Below, piece after piece: positions 1 through 64,000 of a stretch of DNA of 64,000 nt. The translations under genes and the position numbers were made by a program. How positions within the stretch are numbered: the first letter of the stretch is position 1; each line of letters opens with the position of its first letter. The notes below the pieces were generated by a model that saw only the letters and a program-made list of their open reading frames with translations, searched no databases and had not been told where the DNA came from. Origin of the DNA: Candidatus Nealsonbacteria bacterium (GTDB lineage Bacteria > Patescibacteriota > Minisyncoccia > Minisyncoccales > JANBVM01); contig CP179887.1 in the NCBI GenBank assembly GCA_047456295.1, positions 175,159-239,158 on the forward strand, written 5' to 3'.

Positions 1-992
1 TGTTTACACTTTGGACATTTACCCTTTTTGTCCTGACGCACAATAAAATAACCTGTCCTGTTAATAACCAGAGCTCCGCATCTCTGGCAGACCGTATCTT
101 CTGAAGCTAAACCAGGAATATTTCCGGTATATACGTATTTTAAACCTGCTTCCTTACCGATATTGTAAGCCTTTTTTAAGGTTTCAATTAAAGTATCAGG
201 CAAATGTTGAAGTTTCCAGGAAATAGCTCCTGAAAACTGGGTGACATGCCAGGGTGTTTCAGGCCCCAGTTCCTCTTTAATAAATTTGGCAATTTCCCTG
301 AACATTTCTTCAGAATCGCTCAAGGTAGGAATTGCCAGGGTTGTGATTTCCAGCCAAACCCCGGACTTTTTCATTAATCTTGCTGTCTCTAAAACAGGTT
401 TGAGTCTGGCCCCGCATTGTTCTTGATAAAATTCATCAGAAAAACTTTTAATATCAATGTTGTTAGCGTCAAGATAGGGGATAACCAGTTTTGCTGATTC
501 TTCTGTCATAAATCCATTACTCACCCAGACATTCTTTAATCCTTGTTTTCTTGCCAGTTTCATGGTGTCTAAAGCATATTCTAAAAATATTGTAGGTTCA
601 GTATAAGTATAGGAAATGCTTGGTAAATTGTTTTTGATGGCCAGGTTGACAATATCTTCTGGAGTCAAATTCTGGCCAAGGATTTCTTTCTTTCCCTTAA
701 ATCCTTGAGAAATAGTATAGTTCTGACAATTCTTGCAGGCAAGATTACATCCCACTGTAGCAATTGATAAAGATTGAGTGCCAGGTAAAAAGTGAAAAAG
801 AGGTTTTTTTTCAATAGGGTCAATGTTTACATCAATGGCTTTTTGGTAATTTAAAGCATACAGCTTTCCATCAATATTTTCTCTGACACCACATATCCCT
901 CTTTTTCCAGGCTCAATTAAACAATAATGGGCGCAATTCCGACATTTCACCTTTTTATTGTCTAATTTATCGTAAAGATAAGCTTCTTTCAT
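1..992 (-). CDS. amrS: AmmeMemoRadiSam-system / PflA-like radical SAM activating enzyme (C-terminus runs off the left window edge)
   Basis: Absent from the ORF track because the window edge truncates it. My translation from the ATG at 990-992 (minus) gives MKEAYLYDKLDNKKVKCRNCAHYCLIEPGKRGICGVREN...SIATVGCNLACKNCQN (CX3CX2C radical-SAM cluster)...CQRCGALV...GKCPKCK. The frame stays open to position 1. Confidence 0.75.
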   Translation of the reverse strand, partial: MKEAYLYDKLDNKKVKCRNCAHYCLIEPGKRGICGVRENIDGKLYALNYQKAIDVNIDPIEKKPLFHFLPGTQSLSIATVGCNLACKNCQNYTISQGFKGKKEILGQNLTPEDIVNLAIKNNLPSISYTYTEPTIFLEYALDTMKLARKQGLKNVWVSNGFMTEESAKLVIPYLDANNIDIKSFSDEFYQEQCGARLKPVLETARLMKKSGVWLEITTLAIPTLSDSEEMFREIAKFIKEELGPETPWHVTQFSGAISWKLQHLPDTLIETLKKAYNIGKEAGLKYVYTGNIPGLASEDTVCQRCGALVINRTGYFIVRQDKKGKCPKCK

Positions 993-1002
993 TTTTTTTG
1001 AT

Positions 1003-2175
1003 TTAATCGCCCCTGACTTTTTTTACGGTTTCAGCTCTCCACTCTTGATATTGGGCAACACTAAGTTCTTTACCGTTTTTTATTTGATAATTTAAATCGC
1101 TTCGGAATCCGCTTTTTATTGCCTGTCCCATCATTGTTAGGGACCCTGAACCACTGCCATAACCAATAATGCAAAGATGCTGACCTTTTTGAATCTGCTC
1201 TAATACAGAAATTAAGGAAATGAAGATTGAGGCATTATAGCAATTACCGATATATAGATTATATCTTAGACCTGGTTCAACCTTTTGTTTAAAGAACTTC
1301 TGGAATTCTGGAAGTTTTCTTGTTTCATCAAGAAACTGTTTAAACCTTTTAAATAAGTCTGGATTGTGCAGACATTGTTCCAATAGAGGAAGAAATTCTT
1401 TGTTTTTGTTTCTCTCATAACGCCACAGGGCAGCTGAAGCCCACACAACCATCTTGGGAAAGGGGGTGTGCATAACAAAGTAATCAATTTCATCTGTTAT
1501 TAGTCCTGATTTTTGATTCTTTATTTTATAATCCTTGACAGACTGAATCATGCATTTTATATAAGCTGGTTTTGTTAAAGGACCGTTAATCTCAGGGAAA
1601 GGAGCTGTTCTTACTGGAACCCTGAAATCTTCTATGTCTTCAGCATATTGGCCGCAACCTCGAAACTGCAAGGTTAACAGTTCGGGGTTGTTTTCTATTC
1701 TTATTGCTATTACTGCAGATCCCTGGGTTACCTGGGCTTTGTCATCTCCATAAAGGGAACGGTCAGCTACAATTACAATAGCAGGTTTTTTGTGGGCTAT
1801 GCTGTATTCACAAGCCAGCAGTAAGGCCTGAACCCCTGCTAAACAGGCGAATTTCAATTGAAAAGGAACCTTTGTAATGTTTAGACCCTTGTTAATGGCT
1901 TTTATTGCTATGATGGCTTTGGACAGATCATTATCTGACTCTGTAGCAAGAATAAACCTGTCCACGTCCTGATAGTGTATTTTCTGGAGAGCCTTGATTA
2001 TTAGCTCTTCCAAAGGGGTATTATATGGTATTCTGGCCCGTATCAGTCCTAATCCTCCATTTACATATTCCAAAGGAAGCTGCTGGTCTTTGGCCATTTT
2101 TTCAGCTTTAATAGACCATTCTGGAATCACTCCTGCTATCTCGCTTATTCCTACTTCTGATGTTCCTGTTTTCAT
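1003..2175 (-). CDS. hydroxymethylglutaryl-CoA synthase family condensing enzyme
   Basis: ORF 1003..2217; the likely start is MKTGTSEVGISE at 2175. HMGS-type catalytic contexts are present: ATESDND (Glu), FACLAGV (Cys), MHTPFP (His), GNCYNAS (Asn). Confidence 0.8.
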   Translation of the reverse strand: MKTGTSEVGISEIAGVIPEWSIKAEKMAKDQQLPLEYVNGGLGLIRARIPYNTPLEELIIKALQKIHYQDVDRFILATESDNDLSKAIIAIKAINKGLNITKVPFQLKFACLAGVQALLLACEYSIAHKKPAIVIVADRSLYGDDKAQVTQGSAVIAIRIENNPELLTLQFRGCGQYAEDIEDFRVPVRTAPFPEINGPLTKPAYIKCMIQSVKDYKIKNQKSGLITDEIDYFVMHTPFPKMVVWASAALWRYERNKNKEFLPLLEQCLHNPDLFKRFKQFLDETRKLPEFQKFFKQKVEPGLRYNLYIGNCYNASIFISLISVLEQIQKGQHLCIIGYGSGSGSLTMMGQAIKSGFRSDLNYQIKNGKELSVAQYQEWRAETVKKVRGD

Positions 2176-2306
2176 TTTTACTTTATTCTTACAAGAACAT
2201 TTAAGAGAGTGTAACATGTTTCTTTAATCTTAAACCATTTTGTCAAAATCCTCAATTCTTTCTAAGGGAATCTTGATTAAACAATAAGACGTGATACAGT
2301 AAAATT

Positions 2307-2876
2307 ATGCGTCACCGAATTTTTATTGCTATTAATATACCTGAAAAAGTTAAAACAACATTGGTCGGTTTTCAATCAAAGTGGCCCGAGCTCCCTATAA
2401 GATGGATAAAAAAACAGAATATCCATATTACCTTGGTTTTTTTGGGTTATATCCAGGATAAAGAAATTCCTGAGGTTTTAAAGATTACAGAACAAATCAG
2501 TCAAAAACACGATTCTTTTTCAATAAATTTAAACAGGATTTGTTATGGTCCGCCAAAAAAAATGCCTGCCAGAATGGTATGGGCAACAGGTGAAATATCA
2601 GAACAATTGGGGAAATTACAAAAAGACCTGGAAGATTCTTTTTTTTCATCTCCTGTTAAAAAAACACATAAATCTAAAAATAGAGCCTATTGTTCCCATA
2701 TAAACTTAGGCAGAATACATCAATGGGAATTCAGGCAGATTGAACCTGAAGAAAGACCTCAAATTGAAGAAGATATTTCTTTGAGTTTTCCAGTAGATTC
2801 AATAGAAATAATGGAGAGTCATTTAAAAAGAACAGGGGCTGAATATGTGGTTTTAAATTCTTTTAAATTAAAATGA
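2307..2876 (+). CDS. thpR: RNA 2',3'-cyclic phosphodiesterase (2H phosphoesterase, LigT/ThpR)
   Basis: 189 aa with two HxT/S motifs (HITLVFLG and HINLGR) at the spacing typical of the 2H superfamily. Confidence 0.8.
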   Translation: MRHRIFIAINIPEKVKTTLVGFQSKWPELPIRWIKKQNIHITLVFLGYIQDKEIPEVLKITEQISQKHDSFSINLNRICYGPPKKMPARMVWATGEISEQLGKLQKDLEDSFFSSPVKKTHKSKNRAYCSHINLGRIHQWEFRQIEPEERPQIEEDISLSFPVDSIEIMESHLKRTGAEYVVLNSFKLK

Positions 2877-4195
2877 AGGTTCATTTTATTGGTATTGGAG
2901 GAATAGGGATTTCAGCTTTAGCCAGATATTATTTATCAAAAGGCCATGAAATAACAGGTTCTGATTTGGTTTTGTCAGAAATTACTGAAGCCCTTAAAAA
3001 ATTAGGAGTTAAAATATATATTGGTTCACACAATGAAAAACATATAGCTTTTGATATTAAAGAGATAATTTATAGTCCGGCTGTAAAACAGGATAATCCT
3101 GAGTTAAAAGCAGCTTACAAGCTACAAAATACAAATCCCAATCTTAAAATAATGAGCTATCCCCAGGCCCTGGGAGAATTAACCAAAAACCATTTTACCA
3201 TTGCTGTGGCTGGAACCCATGGAAAAAGCACGGTGGCAGCAATGACAGGTTTATTATTAATAAAAGCTGGTCTTGATCCTACTGTAATTGTGGGAACAAA
3301 ACTGAAGGAATTTGGTGATTCAAACTGCAGGGTGGGGAAGTCAAAATATTTAGTTATTGAAGCTGACGAACACTTTGCTTCTTTTTTGAATTATTGGCCC
3401 AGGATTGTTGTTCTGACAACCCTTGAGGCTGACCACCTTGATTTTTACATCAATCTGAATAATCTCTTGAAAACCTTTAAAGAGTTTATTTCTCATTTGC
3501 CTGAAGACGGAATCTTGGTGGCAAACAAAGATGATAAAAACATTTCTAAAGTGTTAAAGGATAAAGGCTTAAAATACAAAACCATTTATTATTCTTTAAA
3601 AGATAGAGAGGTTGAAAAACTAAAAGAGATTCTAAAAGTGCCTGGGGAATTCAATGTTTCAAATGCTTTGGCAGCATTGAGCGTTGCACGGGCTTTAAAA
3701 ATCCCAGATAAAACTTGTTTTAAATCTTTGTCTGAATACAGATATTCCTGGCGTAGATTTGAAATCATTAAAGTTTCAAAACCCAAACCATATACTTTAA
3801 TTAATGATTACGGTCATCATCCAACCCAGGTCAGGGTTACCTTAAAAGCTGCCAGGGAAAAATATCCTAAAAAGGAAATCTGGTGTATTTACCAGCCCCA
3901 TCAATATCAAAGAACACATTATCTGTTTGATGAATTTGTCAAAGCCTTTCAGGAGGCTCCTGTAGATAAGTTAATTATTACTGATATTTATAGTGTGGCT
4001 GGCAGAGAAAAACAGGAAATTAAAAAAAAGATAAATAGTGAAAAGTTGGTGAAAGCAGTAAATAAACCTTCTGTAATTTATTTATCTAAAGAAAAAATAC
4101 AAGAATTCTTGGAGAAAAACTTAAAGGGTGGAGAGGTGGTAATAATTATGGGAGCAGGGGATATATATGATTTGAGTTTAAAATTAAAAGTTTAA
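2873..4195 (+). CDS. murC: UDP-N-acetylmuramate--L-alanine ligase
   Basis: N-terminus MKVHFIGIGGIGISALARYY. Mur ligase P-loop AGTHGKST. ATGA overlap with thpR. Confidence 0.93.
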   Translation: MKVHFIGIGGIGISALARYYLSKGHEITGSDLVLSEITEALKKLGVKIYIGSHNEKHIAFDIKEIIYSPAVKQDNPELKAAYKLQNTNPNLKIMSYPQALGELTKNHFTIAVAGTHGKSTVAAMTGLLLIKAGLDPTVIVGTKLKEFGDSNCRVGKSKYLVIEADEHFASFLNYWPRIVVLTTLEADHLDFYINLNNLLKTFKEFISHLPEDGILVANKDDKNISKVLKDKGLKYKTIYYSLKDREVEKLKEILKVPGEFNVSNALAALSVARALKIPDKTCFKSLSEYRYSWRRFEIIKVSKPKPYTLINDYGHHPTQVRVTLKAAREKYPKKEIWCIYQPHQYQRTHYLFDEFVKAFQEAPVDKLIITDIYSVAGREKQEIKKKINSEKLVKAVNKPSVIYLSKEKIQEFLEKNLKGGEVVIIMGAGDIYDLSLKLKV

Positions 4196-4268
4196 AATAA
4201 TATTAATACTCATTCCATACCAATAAAATCAGTTGACATTATAACAACTGGTCTGATAAAATAAAAAT

Positions 4269-4520
4269 ATGAAGAAAAAAAATACTAAAAATACAACAAT
4301 TAACCAATTAGCTAGAATGATAAAGCGTGGTTTTGATGGAGTAGATAAGAATTTTAATAAAGCAGATAAGAGGTTCGATAAAATTGAGACAAAGCTTACT
4401 AACTTGGAAAATGGACAAGAAGAGATAAAACTTAAATTAGATAGAGTAGCATATAGGTTTGAAGTAGAAGAATTGGACCGCCGGCTGAAAAGAGTGGAGG
4501 CTAAATTAGGTTTAAAATAA
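4269..4520 (+). CDS. hypothetical small coiled-coil protein
   Basis: 83-aa K/E-rich ORF with a TTGACA-type promoter upstream and a hairpin plus T-run downstream (about 4543-4575). Confidence 0.5.
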   Translation: MKKKNTKNTTINQLARMIKRGFDGVDKNFNKADKRFDKIETKLTNLENGQEEIKLKLDRVAYRFEVEELDRRLKRVEAKLGLK

Positions 4521-4594
4521 ATAACAATTTAGCAAAATTTTAAAAGGTCGGGATTTATCCCTGTCCTTTTTGTTTTAATAATTATTTAATTATA

Positions 4595-4660
4595 TCAGTG
4601 ATTACTTTACAAATTTAATTTTTAAATTTTTATCTTAAATTCGCCCAAAATTTTGTGCTA
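4595..4660 (+). repeat. copy A of a ~65-bp direct repeat flanking the TrmB-like gene
   Basis: TCAGTGATTACTTTACAAATTTAATTTTTAAATTTTTATCTTAAATTCGCCCAAAATTTTGTG recurs at 5634-5700 with a few substitutions and one indel. Confidence 0.7.
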
Positions 4661-4805
4661 CTAAAAATAGGGGGGTCGAATATATAAAAAAATAAATAAG
4701 TTGAGAAGGGAATGGAAATTTTAAAACTCAAAAGGAAAATCTTAGAATTAAAAGAAAAACTTAAAGAGAAAGAGTAAGTCAGATAAAAATATATAGAGGG
4801 TTGTT

Positions 4806-5540
4806 TTAAATCACCTTCCATAAAGCTGAGAAAAGTGATTTCAACAAGCTGATTATTAGCTTGTTTTCAATTAACAGACCTTCTTGTTTTTTAGAATGAA
4901 AAAAAATAGCTTTATTAAATAAAATCAGGGTTCCCTTTAAATTAGGAATAGGGGAGAACTTTCTTTGAATGTAAGGAAGTTTTGATTTTATATTTAATTC
5001 TTTAGAATAAATTTCTTTAACTTCAATTTTTCCTAATCTTCTTTTGACTTTTCGATAAATCTTATCTCTTTGTTTAATTTCTTTTAAATTTGTTTTAGAT
5101 GACAAAACAAAAATGTCAGATAGGGGAGTAAAAGAAATACTTTCTTGTAATAAACCTATTCCTCCTCTTCCTTTATATGTTTTAATTTCTTCTTTTTCTT
5201 TGGAATATTTAGCTTCCAAAGCTGCAATAATTCTTATAAATTCTCGTTCTCTTTCTTCGATTTCTCTCTTTTGAATTCTTAAAATCCCTAATATTTTACT
5301 TGGGGATTGAGCTACAAAATATCTTTTTTTGTTTTGTTTGATTTCAGTAAATAATTCTTTGTTTTCTAATCTTTTTATAATATCATATGTGGTTGGTCTT
5401 GTGATTTTTGCAAGTTTAGCAATGCTTTTAACTGAAGTAGGTCCCAATCCTAAACCAGCCAAATAAACCTTGACCTCCTTTTCTTTTAAGCCTAATTTCC
5501 TTAATTCTAATTCTATTGGTGAAATCTCTAAGGTAGACAT
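4806..5540 (-). CDS. TrmB-family HTH transcriptional regulator
   Basis: N-terminus LRKLGLKEKEVKVYLAGLGLGPTSVKSIAKLAKITRPTTYDIIKRLENKELF, a TrmB-type winged HTH. Confidence 0.75.
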   Translation of the reverse strand: MSTLEISPIELELRKLGLKEKEVKVYLAGLGLGPTSVKSIAKLAKITRPTTYDIIKRLENKELFTEIKQNKKRYFVAQSPSKILGILRIQKREIEEREREFIRIIAALEAKYSKEKEEIKTYKGRGGIGLLQESISFTPLSDIFVLSSKTNLKEIKQRDKIYRKVKRRLGKIEVKEIYSKELNIKSKLPYIQRKFSPIPNLKGTLILFNKAIFFHSKKQEGLLIENKLIISLLKSLFSALWKVI

Positions 5541-5633
5541 ACTGTTTTATGGTAAGATATTAATTTATTTTGGTCAAATATGTGATGTTAATTAAAAATA
5601 TAAGTTTTAAAAGAAAAAAATCTTAAAATTATG

Positions 5634-5700
5634 TCAGTGATTACTTTACAGAGATTATTTTAACTTTTTATCTTAAATTTGGGTAAAATATTGGGTTGTG
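5634..5700 (+). repeat. copy B of the ~65-bp direct repeat flanking the TrmB-like gene
   Basis: TCAGTGATTACTTTACAGAGATTATTTTAACTTTTTATCTTAAATTTGGGTAAAATATTGGG; same orientation as copy A. Confidence 0.7.
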
Positions 5701-5785
5701 AATAACTTTTGTCAGAAATTCTTGACAAATTTCCTTAAAACAGGATATTATAAAAGTAGAACTTAATATAAAAATATGGACAGAG

Positions 5786-6754
5786 GTGAAAAGTATGGGT
5801 GTTATTAAAAATGATTTGGTAGATGATTCTCGATTAATATTAGAACAAAAACTGATTACTAGATTGTTTAAAACTCAAGATGTTACAAAGGTTAGTAAAA
5901 GAATAGTGGAATTTATAAAAGAGAAAGTTAAGGAGCTGGATAGAGAAGGAATCATAATAGGGTTTAGCGGAGGAATAGATTCTGCCTTGACACTGAAACT
6001 TTGTGTCTTAGCCGTTGGTAATGATAAAGTTTTGGCTCTATACATACCAGAGAAAGATAGTAATCCTTTACACAAGAAACATGCTGAAAAATATGCAGAG
6101 GAGCTAGGAGTTAGATTTAAAGTTATTGATATTACTCCTACTTTAGAGACGCTTGGTATTTATAAATTAATCCCAACAAAGATTTTAGGCAGTAGAAAAT
6201 TGGCAGGAAAACTTTTTAGAACCTATTTCAAGTTAAGTGAGAATAAGTTTAAAGAAAGTTTAGGGGGTTCTTCTAATAAATTTGTTAGAAAAGGGAATGC
6301 TTCTTCTAAAACAAAGCATAGGATAAGAATGGTAATATTATATCTTTTTGGTAGCATAAAAAATTTGTTAGTAGTTGGCGCAGCCAACAAAACAGAAGGT
6401 CAAATTGGATTTTTCGCAAAATGGGGAGTTGATCATGCAGCGGATATTATGCCAATAGGGTGTCTTTATAAAACGCAAGTGATAGAGCTTGCAAGGTATC
6501 TTAAAGTACCAAAAGAAATAATTAATAAATCGCCCAGCCCTGACTTAGTACCGGGTATAACAGATGAATACGTTATTGGTATGCCTTATGAGATTCTCGA
6601 TTTAATATTATTTGGTATAGAAAAAGGATTATCCGTAGAAAAAATTTCTTCGTATCTTGATGTTTCTCCTGAGAAGATTGAAAGAGTTTTAGACTGGAGA
6701 AAAAGATCAAAGCATATGAGAGAGTCACCATACCTACCAGATTTTGAATTTTAA
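5786..6754 (+). CDS. nadE: NAD+ synthetase (PP-loop ATP pyrophosphatase)
   Basis: GFSGGIDSALT PP-loop and NadE-like length and architecture. The start could instead be the ATG at 5798. Confidence 0.8.
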   Translation: MKSMGVIKNDLVDDSRLILEQKLITRLFKTQDVTKVSKRIVEFIKEKVKELDREGIIIGFSGGIDSALTLKLCVLAVGNDKVLALYIPEKDSNPLHKKHAEKYAEELGVRFKVIDITPTLETLGIYKLIPTKILGSRKLAGKLFRTYFKLSENKFKESLGGSSNKFVRKGNASSKTKHRIRMVILYLFGSIKNLLVVGAANKTEGQIGFFAKWGVDHAADIMPIGCLYKTQVIELARYLKVPKEIINKSPSPDLVPGITDEYVIGMPYEILDLILFGIEKGLSVEKISSYLDVSPEKIERVLDWRKRSKHMRESPYLPDFEF

Positions 6755-6793
6755 AACAACGAGGCTAAAGAAGCTATCTAGCCTCCTTTTTTA

Positions 6794-8116
6794 TTGCCAA
6801 TGGTAAATAATTATTATAAAATAAACTTAAAGAAGGAAAGTCGTTCTATGTTGGAGACTACTAAGGGTTCCCGGACTCTTTATTTAAGGTTTCAGATAAT
6901 TACTGCTTTCATCGTGGTAATAGGCCACTGGATTGTTGTTTTATTGAATATTTGGAAACCCCCAAAGGCTATCCCCACAAAAGTTTTATTATATTTCGGG
7001 GTCCCCATTGTTTTATTTTTTTTATATTTTACTTCCGTTAAAAAAATATTTTCCCAACGATTCGGGGATGCAGTTCAAAATTGTATCCTAGTTTTATTAA
7101 TAAGTACTTTTGGTTTCTATTATGGCGGTGGTATTGGTGGAGACTTTGTTTTTCTATTTCTTTTATTAATAGCTTTTTCCAGCTTACTTTTAGACCCTTT
7201 TATTCCTCTTCTTACTGCTGGATTAACGAGCTCAATTATTGTTGGTGAATTTATTTTAACCATTGACCTTACCCATCTTTCTTATACCCTTTTAATAAAA
7301 TCTCTTTTACAAGTCATGTCCTTTTTTATTGTGGGTTGGCTTAGTTCTGGTTTTGTTAAAAAAACGCTGGCAGAACAAAAAATTACTCAGAAGCTTGAAA
7401 AAGCATATAGAGAGTTAAAAAAGTTGGATGAGGCAAAATCAGAGTTTATCTCAATTGCCTCCCATCAGCTAAGGACGCCTTTGACAGCAATTAAAGGATA
7501 TATCTCCATGATACATGATAGAACCTATGGAGTTCCCCCGGAAAAAATGGAAAAACCCCTTAGACATATTTACATTTCTGCTGAAAGATTGATAAAATTA
7601 GTTAGTGAGCTCTTAAATATCTCAAGAATTGAAGCTGGAAAGATAAAGACAGAGCTTGAAATATCCTCCCTAGAAGATATAATTAATAGTGTAATAACAG
7701 AATTAAAAAGTTTAGTTAAAGAGAAAGACCTTTATTTAGAGTTTAAAAAAGGAAAAGAACCCTTACCAAAGATTTCAATAGATAAAGAGAAAATGAGGCA
7801 GGTTATTCTCAATATAATAGATAATGCAATAAGATATACTAAAGAGGGAGGAATAACAGTAAGATGTAAAAAGAAAGAAAACACATATCAGGTTAAAGTC
7901 TCAGATACAGGGGAGGGAATGACTAAAAGAGAAATATCTGATTTATTTAAAAGTTTCAGTCGGGGTAAGGCTGGTAAAAAAGGCTGGGTAGAAGGAGCAG
8001 GCTTGGGTCTATATATTGCCAAAAAATACGTGGACATGCACAAAGGAAAGATCTGGGCTAAAAGCCAAGGAAAAGGGAAAGGTTCAAGTTTTTACATAGA
8101 ATTACCCATACAATAA
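6794..8116 (+). CDS. membrane sensor histidine kinase
   Basis: Multiple N-terminal TM helices, H-box SHQLRTPLTAIKGY, N-box DNAIRYT, G-boxes DTGEGM and GAGLGL. Confidence 0.9.
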   Translation: MPMVNNYYKINLKKESRSMLETTKGSRTLYLRFQIITAFIVVIGHWIVVLLNIWKPPKAIPTKVLLYFGVPIVLFFLYFTSVKKIFSQRFGDAVQNCILVLLISTFGFYYGGGIGGDFVFLFLLLIAFSSLLLDPFIPLLTAGLTSSIIVGEFILTIDLTHLSYTLLIKSLLQVMSFFIVGWLSSGFVKKTLAEQKITQKLEKAYRELKKLDEAKSEFISIASHQLRTPLTAIKGYISMIHDRTYGVPPEKMEKPLRHIYISAERLIKLVSELLNISRIEAGKIKTELEISSLEDIINSVITELKSLVKEKDLYLEFKKGKEPLPKISIDKEKMRQVILNIIDNAIRYTKEGGITVRCKKKENTYQVKVSDTGEGMTKREISDLFKSFSRGKAGKKGWVEGAGLGLYIAKKYVDMHKGKIWAKSQGKGKGSSFYIELPIQ

Positions 8117-8118
8117 AT

Positions 8119-8490
8119 ATGAAAAAGAAAAAAATACTTATCATTGAAGATGAAAAAATCTTATCTGAGATGTATAAGGATAAATTCACCAAGGTTGGAT
8201 TTGAAGTAATTTCAGCTTTTGATTCAGAGGAAGGCTTAAAATTGACCAAAAAAGAAAAACCGGATTTAATTATCTTAGACATCCTCCTTCCTAGAGAAAA
8301 CGGAGTGGTTTTCTTGAACTGGTTGAAAGCAGACCCTGAAATATCTTCTATTCCAGTAATAGTGTTTTCAAATTACGATGACCCGGAAACAAGAAAGCGG
8401 GCATCTAAATTAGGGATAAAAGACTATTTGATTAAGGCTGATTATACACCCAAGGCTATTGTAGAAAAGGTAAAATCATATCTTAAATGA
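8119..8490 (+). CDS. single-domain response regulator (receiver only)
   Basis: 123 aa with KILIIEDE...DLIILDILLP receiver motifs and no output domain. It sits 2 nt after the kinase gene. Confidence 0.9.
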   Translation: MKKKKILIIEDEKILSEMYKDKFTKVGFEVISAFDSEEGLKLTKKEKPDLIILDILLPRENGVVFLNWLKADPEISSIPVIVFSNYDDPETRKRASKLGIKDYLIKADYTPKAIVEKVKSYLK

Positions 8491-9890
8491 AGCGCATTTT
8501 AAGCTCTGAGGCAACAAAATATCTTGGAAAAAAGATTAAAGTTTGCGGTTGGGTCCATAGCATAAGGTCTCACGGCAAAATCATGTTCATTGACCTCCGA
8601 GATAAAGGAGGGCTTTTACAATTGGTCTTTACTCCAAAGAATAAAGATGTTTATAAAACAATTCAAACATTGGGTTCAGAATGGGTGATTGAAGTTGAAG
8701 GAAAGATTCAAAAAAGACCTAAACAAATGATAAATCCCAAGATTGAAACAGGAAAAATAGAACTCTTGCCAGAAAAAGTGAAGATTCTTTCTCAGGCAAA
8801 AACCCTGCCTTTTCCTGTTGATACTCCAGGTTATGAAATAAGTGAAGAAAAAAGGTTGAAATATCGCTATCTGGATTTGAGAAGAAAGAGAATAAGGACA
8901 AATCTGGAGGTGCGTCAGAAAGTCATTAAATTCATGAGGGATTTCCTGCAAAAACAAGGTTTTTTAGAAGTAGAAACCCCTATCTTAACCAAATCCACTC
9001 CTGAAGGGGCTAGAGATTTTTTGGTTCCTGCAAGATTGCATCCTGGAAGGTTTTATGCTCTTCCCCAAAGTCCTCAGCAATACAAACAGCTCTTAATGGT
9101 TTCTGGTATTGAAAAGTATTTCCAGATTGCCAGATGTTTTCGAGACGAGGATCCCAGGGGTGATCGTCAGGCAGAATTTACCCAGTTAGACATTGAAATG
9201 TCTTTTGCTGAACAAGAAGAAATCTTAAGTTTGATAGAGGAACTTTATACTTCAATGGTTAAAAAACTATTTCCTGAAAAGAGAATCCTAAAGACTCCTT
9301 TCCCCAGAATCACATATAAAAAAGCTATGGAAAAATATGATAGTGATAAGCCTGATTTAAGGAGAAATAAAAAAGATGTCAATGAGCTGGCTTTTGCTTT
9401 TGTTGTTGATTTTCCTCTCTTTGAATGGAAGGAATCAGAGAAAAGATTTGATGCTGTGCATCATCCTTTTACCCGTCCAAAAGAAGAGGATATTAAAAAA
9501 ATAAAGAAAAACCCTGACAAAATCCTGGCCCATCAGTATGATTTTGTTTTAAACGGCTATGAAATCGGGGGAGGAAGCTTGAGGATTTATAATCCAAAGA
9601 TGCTGGAAGCAATCTTTGAGATAATGGGACATAAAAAACAAGAAATAAGAAAAAGGTTTGGTCATTTGTTGGAAGCATTTGAATACGGGGTTCCTCCCCA
9701 TGGTGGAATTGCTTCGGGAATTGACAGGTTTTTAGCAATCATTCAGGGTGAGCCTAATATTAGAGAAGTGATTGCTTTTCCCAAGACCGGAGAAAATAGA
9801 AGCCTGATGATGGATGCTCCGGCTGAAGTTGAGAAAAAACAATTAAAAGAATTACATATTAAGATTGAAAAAACCAGAAAAAAACATTAA
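8487..9890 (+). CDS. aspS: aspartate--tRNA ligase, bacterial type but lacking the GAD insertion domain
   Basis: OB-fold N-terminus and class II motifs (FYALPQSPQQYKQLLM, FRDEDPRGDRQAEFTQLD). SDKPDLR is followed after about 15 aa by VVDFPLFEW, where bacterial AspRS carries an insertion of about 120 aa. Confidence 0.9.
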   Translation: MKRILSSEATKYLGKKIKVCGWVHSIRSHGKIMFIDLRDKGGLLQLVFTPKNKDVYKTIQTLGSEWVIEVEGKIQKRPKQMINPKIETGKIELLPEKVKILSQAKTLPFPVDTPGYEISEEKRLKYRYLDLRRKRIRTNLEVRQKVIKFMRDFLQKQGFLEVETPILTKSTPEGARDFLVPARLHPGRFYALPQSPQQYKQLLMVSGIEKYFQIARCFRDEDPRGDRQAEFTQLDIEMSFAEQEEILSLIEELYTSMVKKLFPEKRILKTPFPRITYKKAMEKYDSDKPDLRRNKKDVNELAFAFVVDFPLFEWKESEKRFDAVHHPFTRPKEEDIKKIKKNPDKILAHQYDFVLNGYEIGGGSLRIYNPKMLEAIFEIMGHKKQEIRKRFGHLLEAFEYGVPPHGGIASGIDRFLAIIQGEPNIREVIAFPKTGENRSLMMDAPAEVEKKQLKELHIKIEKTRKKH

Positions 9891-9924
9891 ATTAAAGATT
9901 ATTTAAGGCTGACTTTTAGGTTTA

Positions 9925-10845
9925 ATGAGTAAAAATTTAAATTTCTTTCTGACGGCCCTGGTGGCAACCATATTCTTAGGATGGGGGATAAATGTTTCCC
10001 AGGAAAACTTGGAGGATTTTTTTTATGCTCAAATATCCCAGCCTTTTGTGGAAATTAGTTTGGTTAAAATACCCCCTAAATCCCAAAAACCAAAACCTGA
10101 GCTTCAGCTAGAATCAGCATTGTCAGTTAAAATTAATAAGTTTGGTAAGCAAAGGGTTGTTTTTAGAAAAGATGCTGTAAGGTCCCTGCCCATTGCCTCT
10201 TTAACAAAGTTGATGACAGGCCTCATTATTCTTGAAAACACGCCCCAGGATGATTTTAATTTCTCCAGAGCAATAACCATATCAAAAGAGGCAGCTAACC
10301 AAAATGACGTGCCTGTTTATGGTAATCTAAAACAAGGAGAGGTTTTTACAGTAAAAAAACTTTTAAGACTGATGCTTGCTTATTCAAGCAATGATGCAGC
10401 TTTTGCCCTTTCTGATATTGTGGATAATAAGGGTTTTATTGAAAGAATGAATCAAAAGGCAAAAGATTTAGGGCTTGAAAATACCTATTTTGTAAATTCC
10501 AGCGGTCTGGACCCTCAAGATCCAAAACAAATACCAAACTATTCCACCAGCCAGGACTTAATGACCCTTGCCAAATATATTCTTGAAAAATACCCTTTAA
10601 TATTTGAACTTTCTTTAAGCCAGGAACCTTATCCAACCCAAAACGGACTTTCTGATTTATCTCTGCCAGAAGAGCAACGATTTATAGGGGGGAAAACAGG
10701 TTATACTGAAAAAGCAGGAGGATGCATGCTCTCAATCATACAAGATGAAGAACAAAATCATTTCATTAGTGTGATTCTGGGCACTGATTCACCAATAGAC
10801 CGGGTTAAAGAAATGCAAAAATTAATAGACTGGTTAAATACATAA
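9925..10845 (+). CDS. serine-type D-Ala-D-Ala carboxypeptidase (S11, PBP5/6-like)
   Basis: N-terminal TM/signal segment; SxxK (ASLTK), SxN (SSND) and KTG (KTGYT) motifs. Confidence 0.85.
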   Translation: MSKNLNFFLTALVATIFLGWGINVSQENLEDFFYAQISQPFVEISLVKIPPKSQKPKPELQLESALSVKINKFGKQRVVFRKDAVRSLPIASLTKLMTGLIILENTPQDDFNFSRAITISKEAANQNDVPVYGNLKQGEVFTVKKLLRLMLAYSSNDAAFALSDIVDNKGFIERMNQKAKDLGLENTYFVNSSGLDPQDPKQIPNYSTSQDLMTLAKYILEKYPLIFELSLSQEPYPTQNGLSDLSLPEEQRFIGGKTGYTEKAGGCMLSIIQDEEQNHFISVILGTDSPIDRVKEMQKLIDWLNT

Positions 10846-11925
10846 ATGACCCTTTTCACTTTTAATATAATCAGGCTCTTGTTCTTGTCTGTCTTAACAG
10901 CTGGTATTTCTTTGATTTGGGCTCGTGTCTTGATAGGTGTTTTAAAAAGAATCAAATTCTGGAAAAAACAGGCAAGAAGAAAAACAATAACCAATGACGA
11001 AGCAACTGTTTTTTATTCCTTGCATAAAGAAAGGGAGGTTAGCGTCCCCCGGGCAGGGGGAATATTAATCTGGCTTTCTGTGCTGCTCGTCATATTCTTG
11101 TTCCTTGGATTGTCTTATCTTCCCAATCCCTGGTGGTTTAAAAATATAAATTTTCTATCCCGGAATGAAACCTGGCTGCCTTTACTCACCCTGGTGGCAG
11201 GCTCTATCATTGGACTGATTGATGATGTCTTAACTGTTTATGGGAAAGGAAAATATGTTGGCGGAGGAATGAGCTTTAGTAGAAGACTGATAATGGTTGT
11301 TTTAATCGGATTGGTTGGAGCATGGTGGTTTTATTTCAAACTTGATTGGAACACAATCCATATCCCTCTTGTTTTTAATTTCCCTGAAGGAATCAATCTA
11401 TTTATTGGTCCCTGGTATATCCCTCTTTTTGTTCTGGTAATGGTAGCTTCCTGGGCAGGGGGAGTGGTTGACGGTCTAGATGGATTGTCAGGCGGTGTTT
11501 TTGCTTCTATTTTTGGTGCTTTTTCAATTATTGCTTTTAGCCAGGGAAAAGCAGATCTAGCCACCTTTTGCGCCATCATCGGTGGAGCTATATTTGCTTT
11601 TTTGTGGTTTAACATTCCGCCAGCTAAATTCTATATGGGAGAAACAGGAATCTTGGGCCTAACCTCAACAATGGCTGTTATTGCTTTTTTAACAGATTCT
11701 GTATTGGTCTTGCCTTTGATTGCCGGGGTACTGGTTATTGAGGTAGGTTCAATCATCTTACAGCTTCTGTCTAAAAAATACCTTGGTAAAAAGATATGGC
11801 TGTGCACCCCTATCCATCATCATTTTGAAGCCAAAGGCTGGCCTGCTTATCAGGTAACCATGAGGTTGTGGATTATTAGTTTTGTTTTTGCCATCTTAGG
11901 GGTAGCCATCCGTTTGTTGGGATAA
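10846..11925 (+). CDS. mraY: phospho-N-acetylmuramoyl-pentapeptide transferase
   Basis: Polytopic membrane protein with GLIDD, DGLDGLSGG and TPIHHHFE motifs. Confidence 0.93.
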   Translation: MTLFTFNIIRLLFLSVLTAGISLIWARVLIGVLKRIKFWKKQARRKTITNDEATVFYSLHKEREVSVPRAGGILIWLSVLLVIFLFLGLSYLPNPWWFKNINFLSRNETWLPLLTLVAGSIIGLIDDVLTVYGKGKYVGGGMSFSRRLIMVVLIGLVGAWWFYFKLDWNTIHIPLVFNFPEGINLFIGPWYIPLFVLVMVASWAGGVVDGLDGLSGGVFASIFGAFSIIAFSQGKADLATFCAIIGGAIFAFLWFNIPPAKFYMGETGILGLTSTMAVIAFLTDSVLVLPLIAGVLVIEVGSIILQLLSKKYLGKKIWLCTPIHHHFEAKGWPAYQVTMRLWIISFVFAILGVAIRLLG

Positions 11926-11926
11926 T

Positions 11927-13300
11927 ATGAAAGCTCAATATCTCAGGAAAAAATATCCAATATTTGTCTATAATAATTATTCTTACAAGATTTCTAATAA
12001 AAATTTAGAAATTTTTTTTGATTTTAAAATTAAACCTGATATTGTTTTCAAACCCAGGGTAACCATATTAGGTATAAAAAAACCTGAAGTTAAAAAACAG
12101 GTATTGGACAACTTAATCTTTCATTTAGGTTTAATTGAGCTCTTGAGTTATTGGAAATCAACCTGTTCGCCAGAAATTCAAATTAAGGCAGGAAGCCTGA
12201 ATAAAGACCAGATTAAATGGTGGAAAGATTTAATAATCAATGGTATGGGCCAGTTTTTTTATGAAAACAGGATTAACTGGAAAATCCCTGAATTTTTAAA
12301 AATCATCCCTCGAAAAACAAATTCCTCTACAGTGATTTTTAAAGGGAAATTAAAAAACCAGGTCTTAGTACCAGTTGGAGGAGGAAAGGATTCAGCAGTT
12401 ACCCTGGAAATGTTGAAAAAAGCAAAAAAAGACATTTACTGTTTTTCTTTGAATCCAACGAAAAATGCAATAAAACTAATGGAAATTGCTGGTTGTGACA
12501 AACAAATCATTGTAAAAAGGAACATTGACCCCAGATTATTAGAACTGAATCTTGAGGGATTTTTAAACGGCCACACTCCTTTTTCAGCTTATCTGGCTTT
12601 TTTAAGTGTTCTGGTTTCTGTAATCTTTGGGCAAAAATACATTGCTTTTTCAAACGAAAGGAGTTCAAATGAAGGAAACCTAAGGTATCTGGGAAGAGAA
12701 ATCAATCATCAGTATTCAAAGACTTTTGATTTTGAAAAAAAGTTCAAGAAATATTCAAAGAAATATTTAGTAAAACAGGCTGAGTATTTTAGTTTTCTGA
12801 GACCCTTATATGAAATTCAGATTGCCAAATTATTTTCTCAATATCCTAAGTATTTTAAATCTTTTTTAAGCTGCAATGAAGCTTACAAAACTTACTCTGG
12901 CACTAAAAAACAAACTGGAAAATGGTGTAATAGGTGTCCCAAGTGTCTTTTTATCTTTTTGTGTTTCTATCCCTTCATAAATGAAAAAGAATTAATTAAA
13001 ATCTTTGGACAAAACCTTTTTGAAAAAAAGGGGTTGTTGTCTTTGATAAAAGAATTGATTGGTGAAAAGAAATTCAAGCCTTTTGAATGCGTGGGCACAA
13101 AAAAAGAAAGCTTGACAGGTTTTTATTTAAGCTGGAAAAAAGCTAGAAAAAAAGGAAAAACCTTGTCTTTTCTTTTAAAATATTTTGAAAATACTATTTT
13201 ACCTAAATATCCTGATCTGGAAAAAGATTCTAAAAAAATGATTAATTCCTGGAACAATCAACATGATCTACCTGAAAATTTTGTAAAAATACTTAAATAG
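11927..13300 (+). CDS. PP-loop (QueC-like) ATPase-family protein embedded in the mur cluster; candidate MurL-type epimerase
   Basis: 457 aa with a VPVGGGKDSAVT PP-loop-like motif and a C-terminal Cys cluster WCNRCPKCLF. It starts 1 nt after the mraY stop. Confidence 0.55.
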   Translation: MKAQYLRKKYPIFVYNNYSYKISNKNLEIFFDFKIKPDIVFKPRVTILGIKKPEVKKQVLDNLIFHLGLIELLSYWKSTCSPEIQIKAGSLNKDQIKWWKDLIINGMGQFFYENRINWKIPEFLKIIPRKTNSSTVIFKGKLKNQVLVPVGGGKDSAVTLEMLKKAKKDIYCFSLNPTKNAIKLMEIAGCDKQIIVKRNIDPRLLELNLEGFLNGHTPFSAYLAFLSVLVSVIFGQKYIAFSNERSSNEGNLRYLGREINHQYSKTFDFEKKFKKYSKKYLVKQAEYFSFLRPLYEIQIAKLFSQYPKYFKSFLSCNEAYKTYSGTKKQTGKWCNRCPKCLFIFLCFYPFINEKELIKIFGQNLFEKKGLLSLIKELIGEKKFKPFECVGTKKESLTGFYLSWKKARKKGKTLSFLLKYFENTILPKYPDLEKDSKKMINSWNNQHDLPENFVKILK

Positions 13301-13357
13301 TTGACATATTTAAGTAGTTTTGTTATAACATAAAAAAATACAAGAGGTGGTAGTTGT

Positions 13358-13672
13358 TTGACTGCACAACACATAAAAATAGAAGGGAGAGTAGAGATAG
13401 TAAATAAAAAAATATTTATTCACAACTTTCCGATTAAATTAACAGAAGGTCATCACATTTCCTTTACCTCACCTCTCTTCTTGGGAAACCAGGAATGGAA
13501 GTTAAAGAGAATGGGAGTGGGGGAACCAGGGGTTTCTATTGTTAAGAAAATCCTAGCTATTGATGGTGTGAAAAAACTCTCTATCTACTATCATAACTAT
13601 TTAGAGATAGAGACTGAAGGAAACACAAAAACTATTGCAAATGCAATAAAACTTCTAGTTAGTTCTTTATAG
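13358..13672 (+). CDS. hypothetical small protein, paralog of 14435..14728
   Basis: TTG start after RBS AGAGGTGG and a TTGACA promoter at 13301. The C-terminus ILAIDGVKKLSIYYHNYLEIET resembles LLEIPGVSEVLISANYLRIWIR of the 97-aa protein (Nfu_N-like pattern). Confidence 0.55.
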   Translation: MTAQHIKIEGRVEIVNKKIFIHNFPIKLTEGHHISFTSPLFLGNQEWKLKRMGVGEPGVSIVKKILAIDGVKKLSIYYHNYLEIETEGNTKTIANAIKLLVSSL

Positions 13673-13696
13673 AGCGGTTTAACTGCTCTTTTTTTA
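13671..13696 (+). terminator. rho-independent terminator
   Basis: AGAGCGG-TTTAA-CTGCTCT stem-loop followed by T7. Confidence 0.7.
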
Positions 13697-13729
13697 TTTT
13701 TATTTTAGGAGCAATTCTTCCTTTGACAG
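13681..13729 (+). repeat. terminator-arm/promoter repeat, copy 1
   Basis: AACTGCTCTTTTTTTATTTTTATTTTAGGAGCAATTCTTCCTTTGACAG is nearly identical to 14338-14385. Its first 27 nt recur at 14791-14817. Confidence 0.8.
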
Positions 13730-13829
13730 GGTTTTTATACTCCTTTCATTAATCATATTAGCTGGATAATATTATATGAACCAGTACAGAAGATTGACAT
13801 ATGACCCAAGAATAATATAATAAAAGTGT

Positions 13830-14054
13830 ATGAGAAGACAATTTACAGCGATTTATAAAAAAAGAGGGAGGTGGTATTTAGGTTGGGTTGAGGAAATTCC
13901 AGGGGTTAATACACAGGGAAAAACTCTTAAAGAGGTGAAAGAAAATCTCAAAGAGGCACTTTTGTTAATTTTAGAAACTAATCGGATTATTAATAAAAAA
14001 GAAATTTCTAAGGGCAGGGTTATTCGCGAGCCACTATCGATCTCTTTAAAATGA
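13830..14054 (+). CDS. hicB: HicB-family antitoxin (N-terminal domain only)
   Basis: 74 aa; YLGWVEEIPGVNTQGKTLKEVKENLKEAL matches the HicB/UPF0150 fold signature. TTGACA-N16-TATAAT promoter at about 13793-13820. ATGA overlap with hicA. Confidence 0.7.
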   Translation: MRRQFTAIYKKRGRWYLGWVEEIPGVNTQGKTLKEVKENLKEALLLILETNRIINKKEISKGRVIREPLSISLK

Positions 14055-14251
14055 AGCGCAAATACTTAATTAAGCATCTTATTAAAAATAGGTGTATTTT
14101 TATCAGAGAAGGCGCAAGACATAGCGTCTTTTTTAATCCTTTAATAAAGAAAACTTCTACTGTTCCCCGTCATAAAGAGATTGATGATTTTTTAGCAAAG
14201 AAAATTTGTCGAGATTTGGGTATAGAATCAATTAAAAAGAGGAGGAAATAA
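14051..14251 (+). CDS. hicA: HicA-family mRNA interferase toxin
   Basis: 66 aa with the pattern KYLIKHLIKNRCIFIREGARHSVFFNP...VPRHKEIDDFLAKKICRDLGI, typical of HicA (YcfA-like). Confidence 0.75.
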   Translation: MKRKYLIKHLIKNRCIFIREGARHSVFFNPLIKKTSTVPRHKEIDDFLAKKICRDLGIESIKKRRK

Positions 14252-14337
14252 ACAAAGTATAATTTATCTCTTTCTTGTCTTTTTTCTCCGGTCTCTAGCG
14301 AGAGAAAAAATATTACGAAAAAAGAACAAGGGCAGTT

Positions 14338-14385
14338 AACTGCTCTTTTTTTTATTTATTTTAGGGGCAATTCTTCCTTTGACAG
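14338..14385 (+). repeat. terminator-arm/promoter repeat, copy 2
   Basis: AACTGCTCTTTTTTTTATTTATTTTAGGGGCAATTCTTCCTTTGACAG. Its TTGACA, 17 nt and TATAGT form the promoter of the 97-aa gene. Confidence 0.8.
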
Positions 14386-14434
14386 AATTTTAAAAATCTA
14401 TTATAGTATAAATATTAGAAATAGGTGAAAGAAA

Positions 14435-14728
14435 TTGAACGTAGTAAAAGAAATTAGAATAGAGTTTCCGAAATATTCAGTTTTTTCCCGAATATACATT
14501 ACGAATAATAATATCTCAAATTTCCAGATTAGTGAGTTTGCGCAGTTTGCAAGAATGCTTGTTGCTCATAAAGACTTTGAAAAACTAGGGGATATCAAGG
14601 ATCTTCTTGAAATCCCTGGTGTTTCAGAGGTATTAATATCAGCTAATTATCTTAGGATATGGATTCGGGCAGGGTTTAGATGGGAAGATGTAGAACCCTC
14701 CATAATTGAATTCTTCTACCAAGCTTAG
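14435..14728 (+). CDS. hypothetical small protein (Nfu_N-like C-terminus), paralog of 13358..13672
   Basis: TTG start after AGGTGA. Hairpin GAGCAG...CTGCTC plus T-run downstream. Confidence 0.55.
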   Translation: MNVVKEIRIEFPKYSVFSRIYITNNNISNFQISEFAQFARMLVAHKDFEKLGDIKDLLEIPGVSEVLISANYLRIWIRAGFRWEDVEPSIIEFFYQA

Positions 14729-14790
14729 GATAAAAACTGTCTTAAAGTTCTTTAAAACAAATAATTAATGACGAGCAGTGTTATAATTTA

Positions 14791-14817
14791 AACTGCTCTT
14801 TTTTTTATTTATTTTAG
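14791..14817 (+). repeat. terminator-arm repeat, copy 3 (partial)
   Basis: AACTGCTCTTTTTTTTATTTATTTTAG lies directly upstream of murD. Confidence 0.75.
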
Positions 14818-14845
14818 TCAAATTTTATGTTATTTTAAAAGTAGG

Positions 14846-16165
14846 ATGAAACTGAAACATTTAGAAAAAAGAAAAATATTAATTTTGGGTCTGGGATTAG
14901 AGGGAATAGACAGCTTTATTTTTTTGAAGAAGATTTTTCCCAAAAAGGTTTTGGGAGTAGGGGACAGGCTGAGTTTAGAGGAATTAAACAATCAGACCAG
15001 AAAACTAATTAAGGAAAACAAAGAGGTCAAACTTCATTTGGGAAAAGATTATCTCAAAGCCCTTAAAAAATATGACATTATAATCAAATCTCCGGGAATT
15101 CCTCCCAGAAGAATAAAACCCTTTTTAACAAAAAAACAAGAGGTTATATCCTCAACCAAGATTTTCTTTGATAACTGCCCGGGTAAGATTGTGGGAATTA
15201 CAGGTACAAAAGGAAAAAGCACTACTTCTTCCTTAATTTATAAAATCTTAAAAGAGAACCTTATTAAAGCTTATCTGGTGGGAAATATAGGAAAGCCAGC
15301 ATTATCTTTTTTGCTGTTAGCTAAACCAAATAATGTGTATGTTTATGAACTTTCCAGTCATCAGCTTTTAGATGTTAAAAAAAGCCCCCAGATTGCTGTT
15401 TTTTTAAATATCTATCCAGAACATTTAGATTACTACCAGGGTTTTAAAGAATACGTAAAAGCTAAAGCCAATATCGCTAAATATCAAAATAAAGAAGATT
15501 TTCTGGTTTACAATTCTGAAGATAGAATTGTCAAAGGAATTGCCCAAAAATCTAAAGCAGAGAAAATTTCCATCAATTCGGTCAAGATTAAAAATATCAA
15601 TACTCATCTGAAAGGAAAATTTAACCTCCAGAACATAAAAGCTGCAATGGCTGTGGGAAGAATCTTTAAGATTTCAGACAAAAACATTATTAAAGCTATT
15701 AAAAGATTCAAGCCTCTGCCCCATAGACTAGAATACATAGGAGTCTACAAAGGTATTAAATTTTATAACGATGCTTTAGCTACCATCCCAGAAGCTACCA
15801 TGGCTGCCTTAGATACCCTGGGACAAGATGTTCAAACCATATTCCTGGGTGGATTTGATAGGGGAAGAAAGTTTGATAAATTGGTAAAAAGGATTTCAAA
15901 AAGTAAAATAAAGAATATCATTTTATTTCAAACAACCGGAGATATAATTTGGAGAGAGATAATCTCTCAAAAAAAGGAAAAGCAATTTAAGGTTTTTATA
16001 GTACAAAACATGGAAGATGCGGTAAAATTAGGTTTTGGATTTACCAAAAAGGGTAAAATCTGTCTGCTTTCCACTGCTTCTCCCAGCTTCGGTCTTTTCC
16101 GGAATTATAAAGAAAAGGGTAACTTATTCAAGAAATACATTAAAAAACATGGCAAAGCAAGGTAG
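14846..16165 (+). CDS. murD: UDP-N-acetylmuramoyl-L-alanine--glutamate ligase (MurD family)
   Basis: Mur ligase P-loop GITGTKGKSTT; MurD-like N-terminal Rossmann segment ILILGLGLEG. Confidence 0.9.
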   Translation: MKLKHLEKRKILILGLGLEGIDSFIFLKKIFPKKVLGVGDRLSLEELNNQTRKLIKENKEVKLHLGKDYLKALKKYDIIIKSPGIPPRRIKPFLTKKQEVISSTKIFFDNCPGKIVGITGTKGKSTTSSLIYKILKENLIKAYLVGNIGKPALSFLLLAKPNNVYVYELSSHQLLDVKKSPQIAVFLNIYPEHLDYYQGFKEYVKAKANIAKYQNKEDFLVYNSEDRIVKGIAQKSKAEKISINSVKIKNINTHLKGKFNLQNIKAAMAVGRIFKISDKNIIKAIKRFKPLPHRLEYIGVYKGIKFYNDALATIPEATMAALDTLGQDVQTIFLGGFDRGRKFDKLVKRISKSKIKNIILFQTTGDIIWREIISQKKEKQFKVFIVQNMEDAVKLGFGFTKKGKICLLSTASPSFGLFRNYKEKGNLFKKYIKKHGKAR

Positions 16166-17261
16166 AAGATGTGATTACATTTTGGTTACTATTACAGGTT
16201 TTTTAATAATCTTTGGAATTGTTGTCTTGGCCAGTGCTTCAACCTCTGTTTCCCTGCAAAAGTTTGGCACCACCTATTATCTGCTGGTTCATCAATTATT
16301 GCTGGCTTTGGTTCCTGGAATTCTGTTGGCTTTCTTGTTTTCAAAGATTCGTCTCAGTTTTTTTAAAAAGAAAGCACCCTTTTTTCTTTTCCTGAGTTTA
16401 TTATTAATGACAATGGTTTTTTTGCCTGTCATAGGAATGAAGTCTAGAAAGGCAGCCAGATGGATTTCATTGGGACCCATTTCTTTCCAACCGTCTGAGT
16501 TCTTAAAACTTACCTTTATACTTTATCTTGCCAGTTGGCTGGAGAGTAGAAATAGAATAACTTCATCCAAATTCAAAAAAAAATCCAAAGAGAATTTAAT
16601 TGCTTTTTTGGCAATCATTGGTTTGATAACCCTGCTTTTGGTCTTGCAATCAGATATCAGTACCTTAGGGGTAATTTTAGCTTGTGCCATGTTAATGTAT
16701 TTTTTTGCAAAAACACCGTTCTGGCACAGCATCTTAATAGTTCTGGTGGGCATGGGCAGTTTATTTGCCTTGATCAATCCTGTCCCTTACCGACTGGAAA
16801 GGGTCCTGGTGTTTTTAAACCCGGAAACAGATCCCATGGGAATAAGCTATCAGATAAAACATGCTTTAATTACTGTGGGTTCAGGAGGCATTTCTGGTTT
16901 GGGTCTGGGCATGTCCCAGCAAAAGTCCGGTCTTCTGCCCCATCCCATATCTGATTCAATCTTTGCTATCTTAGCTGAGGAAACAGGATTTATTGGATCT
17001 GCCATTTTAATTTTTCTCTTCTTGCTGTTTTTGTGGCGAGGTTATAAAATTGGAAAAGAAAGTAGTAGTCTGTTTTCCCGACTGACAGCCTTGGGAATAA
17101 CATCCTGGATCTTAATCCAGGCATTTGTCAATATAGGTTCCATGGTCGGAATCATTCCTTTAACCGGCATTCCCCTGCCTTTTGTCAGTTATGGAGGGTC
17201 AGCATTAATCACAGAACTTGCTGGAATAGGAATATTGTTGAATATTTCAAAACAAAACTAG
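16149..17261 (+). CDS. ftsW: SEDS-family peptidoglycan polymerase / lipid II flippase FtsW
   Basis: The ORF opens at 16035 inside murD. The plausible start is MAKQGRRCDYILV at 16149. Motifs PSEFLK and PLPFVSYGGSAL, about 10 TM segments. Confidence 0.9.
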   Translation: MAKQGRRCDYILVTITGFLIIFGIVVLASASTSVSLQKFGTTYYLLVHQLLLALVPGILLAFLFSKIRLSFFKKKAPFFLFLSLLLMTMVFLPVIGMKSRKAARWISLGPISFQPSEFLKLTFILYLASWLESRNRITSSKFKKKSKENLIAFLAIIGLITLLLVLQSDISTLGVILACAMLMYFFAKTPFWHSILIVLVGMGSLFALINPVPYRLERVLVFLNPETDPMGISYQIKHALITVGSGGISGLGLGMSQQKSGLLPHPISDSIFAILAEETGFIGSAILIFLFLLFLWRGYKIGKESSSLFSRLTALGITSWILIQAFVNIGSMVGIIPLTGIPLPFVSYGGSALITELAGIGILLNISKQN

Positions 17262-17291
17262 GAGTTTCAATTAAATTTCAAACATATATTT

Positions 17292-18419
17292 ATGAAAATT
17301 TTATTTACAGGCGGCGGTACCGGAGGCCATGTTTTACCAATAATAGCCATTGTCAGAGAGATAAGGAAGTTTTCTCCAAAGCAGAAATTTGATTTTTTTT
17401 ACATTGGTCCAAGGGACGAATTTAATAAACTCCTGCTTTCCCAGGAAGACATAAAGGTAAAAGAAGTATTAGCTGGCAAAATCAGAAGATATGTCAACTT
17501 AAAGAGTGTTTTTGAAAACCTGATAGATGTGCTGTTTAAAATACCCCTGGGTGTCTTACAAGCCTTTTTCCGCATCTTTTTTCTGAACCCTGACCTGATT
17601 TTCTCAAAAGGAGGTTTTGGTTCTGTCTCTACTGTAATAGCTGGTTGGATGCTGGGGGTACCCATATTCTTACACGAAGCTGATGCAGTCCCTGGACTGA
17701 CCAATAGGCTTTTAGCTAGGTTTTCTGTAGAGATATTTATTTCTTTTCCTAAAACCCCTTTTTTTCCTGAAGGGAAAATGATTCTGGTGGGAAATCCAAT
17801 CAGGAGAGAAATTCTGGGAGGATTAAAAAAAGAAGCTCTGGGTTTTTTAAAATTAACTGGAGAAAAGCCTGTTATCCTGGTTTTGGGCGGTTCCCAGGGA
17901 GCCCAAAGGATAAATGATAAAATCCTGGAGATATTACCCCTATTCTTAAAAGAGTTTGAACTCATTCATCAGTGCGGAGAAAACAATTTTAAGCAGGTAA
18001 AAGCTGAAGCAAAAGTAATGATAAGCAAAGATCTAGAAAAGTATTACCATTTATTTCCCTTTTTAAAAGAACAGGAGTTAAAAAGGGCTTATGCAGCCTG
18101 TGATTTGGTGGTTTCCAGGGCAGGATCAGGCACCATATTTGAAATAGCAGCTGTAGGAAAACCCTCTGTTTTAATCCCTTTGCCTGAATCAGCTCAAAAA
18201 CATCAATTTAAAAATGCCTATACCTATGCTGCCAATGGAGCTGCATTAGTACTGGAGGAAGAAAATTTCACTCCTCGTTTTTTTCTGGAGAAACTAAAAT
18301 ATCTCTCTTCTCATCCTGAAGAATTAGAAAAAATGAAGAATGCTGCCCAGGAGTTTGCCAATCCTCTGGCAGGAAAAACAATTGCTGGATATATATTATC
18401 TTATCTTTCCCCCAGCTAA
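17292..18419 (+). CDS. murG: UDP-GlcNAc:lipid I N-acetylglucosaminyltransferase
   Basis: MKILFTGGGTGGHVLP N-terminus and GT28 architecture. Confidence 0.92.
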   Translation: MKILFTGGGTGGHVLPIIAIVREIRKFSPKQKFDFFYIGPRDEFNKLLLSQEDIKVKEVLAGKIRRYVNLKSVFENLIDVLFKIPLGVLQAFFRIFFLNPDLIFSKGGFGSVSTVIAGWMLGVPIFLHEADAVPGLTNRLLARFSVEIFISFPKTPFFPEGKMILVGNPIRREILGGLKKEALGFLKLTGEKPVILVLGGSQGAQRINDKILEILPLFLKEFELIHQCGENNFKQVKAEAKVMISKDLEKYYHLFPFLKEQELKRAYAACDLVVSRAGSGTIFEIAAVGKPSVLIPLPESAQKHQFKNAYTYAANGAALVLEEENFTPRFFLEKLKYLSSHPEELEKMKNAAQEFANPLAGKTIAGYILSYLSPS

Positions 18420-18498
18420 TGTTATTTTATTTTAAAGAATCACTTTAAAATTCATTAAGGGATTGACTTAATAAAGAGCATGTTTCAAAATAAAATTG

Positions 18499-20085
18499 AT
18501 GAATCCTGAACAGCTTCAGCTTTCCAAGCCAGACGGAATAAGGGTGAGGCTTGCCCCTTCTCCCACTGGTTTTTTGCATATCGGAACGGCCAGGGTAGCC
18601 CTGTTTAACTATCTGTTCGCTAAAAAAAACCAGGGTTCTTTTATTGTTAGAATTGAAGATACAGATCAAAAAAGGTCGAAGCCAGAATATGAAAAAGACA
18701 TTATTGAAAGCTTAAACTGGCTGGGAATTAAACCAGACGAGGCACCTGATAAGGAAGGGGGTCACGGACCTTACCGCCAATCTGAAAGAAAAGAGTTTTA
18801 TGCAAAGTACTTAAAAAAATTATTGGAACAAGACAAGGCTTACTATTGTTTCTGTTCAGAAGAAGAATTAGAAGCCCAGAGACAGTATCAATTATCAATA
18901 GGGGAGGCTCCCCGTTATTCAGGCAAGTGTGTTAATCTATCAAAAGAAACTGTAGAGAAATATCTGGCAGAAAAAAAACAGTATGTCATAAGGTTCAGGG
19001 TACCTGCAAAAAAAGTAGTGTTTGAAGATTTAATCAGGGGGAAGGTGGAGTTTGATGCTTCTTTAATGGGGGACATGGTTATTGCCAAAGACCCATCCAC
19101 TCCATTGTATAACTTTGCCTGTGTTGTTGATGATTTTGAGATGAAGATTTCTCACGTAATAAGAGGGGAAGACCATATTCCCAACACTCCAAAACAGATT
19201 TTACTCCAAAAAGCCCTGGGTCTCAGCCGTCCAAAATATGCTCATTTGCCCTTAATCCTTGGGCCTGACAGAAGGAAACTTTCAAAGAGACATGGAGTTG
19301 TTTCAATCTCAGATTATAGGAAACAGGGTTATCTGCCAGAAACACTTATTAATTTTATGGCTCTCTTGGGCTGGAATCCTGATACTGAAAGAGAAATCTA
19401 TTCAATGAATTCTTTGATTAAAGAGTTTTCCCTGGAAAAGGTCCAGAAATCAGGAGCTGTTTTCAACATCAAAAAACTGGATTTTTTAAACGGATTCTAT
19501 ATCCGCCAGAAATCTCTGGAAAGATTGACAACAGCCTGTCTTCCTTATTTAATTGAGGAAGGATTAATTAATCCTGTATTTGGAGAGAGACAGTATCCGC
19601 CAGCTTATGGAGGAAAAGAGATTGTTCAAGAATATACAGTGTCTGAAACAGGAAAAAAAATAGGTTTTGACCTGCTCCAAAAAATTGTTTCCATTTATCA
19701 GGAAAGATTAAAAAAGCTTTCTGAAATTCCTGAATTAACAGATTGTTTTTTCAAAGACAAGCTCCAGTATGATAAAGATTTGTTAAGATGGAATAAGATG
19801 TCAGATGAAGAACTGAAAACTTCTCTTGATAGATTAAGTAATGTATTGTCTGAAATAAAACCAGAGGATTTTAACAAAAATAATTTAGGAGAAGTTTTAT
19901 TAAGAGAAGCAGAAGATTTTGGAAAGCAAATCAAAAAGATAGGGGATAGGGGATACCTGTTATGGCCCCTGAGGGTAGCTTTAACAGGTAAGAAGGCTTC
20001 AGCTAGTCCCTTTGATATAGCTGATATCTTGGGAAAAGAAAAAACATTAAAAAGAATAAAACAAGCTAAACAATTAATATTATGA
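18499..20085 (+). CDS. gltX: glutamate--tRNA ligase
   Basis: HIGH-type (LHIGTAR) and KMSKS-type (KLSKRH) motifs, 528 aa. The ATG at 18499 follows an in-frame TTG. Confidence 0.92.
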   Translation: MNPEQLQLSKPDGIRVRLAPSPTGFLHIGTARVALFNYLFAKKNQGSFIVRIEDTDQKRSKPEYEKDIIESLNWLGIKPDEAPDKEGGHGPYRQSERKEFYAKYLKKLLEQDKAYYCFCSEEELEAQRQYQLSIGEAPRYSGKCVNLSKETVEKYLAEKKQYVIRFRVPAKKVVFEDLIRGKVEFDASLMGDMVIAKDPSTPLYNFACVVDDFEMKISHVIRGEDHIPNTPKQILLQKALGLSRPKYAHLPLILGPDRRKLSKRHGVVSISDYRKQGYLPETLINFMALLGWNPDTEREIYSMNSLIKEFSLEKVQKSGAVFNIKKLDFLNGFYIRQKSLERLTTACLPYLIEEGLINPVFGERQYPPAYGGKEIVQEYTVSETGKKIGFDLLQKIVSIYQERLKKLSEIPELTDCFFKDKLQYDKDLLRWNKMSDEELKTSLDRLSNVLSEIKPEDFNKNNLGEVLLREAEDFGKQIKKIGDRGYLLWPLRVALTGKKASASPFDIADILGKEKTLKRIKQAKQLIL

Positions 20086-20498
20086 CAAAAACAACAAAAA
20101 TTTTAACAATATTTTTAATATCTGGTTTGGTTTTTACAAATTTATCTCTTGCCCAACAAGATGGTTTTCAGGCTCCAGAAACCCTAGAGGAGATTCAAGA
20201 AATAGGGGAGCAGGCATATGAAAAAGGGAAGCAGGAACTGCCAGGTATTTTAGAAAGGATCTGGCAAGAAAGCGTTTTGCCCGTATGGAAGAAAATGTAT
20301 GACTGGTTCATGGTTAATATCTGGCCTAAAATCGAGGGTTTCTTTAAGAGAGAGGTTCGACCCCGGGTTGAACAAGAAATAGAAAAAAGGAAACCCATTA
20401 TTGAAGAAGAATTTGAAAAAGAGAAACAGGAAATGAAAGAAGAACTACCCAAGGTTACTAAAAGTCTCTGGGAAAGATTTAAAGAATTGTGGAAATAA
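20082..20498 (+). CDS. secreted E/K-rich hypothetical protein
   Basis: Signal-peptide-like N-terminus KILTIFLISGLVFTNLSLAQQ. ATGA overlap with gltX. Confidence 0.6.
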   Translation: MTKTTKILTIFLISGLVFTNLSLAQQDGFQAPETLEEIQEIGEQAYEKGKQELPGILERIWQESVLPVWKKMYDWFMVNIWPKIEGFFKREVRPRVEQEIEKRKPIIEEEFEKEKQEMKEELPKVTKSLWERFKELWK

Positions 20499-20624
20499 AG
20501 AGAATTGATAAAGAAATTGATGCAAAAAGGTTAATATATAAAGCTAACTCTTTTTTTATATAGCCTGATAAGGTATCTTATCTGATATTTAAATACATAT
20601 AAAAAAGTCGAGGATAAAAGAAAT

Positions 20625-20738
20625 CTCTAATAATCTAAAGAAGGGATCAAAAGGAGAAAAGAAATAAATAGATTAACATTGTGCGACATTTATTAGGTGA
20701 TAAAGAACCGTTAGGGTAGGGAACTAATGGTTTTTTTA
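20625..20738 (+). repeat. repeat unit U1 (box A, core ATTGTGCGACATTT at 20678-20691, conserved terminator hairpin at 20706-20738); left inverted repeat of the recombinase module
   Basis: The reverse complement of 20671-20737 matches 22779-22845 at 57 of 66 aligned positions by hand alignment. Similarity continues outward (GGAGAAAAG / GGAGAGAAAG, GATC). Confidence 0.8.
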
Positions 20739-20767
20739 TTCTTCAAGGTTTTTGTTACAATGAAAAT

Positions 20768-21616
20768 ATGAGTAAAGTTAAATTCCATCCTTATACCGAA
20801 GAATTTAAAAAAAATTTTGAAAAAGAGAGAGAAAGAATTAAAAAAGTTTTGCCTGAAGATGAAGTACACCATATTGGAAGCACGGCTATTCCCAGAGTAG
20901 GTGGGAAGGGAATTATAGATATTTTAGTTGCCCTGCAGGACTGGGAAAAAAGGGAAGGAGCAATTGAAAAATTAAAAAATTTGGGATTCACTCATATTCA
21001 CCCAGAAGAAAACGGAAGAGTCTTTCTAAGTAAAATAGGGGAGACAAAATATAGAGACACTCATATTCATCTTGTAGAAAAGGGCAATGAAGATTATATT
21101 GAAAAATTACTTTTCCGAGATTTTCTTAGAAGAAATAAAAAAGAGGCTGAAAAGTACCATAAATTAAAACACGAATGGGAGAGGGAAGCAAAAGGGGATA
21201 GGGATAGATATGGAAAATTAAAAAAATCCTATATCGAAAATATTATAAGACGAGCCAAAGAGAAGAGGGAAGTCTTTTTAAAAAAGTACTTAAGTTATTT
21301 AGGACAAAAGGTAAAAGCTATTATAGACAGGCCTTTAGGCAGTAAACATCCTGATTTTAACATTGTTTATTCTGTAAATTATGGATTTTTACCAAAAACA
21401 GAGGCTTTTGACGGAGATGAAATTGATGTTTATGTTTTAGGAGTTGAAAAACCAATAACAAGTTTTGAAGGAGAAGTAATTGCAGTTATTCATAGGTTTG
21501 ACGATAATGAAGACAAACTGGTCGTAGCTCCAGAAGGCAAAGAATTTACTGATCAGGAAATTAGAGATTTAACAGATTTTCAAGAAAAGTATTTTAACTC
21601 GGAAATAATTAAGTAG
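20768..21616 (+). CDS. GrpB-family protein fused to a short inorganic-diphosphatase-like domain
   Basis: The N-terminal half has HHIGSTAIPRVGGKGIIDILV (GrpB/UPF0157). The C-terminal ~110 aa has IDRPLGSKHP...VNYGFLPKTEAFDGDEIDVYVLG...DNEDKLVVAP (family I PPase-like core). Confidence 0.7.
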   Translation: MSKVKFHPYTEEFKKNFEKERERIKKVLPEDEVHHIGSTAIPRVGGKGIIDILVALQDWEKREGAIEKLKNLGFTHIHPEENGRVFLSKIGETKYRDTHIHLVEKGNEDYIEKLLFRDFLRRNKKEAEKYHKLKHEWEREAKGDRDRYGKLKKSYIENIIRRAKEKREVFLKKYLSYLGQKVKAIIDRPLGSKHPDFNIVYSVNYGFLPKTEAFDGDEIDVYVLGVEKPITSFEGEVIAVIHRFDDNEDKLVVAPEGKEFTDQEIRDLTDFQEKYFNSEIIK

Positions 21617-21658
21617 TTAATAGTGAGAATAATACATACATATTAGCTAGGGAAGTAC

Positions 21659-21686
21659 TTGACACCGTCCTTTGGGACGGTACAAT
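21659..21686 (+). promoter_or_regulatory. near-consensus sigma70-type promoter facing the recombinase gene
   Basis: TTGACA (21659-21664), 16-nt spacer CCGTCCTTTGGGACGG (itself a hairpin), TACAAT (21681-21686). Confidence 0.6.
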
Positions 21687-21701
21687 ATAGATAGAGAAAG
21701 A

Positions 21702-21727
21702 GTCGCACAATGTAGGTTAAGCGACAT
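21702..21727 (+). repeat. core copy S2 inside the recombinase leader (GTCGCACAATGT...GCGACAT)
   Basis: GTCGCACAATGT is identical to 12 nt of the U1 core on the opposite strand. It is followed 9 nt later by the inverted half GCGACAT. Confidence 0.65.
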
Positions 21728-21822
21728 ATAATATATATGGCAAAAGGGTTCCATTAGAACCCCTCCCCCGGATGCTCAATTTTTGCTCTCAGGGGAGAGG
21801 TAGAAAATATAAGAAATTTATT

Positions 21823-22779
21823 ATGAAAAAATCAAACACACCAATTATAAAACATATCCCCGACTTTTTAGATTATTGTGAAGTAGAAAAAGGATTATCT
21901 GATAAAACCCAGGAAAACTACCAGCGCTACCTCCAGAAGTTTGTCTCCTGGCTAAAAAGGGCAAAAAAAGAAGATTTAAAGCCCCATCAGCTCACTACAG
22001 ATGATATTTGGGGTTATCGGCTCTATTTATCAAGATTTAAGCATTATAAGGGTAAACCCCTGAAGAAGATAACCCAGAACTACTATTTAATCGCCCTGAG
22101 AGCCCTTCTAGGCTATTTTACAGCCAAAGATATAGTTTCATTGCCTGCTGATAAAATAAAGCTCCCAAAAGACGCTAAAAAGGCAAAAACAGTCAAATTC
22201 CTCAATTTAGAGCAAGTTGAGAAGCTTTTACTAGCTCCTGGCACCAAAAGCCCTATTGGTTTAAGAAATAAGGCTATTTTGGAAGCACTTTTCTCAACTG
22301 GTTTGAGAATAGCTGAATTAGTGGCTCTTAATAAAGAACAATTTGCCAACATAGAAAACAAAAAAGGATTGGAGCTCAGTGTTATTGGTAAAGGAGGTCA
22401 TCCCCGAACAGTCTATTTTTCAGAAAGAGCTTTATCTTGGCTCAAAAAATATTTGGAAACAAGAAAAGACAAAGAAAAAGCCCTATTTATCAACTATAGA
22501 TCTAAAAAGGGCGCAGACGCCCGCTTAACGTCTCGTTCTATAGAAAGAATCGTTAAAAAATATGCAATCTTAGCCGGTATTCCTATATTTACCACTCCCC
22601 ATACCCTTCGTCACAGTATGGCGACTGATCTTTTAACTCAAGGTGTTGATTTAAGAACCATCCAAGAATTTTTGGGCCACAAAAACATCGTCACAACCCA
22701 AATATATACTCACGTAACAAGCAAGCGCCTTCGAGACATTCACCGCAAATTTCACAGCGGGAAGAACCTAAAAGAATAA
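21823..22779 (+). CDS. tyrosine site-specific recombinase (XerC/XerD-like integrase family)
   Basis: N-terminal SAM-like domain (DFLDYCEVEKGLSDKTQENYQRYL). Catalytic contexts GLRIAEL (Arg), HTLRHS (His-x-x-Arg), LGH and IYTHV (Tyr). The ORF opens at 21772, but MKKSNTPII at 21823 is the more plausible start. Confidence 0.9.
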   Translation: MKKSNTPIIKHIPDFLDYCEVEKGLSDKTQENYQRYLQKFVSWLKRAKKEDLKPHQLTTDDIWGYRLYLSRFKHYKGKPLKKITQNYYLIALRALLGYFTAKDIVSLPADKIKLPKDAKKAKTVKFLNLEQVEKLLLAPGTKSPIGLRNKAILEALFSTGLRIAELVALNKEQFANIENKKGLELSVIGKGGHPRTVYFSERALSWLKKYLETRKDKEKALFINYRSKKGADARLTSRSIERIVKKYAILAGIPIFTTPHTLRHSMATDLLTQGVDLRTIQEFLGHKNIVTTQIYTHVTSKRLRDIHRKFHSGKNLKE

Positions 22780-22783
22780 AAAA

Positions 22784-22880
22784 ACCGTTAGTTGCCTACC
22801 CTGACGGTTTTTTCTCATTTACTAAATGTCGCACAATATTAATCTTCAAACTTTCTCTCCATTCCGATCTTTATTTATTC
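22784..22880 (-). repeat. repeat unit U2 (hairpin 22784-22810, core AAATGTCGCACAAT at 22824-22837, box A 22861-22880); right inverted repeat
   Basis: See U1. On the minus strand it sits between the stop of the 233-aa gene and the hairpin. Confidence 0.8.
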
Positions 22881-22892
22881 TAAAATATATCT

Positions 22893-23594
22893 TTAACCAA
22901 TAAAATTTATCAGCAACTTATCTAAACTCTCTGGTACAGCATCGCCTGAACAAACACATGGTATTTCAACCAATCCAACATTTGTTCTCTCGGTCTTAAT
23001 TTTTATTCTTTGTGAATCGTAAATTCTAGCTCTAATTAGCGGTTTGTTTCTATAAAGACCATTATGATTTGCATGCCTTGCAGTCGGACCCTGCTGTGCC
23101 AAATCGAAGTTTCCTTTGTCAACGATCTCAATCTCTGATGGAAAAAATATTCTGAAAGTAGGATTATTTGCGCTTATTACACCCTTATTATGTAACCAGA
23201 ATTCAATTTGGCATTCTTCACCTGCCCGCAAGTCAATTTGATTTTGGTTTTTTACAAAAGTTACATATAAATTAGGAGTTTGATTTTGTCTAACAACAAC
23301 GTCTTCTGAAATAATCTTTAAGCTTCTTGCGACAGAATCCAGAGTAATACTTGTTGATTTTAACTCTTCTATTTGTTTCCGTGATACTTCAATCGTCTCT
23401 CTAGTCGAAATATCCATCTTTCTGAAAGTCTGCAATGCTATAGCTAACATAGCACATACTCCCAGCAATCCAAGAAGCAAATTTACGACAGTTATATTCT
23501 TTATCTTAAAATAAAAAATAAATATAAGAATAAGAAGAATAATAACTGTAAGCCAAAGTAGATGAAGCATAATATTTTTCTTTAGTTTATCCAT
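22893..23594 (-). CDS. hypothetical 2-TM membrane protein with a soluble C-terminal domain
   Basis: 233 aa with two N-terminal hydrophobic helices. It lies 17 nt downstream of the GIY-YIG gene. Confidence 0.6.
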   Translation of the reverse strand: MDKLKKNIMLHLLWLTVIILLILIFIFYFKIKNITVVNLLLGLLGVCAMLAIALQTFRKMDISTRETIEVSRKQIEELKSTSITLDSVARSLKIISEDVVVRQNQTPNLYVTFVKNQNQIDLRAGEECQIEFWLHNKGVISANNPTFRIFFPSEIEIVDKGNFDLAQQGPTARHANHNGLYRNKPLIRARIYDSQRIKIKTERTNVGLVEIPCVCSGDAVPESLDKLLINFIG

Positions 23595-23611
23595 AGATGA
23601 TAATTAATATC

Positions 23612-23905
23612 TTAGTAGACATTATGGGGAGGATTGTATCTGGTTCTCCAAAAGCTCTCTAAAGCTTTAGCGTCGTCTTCCGTTCTAGTTTCATACCAAT
23701 CAAAAAAAATAACCCCAGGTATATCTTTGGATTTAAAATGTTCAAGAATCCTTTCCTTTAGTCGCCCGACACCGGCCTTGCCAACATATAAAATACCTCC
23801 GATCCTAGTGTTACTTCTTAGTGTGTATACACCACACGTATCAGGCACACTATCTATATTTTCTCTTTCCCATTGCAAAATGCCAGATTTCTTGATAAAT
23901 GTCAT
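23612..23905 (-). CDS. minimal GIY-YIG nuclease-domain protein
   Basis: 97 aa: GVYTL...ILYVGKAG...RLKERI...DAKALE...RYNP. Paralog of 60886..61158. Confidence 0.7.
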   Translation of the reverse strand: MTFIKKSGILQWERENIDSVPDTCGVYTLRSNTRIGGILYVGKAGVGRLKERILEHFKSKDIPGVIFFDWYETRTEDDAKALESFWRTRYNPPHNVY

Positions 23906-23996
23906 GTAATTAGTTTATAATTATTTGTTTAAATTTCTCAATTAATTCCTCAACCTTTTTATATGTTTTGTATTTAAATATCGTAGAATATACCTT

Positions 23997-24053
23997 CTGC
24001 GACATTTAAGTTCGAGCCTTGTCTTCCCGCGCATCGTGGACGATGTTCGAACC
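23997..24053 (+). repeat. repeat unit U3 (core TGCGACATTTA plus GC-rich hairpin)
   Basis: The 11-mer TGCGACATTTA is identical to U1. It is followed by the nested hairpin GTTCGAG...CATCG-TGGA-CGATG...TTCGAAC. Confidence 0.55.
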
Positions 24054-24067
24054 TATTTAGTTAAGGG

Positions 24068-24541
24068 TTAAGTTTTCTTTTTTATTTCTTCAGCTAACTT
24101 TTTGAGCTCGGCAATATCAATTTTTGGTCCTAATTGAGTAGAAATATATCCCTGGTATTTATTAAAAAATACTTTCTCCTTCCCCCACATCTCTCTAAAT
24201 TTCTCAGTTATACCGTGTAAAGGATAAAGTTTAATATGAGCATGGTTTATTCCCATTCCTTCCATAACCATTGCAACTCTTTTTACATCCAAACCTTTTT
24301 CTAAGATTTTTACAACTTTTTTAGTGGTTTTCATGAATCTTTGGTAGACATCTTCTTCCATATCAAAAACATAAGAATCATAATGTTTCTTTGTTAAAAG
24401 TAAAGTCATTCCTTTTGTATTAGGATTAACATCTAAGATTGCAAGAAATTCTTTGTCTTCCCAAATTTTAGCTGAATCAATTTCTCCTTTTATAATTTTA
24501 CAAAATATACACTGTTCCATTTCTATTTCAGTTTCTTTCAC
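24068..24541 (-). CDS. HIT-family nucleotide hydrolase/transferase
   Basis: CIFCKIIKGEI...LDVNP...GINHAHIKLYP (histidine-triad variant). Confidence 0.8.
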   Translation of the reverse strand: MKETEIEMEQCIFCKIIKGEIDSAKIWEDKEFLAILDVNPNTKGMTLLLTKKHYDSYVFDMEEDVYQRFMKTTKKVVKILEKGLDVKRVAMVMEGMGINHAHIKLYPLHGITEKFREMWGKEKVFFNKYQGYISTQLGPKIDIAELKKLAEEIKKKT

Positions 24542-24544
24542 AGT

Positions 24545-25048
24545 TTATTTTGAGATTTTAATTAATTGTGAAAATTTCTTTTTTCGAATCTTCTTATCCA
24601 TTTTTAACACATACTCCCAGGCTTCTTTCCACTTATAAATAGGAGCCTTGGGGTGATTCATCTCTCTATTTACCATTTCTTCTGTAAATTCATTACCATA
24701 TAACTGTTCCCAAACATCATATAAAATCAAATTAATTTGTTTGTGTTGCTCAAAAGAATCATTATGGTGTATATTGTTTCCATAAAGTAATCGATGACAC
24801 AATTCGTGCACTAAAAGTCCTTTTCTATATTTCTCAGGAAAATAAGCATTTAATGAAAGAGGGTGTGAACGACTTATTCTTTCGTAGATAATGGCATTTA
24901 TGCTTTTCTCATTAAACTCTAAACCACTAATTTCTTGCATAACATTCGTTATTCTTTTTCCCTCTCTATCCCATAATGCCTGCCATTTTTCTGTTTCTAA
25001 AATTAATTCTTTTTTATCCCAGCCAGGGCGAAATTTTATTTTTAACAT
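24545..25048 (-). CDS. hypothetical protein with an HExxH motif (possible zinc metallohydrolase)
   Basis: 167 aa with LLVHELCHRLLYG. It lies 3 nt upstream of the HIT gene. Confidence 0.5.
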   Translation of the reverse strand: MLKIKFRPGWDKKELILETEKWQALWDREGKRITNVMQEISGLEFNEKSINAIIYERISRSHPLSLNAYFPEKYRKGLLVHELCHRLLYGNNIHHNDSFEQHKQINLILYDVWEQLYGNEFTEEMVNREMNHPKAPIYKWKEAWEYVLKMDKKIRKKKFSQLIKISK

Positions 25049-25405
25049 ATTACTTCATTATACTAAAAAAGAGTTGGGAGCTCAAAGCAACTGTTTTTAT
25101 TTAAATAAATTCTATGAAATCACACAAAATACCTTGTGAGACTAAAATGGTGAGATTCTCTAAGAAGAATAAATCCGCCTAACAGTAAGCTTGGTTTTTT
25201 ACTGCAAATCATCCCCCACCCGAGATGTCTTGGGATATAAATTGGGTGTCTTTATTTTATATCTCTACTAGTTGAACTGTACTAAAGTCTGATTAGTTAA
25301 GACTCTGGAATAAAAAATGGACGTTTAATTTACTAAAACGTCCTCTATAGAATTTCTTTAATTCTTAAAGAAATATTTTCTTCTATTTTTTTTAAAAAGT
25401 TTTCA

Positions 25406-25678
25406 TTACACATTAAACGCTTTTCTAAAATCCGTATATATTTCTGTGTAACCACATTTCTTACAAGCTATAATGCTTACTGGGTATTTAGGCACTATAC
25501 ATACTGGATTGTTTGGTTCTTCTGGATATTTTTTCACCCAGCTTCTGAAATCTCCCATGCCATAAAATAAACCCTTCATCGTTTCTCCATCACAACGAAA
25601 ACATTTCTTTGGAGGAGGAAACGTTTCAAACTCTAAATCTTTCTTTGCAATCTGTTTTCTTTCTTCCAAATTATTCAC
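25406..25678 (-). CDS. hypothetical zinc-ribbon protein
   Basis: 90 aa with CFRCDGE...CKKCGYTE. Hairpin plus T-run terminator at about 25316-25350 on the minus strand. Confidence 0.5.
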   Translation of the reverse strand: MNNLEERKQIAKKDLEFETFPPPKKCFRCDGETMKGLFYGMGDFRSWVKKYPEEPNNPVCIVPKYPVSIIACKKCGYTEIYTDFRKAFNV

Positions 25679-26097
25679 CTCAAATTTATACTGCTTAGAG
25701 TATAAACCCGAGTTTAAAAATTGTCAATTTATTGTACTGGTTCACATGCATCTGAACCTAAGCAGTCAAAAAGTAAAATGACTATCCCCTGAAATGAAAA
25801 GGAAGGTTTTTTCAGGAACAAAGAGTCCCATTTCGGTGACTAGTGATAACTATAACCAAAAAAAACAAAAAGTAATTAAAGTCTAAATAATAATTATTAC
25901 CTCTTACATTTTTGTAGAGATTAAGTTCAATTTAATAGTATGATATTCTTTGCAATCCTAACCGTACCTTCATTTCAATATAAAATAGATATCATTGTTG
26001 TGGTACAAAATTTAATAATAGGTTGAATAAAGGCAATATTGACAAAATTTAAAATACTATTAGGGTTACTAATAGAACTATTAAAATAAAATATGAG

Positions 26098-27189
26098 GTG
26101 GTTAAAATTCAGAACAATCAGAAGAAAGAGAAACCTTCCTATAGAAAACATAGTGAACATTTCATACTACAATGGCACATTACGGCAAAATGCCCAAACC
26201 AATGTTTACACTGTTATCTGCGTGATCCTGAGACATATAATTCAGAAATTAATAAGGAATTAAAGTTTAATGACTGTATAAAAATAATCGATGATTTTTC
26301 GGAAACGGTAAAAAGGTGGGATATAATTGGAAGAATTAACTTCACTGGAGGAGATCCTCTTCTAAGACCAGATGTATTTGATCTTATAAGTTATGCAAGG
26401 AGAAAAGATCTAACAGTAGGAATTCTAGGAAATCCAGAGTGCATAGATTTCGAGACTGCAAAAAAACTAAAGGATTTAGGAGTTTTACGTTACCAAGTGA
26501 GTATCTGTGGAATGAAAGAAACCCATGATAGAATAGTTTCTCCAGGAAGTTTTGAACGAACCTTAAGCGCAATAGACATTCTTAACGAGGTAGGACTTCC
26601 ACCTGTGGTTATGTTTACGGTAAGTAAACAAAATGCGGATGAATTACTGGAAGTGATAGATTTAGTTGTTCAGAAAAAAGTATTTTTATTTGGATTTACT
26701 AGACTAGTACCTATTGGCTCAGGGAAACAGCTTCTGGATGATTTGTTAACTCCAGATGAACACAGAAAACTTTTACTAAAAGTTTTTAAGAAGTATAAGC
26801 AATTAGAAGAAGATAATTGTATGACTTCTTTCGGTAAGAGGGATTCTTTGTGGGCATTAATTTATCGTGAGAAAGGATTTTTTAAAACTGTCGAAAACGA
26901 CAATAAAACAATATATGGAGGTTGTGCTGTCGGAATCTCTAGTCTCGCCGTATTAGCAGATGGAACTGTTTATCCCTGCAGACGTTTACCAATCAAAATA
27001 GGAGAGATACCCAAAGAAAAAATAAGAGACATTTTTGTAAAATCTGTTAAGCTAAACGAGTTGAGGAACGTCAATAATATGGAAAAATGTAGCAAATGTG
27101 AATTATTACAATATTGTAGAGGGTGTCCAGCAATCGCTTATGCAGTTCACGGTAACTTTTTCTCTCCAGACCCACAATGCTGGAAGTAA
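26098..27189 (+). CDS. radical SAM / SPASM-domain peptide-modifying enzyme
   Basis: CPNQCLHCY (CX3CX2C) near the N-terminus. C-terminal auxiliary-cluster cysteines GGCAVG...YPCRR...CSKCELLQYCRGCPA...PQCW. Confidence 0.85.
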   Translation: MVKIQNNQKKEKPSYRKHSEHFILQWHITAKCPNQCLHCYLRDPETYNSEINKELKFNDCIKIIDDFSETVKRWDIIGRINFTGGDPLLRPDVFDLISYARRKDLTVGILGNPECIDFETAKKLKDLGVLRYQVSICGMKETHDRIVSPGSFERTLSAIDILNEVGLPPVVMFTVSKQNADELLEVIDLVVQKKVFLFGFTRLVPIGSGKQLLDDLLTPDEHRKLLLKVFKKYKQLEEDNCMTSFGKRDSLWALIYREKGFFKTVENDNKTIYGGCAVGISSLAVLADGTVYPCRRLPIKIGEIPKEKIRDIFVKSVKLNELRNVNNMEKCSKCELLQYCRGCPAIAYAVHGNFFSPDPQCWK

Positions 27190-27220
27190 ACTGGACTTAA
27201 TCCTAATTAATCACAAGTAC

Positions 27221-27248
27221 TTGACAAAAACCTTTGGTAAGATAAAAT
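27221..27248 (+). promoter_or_regulatory. candidate promoter of the small Cys-rich peptide gene
   Basis: TTGACA (27221-27226), 16 nt, TAAAAT (27243-27248). Hairpin AAATAGCT...AGCTATTT follows at about 27252-27280. Confidence 0.4.
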
Positions 27249-27321
27249 AAAAATAGCTGATAACAATATTTAGCTATTTAAAATTATAATAATTAATAAT
27301 TACGAAAGGAGGTTATCAAGA

Positions 27322-27438
27322 ATGAGCGATAGAGATTTTTTTGCTGAAAGATATTATTTTTGGAAAAAGACAAAAGATAGGCATGTTGAGATTGCATGTA
27401 GCGATATTTACTGTGATAATTGTACAGGTTGTGATTAA
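27322..27438 (+). CDS. 38-aa Cys-rich peptide, candidate RiPP precursor (not in ORF track)
   Basis: AAAGGAGG lies 9 nt upstream of the ATG. Translation: MSDRDFFAERYYFWKKTKDRHVEIACSDIYCDNCTGCD. It starts 132 nt after the rSAM/SPASM stop and has its own terminator. Confidence 0.6.
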   Translation: MSDRDFFAERYYFWKKTKDRHVEIACSDIYCDNCTGCD

Positions 27439-27451
27439 AAAAAATCAAAGT

Positions 27452-27490
27452 CCTATTAAAGTATTTTTTATTCTTAATAGGCTTTTTTTT
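27452..27490 (+). terminator. rho-independent terminator after the peptide gene
   Basis: CCTATTAA...TTAATAGG stem followed by CTTTTTTTT. Confidence 0.65.
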
Positions 27491-27534
27491 ATATTTTTAA
27501 TAAATAAAAAAATGCCCAATAAAAGGCATTTCAT

Positions 27535-28152
27535 TTAATTAATTCTTTTTGCGATCACTAGTGCTATCGCATGTCTATGAACGGGTCCCTTTCCATGTTT
27601 TTGGGGGCTGGTAAAGAATTCCTTATAGTGAATAATTTGCCAATTTTTATAAAACTTCTTTAGTTGGTTTTTCTTGAATAAATAAGGGAAATTTTTTTTG
27701 GGATTATCCTCAGTAAAAACAGATATAAGGTTAAAGCCAGAAACTTCAGTATGTTTTTTAATTTTCTTAATTATTCTTTTAACCTCTCTTTCTTTTAGAA
27801 AGTGCAGAAGTGAAAGTGCTAAGACTATATCATACTTTTCTTGGAAATTAAATCGATTAACGTTACTTAAAATAGCTTTAATCTTAAGATTCTCTTTCTC
27901 ATTTAAACTTCTAAGTTTCCGTATTGCTTTTTCGGAAAAGTCCACTCCGGTGACGTTGAATCCACGTTTAGCAAAACAAATAGCATTCCTTCCTTCTCCA
28001 ACACCTAGATCTAAAACTTTTCCAGGACCTTTTTTATTTTTTAAAAATTCTTCGACTATCTTTTCTGCTTTTATTCCCCAAAAGCAATCTTCTACTTTAT
28101 ATAATTCGTTAAAATATTCCTTCCTAAATTTCTGATTCACTGATAGTACCAC
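27535..28152 (-). CDS. class I SAM-dependent methyltransferase (TehB-like)
   Basis: VLDLGVGEGRNAICFAKRGFNVTGVDFS motif I / post-I. GTG start. Confidence 0.8.
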   Translation of the reverse strand: MVLSVNQKFRKEYFNELYKVEDCFWGIKAEKIVEEFLKNKKGPGKVLDLGVGEGRNAICFAKRGFNVTGVDFSEKAIRKLRSLNEKENLKIKAILSNVNRFNFQEKYDIVLALSLLHFLKEREVKRIIKKIKKHTEVSGFNLISVFTEDNPKKNFPYLFKKNQLKKFYKNWQIIHYKEFFTSPQKHGKGPVHRHAIALVIAKRIN

Positions 28153-28455
28153 CTATTGATTATTATTAAGAACTGTTATAACTGTACAATCAAAATACCA
28201 TTCCGTCAAGAATATGGTCAGGATCTACCCCTTCTCCGAGAGAGCTCCTAGATTATAAATGCTAAATGTTTGTGTCTAAAACAAGAACACTATAAAAAAG
28301 TACAAGAGCACTTAATTAAGTATTGTAATTTGATTTATTTGTTGTTGTTTAATTTTCATTTACTTTTAAATAAATTAAAGATATTGTCATAGTCAAAATT
28401 CCTAAAAAAAATACCGTGTTTTTGATTTTGATATAACACGGTTTTTTATAGTTTT

Positions 28456-28887
28456 TTAACTATTTTTTTTGTGAAAATAAACAAGTCTATCTCTAATCTT
28501 TTGTAAGTAACAGAACTCAGAAGGCAAACGTAGTTTAAAAATCACGTTCATCATCTCTGGATATGATGAATTGATGCTAGAAATAGTGAAAAGTTCGTCT
28601 ATCTCTTTATCTATAAGTTGGATTGCGAGCTTATAATCATTTCTTCTTAATTCTAGTCTTGCTTTCTCGTACGTGGTTATTCTTTCTTTTAATGAAATTA
28701 ACTCTTTATTTATCTTTCTTGACTGAACTTTTGACAACAACTTCGAAATAATCAATTTTAGCCAAAAAGAAGAGGATGACTCCATTAAGAATAATTCTAT
28801 CTCTCTTTTCTTTCTTTCGTTTGATAAAACTTCTCTTTGTAACAAGGTTTGTTCTTTTTTAAAATAGCTCGTTACTTCTTCAATCAA
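28456..28887 (-). CDS. hypothetical coiled-coil protein
   Basis: 143-aa ORF with a terminator hairpin ACCGTGTT...AACACGGT downstream (about 28411-28447). No recognisable motif. Confidence 0.45.
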   Translation of the reverse strand: MIEEVTSYFKKEQTLLQREVLSNERKKREIELFLMESSSSFWLKLIISKLLSKVQSRKINKELISLKERITTYEKARLELRRNDYKLAIQLIDKEIDELFTISSINSSYPEMMNVIFKLRLPSEFCYLQKIRDRLVYFHKKNS

Positions 28888-29156
28888 ATCATTACTAATC
28901 TTTCCTCACCCCTATTTAAGATTTTTATAAAAATTATACAATAGTCTATTGCTTTTTAGAATAAGAAAAGAAAAAAGTCAATAGCGAGTGGTAATCTGAC
29001 AGTATAGCACTATGTTAAATATAACTCACAATATAGATAAATTTAATTGTTCAAACTAAAGAAAAATGATTAAGATTACATTTGAAGAAAGGTTTAAGTA
29101 TATATAAGATATCAAGACTATAGGGTTTCTCAAAATTTAAAATTAGCCGTTTTTCA

Positions 29157-29185
29157 CCGTTTTAAAACGGGAGATGTCGCACAAC
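29157..29185 (-). repeat. repeat unit U4 (core GTTGTGCGACATC plus palindrome CCGTTTTAAAACGG)
   Basis: The plus strand reads CCGTTTTAAAACGGGAGATGTCGCACAAC. The 11-mer TTGTGCGACAT is shared with U1. Confidence 0.55.
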
Positions 29186-29436
29186 ATAGATTATCTGACA
29201 TCTACACACATTATTTGCCTGACAGCATCCAATATGGATTGACTTATTTAGAACAGTATGCTATTATTCTAGTCAGATTATAAGTCGAGCATTTAAACAA
29301 TCTTTCTAAATAAAGATCGGAAAATAGAACGGCTTAGTAATCAAAAGGTCGCTTTTTAATTTAAAATTCTAACTAAGCGTTCAAATAAGTTTTGAGTTTC
29401 AGAACTTAAAACTTAGATTTACGATCTTAATTTAGT

Positions 29437-29625
29437 ATGTTTAATGACTTCAGAGATCGTCCAAGGAGAGATTTTTCTCCCCGAAAGATGTACCAGGGAA
29501 ATTGGAAATGTGCTGATTGCGGAAAAGAGATAACCGAACTTCCATTTGAGCCTTCAGCAGACAGACCAATTTACTGCAGGGAGTGTCATGCCAAACGAAG
29601 ACCTCCTCAAAGATCCAGGTACTAG
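29437..29625 (+). CDS. CxxC-x17/18-CxxC zinc-ribbon protein
   Basis: 62 aa with WKCADCGKEITELPFEPSADRPIYCRECHAKRR. Long leader upstream. Confidence 0.7.
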   Translation: MFNDFRDRPRRDFSPRKMYQGNWKCADCGKEITELPFEPSADRPIYCRECHAKRRPPQRSRY

Positions 29626-29640
29626 ATCAGAATAATAAAG

Positions 29641-29666
29641 CCCCGCAAGAATTTTGCGGGGTTTTT
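29641..29666 (+). terminator. rho-independent terminator
   Basis: CCCCGCAA-GAATT-TTGCGGGG followed by TTTTT. Confidence 0.8.
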
Positions 29667-29788
29667 AGTTACATTGATTCCTTGAAATCCTAAAATTCGT
29701 TTTAATTTAAAACACGGCAATTGTCAGAATTCAGGAAATTCCATAAAAGTTTAGATAAACTTAAAGTTTAAAATACCTATTGGTAATT

Positions 29789-30574
29789 TTAATTATGGAG
29801 TTCTATTCCTCGTACCCTTATATCTTCTGAGGAAATGATGTTTTTGCATTCTTTAATAAACTCTAAAAACTTCTTTCTATCTCTCAAAATATTATAACTC
29901 TGGGGAAATCTATCCCTTAGTACATCCATAAATTCTTTCCCGGCTCCTCTTGTATTAATCATTTCAAACCAATAATAATCAGCGAATTTTTTAGTTTTTT
30001 TAATTATCTCTCTCAAATTTATCAAGCCTGGAATTATCGGACTAATAAAGGCATAAGTGGATATTCCTTTATCTTTAAGGGTTTTTAAGACTTCTATCCT
30101 TCTTTTATTTGAGGGTGAAAACGGTTCAAAAATATGTTTTGAGCTATTACTGAAGCTATTTATGGTTAAACCAACTTCAATATTCTTAAATTTTTTGAAA
30201 AGCCCTAAGTCTCGCAGAATCAAATCTGACTTTGTTTGAATGGAAAGTTTTATTCTTTTATCCAAATTTTCTAATATTTGCCGGGTTATTTTTAGTCTTT
30301 TCTCAATATGCTGATAAGGATCAGAGATAGAACTCATATAAACCCAATCATCAACATATCTTCCTTTTACTAGTTCTGGGGCATTTATTTTTACTTCCAC
30401 CCAGGTTCCCCATTTTCCGTAATGACTTGGACGCCATTTAGATATAAATTTAGCATAACAATAAAGACAAGCATGCTGGCAACCAACATATTGATTAATT
30501 ACCCATTTTACTCCTGGAATTTTGCTTCTGGTAAAAATTGACTTAGCTTTAACCTTAATCACTCTAATTTTCAT
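29789..30574 (-). CDS. SPL/DNA-photolyase-like radical SAM protein
   Basis: VINQYVGCQHACLYCYA (CX3CX2C), 261 aa, SplB-like family pattern. Confidence 0.75.
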   Translation of the reverse strand: MKIRVIKVKAKSIFTRSKIPGVKWVINQYVGCQHACLYCYAKFISKWRPSHYGKWGTWVEVKINAPELVKGRYVDDWVYMSSISDPYQHIEKRLKITRQILENLDKRIKLSIQTKSDLILRDLGLFKKFKNIEVGLTINSFSNSSKHIFEPFSPSNKRRIEVLKTLKDKGISTYAFISPIIPGLINLREIIKKTKKFADYYWFEMINTRGAGKEFMDVLRDRFPQSYNILRDRKKFLEFIKECKNIISSEDIRVRGIELHN

Positions 30575-30586
30575 ATTTCCATATTA

Positions 30587-30648
30587 CCAAAATCCCCTAG
30601 CCAACAGGAATAGGGTGATTTTTTCCTCCTCGATAAATGTCGTACAAT
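30587..30648 (-). repeat. repeat unit U5 (core ATTGTACGACATTTAT plus hairpin)
   Basis: The minus strand reads ATTGTACGACATTTATCGAGGAGGAAAAAATCACCCTATTCCTGTTGGCTAGGGGATTTT. The core matches U1 at 16 of 17 positions. Confidence 0.65.
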
Positions 30649-30680
30649 CTGAAGCCAGCAAAGAGTTTATTTTAAATCCT

Positions 30681-30941
30681 TTATCTCTCTAATTTTTTTA
30701 ACAAAGCATAAACTATATTGTTTACATCATGAGGGCTTAGTGACAATTCACCTTTTCTTCCTTTCTCCAGGAGAACTCTTCCCTTCTTGAGACGTTCAAG
30801 GGTCTTTTTTCCGCTATGATACCACAAGGTCTTTTTCCCTGATTCTTCAATTTTCTCTATCTCTTCTTCTAAAGCTTTTAGAGATCCTTTGTAAGGAAAG
30901 GGGTGTAAATAATAATCTTTTTCAGTAAAGTTTTTTTCCAT
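30681..30941 (-). CDS. hypothetical small protein (tandem paralog 1)
   Basis: 86 aa. Shares EIEKIEESGKKTLWYH...TLERLKK...DVNNIVYALL with the adjacent gene. Confidence 0.55.
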   Translation of the reverse strand: MEKNFTEKDYYLHPFPYKGSLKALEEEIEKIEESGKKTLWYHSGKKTLERLKKGRVLLEKGRKGELSLSPHDVNNIVYALLKKLER

Positions 30942-30968
30942 ATAATTATTAGCCTGTTTTTTTAAGTA

Positions 30969-31211
30969 TCAGTTTTGTTTTTCTTCAAGTTGATCTAATA
31001 AAACATAAATGATGTTGTCTACATCCTGGGGAGTTAAATTCTTCCCTTCTTCTTTTTTCAAACGCTCAAGGGTTTCCTGGGCACCATGATACCACAAGGT
31101 TTTCTTCCCAGAGCTTTCAATTTCTTCCATTTCTTTTTTAAAGAATTTTAAAACCTTCTCATAATACCTGAGATACAAAATGTAATCTCTTTGTGTAAAT
31201 TTTGTTTTCAT
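30969..31211 (-). CDS. hypothetical small protein (tandem paralog 2)
   Basis: The ORF opens at 31274; the likely start is MKTKFTQRDY at 31211. EMEEIESSGKKTLWYH...TLERLKK...DVDNIIYVLL. Confidence 0.55.
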   Translation of the reverse strand: MKTKFTQRDYILYLRYYEKVLKFFKKEMEEIESSGKKTLWYHGAQETLERLKKEEGKNLTPQDVDNIIYVLLDQLEEKQN

Positions 31212-31477
31212 AATTATTTCAACAATATATTCTATTATACTAAAAAACCTTAAAAAATAAAAAAAACGGATCACTGATGTTATACATCTCTCCGTTGTCT
31301 TGATGTTAAAGGCATTTTATACAGTGTTATCTTTCTCAAGATAAAAAATCTTCTTCTTTTAAATATACAAATAAGCTATATTGTCTAAAAAATAAAACCC
31401 ACTTATAAAAATCATTTATAGAAAAACTTAAAACCTACTTTAATTATAGCAGGTTTTTCATTGTTTATTTTATTTTA

Positions 31478-31654
31478 TTAATCTCTTTCTTGCTTAATCT
31501 GGTATTTTACCCCTATATAGGGGTTTAAAGGGTCTAAAGGATTAAGGTGATTACATTCGCATTTCGCAAATAATCTTCCTTTTTTCTCTACCACCTTAAA
31601 CTTTACAAGCATATTACCACATCTGGCACAAAAGGGAATCTTATTTTTTTTCAT
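31478..31654 (-). CDS. 58-aa zinc-ribbon protein (not in ORF track)
   Basis: My translation: MKKNKIPFCARCGNMLVKFKVVEKKGRLFAKCECNHLNPLDPLNPYIGVKYQIKQERD. GGTGAGGTGAG lies directly upstream, and a hairpin plus T-run lies downstream (about 31430-31460). Confidence 0.4.
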   Translation of the reverse strand: MKKNKIPFCARCGNMLVKFKVVEKKGRLFAKCECNHLNPLDPLNPYIGVKYQIKQERD

Positions 31655-31749
31655 CTCACCTCACCATTTATAATTATAATTTTTATAAAGACCTATCTCT
31701 ACTTTAAATATACAAAATTATCTAAAACTTTTCAATATTATCTTAAAAT

Positions 31750-31797
31750 AAAAACCGTTACTTCCCCACCCTAACGTCTTTTGTCAATTAATAAAGC
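31750..31797 (-). repeat. repeat unit U6 (conserved hairpin plus right flank, core replaced)
   Basis: The minus strand reads TTTATTAATTGACAAAAGACGTTAGGGTGGGGAAGTAACGGTTTTT, versus U1 TTTATTAGGTGATAAAGAACCGTTAGGGTAGGGAACTAATGGTTTTT. Similarity stops where the core would begin. Confidence 0.65.
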
Positions 31798-31915
31798 TTA
31801 AGATATACCCCTTGTTTGTGATAAAGGTCAAGAGAGATTCTCAGGATTCACTTGCATTATGTAACCATTTTTAGTTAAAGTTACATATTATTAATAGACA
31901 CAACAAAATAGAGTA

Positions 31916-32464
31916 ATGTATCAGCAAGATAGCCAAGAATTCAAGATATTTGTCGAAAAAGCTCAAAATGGCAGCAAGGATGCCTTTCGAGAAATCTTCG
32001 ATCGTCTGAGCAATAGGTTCTTTGCCTATATTTTTTCTCGTACCTCAAACAGAGATGATGCCTTAGATATTGTCCAAGAAACGTTCATTGAACTCTGGAA
32101 CGCTCTAAATAAATTTCAGTACAGATCAGATAAAGCATTCTATGGTTTCATTTTCACCATCATTAAACGAAAGCTTTCCAGATACTATAAATACAAACAC
32201 AGGGTTGTCCCTCTTGATAATCTCAGTGAAAAACACATAAGCCAATCTAAGATAAAACAAGAAGACTACCGATTTATGCTAAAGCATGTGAACGCCCTTG
32301 GGCCAAAATATCAGGATCTCTTGAGGCTCCGCTACTGGTCTGAAATGACCTTCGCTGAAATTGCATCTGTGTTAAATATTACAGAAACAACTGCCAAGGT
32401 CCGGCATCACCGAGCCTTAAAAAAATTAAAAACTAATTTAAACAAAGACAATTATGACTTCTAA
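31916..32464 (+). CDS. ECF-type RNA polymerase sigma-70 family factor
   Basis: 182 aa with region 2 (DALDIVQETFIELW) and a region 4 HTH (MTFAEIASVLNITETTAKVRHHRALKKL). Confidence 0.85.
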   Translation: MYQQDSQEFKIFVEKAQNGSKDAFREIFDRLSNRFFAYIFSRTSNRDDALDIVQETFIELWNALNKFQYRSDKAFYGFIFTIIKRKLSRYYKYKHRVVPLDNLSEKHISQSKIKQEDYRFMLKHVNALGPKYQDLLRLRYWSEMTFAEIASVLNITETTAKVRHHRALKKLKTNLNKDNYDF

Positions 32465-34034
32465 TACTGAAAATATTGAAAAAAAACTAAAGATGGTACA
32501 ACCAAAACCGCTTACTCAAGCTGAAAAAAATGTACTTTGGCTTAAGATTGAAAAAGGTATTAAAGAGGATGTTCGACAACATTCCTATTTTCCTCAACCA
32601 TTAATATTCTTTGGGTTAAGGCCCAGGTTTGTCTTTGCTTCACTTTTGATTGTTGTTCTCCTGGGAGGCTCTGTTGCAACAATGGCAGCTTCAGATAATG
32701 CTAAACCAGGCGATATCCTCTACCCTATTGATATTATGCTTGAGAAGGTTCAACTTGTATTTTCAACAAACAGAAAAAAAGACTCTCTCTACATTCAATT
32801 TGCTGAAGAACGACTCAGTGAGGCAAAAATAATTTTAGCTTTCGTGGAGTCTGATGATTTTGATATCTCAGATGAAGCAACCACAACACCACCTATAAAA
32901 GAGAGGAAATCCCAGAAATTTAACCTTAAAAGAATAAAAAGAGCTGGTAATGCTTTAACCATTGCTCTTGAAAATTTAGAGCAAACAAAAATTATCTTTG
33001 AAGAAAAAGGAAATATGGTTGCAATGCTGGCAATAGATAAAATTATTGAGGAACTAACAGGACTTGCAGAAAACCATGTATCTGATTTGGATAATTTTGA
33101 AACAGAAATCGAATATAACGATGAAAAAAAACTAGAAATAAAAACCTCTCGTGATAAGCTCAAGATTAAATTTAATTTGGGTCAAGAAAAGAAATATCAA
33201 AGAAGAGGAGAGGAGATTGAGATGGAGACCGAGCTTGAAAATGATGACGAAAATGAAAATAGTAACCAGCAAGGAGAACAAGGCCGTGAAAAAGTTACTA
33301 TCTGTCATATTCCACCAGGTAATCCTGACAAGGCACATACAATAATAGTGGCAAGGGCAGCTGTAGAAACCCATTTGAACCGCGGAGATATTCCCGGTCC
33401 ATGCGAGGAAGATACTGCAACTTCAACCTCAGACACCATAGCACCTCTCATTTCAGAGATTGCTTCAAATGCCTCTACAACCATGGCAGAGATAAGCTGG
33501 GATACAAACGAACCTTCAGATTCTAAGGTTTGGTACAGCACCACCACACCACTTGTTATTTCAGAAACTACTCCCTTTGTTACCTCAACTGATTTGGTAA
33601 CGAACCACACTGTATCTTTATCAAATCTCACTGCAAGTACAACATATTACTTTATTGTTAGCTCAACTGATGCAGCTGGCAATTTTGTAACCTCAATACA
33701 ATCTTCATTTACAACACTTCCAGAAGAACAAGAACCTGAAGATACAACACCTCCCACCTTAACTAATATAATGGCAACGAGTACAATTGCAACCTCAACC
33801 TTTATCTCCTGGAAGACTGATGAGAAAGCAACAAGCAAGGTTTGGTACGGGTCATCAACCCAGCTTACCATCTCAACTTCTACACCTATGGTAGAAAATT
33901 CTGACTTAGTCTTTAATCACTCTTTACAAATTACAGGACTTACAGCCAGCAGTACATACTATTACATTGTTTCTTCTTCAGATGAATCTGGAAATACTGC
34001 TACATCAAGTGAATTCTCCTTTACCACTCTCTAA
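32454..34034 (+). CDS. single-pass membrane protein, putative anti-sigma factor with two extracellular FN3-like repeats
   Basis: Overlaps the sigma gene by 11 nt. TM segment FVFASLLIVVLLGGSVATMAA, motif ICHIPPGNPDKAHTIIVARAAVETHLNRGDIPGPC, and two ~100-aa repeats ending SSFTTL / FSFTTL. Confidence 0.7.
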   Translation: MTSNTENIEKKLKMVQPKPLTQAEKNVLWLKIEKGIKEDVRQHSYFPQPLIFFGLRPRFVFASLLIVVLLGGSVATMAASDNAKPGDILYPIDIMLEKVQLVFSTNRKKDSLYIQFAEERLSEAKIILAFVESDDFDISDEATTTPPIKERKSQKFNLKRIKRAGNALTIALENLEQTKIIFEEKGNMVAMLAIDKIIEELTGLAENHVSDLDNFETEIEYNDEKKLEIKTSRDKLKIKFNLGQEKKYQRRGEEIEMETELENDDENENSNQQGEQGREKVTICHIPPGNPDKAHTIIVARAAVETHLNRGDIPGPCEEDTATSTSDTIAPLISEIASNASTTMAEISWDTNEPSDSKVWYSTTTPLVISETTPFVTSTDLVTNHTVSLSNLTASTTYYFIVSSTDAAGNFVTSIQSSFTTLPEEQEPEDTTPPTLTNIMATSTIATSTFISWKTDEKATSKVWYGSSTQLTISTSTPMVENSDLVFNHSLQITGLTASSTYYYIVSSSDESGNTATSSEFSFTTL

Positions 34035-34258
34035 AAATAGAAACCCTTAGAGTTTTCTCCCTAAAGGCATTCTGCTTAGGTTTAATTTTGTATTTTTTGA
34101 ATTATTCTCCTGTTTTATTCTGACAAAACAACTAAAATAAAAAACATCTTCCTCAAAATAAAAAGCCCAAGGATGGGCCTTTTTACCCAGTTCTAGATTA
34201 AGATATTTCAAGGGTAAAGTTATAGTTTTAAAGACTAAGTCCCTTGCCTTTAAAATAT

Positions 34259-34495
34259 CTAATCTCCCAAACCCTCATCCGGCACTATCTTCTTTATTCT
34301 TTCTCTCTCATGTTCTCTTCTCTCTTCTCTTATTTCTTTCTTAATTCTTCTTGCTAAAAGAAATCTCTCCCATCTTTTTCTTATTATATCCATTAATCCT
34401 TGCTTTTTCTCCCTATTATCCTCTTCCATCTTTAACCAGTTTAAATTTCCTGTCCTGGAGTATATTAGTTCTTTTACCCGCATATTTGTACCCAC
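34259..34495 (-). CDS. hypothetical R/E-rich small protein
   Basis: 78-aa ORF with a GTG start and no motif. Weak support. Confidence 0.3.
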   Translation of the reverse strand: MGTNMRVKELIYSRTGNLNWLKMEEDNREKKQGLMDIIRKRWERFLLARRIKKEIREERREHERERIKKIVPDEGLGD

Positions 34496-34686
34496 AACCA
34501 GTTAATTAAGAATAAGCCGACCTTTAATACTTCTTTTGTTTTTTTAGAAAAACATTGTTTATGGATAATTTATATATTATCTAAATGTGAGCTCGTTTCC
34601 ATAAAATGTCAAGTTAAAATAATCAAACCTCACTTTAAATACAAAAAAAACTTGACTTAATGCTACAAAAGTTTTATAGCATAAAT

Positions 34687-35829
34687 ATGGAATCTCTACT
34701 GTCGCTTATCATTATTATTGCCTTTATTATAACCTTCTCTTATCTGGGGCCCTTTTCAGATAGTAATTCGAAAAATCTGCAGCAAGCAAGTATTTCTCAG
34801 ACCCAAAATGATATTCCTATAAATCAGATAACACCACCTGCGCCAAAACCTAAACAACCTGTTGTTTTAATTGATACCCGTATAACTTCAGGTCCCGAGG
34901 AAGGAGAAATTATAGAAGAAACAAATAAGGTTGTTTTTGAGTTTGAAGCCCAAATTTATTCAGGACAAATCAAGGGAAAGATGTTGTTTGAAACAAAAAT
35001 TGAAGGATTTGATGAGGACTGGAAAAAAACCTCTTCTAAAAAGAGAATTGTAATCCTTCCTTCAGGACCCAAGGAATATACCTTTTTGGTCAGAGGAAAA
35101 ATAAATGATTTTGTTGATCCCACCCCAGCCAAGATAACCTTTAAAATAAATCTCTCTCCTTATTTTAAAAAAGTAAGGATTGCCACTATCAAAACTGAAA
35201 CCTTTTATTCTCCTTCTTTAATAACCTTAAGCACTAATCTAAAAAAAGAAGAAGAAATAAACATCAGTGGTTGGCATATTAGGGGAAAAGCAAACAGCTT
35301 TGTTATTCCTCCAGGAATAGAAAAATATTATCCTGGTTACGGTCCGGTTCCTGAGGAAAGCATTTTTGTAAAACAAGGCGATAGAATATATCTGTCTGCC
35401 AGCTCAAATCCTCTGGGAAAAAATAGAAATTTCCGGCCCAATAAATGCCTGGGTTATTTAGCCAACTATCACGATTTTATTATCCCCTTGCCAAAAAAAT
35501 GCCCAAAACCAACAAGAGAAGAAATTTCTCACCTTAACCCATGTTGCCAAGAGTTTATTCTCCGCCTCAATAGATGTCAAATCCCTGATTATTCTAATAA
35601 TATTAGGATTTCCCTTGACTCAGAATGTGTATCTTATCTTGATAAAAACTTTAACTATGGTGGCTGTTTTTACCAATATTCCAGAGATAAAGACTTCTTG
35701 GGAAAGAATTGGCATATTTACTTAAATAGAAATATCATCGTTAGTAATGATTGTGACACACTTTATTTACGGGACCAAAATGGTTTGTTTATAGATAAAT
35801 ATTCTTATGGACGAGCTGTCTGTCAATAG
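34687..35829 (+). CDS. membrane-anchored protein with a lamin-tail-like domain and Cys-rich C-terminus
   Basis: The ORF opens at 34660; the likely start is MESLLSLIIIIAFIITF. INISGWHIRGKANSFVIPPG...GDRIYLSA resembles an LTD fold. Eight or more Cys in the last 130 aa. Confidence 0.65.
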   Translation: MESLLSLIIIIAFIITFSYLGPFSDSNSKNLQQASISQTQNDIPINQITPPAPKPKQPVVLIDTRITSGPEEGEIIEETNKVVFEFEAQIYSGQIKGKMLFETKIEGFDEDWKKTSSKKRIVILPSGPKEYTFLVRGKINDFVDPTPAKITFKINLSPYFKKVRIATIKTETFYSPSLITLSTNLKKEEEINISGWHIRGKANSFVIPPGIEKYYPGYGPVPEESIFVKQGDRIYLSASSNPLGKNRNFRPNKCLGYLANYHDFIIPLPKKCPKPTREEISHLNPCCQEFILRLNRCQIPDYSNNIRISLDSECVSYLDKNFNYGGCFYQYSRDKDFLGKNWHIYLNRNIIVSNDCDTLYLRDQNGLFIDKYSYGRAVCQ

Positions 35830-35894
35830 ATGTTCTGGCTAAATACTTTGAACAAATAAAGATTCTGTTATTATATTCTTAACTGAATTAAAAT

Positions 35895-35931
35895 AAAAAA
35901 ACCGTTAGTTTTATCCTCTAACGGTTTTTTT
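35895..35931. repeat. repeat unit U7 (conserved hairpin only; bidirectional terminator)
   Basis: AAAAAAACCGTTAGTTTTATCCTCTAACGGTTTTTTT has the same stem as the U1/U2/U6 hairpins (AACCGTTAG...CTAACGGTT). Confidence 0.6.
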
Positions 35932-35955
35932 AGTATTAATATAAAATAACTCTTC

Positions 35956-36138
35956 CTATCTCTTTCTTTTTTTCTGAAATAGTCTCCATTCTTTAAAACC
36001 AATAATAGCTAATCCTGCCAAGCATATCATTACCAACATTGTCAGGAAGGTTGATTGACCAATCTCTTCCCAAGCCATAAGCAAACTAGCTAATAAGCCT
36101 TGTGGCATTTTTTCCACTGAAGCGATAATGAGGAACAC
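35956..36138 (-). CDS. hypothetical small membrane protein
   Basis: 60-aa ORF with one hydrophobic helix FLTMLVMICLAGLAIIGF and a K/R tail. Weak support. Confidence 0.3.
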   Translation of the reverse strand: MFLIIASVEKMPQGLLASLLMAWEEIGQSTFLTMLVMICLAGLAIIGFKEWRLFQKKRKR

Positions 36139-36367
36139 TTCAGGAAACTTGCCGAATTATCTCTCAACATCTGTCAATAGTGAGCTGTGGGTAAGTCTCC
36201 CTTTACGCCAAGTAAACTCTCGGCCTTGACAAGAACAGGTAAGGGTCTTGACAGGGGTGTCAGGAAGATGATAATATCATATCAAGAAGTCCTTACCGTA
36301 GCTTAGGTTTCGGTAAGTAACAAGAAGGCCATTTGGCCTTTTTGTTTTGTATTGTTATAATCGAAAC

Positions 36368-36916
36368 ATGAGAAGAGTAGCTGTGTTTATAGATAATAGT
36401 AATATTTTTCACTGTTTGCATAATCTGAAAAAAATTGACGGAAAGTGGATTTGTCTTTATAATCCCTTAATTTTAGCTCAAAAATTAGCTGGAGACAGAC
36501 AACTTGTTTATGTTGGATTTTATTGTTGTCACCCGCCTTCATATCTTTTAGGAGAAGGGGGTTATAGCGAGACAAAATACAAAAAAGCAATGAAATATTA
36601 TGGAGCTATCGAGAAAATGCCTGAAGTAACAATAAAATATGGTTATCTTAAGGGTAGTAAGGGAAATCTTGTAGAAAAGAATTTAGACACTCAAGTCTCC
36701 TCTGATTTATTAACGAAAGCAGATGAATATGATACTGCAATCATTGTATCTAATGATGGCGACTATGTGAGCCCAGTATTGGGAGCAAAAAATAAATTTA
36801 ACAAAAAAATTGAAGTGGCTTATTTCAAGGGGCTACTTTCTATGAATCTTGGAAGAGTGTGTGACGTACCCAGAAGATTAAGACCTTCTTATTTCGTCAA
36901 AATAGATTTACCATAA
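36368..36916 (+). CDS. NYN-domain (LabA-like, PIN-related) putative RNase
   Basis: MRRVAVFIDNSNIFH...IIVSNDGDYVSPV. TATAAT lies at 36355-36360, only about 7 nt before the ATG. Confidence 0.75.
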   Translation: MRRVAVFIDNSNIFHCLHNLKKIDGKWICLYNPLILAQKLAGDRQLVYVGFYCCHPPSYLLGEGGYSETKYKKAMKYYGAIEKMPEVTIKYGYLKGSKGNLVEKNLDTQVSSDLLTKADEYDTAIIVSNDGDYVSPVLGAKNKFNKKIEVAYFKGLLSMNLGRVCDVPRRLRPSYFVKIDLP

Positions 36917-36970
36917 AAAACCTTCTTCCTCAACTTCAAAATAGATATCTAACAATCACAAAATTATAGA

Positions 36971-37279
36971 TTATTCAGAAAGGACTCCCTTCAACCACTT
37001 TGAATATTTTTTACTAACCCTGCCTAAGGGAATTTCCAAAATACAGGGAACCTCATAACCATGGTTTTTTAAAATAAAGCTTTCAATCTTTTTAAAGTTT
37101 TTCTTTTGGGTCTTAATAATTACTGCCACCTCCTTGTCTTTGACAATCTTTCTCTGCCAAGAATAAATGGAATCAATGGGAAAAATGTTAACGCAGGCAG
37201 CTAATTTTTTCTGGATCAGCTTTTTTCCAATTTCCCTGGCTTCTTTTTTATTTTTAAAAATAGAATAAATAAGAATCAT
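36971..37279 (-). CDS. cutA: divalent-cation tolerance protein CutA
   Basis: MILIYSIFKNKKEAREIGKKLIQKKLAACVNIFP...YSWQ... matches the CutA1 pattern. The ORF opens further upstream at 37357. Confidence 0.8.
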   Translation of the reverse strand: MILIYSIFKNKKEAREIGKKLIQKKLAACVNIFPIDSIYSWQRKIVKDKEVAVIIKTQKKNFKKIESFILKNHGYEVPCILEIPLGRVSKKYSKWLKGVLSE

Positions 37280-37384
37280 GTTTTTATCTATTTTAACAAT
37301 AATCTCTTTTCCAAGAATTCTCAAGAAATTAAAAATGATTGGAGCAATTCCAATCACGTTTCAAAACAAAATTAAATAAAAGCT

Positions 37385-38062
37385 TTACTTTCCAAACCTT
37401 CTCTGCCTCCTAGCATACTCTGAAAGAGCCTTGTTTAAGTCTTCCTTATTAAAACCCGGCCAGTATTTTTTTAAAAAATAAAGTTCTGAATAAGCTGCCT
37501 GCCATATTAAAAAGTTAGAAAGCCGCTGCTCTTTGCCTGTTCTAATAACCAAATCCAGATCAGAAGTCCAGAGGTTTTTGGAGATTAATTTTTCACTGAT
37601 TCTTTTTGGAGAGATTTTACTTTTAACGATTTTTCTTACAGCCTCAACAATCTCTCCCCTCCCTCCGTAACTGAGGGCGAAGTTTAAAATCATTTTTTTG
37701 TTCTTTCTGGTTGTTTTTTCAGCTTTTTCCACTGCTTCCCGGACAGATTCAGGCAACCTCTCCCTTTCTCCGATTACCCTCATCTTAATACCGTGTTTGG
37801 CCATTTCTTTTACATCAACTGTCATGGCTCTTTTGGCCAGAACCATTAAATAATCAACCTCTTTTCTTGACCTTTTCCAGTTCTCGGTTGAGAAGATAAA
37901 TAAGGTCAAGACCTTTATTCCCTTTTCTTTACACCATTTTGCCACTTCTTTTATCTTTCCCAAACCTCTCCTGTGTCCTTCAAAAGCAGGCAAACCCCTT
38001 TCCTTTGCCCATCTCCTGTTTCCGTCTAAAATAATGCCCAGATGTCTGGGGATTTTTTTCAT
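37385..38062 (-). CDS. uppS: isoprenyl transferase (undecaprenyl-diphosphate synthase family)
   Basis: HLGIILDGNRRWA...RTGKEQRLSNFLIWQAAYSELYF. Confidence 0.92.
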   Translation of the reverse strand: MKKIPRHLGIILDGNRRWAKERGLPAFEGHRRGLGKIKEVAKWCKEKGIKVLTLFIFSTENWKRSRKEVDYLMVLAKRAMTVDVKEMAKHGIKMRVIGERERLPESVREAVEKAEKTTRKNKKMILNFALSYGGRGEIVEAVRKIVKSKISPKRISEKLISKNLWTSDLDLVIRTGKEQRLSNFLIWQAAYSELYFLKKYWPGFNKEDLNKALSEYARRQRRFGK

Positions 38063-38065
38063 ATC

Positions 38066-39004
38066 CTAGAATAAAAAATCATTTTCTATTTTAATATTTT
38101 TGGGTAAAAACCAAGGAATCTTAAAGCCAGAAAGATAAACCAATTTAGTGCCAATCTTTGAAAAAATAATCCTTGGCAAAAAGAATTTCTTCAACTCCTT
38201 CCTATATTTTAAGAAATCTGGGAAACTTTTCAATAAGATGTCAGCTGCCATCAATCCCCACACAACCCCTCCTCCTGACCAGGGTTTGGTCAAGCCTGCT
38301 GCGTCGCCACAGAGGGTAACTGCAGGGTCAGAAGGGACTATAAATCCCTGGGGAACCAGAGCTGAATTTATTTTTTCCAAATGAATGTTTCTTTGTTTTA
38401 AAAATTTATCAAAGATTACTCTGGCCCTGTTCATTTTTTCAATGATGCCATATTCTATTTCTTCTCCCCTGGGAATCTTCCACAAAAACCCTTGTTTGGT
38501 CGGCCAGGTCTCAACAAAATTTGAAGAATCTTTCTTAACAATGAATCCCTGAATTCCCAGACGAAACCAGGGGTTTTTTAATTTTAAAAGCTTTCTGATT
38601 CCAGAGACAGCTCCGTCACACCCTATTATCCTATCAAACCCTTTGGGAAAAGAATCAATTTTCTTATTTAAAATAATCTCTGCCCCGGCTTTTTCAGCTA
38701 AAGGCAAAACCAGTCTGTCTAATTCATCATGCCTCATAACAAAGAATTTCTTTGAAAATCTGAGCTTTACTGTTTTTTTGGGAAAATGTAAAAGGGCGTA
38801 TTCTATCTGGTTCTGAATCAGATTCTGGCTTCCAGGAATAAAATCTAATATTCTTTGGGAAAAGAGTCCGGAACAAGCCTGCTTTCCAATCTTTTTATTC
38901 TTTTCAAATAAGGTTACCTTAAATCCCTTTTCAGATAATTTCCAGGCCAGATAAATCCCGCAAATCCCTGCTCCAACAATGGCTGTTTTTTGGTTTTTGT
39001 TCAT
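38066..39004 (-). CDS. FAD-dependent oxidoreductase (geranylgeranyl-reductase-like)
   Basis: KTAIVGAGICGIYLAWKLSEKGFKVTLFEK dinucleotide-binding motif. Start at 39004 or 39028. Confidence 0.75.
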   Translation of the reverse strand: MNKNQKTAIVGAGICGIYLAWKLSEKGFKVTLFEKNKKIGKQACSGLFSQRILDFIPGSQNLIQNQIEYALLHFPKKTVKLRFSKKFFVMRHDELDRLVLPLAEKAGAEIILNKKIDSFPKGFDRIIGCDGAVSGIRKLLKLKNPWFRLGIQGFIVKKDSSNFVETWPTKQGFLWKIPRGEEIEYGIIEKMNRARVIFDKFLKQRNIHLEKINSALVPQGFIVPSDPAVTLCGDAAGLTKPWSGGGVVWGLMAADILLKSFPDFLKYRKELKKFFLPRIIFSKIGTKLVYLSGFKIPWFLPKNIKIENDFLF

Positions 39005-39167
39005 AAAAAACATTCTCTTTGTACTCAATTCTTACGGGTTCCTTTTCTTGCTGTTTGGCTATAATATAACCTAGAGCAAAAGAAAGTAAAGAAATCAAAA
39101 TAACACCAACCAATAAAACTATGTCATCCTGATGCTCCTTGAAAAACTGAATTAAGTTTAACGACAT
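38931..39167 (-). CDS. possible small membrane protein overlapping the reductase start
   Basis: 78-aa ORF with the helix IVLLVGVILISLLSFALGYII. It overlaps the next gene by 74-98 nt, which lowers confidence. Confidence 0.35.
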   Translation of the reverse strand: MSLNLIQFFKEHQDDIVLLVGVILISLLSFALGYIIAKQQEKEPVRIEYKENVFYEQKPKNSHCWSRDLRDLSGLEII

Positions 39168-39172
39168 CAGCT

Positions 39173-40795
39173 TTATTTCCTAATACAGGCTTTAATAAAC
39201 TCTTTAAACAATGGATGAGGTCTCAGGGGTCTTGCTTGAAATTCAGGATGAAATTGGGTTCCAAGAAAAAATGGATGATTCTTAATCTCAATTATCTCGA
39301 CCAGGTCTTTTTTAGGATTAATTCCAGCTAAAATCATTCCTTTTTTCTCCAGTCTCTCTCTGAATTCATTGTTTAATTCATAGCGGTGGCGGTGGCGTTC
39401 AAAAACATATTCCTTATTTCCATAAGCCTTAAAACTCCTAGTGTGTTTTTTAAGTTTACATTTATAAGCACCCAGTCTCATTGTCCCACCGTATCGTTTT
39501 TCCTTCAAGAGTGCTTTTTGGTCTAACATTACATCAATCACCGGGTATTTGGTTTTTTTTGAAAACTCAGTAGAATTTGCTTTTTTTAAACCGCAGACAT
39601 TCCTGGCAAATTCAATCACAGCTAACTGCATGCCCAGACAAAGACCCAAAAAAGGAATCTTATTGATTCTGGCAAATTTAATTGCTTTTATCTTTCCCTC
39701 AATTCCCCTGTTTCCAAAACCACCGGGAATGATAATACCGTCGTAATCCTTGAGTTCCTTTAAAGACCTGGGTGATTTTTCATATTTTTCAGCAGACAGC
39801 CAGAATATCTCTGGTTTTCTTTTCAAGGAATAAACAGCGTGCTTTATTGCCTCAATGATTGAAATATAAGAATCCATCAGGGTAAATTCTCCTGTCATGA
39901 AATATTTCCCCACCATGCCGATCCTAACAGGTGTCCTGGCAGTCTTGATTGCCTTTACTAATTTTTTCCAGTCTTTTAAATTCCGCTTTCTTGATCTTAA
40001 GCCAAATTTATTCAATATCCTGTTTCCCAGATGTTCTTTCTCAAAAATAGCGGGGACCTCGTAAATCGATTTGGTGTTGGGAGCTGAAATAACGTCTTCC
40101 TTTCGCACGTTACAGAATATTGAAATCTTCCTTTTCCTGGGTTCGTCCAAAGGAAGCCTGGCCCGACCCAGAATAATATCAGGTTGAATTCCTGCCTCAT
40201 TTAAAAGCTTGGCTGCTGTCTGGGTGGGTTTGGTCTTCATTTCTCCTATGGTTTCAGGGATGGGCAGATAGGAAACTAAAATAAAGATTACTCCCTTGGG
40301 ATTTTGCAGCTTCATCATTCTGGCTGCCTCCAAAAACAACATGTTCTGGTATTCGCCTACCGTCCCCCCAATCTCAATTAAGGTAAAGTCAGCCTTGCTC
40401 TTTTTGGTTGCTCTTTTAATTCTTAAAATAACCTCATTTGGAATGTCAGGAACCACTTCAACACACCGCCCATCATATTCCAGGTTTCTCTCCCTGTTAA
40501 TGACGGTCTGATAAACCCTGCCTGTGGTAATGTAGTTGTCTGTTGTTAAGGTTTCATCTAAAAACCTCTCGTAATTTCCAATGTCCTGGTCACACTCTGT
40601 ACCGTCATCCATAACAAAAACTTCCCCATGTTCTGTGGGGTTCATTGTTCCGGCATCGACATTGATATAGGGGTCGATTTTAATGGCAGTGACCTTAAAA
40701 CCTTTTGACTTTAAAATCCTTCCTATGGAAGCTGTTGCCACTCCTTTGCCGACCCCGGACATTACGCCGCCGGCAACAAATATAAATCTTGGCAT
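39173..40795 (-). CDS. pyrG: CTP synthase
   Basis: MPRFIFVAGGVMSGVGKG N-terminus. Glutamine amidotransferase motifs GLCLGMQ and HRHRYE. Confidence 0.95.
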   Translation of the reverse strand: MPRFIFVAGGVMSGVGKGVATASIGRILKSKGFKVTAIKIDPYINVDAGTMNPTEHGEVFVMDDGTECDQDIGNYERFLDETLTTDNYITTGRVYQTVINRERNLEYDGRCVEVVPDIPNEVILRIKRATKKSKADFTLIEIGGTVGEYQNMLFLEAARMMKLQNPKGVIFILVSYLPIPETIGEMKTKPTQTAAKLLNEAGIQPDIILGRARLPLDEPRKRKISIFCNVRKEDVISAPNTKSIYEVPAIFEKEHLGNRILNKFGLRSRKRNLKDWKKLVKAIKTARTPVRIGMVGKYFMTGEFTLMDSYISIIEAIKHAVYSLKRKPEIFWLSAEKYEKSPRSLKELKDYDGIIIPGGFGNRGIEGKIKAIKFARINKIPFLGLCLGMQLAVIEFARNVCGLKKANSTEFSKKTKYPVIDVMLDQKALLKEKRYGGTMRLGAYKCKLKKHTRSFKAYGNKEYVFERHRHRYELNNEFRERLEKKGMILAGINPKKDLVEIIEIKNHPFFLGTQFHPEFQARPLRPHPLFKEFIKACIRK

Positions 40796-40796
40796 A

Positions 40797-41243
40797 TTAC
40801 TTTTCCTCTGCCACTATTACTGTTATGTCTGCTTCTAGATTGTGTTCAAACTTAATTTTAATGGGAAACTCTCCAAGACTCTCAATGGTCTCTGGAAGTT
40901 CAATCTGGCTTTTTTTAACATTAAAACCCATTTTTTTAATTTTTTCATAAATTTTTTGAGAGGTAATTGATTCAAACAACTGGCCTTCCTCACCCAGCTT
41001 AACAGAAATTACTACTTCCTGTCCTGCCATACTGCTGGCTAATGCCTGAATCTTTTTTAACTCCTCTTCTGCTTTTTCTTTTTCTTTTTCTTTCTGAAAT
41101 TCTAATTTTTTTAACTCTTGTTCTGTGGCTGCTTTGGCCAAACCCTGAGGAATCAAAAAGTTTCTGGCATAACCATCTTTGACTTCTTTAACCTCGTATT
41201 TTTTTCCTACATTTTCAACGTCTTTGAGAAATATGACCCGCAT
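40797..41243 (-). CDS. rplI: 50S ribosomal protein L9
   Basis: [36 protein letters not shown]. Confidence 0.93.
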
Positions 41244-41257
41244 ATTAAATTAGTGTA

Positions 41258-42439
41258 CTATAAACTTTTAATTATCTCAATAGCTTTGTCTAATTGAGGA
41301 TCCCTTTCCTGCTCATAATCTTCCTCGGTTATTTCTATTTCAATGTCTGGTTCCAATCCCCTATCTGTAATAAGCTGTCCTTCTGGAGTATACCATTTTG
41401 CCACTGTAATCTTTAAACTGGAACCGCCCCTTAATTTTTCCAATTCCTGAACCGAACCCTTGCCAAAGGACTTCTTCCCTATCAACAATATACCTCGATT
41501 GTCCCTTAAAGCCCCAGCTAGAATTTCAGAACCTGAAGCAGAACCTTCATTTATTAATATCACAATCTTATAATCTAAAAATCCTGAGTTTCCTTCAGCC
41601 TTGTATTCTTTTTTATTTCCGTTCCCGAAATCCTCAATTACAACAATGTTTCCTTTTTCCAAAAACCAACCTGCAATATCCTGGGCTACCTCCAGATAAC
41701 CACCGGGATTGTTCCTCAAATCCAGGATTATCTTTCTGGCTGAACTATCCAGGATTTCAAAACCTGCTTTTCTGAAATCAAAAGCAGCCTTTCCACTGAA
41801 CTGGTAGAGTTTTAAATAAGCAATGTCATCATCTATTATTTCCCATTTCAAAGAAGGAACCTCAATAACGCCCCTGGTAATTTTAACTTCCTTGGTTTTT
41901 TCCCAGTCTTTCCGATAAATGGTCAAAGCCACCTCAGTTCCTTTAGGTCCCCTGATCAAATCAACAACTTCTTCAATGCTCAAATCAGCTGTCAGGGTGT
42001 CATCAACCTTGATAATCTTATCACCTGCCAGCAAGCCTGCTTTCTGGGCAGGGGTTCCCTCCAAAGGCGCTATTACCTGCAGCTGGCCCTTTCTGATTCC
42101 TATTTCCATTCCCACTCCTTCAAAAACACCTTTTACGTCTTCAATAAATCTTTTTGTGTCTTCTGGAGACAGAAACAAGGTATAAGGGTCTTCCAGAGAT
42201 TTCACCATGCCTGAAATGGCTCCGTAAATCATTTCCTGGCTATCAAATTTTTCTTTGTCTACAAATTTCTCCTGGAGTTTATGATAAGCCTCCCAGAAAA
42301 GAGAGAAATCAAGGTCCTGGGGCGGACAGACCTCACAAACCTTCTGAACATCTCCTGTCCAGAATCCCAGACCAAAAACCCCCAGGATTACAACAGCTAA
42401 GAATATTAAATTTATTTTTATTTTATTTTGAAAAAACAT
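41258..42439 (-). CDS. S41-family C-terminal processing peptidase with PDZ domain
   Basis: N-terminal TM anchor, PDZ (PAQKAGLLAGDKIIKVD), and catalytic region INEGSASGSEILAGAL...GKKSFGKGS. Confidence 0.88.
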   Translation of the reverse strand: MFFQNKIKINLIFLAVVILGVFGLGFWTGDVQKVCEVCPPQDLDFSLFWEAYHKLQEKFVDKEKFDSQEMIYGAISGMVKSLEDPYTLFLSPEDTKRFIEDVKGVFEGVGMEIGIRKGQLQVIAPLEGTPAQKAGLLAGDKIIKVDDTLTADLSIEEVVDLIRGPKGTEVALTIYRKDWEKTKEVKITRGVIEVPSLKWEIIDDDIAYLKLYQFSGKAAFDFRKAGFEILDSSARKIILDLRNNPGGYLEVAQDIAGWFLEKGNIVVIEDFGNGNKKEYKAEGNSGFLDYKIVILINEGSASGSEILAGALRDNRGILLIGKKSFGKGSVQELEKLRGGSSLKITVAKWYTPEGQLITDRGLEPDIEIEITEEDYEQERDPQLDKAIEIIKSL

Positions 42440-42523
42440 CCTAATAATATTCTTTTTATCAAATTTTAAATTAAAAGTCTATTCTGGTTTGTCAATATGA
42501 ACAGCTAGTTCTTACATAAAAAG

Positions 42524-42594
42524 TGGGTCCACTAGGATTCGAACCTAGATTAATAGCTTAAAAGGCTACTACTCTACCATTGAGTTATGGACCC
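42524..42594 (-). tRNA. tRNA-Lys (anticodon UUU)
   Basis: The minus strand GGGTCCATAACTCAATGGTAGAGTAGTAGCCTTTTAAGCTATTAATCTAGGTTCGAATCCTAGTGGACCCA folds as a cloverleaf. Acceptor GGGTCCA/TGGACCC, anticodon loop CTTTTAA, T-arm CTAGG-TTCGAAT-CCTAG. CCA is not encoded. Confidence 0.9.
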
Positions 42595-42679
42595 TATATA
42601 ATAATATTTTACTACTTTAAAGGTAAAAATCAACTAATAAACAGTTGATTTTAATCAAAACTAATGTAGTGAAATTTTA

Positions 42680-43759
42680 TTACATCCCTTCTCTTTTCAA
42701 TTCCTTCAGTAATTCTTTTTGCTTTTTGGTAAGTCCTTTTGGAGTCTTTATGATTAATTCAATATAAAGATTTCCCCTTCCCCGGCCTGAAAAGTGAGGA
42801 ATTCCTTTTTTGGAAATCCGCAATATCTTGCCTGACTCAGTACCTGCTGGAACCTTTAACAGAATCTTCTTTCCTTCCAAGACAGATACCTCTATTTCAT
42901 CACCCAGGGCTGCCTGAGAAAAAGAAATGGGTAATACAGTATATAAATCATCCCCTGTTCTCTGAAAAATCGGGTGTTTCTTTATTAAAATCCTGATGTA
43001 TAAATCTCCTGGCTTTCCTCCTTTCCTGCCAGCACTTCCCCTTGCTTCAACCTTAATTATCTGATTGGTATCTACTCCAGCTGGTATGAAAACATTAATC
43101 TTTTCCCTGCCCTTGATCCTTCCCTCTCCCTGGCAGACATTACAGGGTTTTTCAGGTTTGTATCCTTCTCCCCCGCATTCAGGACACACAATGTATTTGG
43201 TAAATGTGCCCAAAAATGTCTTTTTAATCTGCTGGACCTGACCTGTGCCCCGACAGGAGAAACATTCCCTGGTTCTGGTACCAGGCTCAGCTCCCTTTCC
43301 CTGACATCTGGGACATACGTTCATTTTCTCCAACACTATTGTCTTTTCTTTTCCTTCCAATACATCTTCCAATGAAACCTCCATCTCGATTTTAATATCC
43401 TTTCCTTTTTTAAAATCTCTTCTTTTACCAGAAGTACCATAACCGAATATCTCTTTTAACATCTCTTCCAAATCGTCAAAACCAAATTCAAAGTTGATGT
43501 CCGGCCTTCCCCACCCCCATTGAAAATCAAATCCTGGATGGGTACCCGTTCTTTCAAACACATTTCCAAAATTATCGTACTGGGCTCTTTTTTCCTTATC
43601 TGAAAGAATCTGATAAGCTTCATTTATCTCTTTGAATCTCTTCTCGTCTCCTCCGTCCTTATCTGGATGATATTTGTGAGCCAGCTTGTAATAAGCTTTC
43701 TTTATCTCTTGTGGAGTAGCTTTTTTAGAAACACCTAAGATTTTATAATAGTCTCTCAT
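42680..43759 (-). CDS. dnaJ: molecular chaperone DnaJ
   Basis: J-domain with HPD (KYHPDK) and four CxxCxG zinc-finger repeats. Confidence 0.95.
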
Positions 43760-43761
43760 GT

Positions 43762-45660
43762 TTATTTTTCTTTATATTCCCCTTCTTCGGTTTTGGGTTG
43801 TTTTGGGGTTTCAGATTTCTTTTCTTCAGCTGCTTTCTTGTACATTTCAGCTCCAATCTTTTGAATCGCCTGAGATAATTCAGAAGTCTTGTTTTTAATA
43901 TCCTGTATATTATCACCTTCCTTTACTTTTTTCAAACCCTCAATCTTTTCTTCAATTTCCTTTTTGGTGTCTGAAGAAACCTTGTCTCCCAGTTCTCTCA
44001 AGGTCTTCTCTGAAGTATAAATCAGGTTGTCAGCCAGATTCTTTGCCTCAATGAATTCTCTTTTGTTTTTGTCTTCTTCAGCATGCAGTTCAGCTTCTTT
44101 TTTCATCTCTTCTATCTCTTGTTTTGAGAGACCGATGGAACCCTCAATCCTGATTGACTGAGAGATAGCAGTAGCTTTGTCTTTTGCTGTTACTGACAAA
44201 ATTCCATTGGCATCAATGTCGAAGATAACCTCTATCTGGGGAAGTCCTCTGGAAGCAGGAGGAATCCCGCTTAACACAAATTTACCCAGGGACCTGTTAT
44301 CAGCTGCCATTGGTCTTTCACCCTGTAAAACATTTATCTCAACCGATGTCTGATTGTCAGCTGCAGTTGAAAATATCTGGGTTTTTGAAGTAGGAATAGT
44401 GGTGTTCTTTGAAATCATAATGGTATGTACTCTCCCTAAGGTCTCAATCCCCAGAGACAAAGGCAACACGTCCAATAACAAAACACTCTTTATGTCTCCT
44501 TCAGGCGCTCTTCCTTCTTGTTTTGCCCTTAATATTTCAGCTTCAATGGCAGCTCCCATTGCCACCACCTCTTCAGGATTAATGGATTTGTTGGGCTCTT
44601 TGCCAAAATAATTCTTAACCGCATCTCTTACAGCCGGGGTCAGGGTAGTACCGCCAACCAGAACAATTTCATCAATTTCTTCCTTTGTCAGTTTTGCTTC
44701 TTTCAGGGTTTTTTTAACTCTTTCAACTGACCTTTCAACCAAATCTCTGATCAGGTTGTTAAACTGGGTCCTTGTTATTTTATAATACAGATGTTTGGGT
44801 CCTGCACTGTCAGAAGAAATAAATGGAAGGTTAATCTCTGTTTCCATTGCTGAAGACAATTCTATCTTGGCATTCTCTGAAGCCTCTTTTAATCTCTGTA
44901 AAGCCAAAGGGTCTTTTGATATATCTATCCCCTGTTCTTTTTTGAATTTATCCACAATCCAATCAATTATTTTCTGGTCAAAGTCATCCCCTCCCAAATG
45001 GGGCTCTCCTCCTGTTGCCATAACCTCAACCGTATCAGGAGAAACATTCAAGATAGAGATGTCAAAGGTCCCTCCTCCAAAATCATAAACAACAACCCTC
45101 TCTGATTTCTTTCTTCCCAGACCATATGTCAGGGCAGCTGATGTGGGTTCATTAATGATTCTTAAAACCTTGAACCCGGCAATCTCTCCGGCTGTCCTGG
45201 TTGCCTTTCTCTGAGAATCATCAAAGTTAGCAGGACAGGTAATGACAGCTGAATTTACTTTTTCACCTGTCTTTTCTTCTGCGTCCAGTCTTAGTTTCTG
45301 TAAAATCATTGAGGAAATTTCAATTGGGCTGTACCATTTATCCCCCATCTTTACCTCGACCCCCTTGTCTTTTCTCTCCCTTGTTTCATAGGGCAGTCTT
45401 TTTAATTCCTTCTGAACCTCAGGATCAGAATGTCTCCGACCAATGAATCTTTTTACTGAATGAATTGTGTTTTTGGGATTGGTAATGGCCTGTCTCTTTG
45501 CCAAGATACCAACAAGTCTTTCTCCATTTCTTGCTATTGCCACAACAGAGGGTGTTAAAACAGACCCCTCCCTGTTCTCCAGGCATTTGGGTTCACCCTG
45601 TAAAACAGTAGCCATTTTGGAGATGGATGTGCCCAAATCAATACCTAAAATTTTAGCCAT
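43762..45660 (-). CDS. dnaK: molecular chaperone DnaK (Hsp70)
   Basis: [17 protein letters not shown] and VLVGG Hsp70 signatures; 632 aa. Confidence 0.97.
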
Positions 45661-45782
45661 AAATAGTATATACGCTTAAACATAAGAATATTAAAATAAA
45701 TGCTCCAATGTTTAAATAATTAAATGTTTTATTATTAAGCTGTTTTTGTTCCCTTAACCTTTATTTTAAAAAAAAGTTAAGA

Positions 45783-46073
45783 TTAATCCTTCCCTACATT
45801 AAATCCTATTTTTTCTTTAGGGGCTTGACCCTCCTTAATCTTGCCGAATTTCTCTTCATATTTCTCCATGTTTTCCTGAAGGGTCCTATTCATCCTCTTT
45901 AAGTGTCCTGGGTTCATAATTACCCTTGAAACCAACATTCCTCCTGGTGGGGCATTCAAGAAAAAATCTAGAATAAATTCCTCTTTATTGTGAATAATCT
46001 GCATCAGGTTTGAATAAACCCCTTTCAGATCTTCATTTCTTGCCCTTATCTTAATTTGTTTTTGTTCTTGCAT
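45783..46073 (-). CDS. DUF3467-like small protein
   Basis: 96 aa with GVYSNLMQIIHNKEEFILDFFL...VSRVIMNPGHLKRM. Sits between grpE and dnaK. Confidence 0.6.
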   Translation of the reverse strand: MQEQKQIKIRARNEDLKGVYSNLMQIIHNKEEFILDFFLNAPPGGMLVSRVIMNPGHLKRMNRTLQENMEKYEEKFGKIKEGQAPKEKIGFNVGKD

Positions 46074-46091
46074 ACTTTTACTTATTTTTTA

Positions 46092-46604
46092 TTATTTCAC
46101 AACCTTTACCTTTGCTGGCCGCAAAATCTTACCATGGATTTTGTAACCTTTCTGAACTTCTTCAATTATTGTTCCAGAAGCCACATCGGGTTTTTCAACC
46201 GCCTCCACAATTTCCTGAAAATTGGGATTAAATGTTTTACCCTTGTATTCTATCTCTTCAATCCCCTGGCTTTTTAAAATATCCTCAATCTGGGTTTTAA
46301 TCTGCAGCAATCCCTTTACATTCTTACTGGTTTTCAGTTTTTCAGGTATTTTCTTTTCAGCCAAATAAAAATTGTCTAAAATGGATAGAAACTTCAGAAC
46401 CAATCCCGTGTCAGCATATTTAATAATCTCTCCCACCCTTTCCATCTCCCCTTTTTTATAGTTTAAAAAATCTGCCCTTTCTCTCTGCCAGCCTGCCAGA
46501 TATTCATCTTTTAACTTCTGGCATTCTTTTAACTTTTGTTTAACCTCCTGCAGGGATAATTTTTTATCCTTCTTGTCTTTTTTTTCTCTTTCCATATTAC
46601 TCAA
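46092..46604 (-). CDS. grpE: nucleotide exchange factor GrpE
   Basis: Coiled N-terminus then YLAGWQRERADFLNYKKG and a C-terminal beta domain HGKILRPAKVKV. Confidence 0.9.
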   Translation of the reverse strand: MSNMEREKKDKKDKKLSLQEVKQKLKECQKLKDEYLAGWQRERADFLNYKKGEMERVGEIIKYADTGLVLKFLSILDNFYLAEKKIPEKLKTSKNVKGLLQIKTQIEDILKSQGIEEIEYKGKTFNPNFQEIVEAVEKPDVASGTIIEEVQKGYKIHGKILRPAKVKVVK

Positions 46605-47307
46605 GGCCCTCTAACATCTTTGCTATACAGTTAATCAAGCTGATGTTCTTCCCGTAGGGCATTCTTTTTGGTCCCAGCAAAGAAACAATACCTTCTTCTT
46701 TATCGGGAAAATGACACCTGGTGGTAATGATGCTAAAATCATTGGCTTTGCTAAAAGGATTCTCTTTACCGATGTAAACTTTAATTTCTGAATCCATATT
46801 GAAATTCTTAACATCCTTTTCAAAATTCTTTAAAAATTCCGTGAAATGGAAAACAAAATCCTTTTCTTCAAATTCAGGTTCTCTTAATATTTCTTCCCAC
46901 CCTTCTTTCCAGAAAAAGTCTTTTTCAAAAAGATGAATGGCTGCCAGATTTGAGGAAGCCATAGCCAGAAACCTTGACAGATGAGCAACAAACCTGAAGA
47001 TATCTTCCTTTTCCTGTTCTAACATCTCCTCTATCTTAAAGACATCTTCAAGTTCTGAAATTCCTTTTTCCAATAAATTATCAACAAAAAACCTGTAACC
47101 TTTGTCTGTTGGTATTCTTCCTGCTGAAGTATGGGGTTGATAAAGAAAGCCTGACTCAGTTAATCTCTGCATCTCACTCCTTATGGTTGCGGGACAAACC
47201 TTAAAATCATAGTTTTTCTCTATGAGTTGAGAACTAACAGGATGGGCAGAGTTAATGTGTTCTTCAATCACTCTCTCCAGTATAGATTTTTGTCTTTCAG
47301 TTATCAT
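46597..47307 (-). CDS. hrcA: heat-inducible transcription repressor HrcA (short form)
   Basis: MITERQKSILERVIEEHINSAHPVSSQLI winged-helix N-terminus. About 236 aa from the ATG at 47307 (the ORF opens at 47364). CIRCE lies upstream. Confidence 0.85.
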   Translation of the reverse strand: MITERQKSILERVIEEHINSAHPVSSQLIEKNYDFKVCPATIRSEMQRLTESGFLYQPHTSAGRIPTDKGYRFFVDNLLEKGISELEDVFKIEEMLEQEKEDIFRFVAHLSRFLAMASSNLAAIHLFEKDFFWKEGWEEILREPEFEEKDFVFHFTEFLKNFEKDVKNFNMDSEIKVYIGKENPFSKANDFSIITTRCHFPDKEEGIVSLLGPKRMPYGKNISLINCIAKMLEGLE

Positions 47308-47366
47308 TATATTTATTATAATAACCCTGTTGATGAATTCAACAATAATATTATAGCAAACCAAAA

Positions 47367-47393
47367 TTAGCAGTCAATATCTTCAAGTGCTAA
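47367..47393. promoter_or_regulatory. CIRCE operator (HrcA binding site)
   Basis: TTAGCAGTC-AATATCTTC-AAGTGCTAA versus the consensus TTAGCACTC-N9-GAGTGCTAA. It lies just upstream of hrcA-grpE-dnaK-dnaJ. Confidence 0.85.
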
Positions 47394-47541
47394 TTCCATT
47401 ATTGTATCCCATGGCAAGCTTTTTTAAATTATAGTAAGATAAATAAAGATTAACTATTTTAAATTATTGATAATTCTCAGGTAAGGCTTTTAGTGCTTTT
47501 CTTAAAGAAAAATACCTTAAAGTTGCTACCTGACAAATCCA

Positions 47542-48459
47542 ATGAAAAAAATCATTAAAGGACAAAAGGTTAAGTGGATAGACATTCAAAAACCTACCAA
47601 GAAAGACCTTAATTTTCTCAGAAAAAAGTTTAATATCCACCCTTTGGTTTTAGACGAACTGGTAAATCCAGGATACAGACCAAAAGTAGACCATCATAAG
47701 GATTATATCTTTTTGATTCTTTATTATCCTGTTTACAGTCAAGAAGAAAGAGAAACCACCCACCGGGAATTAAACATCATTGCCACCAAGGATACCCTAA
47801 TCACCAGCCATTACAAATCCATCCCTCCACTTAAAACACTCTTCAATAATTGCAGAGCTTATGAGGAAGCCAGAAAAAGTTACATGGGAGAAGGACCAGG
47901 ACAGCTCCTCTATTATGTCTTGAGCTCTTTCTGGAGAAACTGCCTTACGAAACTCCAACAAATAAACAAAAGAATCTACAGGATAGAGAAAGAAATCTTC
48001 AGTGGAAGAGAAAAAGAAATGGTTCTGGAAATCTCTCTGGTAAAAACAGACATTATTAATTTCTGGAGGATAATCGAGCCCCAGAACGAGGTCTTAGATT
48101 CTCTTTCAAAAGAAGGAATAGAATTTTTTGGAAAAAACCTCTTGGCTTACTTTTCTGACCTTTCAGGAACCTATGACCAGGTCTTGAATGGTCTGGAAAG
48201 CCACAAACAAGTCATCTCAGCCCTGGAAGACACAAACCAGTCTTTGCTTTCCAGCAGGATCAACGAGATTATGAAGATATTAACCATCTTTTCTGTAGTC
48301 TTGCTTCCCTTAACCCTTATTTCTTCCATCTGGGGAATGAATTTCCCAAGGTCGCTTCCTCTTACCTACTCTTCCCTGGGTTTCTGGATAATCCTAATTC
48401 TTATGTTTTTTTTAATGTTAGGCATGATTGCTTATTTTCATAAAAAGAAATGGCTATAA
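47542..48459 (+). CDS. corA: CorA-family magnesium/cobalt transporter
   Basis: Two C-terminal TM helices with the GMNF signature (IWGMNFP). Confidence 0.88.
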   Translation: MKKIIKGQKVKWIDIQKPTKKDLNFLRKKFNIHPLVLDELVNPGYRPKVDHHKDYIFLILYYPVYSQEERETTHRELNIIATKDTLITSHYKSIPPLKTLFNNCRAYEEARKSYMGEGPGQLLYYVLSSFWRNCLTKLQQINKRIYRIEKEIFSGREKEMVLEISLVKTDIINFWRIIEPQNEVLDSLSKEGIEFFGKNLLAYFSDLSGTYDQVLNGLESHKQVISALEDTNQSLLSSRINEIMKILTIFSVVLLPLTLISSIWGMNFPRSLPLTYSSLGFWIILILMFFLMLGMIAYFHKKKWL

Positions 48460-50042
48460 CAAAAAAAGATGTATTCTTATTGTTGTTGATAGTACTCACA
48501 GCTGTTTTCTTTAGAACATGGCAGTTACATTTAATTCCTCCTGGACTTTATCCTGATGAAGCAATTAATGGAAATGATGCTCTGGATACCTTAAAAACCA
48601 GAGATTTTGAACTGGTTTATCCTGAAAATAACGGAAGGGAAGGACTCTTTATATGGCTTATTTCTGCTTGTTTTTCAATCTTTGGCATTAGTATCTGGTC
48701 GCTAAGAATAGTGGCATCATTTGTAGGAATCATAACAGTTCTTGGTCTCTATTTATTAACCAGAGAATTATTCTCTCTTGTTCAAAACCACAAGCTTCAA
48801 TCTTCAATAATTGGGCTGTTTTCAAGCTTTTTCTTGGCTGTCTCTTTCTGGCACATAAATTTCTCTCGCATTGCCTTTCGGGGAATCCTGGTTCCTTTTC
48901 TGCTGGTTTTTTCTTTTTATTTTTTGCTTAAAGGTTTCCTTTCTCAAAAAAAGTTTTATTTTATCATTACCGGAATATTGCTGGGACTGGGTCTTTATAC
49001 CTATACCACCTTCAGGATGGCACCCTTATTACTAATTGTTTTTTTAATCCCCTGGTGGTTAATTTACAAAAAACAAAAATCAGAAAAGAAATTCTTTAAA
49101 CTGACGCTATGCCTTTTAGTGTCTGCTATGGTTGTTGTTCTGCCTTTGGCTGTCTATTTTATTCAAAACCCTCAGTTTTTTATTGGCAGGACTTCTCAGA
49201 TATCAATCTTCAGCCAGCCCAATATCCCAGAATCATTTATAAAGAGCCTGATTTCTCACCTGGGAATGTTTAATTTCTACGGAGACGGTAATTGGCGCCA
49301 CAATCTTTCAGGTTCTCCTCAATTGTTCTGGCCAGTAGGAATCTTATTCCTGCTCGGATTTATTATTTCAATAAAAGAATTAATAAGCTCAATTAAAAAG
49401 AAGAATTATAACTTGTTCTTTGTTCATTGCCTGCTCTTGAGCTGGTTTTTAATAATGCTTTTGCCAGCTGCCTTAACCTATGAAGGAATCCCTCATGCCC
49501 TGCGCACCATTGGAGTCATACCTGTAGTTTACATCTTTGCCGGACTGGGTGCCTGGCAGAGCTTTCACTGGATTGAGAAAAACAGCAAAAACAAAAAATT
49601 ATTAGTATCAGGTTGTGTTTTATTCCTGCTGCTGGTATTAATCTTCCAGTTTAACAAATACTTCATTAATTGGGGTTCTCATCCTGAAACCAGGAATGCT
49701 TTTTCAAACGATATTGTCCAAATCGGGAATTACTTAAATTCCCTGCCCCCTCAAACCCAGAAGATTGTGATTGTCAACCTGTCAGGGGTTTTTGTACCCC
49801 AACTAGAGGGAGTTCCCATGCCAGCGCAAATAATAATGTTTATTGAAAATGCAAAATATGGAAAAACCCAGTCCCTTTATTTATTACCAGAAGAGATAGA
49901 TAAAATTAGAGTAAAGGAAAAAGAAACGATAATAATCCCAATGGGGTATGAGCAGAGTTTGCTCAATAAGTTCTCACAAAGGTTTCCCCAAGGAAAACTA
50001 CAAAAAAAAGACAATATCTGGTTTTACAAGATAAAGCCCTAA
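48450..50042 (+). CDS. GT-C fold membrane glycosyltransferase (ArnT/PMT, GT39/83-like) 1
   Basis: 530 aa, polytopic, with the first-loop motif LYPDEAINGNDA. Confidence 0.75.
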   Translation: MAITKKDVFLLLLIVLTAVFFRTWQLHLIPPGLYPDEAINGNDALDTLKTRDFELVYPENNGREGLFIWLISACFSIFGISIWSLRIVASFVGIITVLGLYLLTRELFSLVQNHKLQSSIIGLFSSFFLAVSFWHINFSRIAFRGILVPFLLVFSFYFLLKGFLSQKKFYFIITGILLGLGLYTYTTFRMAPLLLIVFLIPWWLIYKKQKSEKKFFKLTLCLLVSAMVVVLPLAVYFIQNPQFFIGRTSQISIFSQPNIPESFIKSLISHLGMFNFYGDGNWRHNLSGSPQLFWPVGILFLLGFIISIKELISSIKKKNYNLFFVHCLLLSWFLIMLLPAALTYEGIPHALRTIGVIPVVYIFAGLGAWQSFHWIEKNSKNKKLLVSGCVLFLLLVLIFQFNKYFINWGSHPETRNAFSNDIVQIGNYLNSLPPQTQKIVIVNLSGVFVPQLEGVPMPAQIIMFIENAKYGKTQSLYLLPEEIDKIRVKEKETIIIPMGYEQSLLNKFSQRFPQGKLQKKDNIWFYKIKP

Positions 50043-50054
50043 ACCATCAAAAAA

Positions 50055-51617
50055 ATGAAAAATTTTCTTAAAATCTTAAAACACCCTCTAATTTGGATAA
50101 TTCTTCTAGGCTTTTCTTTTAGATTTTATGGAGTAAAAAGCTTTCCTGTATTGCATGATGAAATTATGAGCATTTTGGATGGAGTGAACAAAACAAAGGA
50201 ATCGCTGATTCATTTCTTTTATATTGCTTCTTTAGAAAATACCTTAGGAATAATGCCCTTTTATTTTTGGGTAGAGCGCTTATTTACCGATAACATAGGA
50301 GTAAATAATTGGGGACTAAGGGTGTTTCCTTTAATATCAGGGATACTAACTATATATCTGGCATATTATGTAATAAAAAAACGGTTTAATAAGAATATTG
50401 CACTTTTATCCTCTTTTATTGTAGCTTTTTCAGATATATTTATATGGGTAACTTCTAAAGCCCAATTTTTTGAAGTTATTCTTGTTCCATTAAGTTTTTT
50501 AATTTTCTTTTTTTTAACCTCCGAAAATAAGAATAAATTTTACTGGTCTTCTTTATTTATTACATTAATGCTCTTTACTTATTTTGGAAAGGGATTATTT
50601 TTTCTGTTTTGCTTTTTTCTCTGGTATGCTCTTTGTAAAATATTTGACTTGAGTAGACTTAAAATAAAATGGACTGAAATTATTTCAGTGACTAAAAAAG
50701 AATTAATACAATTTTCGAGTTTTTTTCTACTTCCTCTAGTTTGGATTATTTCTGCCCATTTTATAGTGTTTTCAAAAGGGCCAATTTATAATGTAGTGGG
50801 GTTAGGCAAAATCAATAATATTTGGGAGATATTATATTTAACAACTTTTGGATATGGTATCCACGCTAAACAGTTTTTAGCAGGTTCTCCTCGGGATGCA
50901 TTTTTAGTTTTCGATAATATCCATATTTGGCCAATAACTGGTTTACTTTTCATCCCTTTCCTCTTTGGATTAGTATTTTTAATTTATGAAATAATTATCC
51001 ACTGGAGAAAAAGTAATAATTTGTTATTTAAAAGAGATACTTTCCTTTTAATTTTTGCTCTAATTCCATTTCTTTTCATAATTTTTAGAGGGATAATTAG
51101 TGCTAGATTTCATCTTTTATATTTCTTGCCTTTTGTAGTTATTTCATCAATGGGTTTATCTCAAGTAGCTTATCTTTTCGAAACCAATAAAAATAAAATC
51201 TTATATCCTATTTTTATTTTAACTTTAGGAATTTATGGATCATATATAAGTTCATGGAAAAATTGGTATTATTTTGTTTTCAATTGGAGTCTTTTCTATA
51301 AGTTGTGTGGCATTGTGTTTGGTTCGATTATGTTTTACTGCACAATAGGATTTCTTATTAAAATTAATAAAAAGATATTTGTCAGAAGTTTCATTGGGGT
51401 ATTTTTATTTTTTTTGATAATAATCAATTTTTTCTTTGGCCCCATTGTGTGGGGTATCAATGCACCTTGGGCTCCGGCATCCGATAATAAATTAAATTAT
51501 TTAGAAGGTAACGAAGAATCAATAATTAATTTTGCTTTAAAGCAAAATAAACCAAACATTTGTTATAAACTTCCTAAAAATTGGAAAGAAATATGTTTAG
51601 ATCGTTTTAATCAGTAA
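50055..51617 (+). CDS. GT-C fold membrane glycosyltransferase-like protein 2
   Basis: 520 aa, polytopic, with first-loop HDEIMSILDG. More divergent than the other two. Confidence 0.6.
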   Translation: MKNFLKILKHPLIWIILLGFSFRFYGVKSFPVLHDEIMSILDGVNKTKESLIHFFYIASLENTLGIMPFYFWVERLFTDNIGVNNWGLRVFPLISGILTIYLAYYVIKKRFNKNIALLSSFIVAFSDIFIWVTSKAQFFEVILVPLSFLIFFFLTSENKNKFYWSSLFITLMLFTYFGKGLFFLFCFFLWYALCKIFDLSRLKIKWTEIISVTKKELIQFSSFFLLPLVWIISAHFIVFSKGPIYNVVGLGKINNIWEILYLTTFGYGIHAKQFLAGSPRDAFLVFDNIHIWPITGLLFIPFLFGLVFLIYEIIIHWRKSNNLLFKRDTFLLIFALIPFLFIIFRGIISARFHLLYFLPFVVISSMGLSQVAYLFETNKNKILYPIFILTLGIYGSYISSWKNWYYFVFNWSLFYKLCGIVFGSIMFYCTIGFLIKINKKIFVRSFIGVFLFFLIIINFFFGPIVWGINAPWAPASDNKLNYLEGNEESIINFALKQNKPNICYKLPKNWKEICLDRFNQ

Positions 51618-51629
51618 TTAACTTTAATC

Positions 51630-53372
51630 ATGAGTAATAAAACTGTCTCCATTTTAGCTGGAATATTACTTACAACAGTATTTCTACTTTGCGTTTTCAG
51701 TATGAAAGATGATTCAACCACAATGGATGAATTGTCCCATATTCCAGCAGGTTATTCTTACCTGTCCCAAAAAGACTTCAGAATAAATCCAGAACATCCT
51801 CCTTTAATTAAAGACCTGGCAGCTTTTCCTCTTTTATTCTTAGACCTCAATTTTCCATCAGATTCTCATTCCTGGACCACTAATGTAAACGACCAATGGG
51901 TATTCGGCTGGGAGTTTTTATACAATATCGGGAATAACCCTGACCAGATTATGTTCTGGGCCCGTCTGCCCATGGTCTTTATTCTTGTCTTCCTGGGATG
52001 GTTTTTGTTTTGGTGGACAAAAAGAGAATTTGGCAAACAAACAGCTATATTTGTTTTAACCCTTTTTTCTTTTTCTCCAAATTTCCTGGCTCACGGTAGA
52101 CTGGTCACAACCGATGTGGGAGCCACCCTAGGATTTGTGTTAGCTACTTATTTCTGGTTAAGGTTTATTAAAAACCCTTCAAAAAAGAACGTTGTTATAG
52201 CAGGTCTTATCCTTGGACTCTGTCTGCTGTTTAAATTCTCTCTCATTCTTTTGGTTCCTTTCTTTGGCATAATCACCATTGTTTTTGCCATATTAAAAAA
52301 ACAATCTGTTTTAAAATATGTTGCTCTTTCAATTCTGGCAGGAATAATAGGAATAATATTTGTGATATTACCCGTTTACCAAATACATGTTTTAAACTAT
52401 CCTTTGGAAAAACAGCTGTCAGACACAAAAACCATCTTAGAATCTTCTCCCCTGGGTCCTTTAAAAGACCTTTGTATCTTTATGGCAGACAAACCAATAT
52501 TGAGGCCTCTTGCTCATTATCTTTTAGGACTCTTGATGGCTACCCAGAGGACTGCTTTTGGAAATACGGTTTATTTTATGGGTATGATTTCAGCTTCAGG
52601 CTGGTGGTATTATTTCCCTGTTGTATATTTTCTAAAGGTTCCTCTGTCATTCCATATATTAACCTTGATTTCTCTGTTTTCAATCTCTATCTTGGTTAAA
52701 AAACCTTTCTGGATTAATACCAAAGAAAGAATTAAAAAATGCATTCTGGATAACTTCACCGCATTTTCCATGCTGGTCTTTCTGCTGATATATTGGATAA
52801 CCTCTATTTCAGGAAATCTTAATATCGGGGTAAGACATATCCTGCCTGTCTTTCCCTTCACTTATATCCTGGTTGCTTTAGGCTTAAATTCTGCAATCAA
52901 AGAAATAAAAAAACCTGTTTTTAAAAAAGCAGGGATCTCTTTAATTTTAATACTTATTTTCTGGTATGTTTTCTCTTCTTTAAATGTTTACCCCTTTTAT
53001 CTATCTTATTTCAATGAAATAGCTGGAGGTCCTGATAATGGATACAAATACGTGGTTGACTCAAATTATGACTGGGGACAGGATTTAAAAAGATTAACCA
53101 GATGGCTCAAAGAAAACAATATTGAAAAGATAAAGGTTGATTATTTTGGAGGAGGAGACCTAGCTTACTATCTGGGAGACAAATGGGAGAGATTTGATCC
53201 TTTACAAGGCCCTCAAAAAGGATGGCTGGCAGTATCTGTTGGCCAGCTTCAGGGAGGCAGGGGAAATCCTGTCCCTGGTTTTGACCAGCCATCAGGTTAT
53301 TACAAGTGGTTAAACAAATACACGCCTGTTGCTAAAGCTGGCAAATCAATATTTATCTACTACATAGATTAA
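51630..53372 (+). CDS. GT-C fold membrane glycosyltransferase (phospholipid-carrier dependent, PMT-like) 3
   Basis: 580 aa with first-loop TTMDELSHIPAGYSY and a soluble C-terminal domain. Confidence 0.75.
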   Translation: MSNKTVSILAGILLTTVFLLCVFSMKDDSTTMDELSHIPAGYSYLSQKDFRINPEHPPLIKDLAAFPLLFLDLNFPSDSHSWTTNVNDQWVFGWEFLYNIGNNPDQIMFWARLPMVFILVFLGWFLFWWTKREFGKQTAIFVLTLFSFSPNFLAHGRLVTTDVGATLGFVLATYFWLRFIKNPSKKNVVIAGLILGLCLLFKFSLILLVPFFGIITIVFAILKKQSVLKYVALSILAGIIGIIFVILPVYQIHVLNYPLEKQLSDTKTILESSPLGPLKDLCIFMADKPILRPLAHYLLGLLMATQRTAFGNTVYFMGMISASGWWYYFPVVYFLKVPLSFHILTLISLFSISILVKKPFWINTKERIKKCILDNFTAFSMLVFLLIYWITSISGNLNIGVRHILPVFPFTYILVALGLNSAIKEIKKPVFKKAGISLILILIFWYVFSSLNVYPFYLSYFNEIAGGPDNGYKYVVDSNYDWGQDLKRLTRWLKENNIEKIKVDYFGGGDLAYYLGDKWERFDPLQGPQKGWLAVSVGQLQGGRGNPVPGFDQPSGYYKWLNKYTPVAKAGKSIFIYYID

Positions 53373-54212
53373 TCATTCTTCTTTCTCTATATATTTAAAG
53401 GGAGCTAAATTCCCGAATCTCAAGTCAATATATTCCAAATCTTTTCTTTTATCTAAAGGAATGTATTTTTCCAAAACTGCTTTCAGTTTTGTGAACTGCC
53501 AATACAGGTCTTTTTTAGGGTTAAAATAAATCTCAAAACCATCTAAAACCCTGACATTTATTCTTTCCTCAGAAACAATTAAAATATCTCCAATTAAAAT
53601 ATCTGAATTTTCTAATTCTGAGAAAATCTCCAGAATCTTGGAAACTAAATCTGTTTCTATTACTTTTTCCCCTATTGCTGATTTATTTTCTGAATCAGGG
53701 CTTTTAATTTTCGGCAGCTGGAAATTATTATCCAAAACCATCTCAAAAACTATTCCTTCCCTGTCCAATAAAAAACATTCCTCTCTGATTAACCGGATTT
53801 CTTCATTATCAGATTCATAATCTTTACAAAAGGTTGCTACCTCAACCCTCTCTTCAACAATACAATCTATTGTATCGGGAAGGACTTGCTTTAATCTTAC
53901 CTTTCCCACCTTGGAAAACTCATTTAAAATATCTTCTTTTGTTTTATTTAAATCTGCCAAAAAGATATTCTTCTCAAGAAAAAACAATTTTTTTTCTGCC
54001 AGTTCTCTTTCAATAACCTTGACAATCTCTTGTTTTGAAACCTTTTCATTACCAGAAATTATTATGTTTTCAACCTGAAAAAAACTTGAAAAAACCAATA
54101 AATACACAACTAAAACAGAAAAAACAAAAACAAAAAAAGTTGACCAGAAATACTTTTTTTTGAAAAATGGTTGTTTCTTCTTAATTCTGTGGGGTTTGCG
54201 GTATTTTCTCAT
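53373..54212 (-). CDS. ftsQ: FtsQ-like cell-division protein (TM anchor plus POTRA)
   Basis: N-terminal TM segment FWSTFFVFVFSVLVVYLLVF, then FQVENIIISGNEKVSKQEIVKVI (POTRA_1). Confidence 0.7.
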   Translation of the reverse strand: MRKYRKPHRIKKKQPFFKKKYFWSTFFVFVFSVLVVYLLVFSSFFQVENIIISGNEKVSKQEIVKVIERELAEKKLFFLEKNIFLADLNKTKEDILNEFSKVGKVRLKQVLPDTIDCIVEERVEVATFCKDYESDNEEIRLIREECFLLDREGIVFEMVLDNNFQLPKIKSPDSENKSAIGEKVIETDLVSKILEIFSELENSDILIGDILIVSEERINVRVLDGFEIYFNPKKDLYWQFTKLKAVLEKYIPLDKRKDLEYIDLRFGNLAPFKYIEKEE

Positions 54213-54225
54213 GATAAATCAAAAT

Positions 54226-54248
54226 ACATATTGTATTATACAATATGT
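54226..54248. promoter_or_regulatory. perfect palindrome upstream of the ftsQ-like gene
   Basis: ACATATTGTA-TTA-TACAATATGT lies 14 nt upstream of the start codon. CAATATGT recurs at about 54294. Confidence 0.35.
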
Positions 54249-54338
54249 GTTGAGAATTAGACAAAGCGTGTCATAAGGCTCTAACAATATGTCTTGTTGG
54301 ACGCTATAAGGGCCGACTCAGAACATTTAACCAATTTA

Positions 54339-54367
54339 AAAGCCGAGTAGGTTTTACTCGGTTTTTT
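54339..54367. terminator. bidirectional rho-independent terminator ending the minus-strand nuclease operon
   Basis: AAAAGCCGAGTA-GGTTT-TACTCGGTTTTTT lies 21 nt beyond the stop of the SbcC-like gene. Confidence 0.8.
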
Positions 54368-54387
54368 GGTTTTTATTATTTCTGAAA

Positions 54388-56814
54388 TTAGGTAATCTCT
54401 GCTATTTCCAGAATCTTATCAGCAAACTTGTCGCAATAATCATGACAAGTGAATATTAATACCTGATGGTTTTTCGATAATTTCTTGCAGAGTTCTAAAG
54501 TTTTCATTCGTCTATCTTTATCAAAATGAGTAAATGGATCATCCATAAAGATTGGTGGATTTTTGTTGGGAACAAGAATCTCCGTCAAGGCAAATCTTGC
54601 AGCTAAATAAAGCTGATCAATGGTTCCACTCGAAAGTTCCTGTGAAGAGCTACTGACATCTATCCAATCATCTTTCTTATCGGACCATAATACAATGTCT
54701 AAATTTTCTCCAAGTTTTATTTTACTGTACTTTCCAGCTGTAATATGCGATAAGCTTTTTCCAATTTTTTGACTCAATGTTTTTGAAATATCTTTAATAG
54801 TTTGAACTCTGGCTTTCGATATCATATCCATAACTATATCATTAATCCCGGTCTTTCTGTTTAATTTATAGATTTCTTTTTCTTTAAAGGTAACTTTTTC
54901 TTCGAGTTCCGCAACATCTTCAACTCCTATTCTTTTATTTTCCTTAATAACCATCTCTGAAAAACTTTTTTTTGCTTCTAAATTCGGGGTGGCCTCTTTA
55001 AGGTTTTTGAGCTCCCCTTCTTTTCTTATAAATTTTTCAGATGTACACTTAAACATCTCTAATTCATCTAACTCAGCTTTACAAATTGCTAGCTCCTTAA
55101 CAACTTTCTCCTGTTCTTTTTTCAAATCGTCTTCTTTTTTTAACTCTTTTAACGCACCTAAACTTTCATTTGTCGATCCTTTTAATTCTTCACGCTTTTT
55201 TTCTAATCTTTCTACTTCTTTTTCCAAAACTTTTATTTCTTTATCCGTAAGTGAATAATTTTTTAATTTAGCTAATTCTTTGTTTAACAACTTTATCTCT
55301 TCACTATATTTCTTTCGCTCAGTCTTTATTTTTTCTAATGTCCCGTCACCTAAAATCGTTTTGTATTCTATACTTTTTTTACTTTTTGATTCTTCCAATC
55401 TTCGAAGTTCATTCCAAGCATTTTTAAGATATTTAACGTTCGCAACTTCATATCTTTTGAATAAAGATTTTAGAACGCTTTTTTTCCGACGAAGCTCTTC
55501 AAATAATTTTTGAATCTCTTCCTTTTTATTTGAAATATCAATATTGACTAAATCTTTAACTCTGAGATTTATAAGTGATTTCCCAGATATTTTCAGCTTG
55601 TTTTTAGCTTTTAATTCCTGGGTTTTTTTAGGGAGATTATCAATTTTAAAAGAAAGTTTCAATTTTTTGTTTGGGACTAAGGAGACTACTATTCCTTGTG
55701 ACGAAAGCGCTTTTTCAAAATCCTCTATTTCTTTCGGTAACGAGAGAGCGTTATTATAATCTTTCTCATCAATTTGTTTTTTTTGAGAAATTTTCGTTTC
55801 AATATTTACCATCTCTTCTTTTAAAAGATCGATTTTCTTAATATCTTCTAATAATTTCTTTTCGTCTTTTACGTAACTATTCTTTTTGTCAATAATGTCA
55901 AGGAAAGATTTGCCTTTATCAAGATTTTCTTTTTTAATCTTCAGTTTTTCTTCAATTTTATTCAACTCTTTAGAGTCTCTACTAAGTTTTTCTTTGGCTG
56001 TCTTTCCCCTTTTTTTTATTTTTGCTAGTTCATTATATTTACTCGATAACTCATCAAAGTGTTTTTTACTATTAATATATTTCTTTGCATTTTCTATAGC
56101 TTTTGTTTTAATTTTAATATTTTCTTTCAGTTTCGGTAATTTCTCCGAAATTCGAGATAGTTCAATTCTATGTTCCTCTAGTTCGCCGACTTTGTTTTTT
56201 AACTCCCTGAGTTGAATACCTAATTTATGTAATTCATCTTCTGATTTTTTGATCGGCCCAAGATTTTTAAGCCCTCCCTTCTTTAATCCTCTATTTTCTT
56301 TTTCTAATAGCTTTAAAAGTTCACTTAGATCAACGCCACCACCTGAAATCTTTTCATCTAAAAGCGTTTTAATTTCGGGTAGTCCGCTATCAATCTTCTT
56401 GATTTCATCCTGAGTTATACATATTGTTGATATAAAACACTTCTCGGAAGGTAATCCTATTAACTCAATAAGTTTTTCTTGAATCCTTTTTTTATCCTTT
56501 AAAGTTAATCCCCTCGGTAGAGTTAAAATATTCTTTTTGTCTTCATAATCTCTTGTAAGAATGAAAGTTTCTTTCCCGCGTTGAAGATGTAACTCTATCA
56601 GAAATAATTTATCTGATTTCCATCTTTTTTGTACTTTAACGTCTGAACTAGTAGTGGTGGCGTCTCCAAAAATAGAAAGCTTTATCGCGCTCAATAGTGA
56701 TGACTTTCCTGATTCGTTTGGTCCTTTTAATACAATAAGGCCCTGAGGAAGATCCTGATCAAAGGTTTTTAAGTTGCGGAAGTCTTTAATCTTTATTTTT
56801 TTGATAATCATCAA
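54388..56814 (-). CDS. sbcC: SMC/Rad50-like coiled-coil ABC ATPase (SbcC / YhaN-like), no CxxC zinc hook seen
   Basis: Walker A GPNESGKSS, about 550 aa of K/E-rich coiled coil, signature LSSGTIDQLYLAARFAL, Walker B PPIFMDDPF. Confidence 0.85.
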   Translation of the reverse strand: MMIIKKIKIKDFRNLKTFDQDLPQGLIVLKGPNESGKSSLLSAIKLSIFGDATTTSSDVKVQKRWKSDKLFLIELHLQRGKETFILTRDYEDKKNILTLPRGLTLKDKKRIQEKLIELIGLPSEKCFISTICITQDEIKKIDSGLPEIKTLLDEKISGGGVDLSELLKLLEKENRGLKKGGLKNLGPIKKSEDELHKLGIQLRELKNKVGELEEHRIELSRISEKLPKLKENIKIKTKAIENAKKYINSKKHFDELSSKYNELAKIKKRGKTAKEKLSRDSKELNKIEEKLKIKKENLDKGKSFLDIIDKKNSYVKDEKKLLEDIKKIDLLKEEMVNIETKISQKKQIDEKDYNNALSLPKEIEDFEKALSSQGIVVSLVPNKKLKLSFKIDNLPKKTQELKAKNKLKISGKSLINLRVKDLVNIDISNKKEEIQKLFEELRRKKSVLKSLFKRYEVANVKYLKNAWNELRRLEESKSKKSIEYKTILGDGTLEKIKTERKKYSEEIKLLNKELAKLKNYSLTDKEIKVLEKEVERLEKKREELKGSTNESLGALKELKKEDDLKKEQEKVVKELAICKAELDELEMFKCTSEKFIRKEGELKNLKEATPNLEAKKSFSEMVIKENKRIGVEDVAELEEKVTFKEKEIYKLNRKTGINDIVMDMISKARVQTIKDISKTLSQKIGKSLSHITAGKYSKIKLGENLDIVLWSDKKDDWIDVSSSSQELSSGTIDQLYLAARFALTEILVPNKNPPIFMDDPFTHFDKDRRMKTLELCKKLSKNHQVLIFTCHDYCDKFADKILEIAEIT

Positions 56815-56815
56815 T

Positions 56816-57940
56816 TTAAAGCTTTAATTTTCCTAGAAGCAGTGCAACTCCCTTTCTGAGCGCTTCGTCATATATTCCTTTTCTTTCTTCTGGTAACTTT
56901 TTAATTTCTTCTTTTAAAATTTGAATAAAATTATAGCCGATTGTTTTTGCAGGAAAAAGGTTATCCACGTTTGTTGGAATATCAGAATGTACTTTTGAAG
57001 AGTCTATTCTTAAAAAAGCGAAATTATTATTTAGTTCATTCTCTAGTTCAAAAAAATCAATAGAGTTATCCAAGCCTACTAAACCCTTTAAATGAAATCT
57101 TACTATTTTATCCTTTCCTTGATAATCAAGAATTTTCTTTTTAAGACTATCGGCCGTAGGATAGACTGAAGTATCAATATTAATTTCTTTCCAATCATAT
57201 TTACCTGTCTTTATTTTTTCTATGTTACAGATTTTTTTATCTAATTCTATTAGTAGTACAAAACCAGATTTATCTCTGTCTTCAAATTGTAATGTTTCAG
57301 GTGAGCCTGAATACCACGCTTTTGTTTTGCCAAGGGAATACTCGGCGCATTTATGCCAATGTCCTAAAGCTATATAATCCATTCCGCTATTCTCAATCTC
57401 CTTTTGATTAATTATATACTCATTCGGATTATACTTCCCTTCTATCTTTATGGAACCGTGAGCTAAAGCAATATTTAGAGCCGTTTCTTTACTTGGCTTT
57501 AATCCTTTTAACGGTGACTCTGAACCAAAATTTGTTATATTTGCTTTACTATGAACAGCAATATCTAACTCTTTAAAAATCTTTGTGGTTGGTTTTGGAT
57601 CTTTTAAAATAGAAACATTTCCTAAGTTATGAATAAATTCATCACGCCTATATACCGAACTTGAATCATAACAATCATGGGTTCCCGGAATTATACAAAC
57701 AGTGATTCCTTTTAATTTTTTAAAATTGTCTATAACGTATCCCAGTAAATCTGAAGAAACCTTGTTTGAATCAAATAAATCTCCAGATATTAATAATAAG
57801 TCTATTTCTTTCTCTATTGCTAACTCAATTATGTTCGAGAATGTATTTTTAACTGTTTCTCGAAGCTCTTTTCCAAACTCAGAAAGAAATTTAAATTCTC
57901 TTCCTAGATGTAAATCTGCAGTATGTAAGATCTTAATCAT
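56816..57940 (-). CDS. sbcD: Mre11/SbcD-like metallophosphoesterase nuclease
   Basis: ILHTADLHLG, SGDLFD, GTHD and GHWH calcineurin-like motifs. Its stop lies 1 nt before the ATPase start. Confidence 0.85.
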   Translation of the reverse strand: MIKILHTADLHLGREFKFLSEFGKELRETVKNTFSNIIELAIEKEIDLLLISGDLFDSNKVSSDLLGYVIDNFKKLKGITVCIIPGTHDCYDSSSVYRRDEFIHNLGNVSILKDPKPTTKIFKELDIAVHSKANITNFGSESPLKGLKPSKETALNIALAHGSIKIEGKYNPNEYIINQKEIENSGMDYIALGHWHKCAEYSLGKTKAWYSGSPETLQFEDRDKSGFVLLIELDKKICNIEKIKTGKYDWKEINIDTSVYPTADSLKKKILDYQGKDKIVRFHLKGLVGLDNSIDFFELENELNNNFAFLRIDSSKVHSDIPTNVDNLFPAKTIGYNFIQILKEEIKKLPEERKGIYDEALRKGVALLLGKLKL

Positions 57941-58020
57941 AGATTTTTATTCTCATTTTAATTTTAAAATTCATATTTTTGCTTTCTATTTTTTAAAAAA
58001 TTTTAGATTGCTGTATTTGT

Positions 58021-58836
58021 TCATTTTTTTGATTTTTTTAATTTTCCGCCTATAATTTCAAAAGCTTTTTTAATTTTCTTAAGGGTTTCCGAGTAATCTT
58101 CATTCCCTGTTTCAATTCGAAAGGGCTCGTAGTCAATGATACGAGAGTTTTCATCCATAATATGAACACCAATATCAAAAGATGTCCTATGGGGAGCTAA
58201 CCAAGAAAACTGACGACCTCTATATTTGAAGCCCACATAACTTTGAGTCGCATATTCTTCAATGTTCTCCCCAATATTTTTAATCTCTTTTCTAATTTTC
58301 TCAAAGAGTGGTCTAAGGGGCTTTTTCATTACATAGTTTTTCAACTCTTCAATTGTTTTTGGTCTCGAGGGAGCTTTTTCGACCTCAGGTAAAGAAACCT
58401 GATGGTAACATAGTCCCTGTTTCCCTTCATTTGTAGAAAGCACTGTGTGCTCATAAAGTTCTATATCTGGAACTACAAGAGTGCTAAGTCTCCTAATATC
58501 ATCAGAGAAATTCTCTGCAATCAATACTATGCGTGGATGCTCATTGGGGTCAATTTTCTTATCAGGAAACATCCCTGCAATAATATATCTTTCTTGATCT
58601 ATTGTATTGTAATACCTTAGTGCTTGAAATAAAATATTTTCATCTTCCTGGAGTTTAACTTCAATAATCACAAGACGACCACCACTATCTACGCATAAAA
58701 AATCAGGTATCCCTTTCAGGCTGTCAAATTCGTATTTAATAAGAATCAACCCCTCTTCAAGAGCGTCAAGTTCTTTTTCTATTAAGCTGTGTAGTTCTTT
58801 TTCGTCTTTTATCTTAATTTTCTTTAGTATCGCCAT
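58021..58836 (-). CDS. PD-(D/E)xK nuclease, NucS/DUF91 (Shedu-like) N-terminal domain plus uncharacterised C-terminal domain
   Basis: LEEGLILIKYEFDSLKGIPDFLCVDSGGRLVIIEVKLQ...FQALRYY (D...ExK...Q..Y). Confidence 0.7.
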   Translation of the reverse strand: MAILKKIKIKDEKELHSLIEKELDALEEGLILIKYEFDSLKGIPDFLCVDSGGRLVIIEVKLQEDENILFQALRYYNTIDQERYIIAGMFPDKKIDPNEHPRIVLIAENFSDDIRRLSTLVVPDIELYEHTVLSTNEGKQGLCYHQVSLPEVEKAPSRPKTIEELKNYVMKKPLRPLFEKIRKEIKNIGENIEEYATQSYVGFKYRGRQFSWLAPHRTSFDIGVHIMDENSRIIDYEPFRIETGNEDYSETLKKIKKAFEIIGGKLKKSKK

Positions 58837-58897
58837 ATTTTATTTCTCAATTAATTTTTCGACCTATTTCTCCAATTTCTGGTTAAATTTTGATTTT

Positions 58898-59710
58898 CTA
58901 TTTTTGTTTAGACAGTTCTTTAATAAAATTTTCAAGCAACAAAGCACTTAATGCGATTTGCCTTTTATCTAAGCGTGAAACAGTTTCATATAAAGTTAAC
59001 TTTTTCCGTTTTTTCGTTTTTTTCTGAGACACTATCCAGACAACACCATCTAAGATTGCTACTCGGAGAGCTTTCTTTCCTTTGTTTTTAATAAAAGCAA
59101 TTGTTTCTCTGAATCCTTTATGTTGAGTCCCTCCGCTTGCAGTAATGAATTTAGCCTCGCCGATTATAAAACGATCTTTTATTCTTAAAACCATATCAAG
59201 ACCTTTTTGTCCACGATAACCTAATTCTTCTTTTGCAAATTTCTTCAATGTAGCATCACCGCCATCTAATATTGCAATATTCTTGTATTTTAAAAAATTA
59301 TCTTTAGCTAAAACAGGATATCCTAGCACGGATAGCCATTTTTTAAACATCTGCCCTAATTGACGAGAAGGAGATTTAGGTCTACTTGCCCCTATAAAAA
59401 TTTCCTTTAGGCCCATGCTGAATAGTCTTTTTCCTATACGCTGAATTGTTTTTGGATTCTTATCTAATGCTTTTCGATCTTTTCTCAAGAAACCAATATA
59501 AGGATCGTCTATGGGAAACCTTTTAAGCTCCAATAAAGCCGAGATTAGATTTTTCTTATTTCTGGTCTTAAATACCTTTTTGATTCTTTCTTTTTCTTCT
59601 GGCTCTATCTTTCTCGGTAAGGTTAAATCAATAGGATATATTTTCGTTAAATTATCAAGATATTTCTCAGAACTAGCCAAAGTTATGCTCTTTTTGACCC
59701 ACTTATTCAT
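58898..59710 (-). CDS. putative type II restriction endonuclease (PD-(D/E)xK)
   Basis: 270 aa with GLDMVLRIKDRFIIGEAKF (D...EAK). One-nt overlap with the methyltransferase gene. Confidence 0.55.
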   Translation of the reverse strand: MNKWVKKSITLASSEKYLDNLTKIYPIDLTLPRKIEPEEKERIKKVFKTRNKKNLISALLELKRFPIDDPYIGFLRKDRKALDKNPKTIQRIGKRLFSMGLKEIFIGASRPKSPSRQLGQMFKKWLSVLGYPVLAKDNFLKYKNIAILDGGDATLKKFAKEELGYRGQKGLDMVLRIKDRFIIGEAKFITASGGTQHKGFRETIAFIKNKGKKALRVAILDGVVWIVSQKKTKKRKKLTLYETVSRLDKRQIALSALLLENFIKELSKQK

Positions 59711-60882
59711 TATAATAATTGTTGATTATTAACAGGATTAATTTTATTAAAATATATATAATTTATAAATTTGTAAACAAAATCAAAAGATACTCTTTTT
59801 CTGTTATTGTCTCGATAATTCGTCAGAAAGAGCGATAAATATTGGTCTCTCATTTTATTTAATTCTTGATTAAAAATATCGATAATCTTTTTTTGTTTTG
59901 CAATGGGGATTTTCTCCTTGAAAATAAGATGAATCATATGACGCGAAGATTCTTTGCTTATTAAACATTTAACGCCATATTTCCTTATATCTTCAAGAGA
60001 AATCTTGCCATTCTCCGTACCACTATCAATTGCTTTTAAGAAAATTATGTTTGACTTTATCGCATTGTAGAAATCTTCGGAAACTTTTATTGTTTTAGTA
60101 TCTTCTATGTGATTATGTGCAATTGGTATCTCTATCTGGCCTCTTTCTTCATCAACATCTTTTTCAACTAATCTATAAATCCCTAGCTCATTTTTTTGAT
60201 TCTTAATAGTATCTAAAAAATCACCGTGTATGTTCCAAGAACAATTCCTTTTTAATTTAATATTCAATATTTTATTCCCTGGATAAATACGCGTCTTAAT
60301 AGAGAATCTATCGTTTAGAGGATTTTTCTTCTTTTTATAATAGAACGCTATTACATTATTGGTGGTATCAGAAAAAACTGGATGTGTAAAATAATTCATT
60401 TCTACTATCTCAAATTTATGAAAGAATATATTTTTAATTTTTCTTGAATTTCTAGCCGATAAAAAATTTATTGGAACAATAACAATCCCCTCTTCGCTAT
60501 TAAGAATAGAGGAAAGAGAAATTTGGTATAAATCTTCAAATTCAAACTTGCTGAAATACTTTCGCTTTGTCTTTTTATTAGCTTTGTTAATGTTTAAATA
60601 AGGAGGATTAGTTAGAACAAATTTGTACTTTAATGGATTTAAGAGACTATCATTTAAAAAAACATCTTTGCCATTTATGCATCTGTTATCAATATCGTAA
60701 CCTATTACCTTTTTTGCTTTGTTGCGTCTTGCCCAATCAATTAAATCTCCTTCTCCAGCAAAAGGATCAACAATTTCTTTGCCTTCAATATATTTATCCA
60801 AATTTTTCAAAATGTAATTTGAATTTTTAGTCAAAAACTGCCCAAGTTGCTTTTTTTGTTTTATTGCTTGTTGTGATGACAT
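59710..60882 (-). CDS. N6-adenine DNA methyltransferase (gamma class, TaqI/Eco57I-like)
   Basis: LGQFLT (motif X), DPFAGEGDL (motif I), LTNPPYL (motif IV), and a C-terminal target-recognition region. Confidence 0.85.
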   Translation of the reverse strand: MSSQQAIKQKKQLGQFLTKNSNYILKNLDKYIEGKEIVDPFAGEGDLIDWARRNKAKKVIGYDIDNRCINGKDVFLNDSLLNPLKYKFVLTNPPYLNINKANKKTKRKYFSKFEFEDLYQISLSSILNSEEGIVIVPINFLSARNSRKIKNIFFHKFEIVEMNYFTHPVFSDTTNNVIAFYYKKKKNPLNDRFSIKTRIYPGNKILNIKLKRNCSWNIHGDFLDTIKNQKNELGIYRLVEKDVDEERGQIEIPIAHNHIEDTKTIKVSEDFYNAIKSNIIFLKAIDSGTENGKISLEDIRKYGVKCLISKESSRHMIHLIFKEKIPIAKQKKIIDIFNQELNKMRDQYLSLFLTNYRDNNRKRVSFDFVYKFINYIYFNKINPVNNQQLL

Positions 60883-60885
60883 ACC

Positions 60886-61158
60886 TTAAATATATTTCTG
60901 TTTTGGATTATATTTATCACGATATATTTTTTCCCATCTCTTCGCTTCTTGAGTACTACTTGTTGATTTATATCTAATAGTAGTAATGCCACGTTTAGTG
61001 TTTAATTGCTGTTTGATGCGGGTTTGTAAATTACCAGCATCTGCACTACCTACATACGGCAAATTATTCCCTCTATATAATAAATAAGCTCCTGACTGAT
61101 TGGGAATATCAGATAAGTTTTTAATTGTTGGTCTTAATTTTTTACTTAATTTTGCCAT
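60886..61158 (-). CDS. minimal GIY-YIG nuclease-domain protein
   Basis: 90 aa: GAYLLY...LPYVGSA...LQTRI...EAKRWE...KYNP. It ends 3 nt before the methyltransferase start. Paralog of 23612..23905. Confidence 0.7.
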   Translation of the reverse strand: MAKLSKKLRPTIKNLSDIPNQSGAYLLYRGNNLPYVGSADAGNLQTRIKQQLNTKRGITTIRYKSTSSTQEAKRWEKIYRDKYNPKQKYI

Positions 61159-61190
61159 AATTTGAATTCTAATTTATTTAATTAACATAT

Positions 61191-61802
61191 TTATAACTTT
61201 TTAATCATTTTACCGATCATTTGCATTTCATCAGTAAAAAGAATAATTTTATATTTAGGATTTTCCGGCTTTAAAAATTGATATGGGGGTTTGTCGTGGG
61301 AAATAAATCGCTTGACAGTAGTGCCATCAGGAGTCCGGACTAAAACAATATCTCCAGAAGAAAACTCATTTGTTTTTTTGAATAAAATCAAATCCCCGTC
61401 CTCGATACCAGCCCCTATCATTGAATCTCCAATAATTCTTGTGACGATTACATCATCAGAAATAATTTCTGTATCTTTTGATAAAGGCATCCAAGCATCA
61501 ATCTCTTCTATGGCTTCAGCAAAATCACCTGCTGAGGTAAAACCAACTATTGGCACTAAGGGTCTGACATTGATCGCTTTATAACCTTTCTTGAGAATTT
61601 TAATACCGCGAGCCAAAGCCTCACTTCTTTTAATGGTCCCTTGTTTCTTTAGTTTAGTCAAAAGGTCAATAATTGACTGATTTGAAGAAACATTTAACCT
61701 TTCTCTCATCTCCTCAAAAGTTGGTGGATAGCCAGTATCTTTTATATATTCGTAGATAATAGATAATAGTTCTTTTTGTCTTTTCGTAATATTTTTCTTC
61801 AT
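61191..61802 (-). CDS. lexA: LexA-type repressor (wHTH plus S24 autopeptidase)
   Basis: TKRQKELLSIIYEYIKDTGYPPTFEEMRERLNVSSNQSIIDLLTKL (LexA DNA-binding domain), GDSM (Ser) and VKRF (Lys). The ORF opens at 61814, but that ATG overlaps the predicted -10, so 61802 is preferred. Confidence 0.85.
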   Translation of the reverse strand: MKKNITKRQKELLSIIYEYIKDTGYPPTFEEMRERLNVSSNQSIIDLLTKLKKQGTIKRSEALARGIKILKKGYKAINVRPLVPIVGFTSAGDFAEAIEEIDAWMPLSKDTEIISDDVIVTRIIGDSMIGAGIEDGDLILFKKTNEFSSGDIVLVRTPDGTTVKRFISHDKPPYQFLKPENPKYKIILFTDEMQMIGKMIKKL

Positions 61803-61812
61803 ATCTTCTATC

Positions 61813-61842
61813 ATAATACCCGACTGTTTAGTCGGGTGTCAA
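61813..61842 (-). promoter_or_regulatory. lexA promoter with a palindromic operator in the spacer
   Basis: The minus strand reads TTGACA-CCCGACTAAACAGTCGGG-TATTAT. The palindrome ACCCGACT-N4-AGTCGGGT (61818-61837) fills the 18-nt spacer. Confidence 0.6.
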
Positions 61843-61920
61843 TGTGTTAGACTGTGGATAACTTTCTCATGTATTCACAACCTCCTTCTGGTTTTTCTTA
61901 ATTTTTCTTATCAACTGAAT

Positions 61921-63258
61921 TCAATCTAATTTTTCTTCAATTGTGTAGTTTAAATTAAGAACATTTTGAATAAAAAATGCGTGCCAATTTTTATATACTC
62001 GTATAGACACTTTATTTATTTTAGACACTTCACTATCACTAAATTTATTAATTTCGTTTTTCACAGAATCGCATAGTTTTGCGATGTCAGAAAAAAATAC
62101 ATACTTATTAGGTATTTTGATCGTATCCAAAAAACCTCGTTCAATATTCTTTGGAATTTCGTCTAAATTTCTCTTCCAATATTTTTTCTCTCTATTGCTA
62201 ACAGGATTAACCCTTGACACCATGAAATCTTTCTTCCATTTATAGAAAACTTTCACCGCATCTTCGAAAAGATAACTAGAGATAATTGCTAAATCCAAAT
62301 CAGATCGTTTATGCATTAGTTGACCATATTTTTGAGGTGCGAGCGAATAGCCCAATCTTGCGCTTCCAACGAGCACGACATTTTTAGGGTGGATTTTAAG
62401 ACTTGACGCAATGAATTCTCTTAAATTCTCATAAAATAGAGACGATTTTTGAAATGACGCAGGAATTCCTTCTGATAAAAAACCACGCAAAAGAGCTTCT
62501 TTTCCTTTTTCATCAAGCATTTTTCCTGCTTCTATGAAATTTCGCGGGGATGGATATCTGTCAATAAGCTTTTTATTTACTTCAGATCCTGGCAATAAAA
62601 AATCACGTTTTTGATCTATTTCAACTCTTGTTGTAAGTAAAGCTTTTTCCAACAAAGAAGCTATTTTGTGTCTCCTCTTTTCGAATGATTTTTTCCATTG
62701 ATCTGATTCAATGATTTGTTTTGGGTACCGAATTCTTGTAATTAGTCCTGCAGCCTGCTTAAGAGATAATGTTTCTAGATTACACTTTAAGTCATCGCAT
62801 GCTTTTTCAATTCCTTTCATCTGATAACCAAAATAAGCTATATTAAAATAAATCCCTAACACTTCTTTTTTTCTTAAAACATCTTTGACACATACGGCTA
62901 ATAATATTTCATGGATTTTTCGTCTGATAGTCCGTTCATATCTATTTGTGACAACTCTTATTAATTGTTGCTCTATGGTGCTACCTCCCTGTATTGTTCT
63001 ATGTCGTATATAATACCAAATTACTCGCAGAAGAGCCTTTAAGTCTATGCCTTTATGAGAAAAAAACCTTTCATCCTCTGCTACAACAAGTGCCCGAAAT
63101 AAAATTGGAGGAATTTTTTTCGACAACCTTTTATAATAATAGATAGCTTTTTCCCTTCTTAACCTTAAACGAAGAGCAAAAAGCTCTTCTTTTAATAACA
63201 TATATGCTACTTTATGAAGAATTCTACTCAGAACATCAATACTGTTTGTCTTTTCCAT
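61921..63258 (-). CDS. fusion protein: GT51 peptidoglycan-glycosyltransferase-like domain (no TM anchor) plus minimal nucleotidyltransferase-fold domain
   Basis: All five GT51 motifs are present: EDERFFSHKGID, GGSTIEQQ, RKIHEILLA, KKEVLGIYFN, RRHKIASLL. The C-terminal half has VVLVGSARLGYS-x14-SDLDLAII (a GS...DxD NTase signature). No hydrophobic helix in the first 60 aa. Confidence 0.7.
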   Translation of the reverse strand: MEKTNSIDVLSRILHKVAYMLLKEELFALRLRLRREKAIYYYKRLSKKIPPILFRALVVAEDERFFSHKGIDLKALLRVIWYYIRHRTIQGGSTIEQQLIRVVTNRYERTIRRKIHEILLAVCVKDVLRKKEVLGIYFNIAYFGYQMKGIEKACDDLKCNLETLSLKQAAGLITRIRYPKQIIESDQWKKSFEKRRHKIASLLEKALLTTRVEIDQKRDFLLPGSEVNKKLIDRYPSPRNFIEAGKMLDEKGKEALLRGFLSEGIPASFQKSSLFYENLREFIASSLKIHPKNVVLVGSARLGYSLAPQKYGQLMHKRSDLDLAIISSYLFEDAVKVFYKWKKDFMVSRVNPVSNREKKYWKRNLDEIPKNIERGFLDTIKIPNKYVFFSDIAKLCDSVKNEINKFSDSEVSKINKVSIRVYKNWHAFFIQNVLNLNYTIEEKLD

Positions 63259-63286
63259 AGTAATAAAGTAAGTAATTTAGTTTGTA

Positions 63287-64000
63287 CTACAACCCCCTCC
63301 TTATCTTCCTTAAACTTTCAATAATAAACGATAGCCAATACTTCTTATTTATCACAAAGTCTTGGGTTTTAACGTATTCTTTGCTTTTACCGCCGAAACC
63401 TTTTTTGAATAAACTCAAACCAAGCCATGGGTGTTTTTTAGCATTATCAGATACAATTCCCCAAAAATTAAATTTCTTACATCCTTTTCTCTTGGCTTGT
63501 TTGATTGCTTCCCAAAGCAATAAATATGAAACAGGAATTTTTGGATGTTTAAGTGAACTAGCACCGTGATGATAAAATCCTATACCCTGCCAGAAAATAA
63601 AAATTCCTGAAGCAACTACTTCATTATTATACTTTCCTAGCAAAATTGAAATCTGACCATCATTAGAAAAAGCTTTAAATTCATTTTTTAAATAATTAAG
63701 CGAAAAAGGCGTAAAATGCTGACGCGTTTTAGTTAGTTGATACAACCGGTTAAACTCTCCAACATCATTACTCGAAATAATTTCAACATTTTCTTTAATT
63801 GCTTTTTTAATAAGATACCTTGTGGTTTTTCGCATATTCTTCAATAATTCATTTTCGCTTGGAGTAATATCAAGCTCCCAGGTTAATTCTGGATGAATAT
63901 GAATTGGTGCATTTCTAAAACCTAATTTTTTAAAAATCTGTTTGTTTTCCTCATTTTTTAACCAAATAGGCGCAATCCTAATAAAACTCACTCCTTCCTC
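63287..64000 (-). CDS. FemAB-family aminoacyl-tRNA-dependent peptidoglycan peptidyltransferase (N-terminus beyond the window)
   Basis: RKTTRYLIKKA...FYHHGASS...PVSYLLLWEAIKQAKRKGCKKFNFWGI...GLSLFKKGFGG. The frame is open to the right window edge. Confidence 0.75.
   Translation of the reverse strand, partial: EEGVSFIRIAPIWLKNEENKQIFKKLGFRNAPIHIHPELTWELDITPSENELLKNMRKTTRYLIKKAIKENVEIISSNDVGEFNRLYQLTKTRQHFTPFSLNYLKNEFKAFSNDGQISILLGKYNNEVVASGIFIFWQGIGFYHHGASSLKHPKIPVSYLLLWEAIKQAKRKGCKKFNFWGIVSDNAKKHPWLGLSLFKKGFGGKSKEYVKTQDFVINKKYWLSFIIESLRKIRRGL

What the first reader, a model, noticed from the sequence alone, without database searches (positions are those of the whole stretch)
54388..61842. LexA-headed single-strand string of seven genes (lexA plus six downstream): mini GIY-YIG, methyltransferase, endonuclease, NucS/Shedu-like nuclease, SbcD/SbcC-like pair
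Seven genes on one strand have short gaps (32, 3, -1, 61, 80 and 1 nt). The only obvious terminator lies after the last gene (54339-54367). The string begins with an autoregulated-looking lexA promoter. If it is co-transcribed, a restriction-modification module and three further nucleases would be under SOS-type control, which would be unusual. Alternatively this is a defence island in which the hook-less Rad50-like ATPase, Mre11-like phosphoesterase and NucS/Shedu-like nuclease form an uncharacterised three-gene module.
Basis: inference. Interest (0 to 1): 0.6.

Follow-up and report, generated by a model that had tools for sequence, protein, structure and literature searches.

The report
LexA-led restriction operon with nuclease add-ons
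In this tiny-genome (CPR/Parcubacteria) bacterium the DNA-damage repressor gene lexA appears to head a restriction-modification operon, a linkage that recurs in nearly all related lexA loci (in over a third LexA is fused to the methyltransferase), while the downstream nucleases are separately swapped-in island cargo, not one module.

Summary
Seven minus-strand genes have gaps of 32, 3, -1, 61, 80 and 1 nt. The lexA promoter is near-consensus with a palindrome in its spacer. The only terminator-like hairpin follows the last gene.

Among 71 non-redundant relatives' lexA loci, about 66 have a DNA methyltransferase or restriction gene directly downstream of lexA, or fused in frame to it (26 loci). 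At least six unrelated R-M families are involved. A lexA-headed R-M unit is therefore the rule in this clade, which supports LexA control of the Tsp45I-type R-M pair here.

The rest is mosaic cargo.
- The 90-aa GIY-YIG gene is a 299-bp insertion exactly at the lexA/methyltransferase junction.
- The NucS-like nuclease travels alone, with its own 72-nt upstream region.
- The hook-less Mre11/Rad50-like pair travels as a pair without it.

The proposed three-gene module is refuted. SOS control of all seven genes remains possible only by read-through.

No transcript or binding data exist, so co-transcription is inferred. I found no paper describing the lexA/R-M linkage, but the one dedicated Patescibacteria SOS paper could not be read.

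The parts
61853..61861 (-). TTATCCACA 9-mer (DnaA-box consensus) 10 nt upstream of the -35
   Evidence: Read. The same 9-mer, with at most 1 mismatch and in either orientation, lies just upstream of the -35 in 59 of 70 related lexA promoters. Its function is not tested.
61813..61842 (-). lexA promoter: -35 TTGACA (61842-61837), 18-nt spacer, -10 TATTAT (61818-61813)
   Evidence: Matches 11 of 12 consensus positions, the best in the 10-kb scan. The architecture is conserved in 70 of 72 related loci.
61819..61836 (.). Putative LexA operator, the palindrome CCCGACT-AAAC-AGTCGGG, filling the promoter spacer
   Evidence: It is the only copy in the 64-kb window, even allowing 2 mismatches. The relatives carry CCGACY-N4-RGTCGG at the same place, with paired T:A/C:G changes. 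Of 75 strict sites in 882 kb of loci, all but one lie at lexA promoters.
61191..61802 (-). lexA (203 aa from the second ATG); leaderless, with the start codon 10 nt after the -10
   Evidence: LexA_DNA_bind plus Peptidase_S24. TIGR00498 scores above its cutoff. The Ala-Gly site, GDSM and KR motifs are invariant in alignment A2. The L011 ortholog starts at the equivalent ATG.
60883..61181 (-). 299-bp inserted cassette carrying a 90-aa mini GIY-YIG nuclease gene (60886-61158)
   Evidence: L016 (LexA 95% identical) has the lexA stop, 2 nt, then the methyltransferase ATG. Window homology to L016 and L011 breaks exactly at these borders. The GIY-YIG and DUF7508 hits are weak. The family is rare, with 19 cluster representatives among 1.84 billion.
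59710..60882 (-). Gamma-class N6-adenine DNA methyltransferase (390 aa, TNPPY motif), Tsp45I-type system
   Evidence: Pfam Eco57I 1.3e-5. PADLOC MTase_II. Orthologs directly follow lexA in L016, L019, L020, L039 and L048.
58898..59710 (-). Tsp45I-family type II restriction endonuclease (270 aa); its start overlaps the methyltransferase stop (ATGA)
   Evidence: Pfam Tsp45I 6.2e-69 over its full length. PADLOC REase_II 7e-59.
58007..58908 (-). Single-gene cassette: NucS_C-like PD-(D/E)XK nuclease plus DUF5655 (gene 58021-58836), with about 72 nt of its own upstream sequence
   Evidence: 89.5% nt identity to L001 over 58033-58908, while the shared flanks are 70% identical. Absent from L011. Stand-alone in L004 and L006. 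AF2 model pLDDT 91.5; the top fold hit is NucS/EndoMS at 2e-5. PADLOC PDC-S18/S11.
56816..57940 (-). Mre11/SbcD-like metallophosphoesterase (374 aa)
   Evidence: Metallophos 1.2e-14. PDB Mre11/SbcD 3e-12. Always paired with an 807/808-aa ATPase in L011, L013, L095 and L096.
54388..56814 (-). Rad50/SbcC-like ABC ATPase (807/808 aa) with a long coiled coil and no CxxC zinc hook
   Evidence: AAA_15 and AAA_27. PDB Rad50, both lobes matched. Walker A, SSGT signature and DDP motifs are present, and no CxxC occurs in the coiled coil of any of 5 family members.
54338..54367 (.). Bidirectional intrinsic-terminator-like hairpin after the last gene
   Evidence: MFE -15.3 kcal/mol, z -4.1, 0 of 200 shuffles as stable.

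Best explanation
The string is a mosaic island built on a unit typical of this clade: a lexA-headed restriction-modification operon.

Proposed unit. A near-consensus, leaderless promoter with a LexA palindrome in its spacer drives lexA. Transcription then continues into the Tsp45I-type methyltransferase and endonuclease genes. The rest of this paragraph is inferred. LexA autoregulation would hold R-M expression at a steady basal level. RecA-triggered LexA self-cleavage, after DNA damage, restriction self-cuts or phage attack, would raise it.

Later additions. In this genome a 299-bp mini GIY-YIG cassette has been inserted exactly at the lexA/methyltransferase junction. It keeps the 3-nt gap to the methyltransferase gene, so it rides the same transcript. 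Two independently mobile units were added behind the operon. One is a stand-alone NucS-like/DUF5655 nuclease gene with its own upstream region. The other is a hook-less Mre11/Rad50-like (SbcD/SbcC, YhaO/YhaN-like) DNA-end-processing pair. With no terminator before 54367 they may receive read-through. They are not a conserved part of the lexA unit, and they do not form a three-gene system.

Shown: the anatomy, the conserved operator and promoter, the recurrent lexA/R-M adjacency and fusions, and the mosaic identities.

Inferred: LexA binding, co-transcription and damage inducibility.
For: (1) Promoter and operator. TTGACA-18-TATTAT with an 18-bp palindrome. The same layout occurs in 70 of 72 non-redundant related loci, with paired half-site changes and a start codon usually 6-8 nt after the -10. 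The motif is almost exclusive to lexA promoters, at 74 of 75 sites in 882 kb.

(2) lexA/R-M linkage. Of 71 non-redundant related lexA loci:
- 26 encode one ORF with LexA_DNA_bind + S24 + N6_N4_Mtase, followed 4 nt later by nuclease candidates (DUF6996/6997, MutH-like, HNH).
- 7 have the same Eco57I-like methyltransferase plus Tsp45I endonuclease.
- 4 have DpnI.
- About 10 have separate D12 or N6_N4 methyltransferases.
- 19 have an HSDR_N_2+N6_Mtase gene, often with HsdS.
Gaps are mostly -26 to +14 nt.

(3) All 27 distinct fusion proteins keep the Ala-Gly site and the Ser/Lys dyad. At least three junction types exist.

(4) The junction. In L016 the lexA stop is 2 nt from the methyltransferase ATG. 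The window (GIY-YIG), L011 (143-aa membrane protein) and L100 (259-aa ORF) each carry a different insert at that exact spot.

(5) Mosaic identity between the window and L011. SbcDC is 97% nt identical, R-M 90% and lexA 92%, while the flanks are 67-82%.

(6) The NucS-like gene and the SbcDC pair each occur without the other in several unrelated contexts.

(7) There is no hairpin in the internal gaps.
Against: - There is no transcript, TSS or binding evidence. Promoter-like hexamers are no more frequent than in shuffled sequence, so internal promoters can be neither found nor excluded.
- A promoter inside the lexA or GIY-YIG coding sequence could drive R-M independently in the unfused loci.
- GTSAC is only mildly under-represented (O/E 0.79 by a Markov model), so activity of the R-M system is unproven.
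- The related loci are phylogenetically non-independent within each R-M family.
- The operator was found at no other gene in the sequence available. It is therefore unclear whether this LexA is a global SOS regulator or an R-M-dedicated controller.
- One MAG appears to carry two lexA paralogs, each with its own R-M.
Confidence: 0.6

Rival explanations
1. All seven genes form one functional SOS operon. LexA controls R-M, GIY-YIG, the NucS-like nuclease and SbcDC together.
For: All are on the same strand with short gaps. No terminator-like structure occurs before 54367. An SbcD/ATPase pair under LexA control has a precedent in the B. subtilis yhaONM operon (PMC2731908, PMC3896406). L011/L012 also carry lexA, R-M and SbcDC in the same order.
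Against: GIY-YIG and the NucS-like gene are absent from all 71 other lexA loci. SbcDC follows lexA only in L011/L012, which share the block by recent transfer at 97% nt identity. The NucS-like cassette brings about 72 nt of its own upstream sequence and elsewhere stands alone, once behind a divergent gene. About 55-66 nt upstream of SbcD travel with the pair. There is no operator in the 61-nt and 80-nt gaps.
Confidence: 0.2
2. Mere juxtaposition. The 3' flank of lexA is a recombination hot spot where R-M and defence cassettes land, each with its own promoter, and there is no regulatory coupling to LexA.
For: The cargo directly after lexA differs between very close relatives: a D12 methyltransferase in L015 (LexA 97% identical), Tsp45I-type R-M in L016 (95%), and different inserts in L011 and L100. 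Variable cargo lies on both sides of lexA between FemAB and FtsQ.
Against: 26 loci encode in-frame LexA-methyltransferase fusions, which cannot be expressed separately from lexA. Gaps of 1-14 nt or overlaps leave no intergenic room for promoters. At least six unrelated R-M families show the same arrangement.
Confidence: 0.15
3. The NucS-like nuclease, the Mre11-like phosphoesterase and the hook-less Rad50-like ATPase form an uncharacterised three-gene defence module.
For: They are adjacent on one strand in the window and in the identical L101 contig. The ATPase N-terminus resembles LmuB at 3e-17, and the nuclease hits the PADLOC candidates PDC-S18/S11.
Against: The closest relative of the pair (L011/L012, 97% nt) lacks the nuclease. 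L013, L095 and L096 have the pair without it. L001, L004 and L006 have the nuclease without the pair. The phosphoesterase has no PADLOC hit.
Confidence: 0.03

Closest known systems
C-protein-controlled type II R-M systems (e.g. PvuII, AhdI, Esp1396I) and methyltransferases with an autoregulatory N-terminal HTH (e.g. M.SsoII, M.EcoRII, M.MspI); named from my own knowledge; general review PMC3874152
   Same: A dedicated DNA-binding repressor is encoded at the head of the R-M unit, or fused to the methyltransferase. It binds a palindrome in its own promoter and so sets R-M expression.
   Different: Here the regulator is a full LexA, with a winged HTH and an S24 autoprotease that keeps its Ala-Gly site. 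It would therefore be cleavable on DNA damage. The gene order is repressor, methyltransferase, endonuclease. No activating C-box logic is evident. The review does not describe LexA control of R-M systems.
lexA-headed SOS operons (E. coli lexA-dinF; lexA-imuA-imuB-dnaE2 cassettes); named from my own knowledge
   Same: lexA is the autoregulated first cistron, and the downstream cargo is induced together with it.
   Different: The cargo here is an R-M system and nucleases rather than polymerases or transporters. The mRNA is leaderless. The operator is CCGACY-N4-RGTCGG, which resembles the Gram-positive CGAAC-N4-GTTCG box with one base changed per half-site.
B. subtilis YhaO/YhaN (SbcF/SbcE) in the LexA-regulated yhaONM operon (PMC2731908, PMC3896406)
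   Same: An SbcD-family phosphoesterase sits next to an AAA_27-type SMC-like ATPase, linked to the SOS regulon.
   Different: There is no yhaM exonuclease and no LexA box directly upstream of the pair. Similarity to AAA_27 is low (27.8 bits). The pair here is horizontally mobile.
SbcCD / Mre11-Rad50
   Same: Phosphoesterase motifs are present. The ABC ATPase is split by a coiled coil. The two genes are adjacent. The best PDB matches are Rad50 and Mre11/SbcD.
   Different: There is no CxxC zinc hook. Scores fall far below every NCBIfam equivalog cutoff. Distribution is patchy and the neighbours vary.
NucS/EndoMS and Shedu (SduA)
   Same: A PD-(D/E)XK nuclease domain of the NucS type. Its fold matches 2vld and 5gke at 2e-5, and SduA 8ps5 weakly at E 0.017.
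   Different: The nuclease domain is N-terminal and followed by DUF5655. It lacks the NucS N-terminal domain and gives no DUF4263/SduA sequence match. NCBIfam NucS scores 32 bits against a cutoff of 216.
WYL-domain regulators (BrxR/CapW) that co-localise with diverse defence systems and islands (PMC9122601, PMC9122589)
   Same: One family of transcription factors sits at the head of many unrelated defence systems, possibly tying their expression to a DNA-damage signal.
   Different: The fold and sensing mechanism differ: LexA autocleavage rather than ligand binding by a WYL domain. LexA can also be physically fused to the methyltransferase.

Membership tests
LexA (TIGR00498) | N-terminal LexA winged-HTH domain plus C-terminal S24 peptidase domain | tested here: met
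   PF01726 1e-15 and PF00717 1.1e-23. TIGR00498 scores 133.8 bits against a cutoff of 110.95.
LexA (TIGR00498) | Ala-Gly cleavage site and Ser/Lys catalytic dyad | tested here: met
   The protein contains TSAGDF, GDSM and VKRF. A91, G92, S127 and K164 are invariant in 27 relatives. All 27 fusion proteins keep them.
LexA (TIGR00498) | Palindromic operator in its own promoter (autoregulation) | tested here: met
   An 18-bp palindrome lies in the spacer and is conserved in 70 of 72 loci. Actual binding is not testable here.
LexA (TIGR00498) | Controls a wider SOS regulon (operators at recA, uvr and similar genes) | tested here: inconclusive
   There is no second operator in the 64-kb window or in about 880 kb of related loci outside lexA promoters. 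Whole genomes could not be scanned.
Type II R-M system (Tsp45I type) | Tsp45I-family endonuclease next to a DNA methyltransferase with SAM-binding and NPPY motifs | tested here: met
   PF06300 6.2e-69 over 259 of 260 positions. PF07669 25.8 bits against a cutoff of 25.3. TNPPY is present. The two genes overlap at ATGA.
Type II R-M system (Tsp45I type) | Avoidance of the recognition site (GTSAC) in host DNA | tested here: inconclusive
   23 sites in 64 kb. O/E is 0.79 by a maximal-order Markov model (rank 41 of 1024 pentamers) and 0.34 by base composition.
SbcCD / Mre11-Rad50 | Mre11-type phosphoesterase adjacent to an ABC ATPase split by a coiled coil | tested here: met
   The pairing is conserved in 5 contexts.
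SbcCD / Mre11-Rad50 | CxxC zinc hook at the coiled-coil apex | tested here: not met
   No CxxC occurs in the coiled coil of the window protein or 4 relatives.
SbcCD / Mre11-Rad50 | Score above the curated equivalog cutoffs (SbcC, SbcD, Rad50, Mre11) | tested here: not met
   The best scores are 89 bits against a cutoff of 500 (Mre11_Sulfo) and 58 against 700 (Rad50 PRK03918).
NucS/EndoMS | Two-domain NucS: N-terminal DNA-binding/dimerisation domain plus C-terminal nuclease | tested here: not met
   Only NucS_C matches, at residues 12-96, followed by DUF5655. NCBIfam scores 32 bits against a cutoff of 216. The fold match covers about 120 residues.
Shedu (SduA, DUF4263) | Match to DUF4263/SduA profiles | tested here: not met
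   No Pfam or PADLOC Shedu hit. There is only a weak fold similarity to 8ps5 (E 0.017, rank 8).
Lamassu | LmuB SMC ATPase together with an LmuA effector and LmuC | tested here: not met
   Only the ATPase N-terminus (residues 1-138) matches LmuB at 3e-17. No LmuA or LmuC is present, and the phosphoesterase has no PADLOC hit.
GIY-YIG nuclease | GIY-YIG catalytic domain above the family threshold | tested here: inconclusive
   PF01541 scores 18.4 bits against a cutoff of 22.6, and DUF7508 scores 21.1 against 26. GAY...YVG...R...E...N residues are present in the sequence.
C-protein-controlled R-M | Small Xre-type HTH controller protein with a C-box | tested here: not met
   The regulator is LexA, not an HTH_3 C protein. 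It works like one but is not a member.

The most novel reading that the evidence does not exclude
In this Parcubacteria clade LexA is the built-in, damage-cleavable controller of R-M and defence operons. In more than a third of loci it is covalently fused to the methyltransferase. RecA-triggered autocleavage would then derepress the operon. In the fusions it would also sever the DNA-binding domain from the S24-methyltransferase part and might destabilise it. That would tie the balance between methylation and restriction to DNA damage or phage attack. The extra nucleases of this island (GIY-YIG, NucS-like, Mre11/Rad50-like) would ride the same SOS-gated transcript.
Probability: 0.3. Interest if true: 0.85.

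Novelty: new variant of a known kind. Interest (0 to 1): 0.7.

Why it matters
R-M systems are the main known defence of CPR bacteria, and how they are regulated there is unknown. I know of no described case of R-M expression wired to the SOS repressor, and my literature searches found none.

A near-universal lexA/R-M operon, including LexA-methyltransferase fusion proteins, would be a new regulatory design. It would link immunity and self-damage sensing through one cleavable repressor.

The design is directly testable. EMSA can use the 18-bp box. RecA-stimulated cleavage of the fusion proteins can be assayed in vitro. Reporters can be built in a heterologous host.

The locus also shows how a defence island is assembled. 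Cassettes are inserted at precise gene junctions of an existing operon.

For this window specifically, the attractive 'three-nuclease module' should not be pursued as a unit.

Tried and rejected
- Three-gene module: rejected on neighbourhood evidence.
- Further operator copies: none in the window, even with 2 mismatches, and none upstream of island genes in any locus.
- Promoter and terminator scan of the gaps: only 9-of-12 hexamer matches, no more than in shuffles, so uninformative. Folding of the gaps shows no structure.
- Rfam scan of 53-64 kb: nothing.
- GTSAC avoidance: weak.
- Viral contig scans for the GIY-YIG and NucS-like proteins: no relatives.
- PADLOC classification of the SbcD-like protein: no hit. 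The ATPase gives only generic N-terminal ABC/SMC matches to LmuB, GajA and PtuA.
- Pfam scan of the C-terminal half of the transglycosylase protein: nothing.
- Literature: no paper in the held library links LexA with R-M in CPR or Parcubacteria. The key paper on the Patescibacteria SOS regulon (Sanchez-Osuna et al. 2017, Environ Microbiol) is not held. I cannot exclude that it already noted lexA/R-M operons.
- My first ORF survey listed 6 loci with 'no downstream gene'. These were contig-end artefacts, corrected.

Full report
**1. Observation**

The seven minus-strand ORFs sit exactly where the finding states, with gaps of 32, 3, -1, 61, 80 and 1 nt. Profile searches support every label:
- LexA: LexA_DNA_bind plus Peptidase_S24. 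NCBIfam equivalog TIGR00498 scores 133.8 bits against a cutoff of 110.95.
- A 90-aa protein with weak, sub-threshold GIY-YIG/DUF7508 similarity.
- A 390-aa Eco57I-family N6-adenine methyltransferase with a TNPPY motif.
- A full-length Tsp45I-family endonuclease (6e-69), whose start overlaps the methyltransferase stop.
- A 271-aa NucS_C plus DUF5655 protein.
- A Metallophos Mre11/SbcD-like protein.
- An 808-aa ABC/SMC-type ATPase.

The lexA promoter is TTGACA-18-TATTAT (61842-61813). It is the best match in the 10-kb scan, and the palindrome CCCGACT-AAAC-AGTCGGG fills its spacer. The only convincing hairpin plus U-run lies after the last gene (-15.3 kcal/mol, z -4.1). The three larger internal gaps are unstructured. 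Rfam finds nothing.

A public Logan assembly (L101) is 100% identical over 12.8 kb with the same gene order. It may come from the same sample or population as the window, so I do not treat it as fully independent confirmation.

Two corrections apply:
- The annotated first ATG overlaps the -10. The real start is almost certainly the ATG at 61802, as in the L011 ortholog. That gives a leaderless mRNA.
- FemAB and a transglycosylase gene upstream, and FtsQ downstream, are on the same strand. Co-orientation by itself therefore says little.

**2. Organism and mosaic structure**

The closest genome is a Candidatus Nealsonbacteria MAG (CP179890.1, L011). Identity between the window and L011 is mosaic:

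| Segment | nt identity |
|---|---|
| SbcD-SbcC block | 97% |
| R-M pair | 90% |
| lexA | 92% |
| GT39/FtsQ/CorA flanks | 67-70% |
| FemAB | 82% |

L011 lacks the GIY-YIG gene, the NucS-like gene and the transglycosylase gene. It carries other genes at those positions. The region between FemAB and FtsQ is therefore a variable island whose parts have been exchanged separately and recently.

**3. The three-gene module is refuted**

The NucS-like gene has hundreds of relatives at 50-90% identity.
- In L001 (91% aa) it is 89.5% nt identical over 58033-58908, including about 72 nt upstream of the start. The shared FtsQ/GT39 flank there is only 70% identical. Its neighbours are HEPN and PD-(D/E)XK genes, not SbcDC.
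- In L004 and L006 it stands alone, once behind a divergent gene.

Conversely, the SbcD-like gene is always followed by an 807/808-aa ATPase. This holds in L011/L012, L095 (70% aa), L013 (57%) and L096 (48%). The neighbours are unrelated (SNase; RMMBL/NYN; GmrSD and an M78 peptidase), and no NucS-like gene is present. More distant relatives at about 40% identity are solitary phosphoesterases in a conserved housekeeping context.

The pair belongs to the Mre11/Rad50 superfamily. Its best PDB hits are Rad50 (both lobes) and Mre11/SbcD. It lacks the CxxC hook in all five members examined. It scores far below all curated SbcCD/Mre11-Rad50 cutoffs.

The NucS-like protein models confidently (pLDDT 91.5). 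Its N-terminal domain matches the NucS/EndoMS nuclease domain (2vld, 2e-5). Similarity to Shedu SduA is weak, and its C-terminal domain is YjbR/SPO1766-like. It is neither a NucS ortholog nor a Shedu member by sequence.

**4. The unexpected part: lexA and R-M**

I fetched lexA loci of relatives: 3 from genomes, 80 from metagenomes using a LexA alignment, and 4 from gene look-ups.

Promoter. In 70 of 72 non-redundant loci the layout is the same:
- TTGAC(A), a 17-18-nt spacer, then TATTAT.
- A 16-bp palindrome CCGACY-N4-RGTCGG inside the spacer, with paired changes in the two half-sites.
- A start codon usually 6-8 nt after the -10.

The palindrome is virtually restricted to lexA promoters. Of 75 strict sites in 882 kb, 74 are at lexA promoters.

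Downstream genes. Downstream of lexA there is almost always an R-M gene on the same strand, at -26 to +14 nt or fused in frame:

| What follows lexA | Non-redundant loci |
|---|---|
| Single 473-498-aa ORF: LexA_DNA_bind + S24 + N6_N4_Mtase, then (4 nt later) DUF6996/6997, MutH-like, HNH or unassigned nuclease candidates | 26 |
| Eco57I-like methyltransferase plus Tsp45I endonuclease, as in the window | 7 |
| DpnI | 4 |
| Separate D12 or N6_N4 methyltransferase | about 10 |
| About 650-aa HSDR_N_2+N6_Mtase gene, often with HsdS | 19 |

Six loci that first seemed to lack a downstream gene were contig-end artefacts. Their open frames are D12, N6_N4 or HSDR_N_2+N6_Mtase proteins. About 66 of 71 loci are thus supported by Pfam or clustering, and two more by motifs. 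The remaining few are uninformative.

All 27 distinct fusion proteins keep the Ala-Gly site, GDSM and KR motifs. At least three junction types exist, including DPPY and SPPY methyltransferases. One MAG (Parcubacteria DG_74_2) appears to hold two lexA paralogs, each heading a different R-M. The MAG could be composite.

**5. The junction in this window**

In L016 (LexA 95% identical) the lexA stop is followed 2 nt later by the ATG of the same methyltransferase. Window homology to L016 runs over 61182-61885 and 58901-60882. The 299 bp in between carry the GIY-YIG gene and are an insertion at the junction. A remnant of the methyltransferase start (ATGTTAA) still follows the lexA stop.

L011 carries a 143-aa predicted membrane protein at that spot. 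L100 carries a 259-aa ORF. L015 (LexA 97% identical) carries a D12 methyltransferase behind the same junction sequence.

The GIY-YIG family is rare, with 19 cluster representatives among 1.84 billion, and it is absent from viral contigs. The cassette leaves only 32 nt and 3 nt of spacer. The R-M genes here are therefore most simply transcribed through it from P_lexA.

**6. Mechanism**

Shown: the anatomy, the conservation, the fusions and the mosaicism.

Inferred: LexA binds the palindrome and autoregulates a leaderless lexA-(GIY-YIG)-M-R transcript. This would give steady basal R-M expression. RecA-stimulated autocleavage would derepress it.

The NucS-like cassette and the SbcDC pair probably have their own expression signals, because their upstream sequences travel with them. 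With no terminator before 54367 they may also receive read-through. LexA control of an SbcD/ATPase pair is not unprecedented: B. subtilis yhaONM is in the LexA regulon (PMC2731908, PMC3896406).

Activity of the R-M system is unproven. GTSAC is only mildly depleted.

**7. Comparison and novelty**

The unit works like a C-protein-controlled or HTH-methyltransferase-autoregulated R-M system, and like the WYL regulators that head diverse defence systems (PMC9122601). The regulator, however, is a cleavable LexA.

I found no paper in the held library that links LexA and R-M in CPR. The 2017 paper on the Patescibacteria SOS network could not be read, so prior description cannot be excluded.

I rate this a new variant of a known kind. 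The seven-gene string as such is a mosaic, not a system.

**8. Verdict**

- Observation: confirmed.
- Interpretation: partly supported. LexA-linked R-M is supported. The seven-gene SOS operon is unproven. The three-gene module is refuted.
- Interest: 0.7, mainly for the clade-wide lexA/R-M coupling and the LexA-methyltransferase fusions that this locus led to.

Noticed in passing
window 61853-61861; lexA promoters of L008-L100: A perfect DnaA-box consensus (TTATCCACA / TGTGGATAA) lies 5-10 nt upstream of the -35 of lexA in 59 of 70 related loci. 53 copies are perfect, and they occur in either orientation. This suggests a second, conserved regulator site on the lexA/R-M promoter.
   Followed up: partly
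L010 9995-11449; L009 9891-11348; 24 further loci (e.g. L026, L058, L067, L083): In-frame LexA-DNA methyltransferase fusion proteins of 473-498 aa (LexA_DNA_bind + S24 + N6_N4_Mtase). All keep the autocleavage residues, and at least three junction types exist. None appeared among the top 120 LexA homologs in the protein database search.
   Followed up: yes
window 61800-61818 and related loci: lexA appears to be leaderless. The start codon lies 6-11 nt after the -10 in most of the 70 promoters. In the window the ORF-finder's first ATG overlaps the -10.
   Followed up: partly
window 61921-63258 (-): The 445-aa 'PBP' has only a transglycosylase domain (residues 47-200). Its unassigned C-terminal half of about 240 aa contains a GS...DLDL nucleotidyltransferase-like signature (my reading of the sequence). 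Pfam finds nothing there. The gene is absent at this position in L011, where an 886-aa ORF and a reverse-strand N6_N4 methyltransferase take its place.
   Followed up: partly
L011 7032-7463; L100 8618-9397: Other cassettes occupy the same lexA/methyltransferase junction: a 143-aa protein with two predicted TM helices in L011, and a 259-aa ORF without Pfam hits in L100. A small membrane protein directly after lexA recalls SOS cell-division inhibitors, but this is pure speculation.
   Followed up: no
window 54163-54266 vs L016 5705-5807: About 100 bp covering the FtsQ promoter and start region in the window is 85% identical to a segment about 200 bp upstream of lexA in L016. It may be a footprint of how the island was inserted or rearranged.
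   Followed up: no
L016 9204-10589: In the relative with LexA 95% identical, the lexA/R-M unit is followed by a SLATT_4 2TM effector gene and a SMODS nucleotidyltransferase gene. This again points to defence-island cargo behind lexA.
   Followed up: partly
P0246 (L098/L099) and P0346 (L090): One MAG (Parcubacteria bacterium DG_74_2, locus tags AMJ49_06605 and AMJ49_05905) carries two LexA paralogs. Each is followed by a different R-M system. The MAG could be composite.
   Followed up: partly
P0363 (1562 aa): One relative of the 90-aa GIY-YIG protein is a 1562-aa protein with 12 matched stretches, i.e. tandem repeats of the mini-domain.
   Followed up: no
L011 9589-10001: Where the window has the NucS-like cassette, L011 has a 411-nt spacer with two short ORFs (62 and 45 aa). 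They look like a decayed gene.
   Followed up: no

What the first reader, a model, noticed from the sequence alone, without database searches (positions are those of the whole stretch)
61921..63258. Anchorless GT51 transglycosylase domain fused to a nucleotidyltransferase-fold domain
The N-terminal ~190 aa carry all five GT51 motifs, including both catalytic Glu contexts. The usual N-terminal membrane anchor or signal peptide is absent; the first 60 aa are charged and helical. The C-terminal half has a GS-x(n)-DxD minimal NTase signature (VGSARLGYS...SDLDLAI). I do not know of this domain combination. The gene lies between a FemAB-like gene and the lexA/RM/nuclease string. It could be a lipid II or glycan-chain binding module used as a sensor or modifier, either in cell-wall metabolism or as a defence-type sensor-effector.
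Basis: partly seen in the sequence, partly recalled or inferred. Interest (0 to 1): 0.6.

Follow-up and report, generated by a model that had tools for sequence, protein, structure and literature searches.

The report
Cytoplasmic cell-wall polymerase fused to nucleotidyltransferase-like partner
This gene joins two proteins that many unrelated bacteria encode as a tightly linked, unnamed gene pair: a cell-wall glycan polymerase with no export signal and a nucleotidyltransferase-like partner; the pair often sits among anti-phage genes, so it may be an undescribed conflict or defence module acting on cell-wall precursors from inside the cell.

Summary
Window 61921-63258 (- strand) encodes a 445-aa protein. 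Its N-terminal half is a complete GT51 domain (Pfam Transgly, E 4e-37) with both catalytic Glu and no membrane anchor. Its C-terminal half carries invariant GS...SDxD.

The main new result is that this is not a one-off fusion. The C-terminal domain defines a large family with no Pfam or NCBIfam model (1307 clusters at 50% identity), mostly stand-alone proteins of about 220 aa. In 59 of 61 genomic loci from many phyla, an anchorless GT51 gene lies directly upstream on the same strand. The other two loci are cut by contig ends. Fusion arose independently at least five times. Across 62 modules the GT51 catalytic residues are 100% conserved.

The NTase-fold assignment is moderately supported: hhalign against minimal nucleotidyltransferases (MNT) gives E 7e-5, and the predicted topology fits. 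No solved structure matches the model (pLDDT 93).

No third gene is conserved. Neighbours are heterogeneous and enriched for restriction-modification (RM), toxin-antitoxin (TA), IS, TIR and SIR2 genes, and for prophage accessory regions. The cell-wall neighbours seen in this window are not conserved elsewhere.

Best reading: a mobile two-component conflict module acting at the cytoplasmic face on lipid-linked peptidoglycan precursors. The mechanism is inferred, not shown. I found no description of it in PADLOC or the literature library.

The parts
61921..63258 (-). Whole gene, 445 aa. It is a fused GT51-like plus NTase-like protein, identical to P0001, which NCBI annotates as 'biosynthetic peptidoglycan transglycosylase' from a Candidatus Nealsonbacteria metagenome-assembled genome (MAG).
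63121..63258 (-). N-terminal helical segment, aa 1-46. It is amphipathic and charged, not a TM helix or signal peptide. It occupies the position of the TM anchor of canonical GT51 enzymes.
   Evidence: KD19 maximum 1.14; AF2 helices 4-21 and 23-43; related short hydrophobic N-termini in relatives
62659..63120 (-). GT51 (Transgly) domain, aa 47-200, with all catalytic motifs.
   Evidence: Pfam E 3.8e-37; PDB hits 2oqo and 3vmq; Foldseek 3nb6/3d3h probability 1.0, TMt 0.60-0.62
63076..63078 (-). Codon of E61, the motif 1 ED, first catalytic Glu.
   Evidence: aligned to the Aquifex PBP1a catalytic Glu context; 100% conserved in 62 modules
62908..62910 (-). Codon of E117, motif 3 RKxxE, second catalytic Glu.
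   Evidence: 100% conserved
62587..62658 (-). Inter-domain linker, about aa 201-224. It is predicted to be flexible.
   Evidence: pLDDT 34-42 for aa 210-228. This is where the stop/start junction lies in the split two-gene versions.
61936..62586 (-). C-terminal domain, aa 225-441. It belongs to a large family that has no Pfam or NCBIfam model and consists mostly of stand-alone proteins of about 220 aa. It has an MNT-like NTase core with helical additions.
62362..62367 (-). G298-S299, the 'GS' of the NTase signature.
   Evidence: invariant in 122 sequences; aligned to the MNT GS
62293..62304 (-). S319-D320-L321-D322, the SDxD metal-binding signature.
   Evidence: invariant; aligned to the MNT SDxD
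62125..62127 (-). D378, the candidate third carboxylate, on predicted strand beta3 (GFLD).
   Evidence: invariant in the 12 close relatives and at least 90% conserved in 122 sequences; strand E165-167 of the domain model
63287..63991 (-). Upstream neighbour: FemAB-like gene. It is cut by the window end as listed and is 334 aa in L001. This is context, not part of the module.
61191..61814 (-). Downstream neighbour: LexA-like HTH plus S24 peptidase. This is context, not part of the module.
58898..60882 (-). Type II RM pair: an Eco57I-like MTase at 59710-60882 and a Tsp45I-family REase at 58898-59710. This is context.
   Evidence: REase_II E 7e-59

Best explanation
Shown: the gene is the single-chain form of a widespread two-gene cassette that has no family model or name. 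Component A is a GT51-type peptidoglycan glycosyltransferase domain of about 180-210 aa. It has lost the export-directing membrane anchor but keeps every catalytic residue. Component B is a protein of about 220 aa with a minimal Pol-beta-type nucleotidyltransferase core (GS...SDxD...D) wrapped in extra helices.

Shown: the two genes are always adjacent, usually overlapping by a few bases, and have fused independently several times. They therefore act together, and probably as a physical complex.

Inferred: component B has no signal peptide, and an NTase would need NTPs. The fused proteins have no anchor either. Both parts must therefore work in the cytoplasm, at most peripherally attached to, or N-out/C-in tethered at, the inner face of the membrane.

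Inferred: the cassette moves between unrelated genomic contexts. These contexts are enriched in restriction-modification (RM), toxin-antitoxin (TA), IS, TIR and SIR2 genes, and in prophage accessory regions. I therefore read it as a mobile conflict module, meaning defence, abortive infection or TA-like.

Proposed mechanism (inferred): the GT51 component is the effector. When released, it polymerises or otherwise consumes lipid II on the cytoplasmic leaflet. That traps undecaprenyl-PP in unflippable dead-end products and stops envelope synthesis. The NTase-like component holds it in check or switches it, either by nucleotidylylating it (as MNT antitoxins AMPylate HEPN toxins) or by acting as the trigger-sensing domain of a fused toxin-antitoxin.
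For: - Module exists and is obligate. A profile of the C-domain finds 1307 representative clusters, mostly stand-alone proteins of 200-250 aa. In 61 genome loci from Gamma-, Beta- and Epsilonproteobacteria, Acidobacteriota, Nitrospirota, Desulfobacterota, Latescibacterota, Bacillota, Chlorobium and others, 59 have a GT51-like ORF immediately upstream on the same strand, overlapping or abutting. The two exceptions lie at contig ends.
- Independent fusions. They occur in the CPR clade, Vibrio mytili, P0011, P0124, P0152 and P0263. The non-CPR fusions each have split relatives as their nearest neighbours among the sequences compared.
- GT51 is under catalytic constraint. E61, D62, H68, G70, D72, G91, S93, T94, Q98, R113, K114, E117, Y137, Y142 and G144 are 100% conserved in 62 modules. 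The fold matches the Aquifex and S. aureus glycosyltransferases.
- Cytoplasmic location. 56 of 62 GT51 ORFs and all 12 close relatives lack a hydrophobic stretch. The acidobacterial variants with a likely TM helix carry their positive charges on the C-terminal flank, which suggests N-out/C-in.
- NTase-like partner. GS, SDxD and R209 are invariant, and D167 is at least 90% conserved. hhalign against an MNT profile gives E 7e-5 and probability 63%, with both motifs in register. Five of 36 members give weak NTP_transf_2 hits. The AF2 model (pLDDT 93) has helix-strand-GS-...-strand(DxD)-...-strand(D) order.
- Conflict-type context. No third gene is conserved. An RM methyltransferase lies within 6-8 kb in at least 14 of 73 loci, and a type III Mod gene lies just upstream of the module in 6 loci. 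One module sits inside a type I RM island with SIR2_2 and ThsB-TIR genes. Others sit beside type III RM, ParE and MNT genes, beside IS, MNT-HEPN and HicA genes, or on a megaplasmid island with TIR, DUF4917, PLD, DUF4365 and HNH-AAA genes. Two IMG/VR prophage contigs carry the module beside tail genes, a DNA MTase and Ant.
- The window itself places the gene next to a LexA-like repressor, a type II RM pair and a NucS-like PADLOC candidate, PDC-S18.
Against: - No experiment or known homolog links either component to defence. PADLOC v2 has no model for either part.
- Several loci show no defence genes nearby, including L008 in Vibrio palustris and L079. The enrichment estimate has no matched genomic control.
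- In two CPR contigs the gene lies near Mur-ligase and FemAB genes, which could indicate a cell-wall role.
- Gene order (GT51 first, NTase second) is the reverse of what I recall for HEPN-MNT systems, where the NTase antitoxin comes first (from memory, not tested here).
- The NTase assignment rests on motifs and a moderate profile match. Foldseek found no significant solved-structure match; the best hit was TbTUT4 at E = 1.
- Whether a soluble GT51 can reach or polymerise lipid II on the inner leaflet in vivo is untested.
Confidence: 0.4

Rival explanations
1. Roles reversed. The NTase-like protein is the toxic effector, for example nucleotidylylating tRNA or another essential target as I recall for MenT/AbiEii toxins. 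The GT51-like protein is its antitoxin or a sensor that reads the state of lipid II or peptidoglycan precursors at the inner membrane face.
For: Gene order (putative antitoxin or sensor first, NTase second) matches what I recall of AbiEi/AbiEii and MenA/MenT systems (from memory). The NTase catalytic signature is invariant. The context is the same as for the main hypothesis.
Against: A pure antitoxin or sensor would not need both GT51 catalytic Glu and all substrate-binding motifs to be 100% conserved. There is no detectable similarity to DUF1814, AbiEii or MenT in Pfam, PADLOC or Foldseek.
Confidence: 0.2
2. It is an ordinary or lineage-specific cell-wall enzyme: a monofunctional peptidoglycan glycosyltransferase with an accessory domain, working with the neighbouring Mur ligase and FemAB genes in this candidate-phyla-radiation (CPR) bacterium. 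This is what the public annotation says.
For: NCBI names it 'biosynthetic peptidoglycan transglycosylase'. Mur-ligase and FemAB genes are nearby in L001 and L005. All GT51 motifs are intact.
Against: There is no anchor or signal peptide, so the domain cannot reach the periplasmic face where GT51 enzymes work. A third CPR relative has different neighbours, PDT and an ImmA-like M78 peptidase. Outside CPR bacteria the cassette has essentially no cell-wall neighbours: one beta-lactamase among 126 immediate neighbours. The family is sparse and patchy across phyla. It scores far below the NCBIfam cut-offs for mono_pep_trsgly and the PBP families.
Confidence: 0.12
3. It is a precursor-modifying or resistance module. 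The GT51-like domain binds lipid II, or a lipid II-mimicking phosphoglycolipid such as a moenomycin-type antibiotic. The NTase-like partner nucleotidylylates that bound molecule, as aminoglycoside and lincosamide nucleotidyltransferases inactivate drugs.
For: GT51 domains are the moenomycin receptor; several of the PDB structures matched are moenomycin complexes. Drug-modifying enzymes with an NTase core plus a helical domain exist (established knowledge). The module is mobile and occurs on plasmids.
Against: Moenomycin-type drugs act outside the cytoplasmic membrane, while this module is cytoplasmic. There is no link to resistance gene clusters. There is no similarity to ANT or Lnu families in Pfam or the PDB. 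Strict conservation of both catalytic Glu is not needed for binding alone.
Confidence: 0.08
4. It is a cytoplasmic glycan or signal synthase. The anchorless GT51 uses a soluble pyrophosphate-linked sugar donor, for example UDP-MurNAc-peptide instead of undecaprenyl-PP-linked donors, and the NTase supplies or processes the nucleotide moiety. The product would be a novel oligomer or second messenger.
For: Both components look catalytically competent. The partnership is obligate and fusions recur. GT51 chemistry displaces a pyrophosphate-linked leaving group (established knowledge).
Against: This is entirely speculative. No GT51 enzyme is known to use a nucleotide-sugar donor. The jaw region that contacts the membrane in canonical enzymes is retained in length (alignment).
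Confidence: 0.08

Closest known systems
Monofunctional GT51 peptidoglycan glycosyltransferases and the GT domain of class A PBPs (Pfam PF00912; Aquifex PBP1a 2oqo/3nb6, S. aureus MtgA 3vmq/3hzs)
   Same: Clear sequence and fold homology. All catalytic motifs and both catalytic Glu are conserved.
   Different: There is no N-in/C-out TM anchor and no signal peptide. The domain is always paired or fused with a cytoplasmic NTase-like protein. The subfamily has its own signatures: GGSTIAMQ/GGSTIEQQ instead of GGSTITQQ, loss of the motif 4 Asn, and an invariant ARLKYPxP. It scores far below the NCBIfam equivalog cut-offs. It is an accessory, mobile gene rather than a core one.
Minimal nucleotidyltransferases (MNT; Pfam PF01909/PF18765), the antitoxins of HEPN-MNT type VII toxin-antitoxin systems
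   Same: hhGSxARGxx...SDhDhhh signature. The profile-profile match has both motifs in register. Both occur in two-gene operons within TA- and defence-rich regions.
   Different: The C-domain is about twice the size. It has a 60-aa N-terminal helical extension, a 10-aa insertion between GS and SDxD, a helical hairpin of about 45 aa between beta2 and beta3, and C-terminal helices. No Pfam hit reaches threshold. The partner is GT51, not HEPN. Gene order appears reversed (from memory).
Fused toxin-antitoxin defence proteins such as CapRel (from memory, not tested here)
   Same: One polypeptide carries an effector domain plus a regulatory domain, and homologs exist as split two-gene versions.
   Different: There is no sequence or fold relationship. 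The analogy is purely architectural.
Zeta/PezT toxins (cell-wall-precursor-targeting TA toxins; from memory, not tested here)
   Same: Conceptually the same idea: a cytoplasmic toxin that blocks the envelope by acting on a peptidoglycan precursor.
   Different: Zeta toxins are kinases acting on UDP-GlcNAc. There is no homology to either component here.

Membership tests
GT51 / Pfam PF00912 Transgly | Match to the family HMM above the curated threshold | tested here: met
   127.9 bits against a cut-off of 27, E 3.8e-37, aa 47-200
GT51 / Pfam PF00912 Transgly | Conserved motifs 1-5, including the two catalytic Glu (EDxxFxxHxG; GxSTITQQ; RKxxE) | tested here: met
   E61 and E117 align to the catalytic contexts of 2oqo and 3vmq and are 100% conserved in 62 modules. 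Motif 2 is variant (IEQQ/IAMQ) and motif 4 lacks the Asn.
GT51 / Pfam PF00912 Transgly | Lysozyme-like GT51 fold | tested here: met
   Foldseek hits 3nb6, 3d3h and 2oqo with probability 1.00 and TMt 0.59-0.62
GT51 / Pfam PF00912 Transgly | N-terminal TM anchor or signal peptide that places the domain on the outer face of the cytoplasmic membrane | tested here: not met
   The ORF is maximal, with an in-frame stop 9 codons upstream. KD19 maximum is 1.14. 56 of 62 family members have no hydrophobic segment.
GT51 / Pfam PF00912 Transgly | Lipid II polymerase activity | not testable with these tools
   Needs a biochemical assay
NCBIfam monofunctional biosynthetic PG transglycosylase (TIGR02070) / PBP1A family (TIGR02074) | Score above the curated equivalog or subfamily cut-off | tested here: not met
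   85.5 against 182.65 bits, and 123.2 against 508.75 bits
Pol-beta superfamily nucleotidyltransferase / MNT (PF01909, PF18765) | Match to the Pfam HMM above threshold | tested here: not met
   No hit for the window protein at E <= 10. Five of 36 relatives give weak hits, best E 0.011.
Pol-beta superfamily nucleotidyltransferase / MNT (PF01909, PF18765) | hG[GS] ... [DE]h[DE]h signature plus a third carboxylate on a later strand | tested here: met
   G298-S299 and D320/D322 are invariant. D378 is at least 90% conserved. The GS-to-D spacing is 20 residues, longer than the 9-13 I recall as typical for the superfamily (from memory).
Pol-beta superfamily nucleotidyltransferase / MNT (PF01909, PF18765) | Profile-profile homology to bona fide members | tested here: inconclusive
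   hhalign of A4 against the MNT alignment A6: probability 62.8%, E 7.1e-5, 78 columns, with GS and SDxD aligned. Against a single MNT sequence: E 1.3e-3.
Pol-beta superfamily nucleotidyltransferase / MNT (PF01909, PF18765) | Structural similarity to solved NTases (alpha-beta-alpha-beta-alpha-beta core) | tested here: inconclusive
Pol-beta superfamily nucleotidyltransferase / MNT (PF01909, PF18765) | Nucleotide binding and transfer | not testable with these tools
   Needs a biochemical assay
HEPN-MNT type VII toxin-antitoxin | A HEPN (Rx4-6H) toxin partner encoded next to the NTase | tested here: not met
   The partner is always GT51-like. HEPN genes seen nearby belong to separate MNT-HEPN pairs.
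CBASS CD-NTase / SMODS and other catalogued defence systems (PADLOC-DB v2.0) | Match to any PADLOC model | tested here: not met
   No hit for the full protein, split GT51 proteins or C-domain proteins

The most novel reading that the evidence does not exclude
The cassette is a new class of anti-phage or abortive-infection (or addiction) system. Its effector is a peptidoglycan glycosyltransferase deployed on the wrong, cytoplasmic, side of the membrane. On activation it polymerises or sequesters lipid II and undecaprenyl carrier before flipping, which shuts down envelope synthesis. A divergent nucleotidyltransferase-like partner gates it, and in this genome and several others the partner is covalently fused to it.
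Probability: 0.25. Interest if true: 0.85.

Novelty: categorically new. Interest (0 to 1): 0.72.

Why it matters
GT51 enzymes are textbook extracytoplasmic cell-wall polymerases and antibiotic targets. A large family that keeps the catalytic machinery intact but has no anchor and is obligately cytoplasmic would be a new use of this fold.

If the module is a conflict system, it would add a new effector logic to bacterial immunity and toxin-antitoxin (TA) biology: attacking the lipid II or undecaprenyl cycle from inside the cell. It could also provide a genetic tool for perturbing lipid II on the inner leaflet.

The work also defines a family of more than 1300 clusters of 'hypothetical proteins' with a divergent NTase-like core that has no Pfam model. 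It shows that current annotation of the partner gene as 'biosynthetic peptidoglycan transglycosylase' is probably misleading.

The split versions in cultivable Vibrio, Pseudomonas, Pandoraea, Alkalimonas and Aliarcobacter make the hypothesis directly testable.

Tried and rejected
- Missed upstream start or anchor: rejected. There is an in-frame stop 9 codons upstream and no alternative start.
- Sequence search of the C-domain against the PDB, with single-sequence, 12-sequence and 122-sequence profiles: nothing meaningful.
- Pfam, NCBIfam and PADLOC on the C-domain family: no family. Only weak NTP_transf_2 hits, plus phrog_32008 of unknown function.
- Foldseek of the pLDDT-93 C-domain model against the PDB and the BFVD viral structure library: no significant hit.
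- Conserved third gene: none found by all-against-all clustering of neighbours.
- T6SS effector-immunity pair or endolysin-type reading: rejected. The partner has no signal peptide. The family occurs in candidate-phyla-radiation (CPR) bacteria and many phyla without such contexts. The GenBank phage collection has no tblastn match.
- E. coli complete genomes: no DNA-level match.
- Compositional island in the window: none, GC is about 0.3 throughout.
- Literature: six full-text searches and two papers checked, with no description of an anchorless GT51-NTase pair.
Full report
**1. The observation**

The ORF lies on the minus strand at 61921..63258 and encodes 445 aa. It is maximal. Reading the sequence, an in-frame stop lies nine codons upstream of the ATG at 63258, with no ATG, GTG or TTG in between. 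No missed start can therefore supply an anchor.

Pfam Transgly matches aa 47-200 at E 3.8e-37 (127.9 bits, cut-off 27). The best solved relatives are the Aquifex PBP1a glycosyltransferase domain (E 5e-19) and S. aureus MtgA. The alignments place E61 (AEDERFFSHKG) and E117 (RKIHE) on the two catalytic Glu contexts. Motif 2 (GGSTIEQQ), motif 4 and the C-terminal Arg motif are also present. The AF2 model of the full protein hits GT51 structures with probability 1.0 and TMt of about 0.6.

There is no hydrophobic segment. The maximum 19-residue Kyte-Doolittle mean is 1.14, and aa 4-43 are predicted helical. The C-terminal half contains VGSARLGYS...SDLDLAI.

The public record calls the protein 'biosynthetic peptidoglycan transglycosylase' of a Candidatus Nealsonbacteria MAG.

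**2. What the C-terminal half is**

It has no Pfam, NCBIfam or PADLOC match. Close homologs form a small clade of fused proteins at 53-60% identity, plus two C-domain-only proteins.

A profile of the C-domain, searched against 1.84 billion representative proteins, found 1307 clusters at E <= 1e-3 and 254 at E <= 1e-30. Nearly all are stand-alone proteins of 200-250 aa. Every one that carries a name is called 'hypothetical'.

Across 122 sequences the invariant residues include E52, G53, P55, G87, S88, R90, G92, S108, D109, D111 and R209 in domain numbering. D167 is at least 90% conserved.

With this alignment AF2 gives a confident model (pLDDT 93, pTM 0.88). Its element order is helix 62-76, strand 83-86, GS, strand 110-115 carrying DxD, two long helices, strand 165-167 carrying the third Asp, a helix, strand 206-211, and a helix. 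This is the order expected for a Pol-beta-type NTase core with helical insertions.

Further evidence on the NTase assignment:
- Five of 36 relatives give weak NTP_transf_2 hits.
- I built a profile of bona fide minimal nucleotidyltransferases (MNT; PF01909/PF18765). hhalign against it gave probability 62.8% and E 7e-5. GS and SDxD aligned exactly, separated by a 10-residue insertion (a single MNT sequence gave E 1.3e-3).
- Foldseek found no significant solved or viral structure. The best hit was the NTase TbTUT4 at E = 1.

I therefore call the domain NTase-like: supported by motifs, topology and a moderate profile match, but not proven.

**3. The key finding: a conserved two-gene cassette**

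When I looked up where stand-alone C-domain proteins are encoded, each had a small Transgly gene immediately upstream.

A scan of one genome per species returned 61 loci from many phyla. A subfamily GT51 HMM found a GT51-like ORF directly upstream, on the same strand and overlapping or abutting, in 59 of them. The other two are truncated by contig ends.

Fused forms occur in this CPR clade, Vibrio mytili, P0011, P0124, P0152 and P0263. Outside the CPR clade the nearest relatives of each fusion, among the sequences compared, are split pairs. Fusion therefore happened at least five times. This is a classic signature of proteins that act together.

The linker in the window protein is the only long low-confidence stretch (aa 210-228).

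**4. The GT51 component is constrained like an enzyme, but is cytoplasmic**

In 62 modules both catalytic Glu and the surrounding motif residues are 100% conserved. The subfamily also has its own signatures: GGSTIAMQ/IEQQ, loss of the motif 4 Asn, and an invariant ARLKYPxP.

Fifty-six of 62 ORFs lack any TM-like stretch. Many have only a short hydrophobic or amphipathic N-terminal helix. Two acidobacterial members have a convincing TM helix with the positive charges on its C-terminal side. That predicts N-out/C-in, the opposite of canonical GT51 enzymes, and keeps the catalytic domain in the cytoplasm.

The partner has no signal peptide, and an NTase would need NTPs. The inference is that the pair works at the cytoplasmic face of the membrane.

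**5. Genomic context**

All-against-all clustering of neighbours found no conserved third gene. The only recurrent neighbours were RM methyltransferases.

Among 126 immediate neighbours the commonest Pfam families were DDE transposase, N6_N4 and N6 methylases, Type ISP, Eco57I and Mrr. RelE, integrase, RhuM and SRAP also appeared, against one beta-lactamase as the only cell-wall-type hit (PADLOC).

RM methyltransferases lie within 6-8 kb in at least 14 of 73 loci. A type III Mod gene lies just upstream of the module in six.

Individually annotated cases:
- A module inserted in a type I RM island next to SIR2_2 and ThsB-TIR genes.
- Type III RM plus ParE plus MNT.
- Type III RM, IS elements, MNT-HEPN and HicA.
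- Type III Mod, HEPN and an HI_1054-type helicase.
- A type ISP enzyme.
- A ScoMcrA-type HNH gene.
- An Aliarcobacter megaplasmid island with IS21, DUF4365, PLD, TIR, DUF4917 and HNH-AAA genes.

Two IMG/VR prophage contigs carry the complete pair. One is just after tape-measure and tail genes. The other lies between a DNA methyltransferase and UmuC-like and Ant genes. An uncharacterised PHROG family, phrog_32008, matches all 36 tested members.

Some loci show nothing defence-like, and I had no matched random control. The enrichment is therefore suggestive rather than measured.

In the window the gene is followed by a LexA-like repressor, a type II RM pair and a NucS-like protein that matches PADLOC candidate PDC-S18. 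The Mur-ligase/FemAB neighbours recur only in one related CPR contig. They are absent in another, which has PDT upstream and an ImmA-like peptidase downstream. Base composition is uniform.

**6. Mechanism**

Shown:
- an obligate pairing with recurrent fusion;
- catalytic conservation of both parts;
- absence of export signals;
- mobile contexts rich in RM, TA, IS and other defence-type genes.

Inferred: a conflict module whose GT51 component acts on lipid II at the inner leaflet. This would produce unflippable undecaprenyl-PP-linked products and deplete the carrier. Dead-end undecaprenyl-linked intermediates are known to be toxic (established knowledge). The NTase-like component would gate the GT51 component, either by nucleotidylylation as in HEPN-MNT systems or as the sensing domain of a fused toxin-antitoxin.

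I give this 0.4. The rivals are the reversed-roles version (0.2), a genuine cell-wall enzyme (0.12), a precursor- or antibiotic-modifying module (0.08) and a soluble glycan or signal synthase (0.08).

**7. Comparison with what is known, and novelty**

The N-terminal half is a member of GT51 by HMM, motifs and fold. It fails the topological feature of the family, and it fails the NCBIfam equivalog cut-offs. The C-terminal half works like an MNT-type NTase on paper but is not a Pfam member.

Neither part matches any PADLOC v2 model. Six full-text searches found no description of such a pair.

I rate the cassette as categorically new. The caveats are that function is inferred, and that newer defence catalogues could not be checked.

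Noticed in passing
window 58898-60882 (-): A type II RM pair: an Eco57I-like methyltransferase (390 aa) whose stop overlaps the start of a Tsp45I-family restriction enzyme (270 aa; PADLOC REase_II E 7e-59).
   Followed up: partly
window 58021-58836 (-): A 271-aa NucS_C/DUF5655 protein matches PADLOC candidate families PDC-S18 (E 2.5e-12) and PDC-S11. It is followed by SbcD- and SbcC-like genes (56816-57940 and 54388-56814).
   Followed up: partly
window 60886-61158 (-): A 90-aa ORF lies between the LexA-like gene and the methyltransferase. It has no Pfam or PHROG match. It gives a weak PADLOC PDC-S14 hit (E 0.0016) and contains a GIY-YIG-like string (YLLYRGNNLPYVGSA...R).
   Followed up: no
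L077 4944-5489 (E. coli NDM-4 IncFIB plasmid NZ_CP050167.1): A 181-aa anchorless GT51 of the same subfamily (HMM E 1.4e-38, ARIKYP signature) has no C-domain partner anywhere in the 10-kb locus. A 271-aa protein with an N-terminal Cys-x2-Cys...His motif (HNH-like by eye, not tested) lies 540 bp downstream, and a DUF2254 gene is nearby, as in Vibrio palustris L008. This may be an alternative partner or a degraded module.
   Followed up: partly
L029 5303-6001 and L040 627-1361 (Acidobacteriota): The GT51 components carry an extra N-terminal hydrophobic helix of about 20 residues, with Arg/Lys on its C-terminal flank. This predicts N-out/C-in, a membrane-tethered but still cytoplasmic variant.
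   Followed up: partly
L007 7851-9151: In a relative of the window's fused clade (47% identical) the gene is broken by a frameshift inside the GT51 domain, giving 113-aa and 307/335-aa ORFs. It sits next to a type ISP RM enzyme. It is a pseudogene or an assembly error.
   Followed up: no
L076 1430-3334 (P0010, 634 aa): A fused family member carries an additional C-terminal extension of about 180 aa and unknown nature. It looks beta-rich by eye and was not analysed.
   Followed up: no
L010, L011, L018, L051, L073, L080 (upstream of the module): A type III-like N6_N4 Mod methyltransferase lies just upstream of the GT51 gene on the same strand in six loci. In two of them an HI_1054-type helicase precedes it. 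This could be a functional link or a shared insertion hotspot.
   Followed up: partly
L081 6104-10440: The module is embedded in a type I RM operon between a SIR2_2 gene and an HsdS gene followed by a ThsB-TIR gene. RhuM and Gp49/HI1420-type TA genes lie upstream.
   Followed up: partly
PHROGs phrog_32008 and phrog_33002: phrog_32008, an uncharacterised phage protein family, matches all 36 tested C-domain proteins (best E 5.6e-12) over the SEGIP...GS...DxD region. The GT51 parts match phrog_33002, also of unknown function. Even so, tblastn against 50,697 GenBank phage records found nothing.
   Followed up: partly
L001 553-6745 (upstream of the window gene in the source contig): A same-strand run of a class II aaRS, SerRS, an alpha/beta hydrolase, a 547-aa Mur ligase and a FemAB-like gene precedes the GT51-NTase gene. 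Placing tRNA synthetases next to a FemAB-type aminoacyl-tRNA-dependent transferase may be meaningful for CPR cell-wall synthesis.
   Followed up: no
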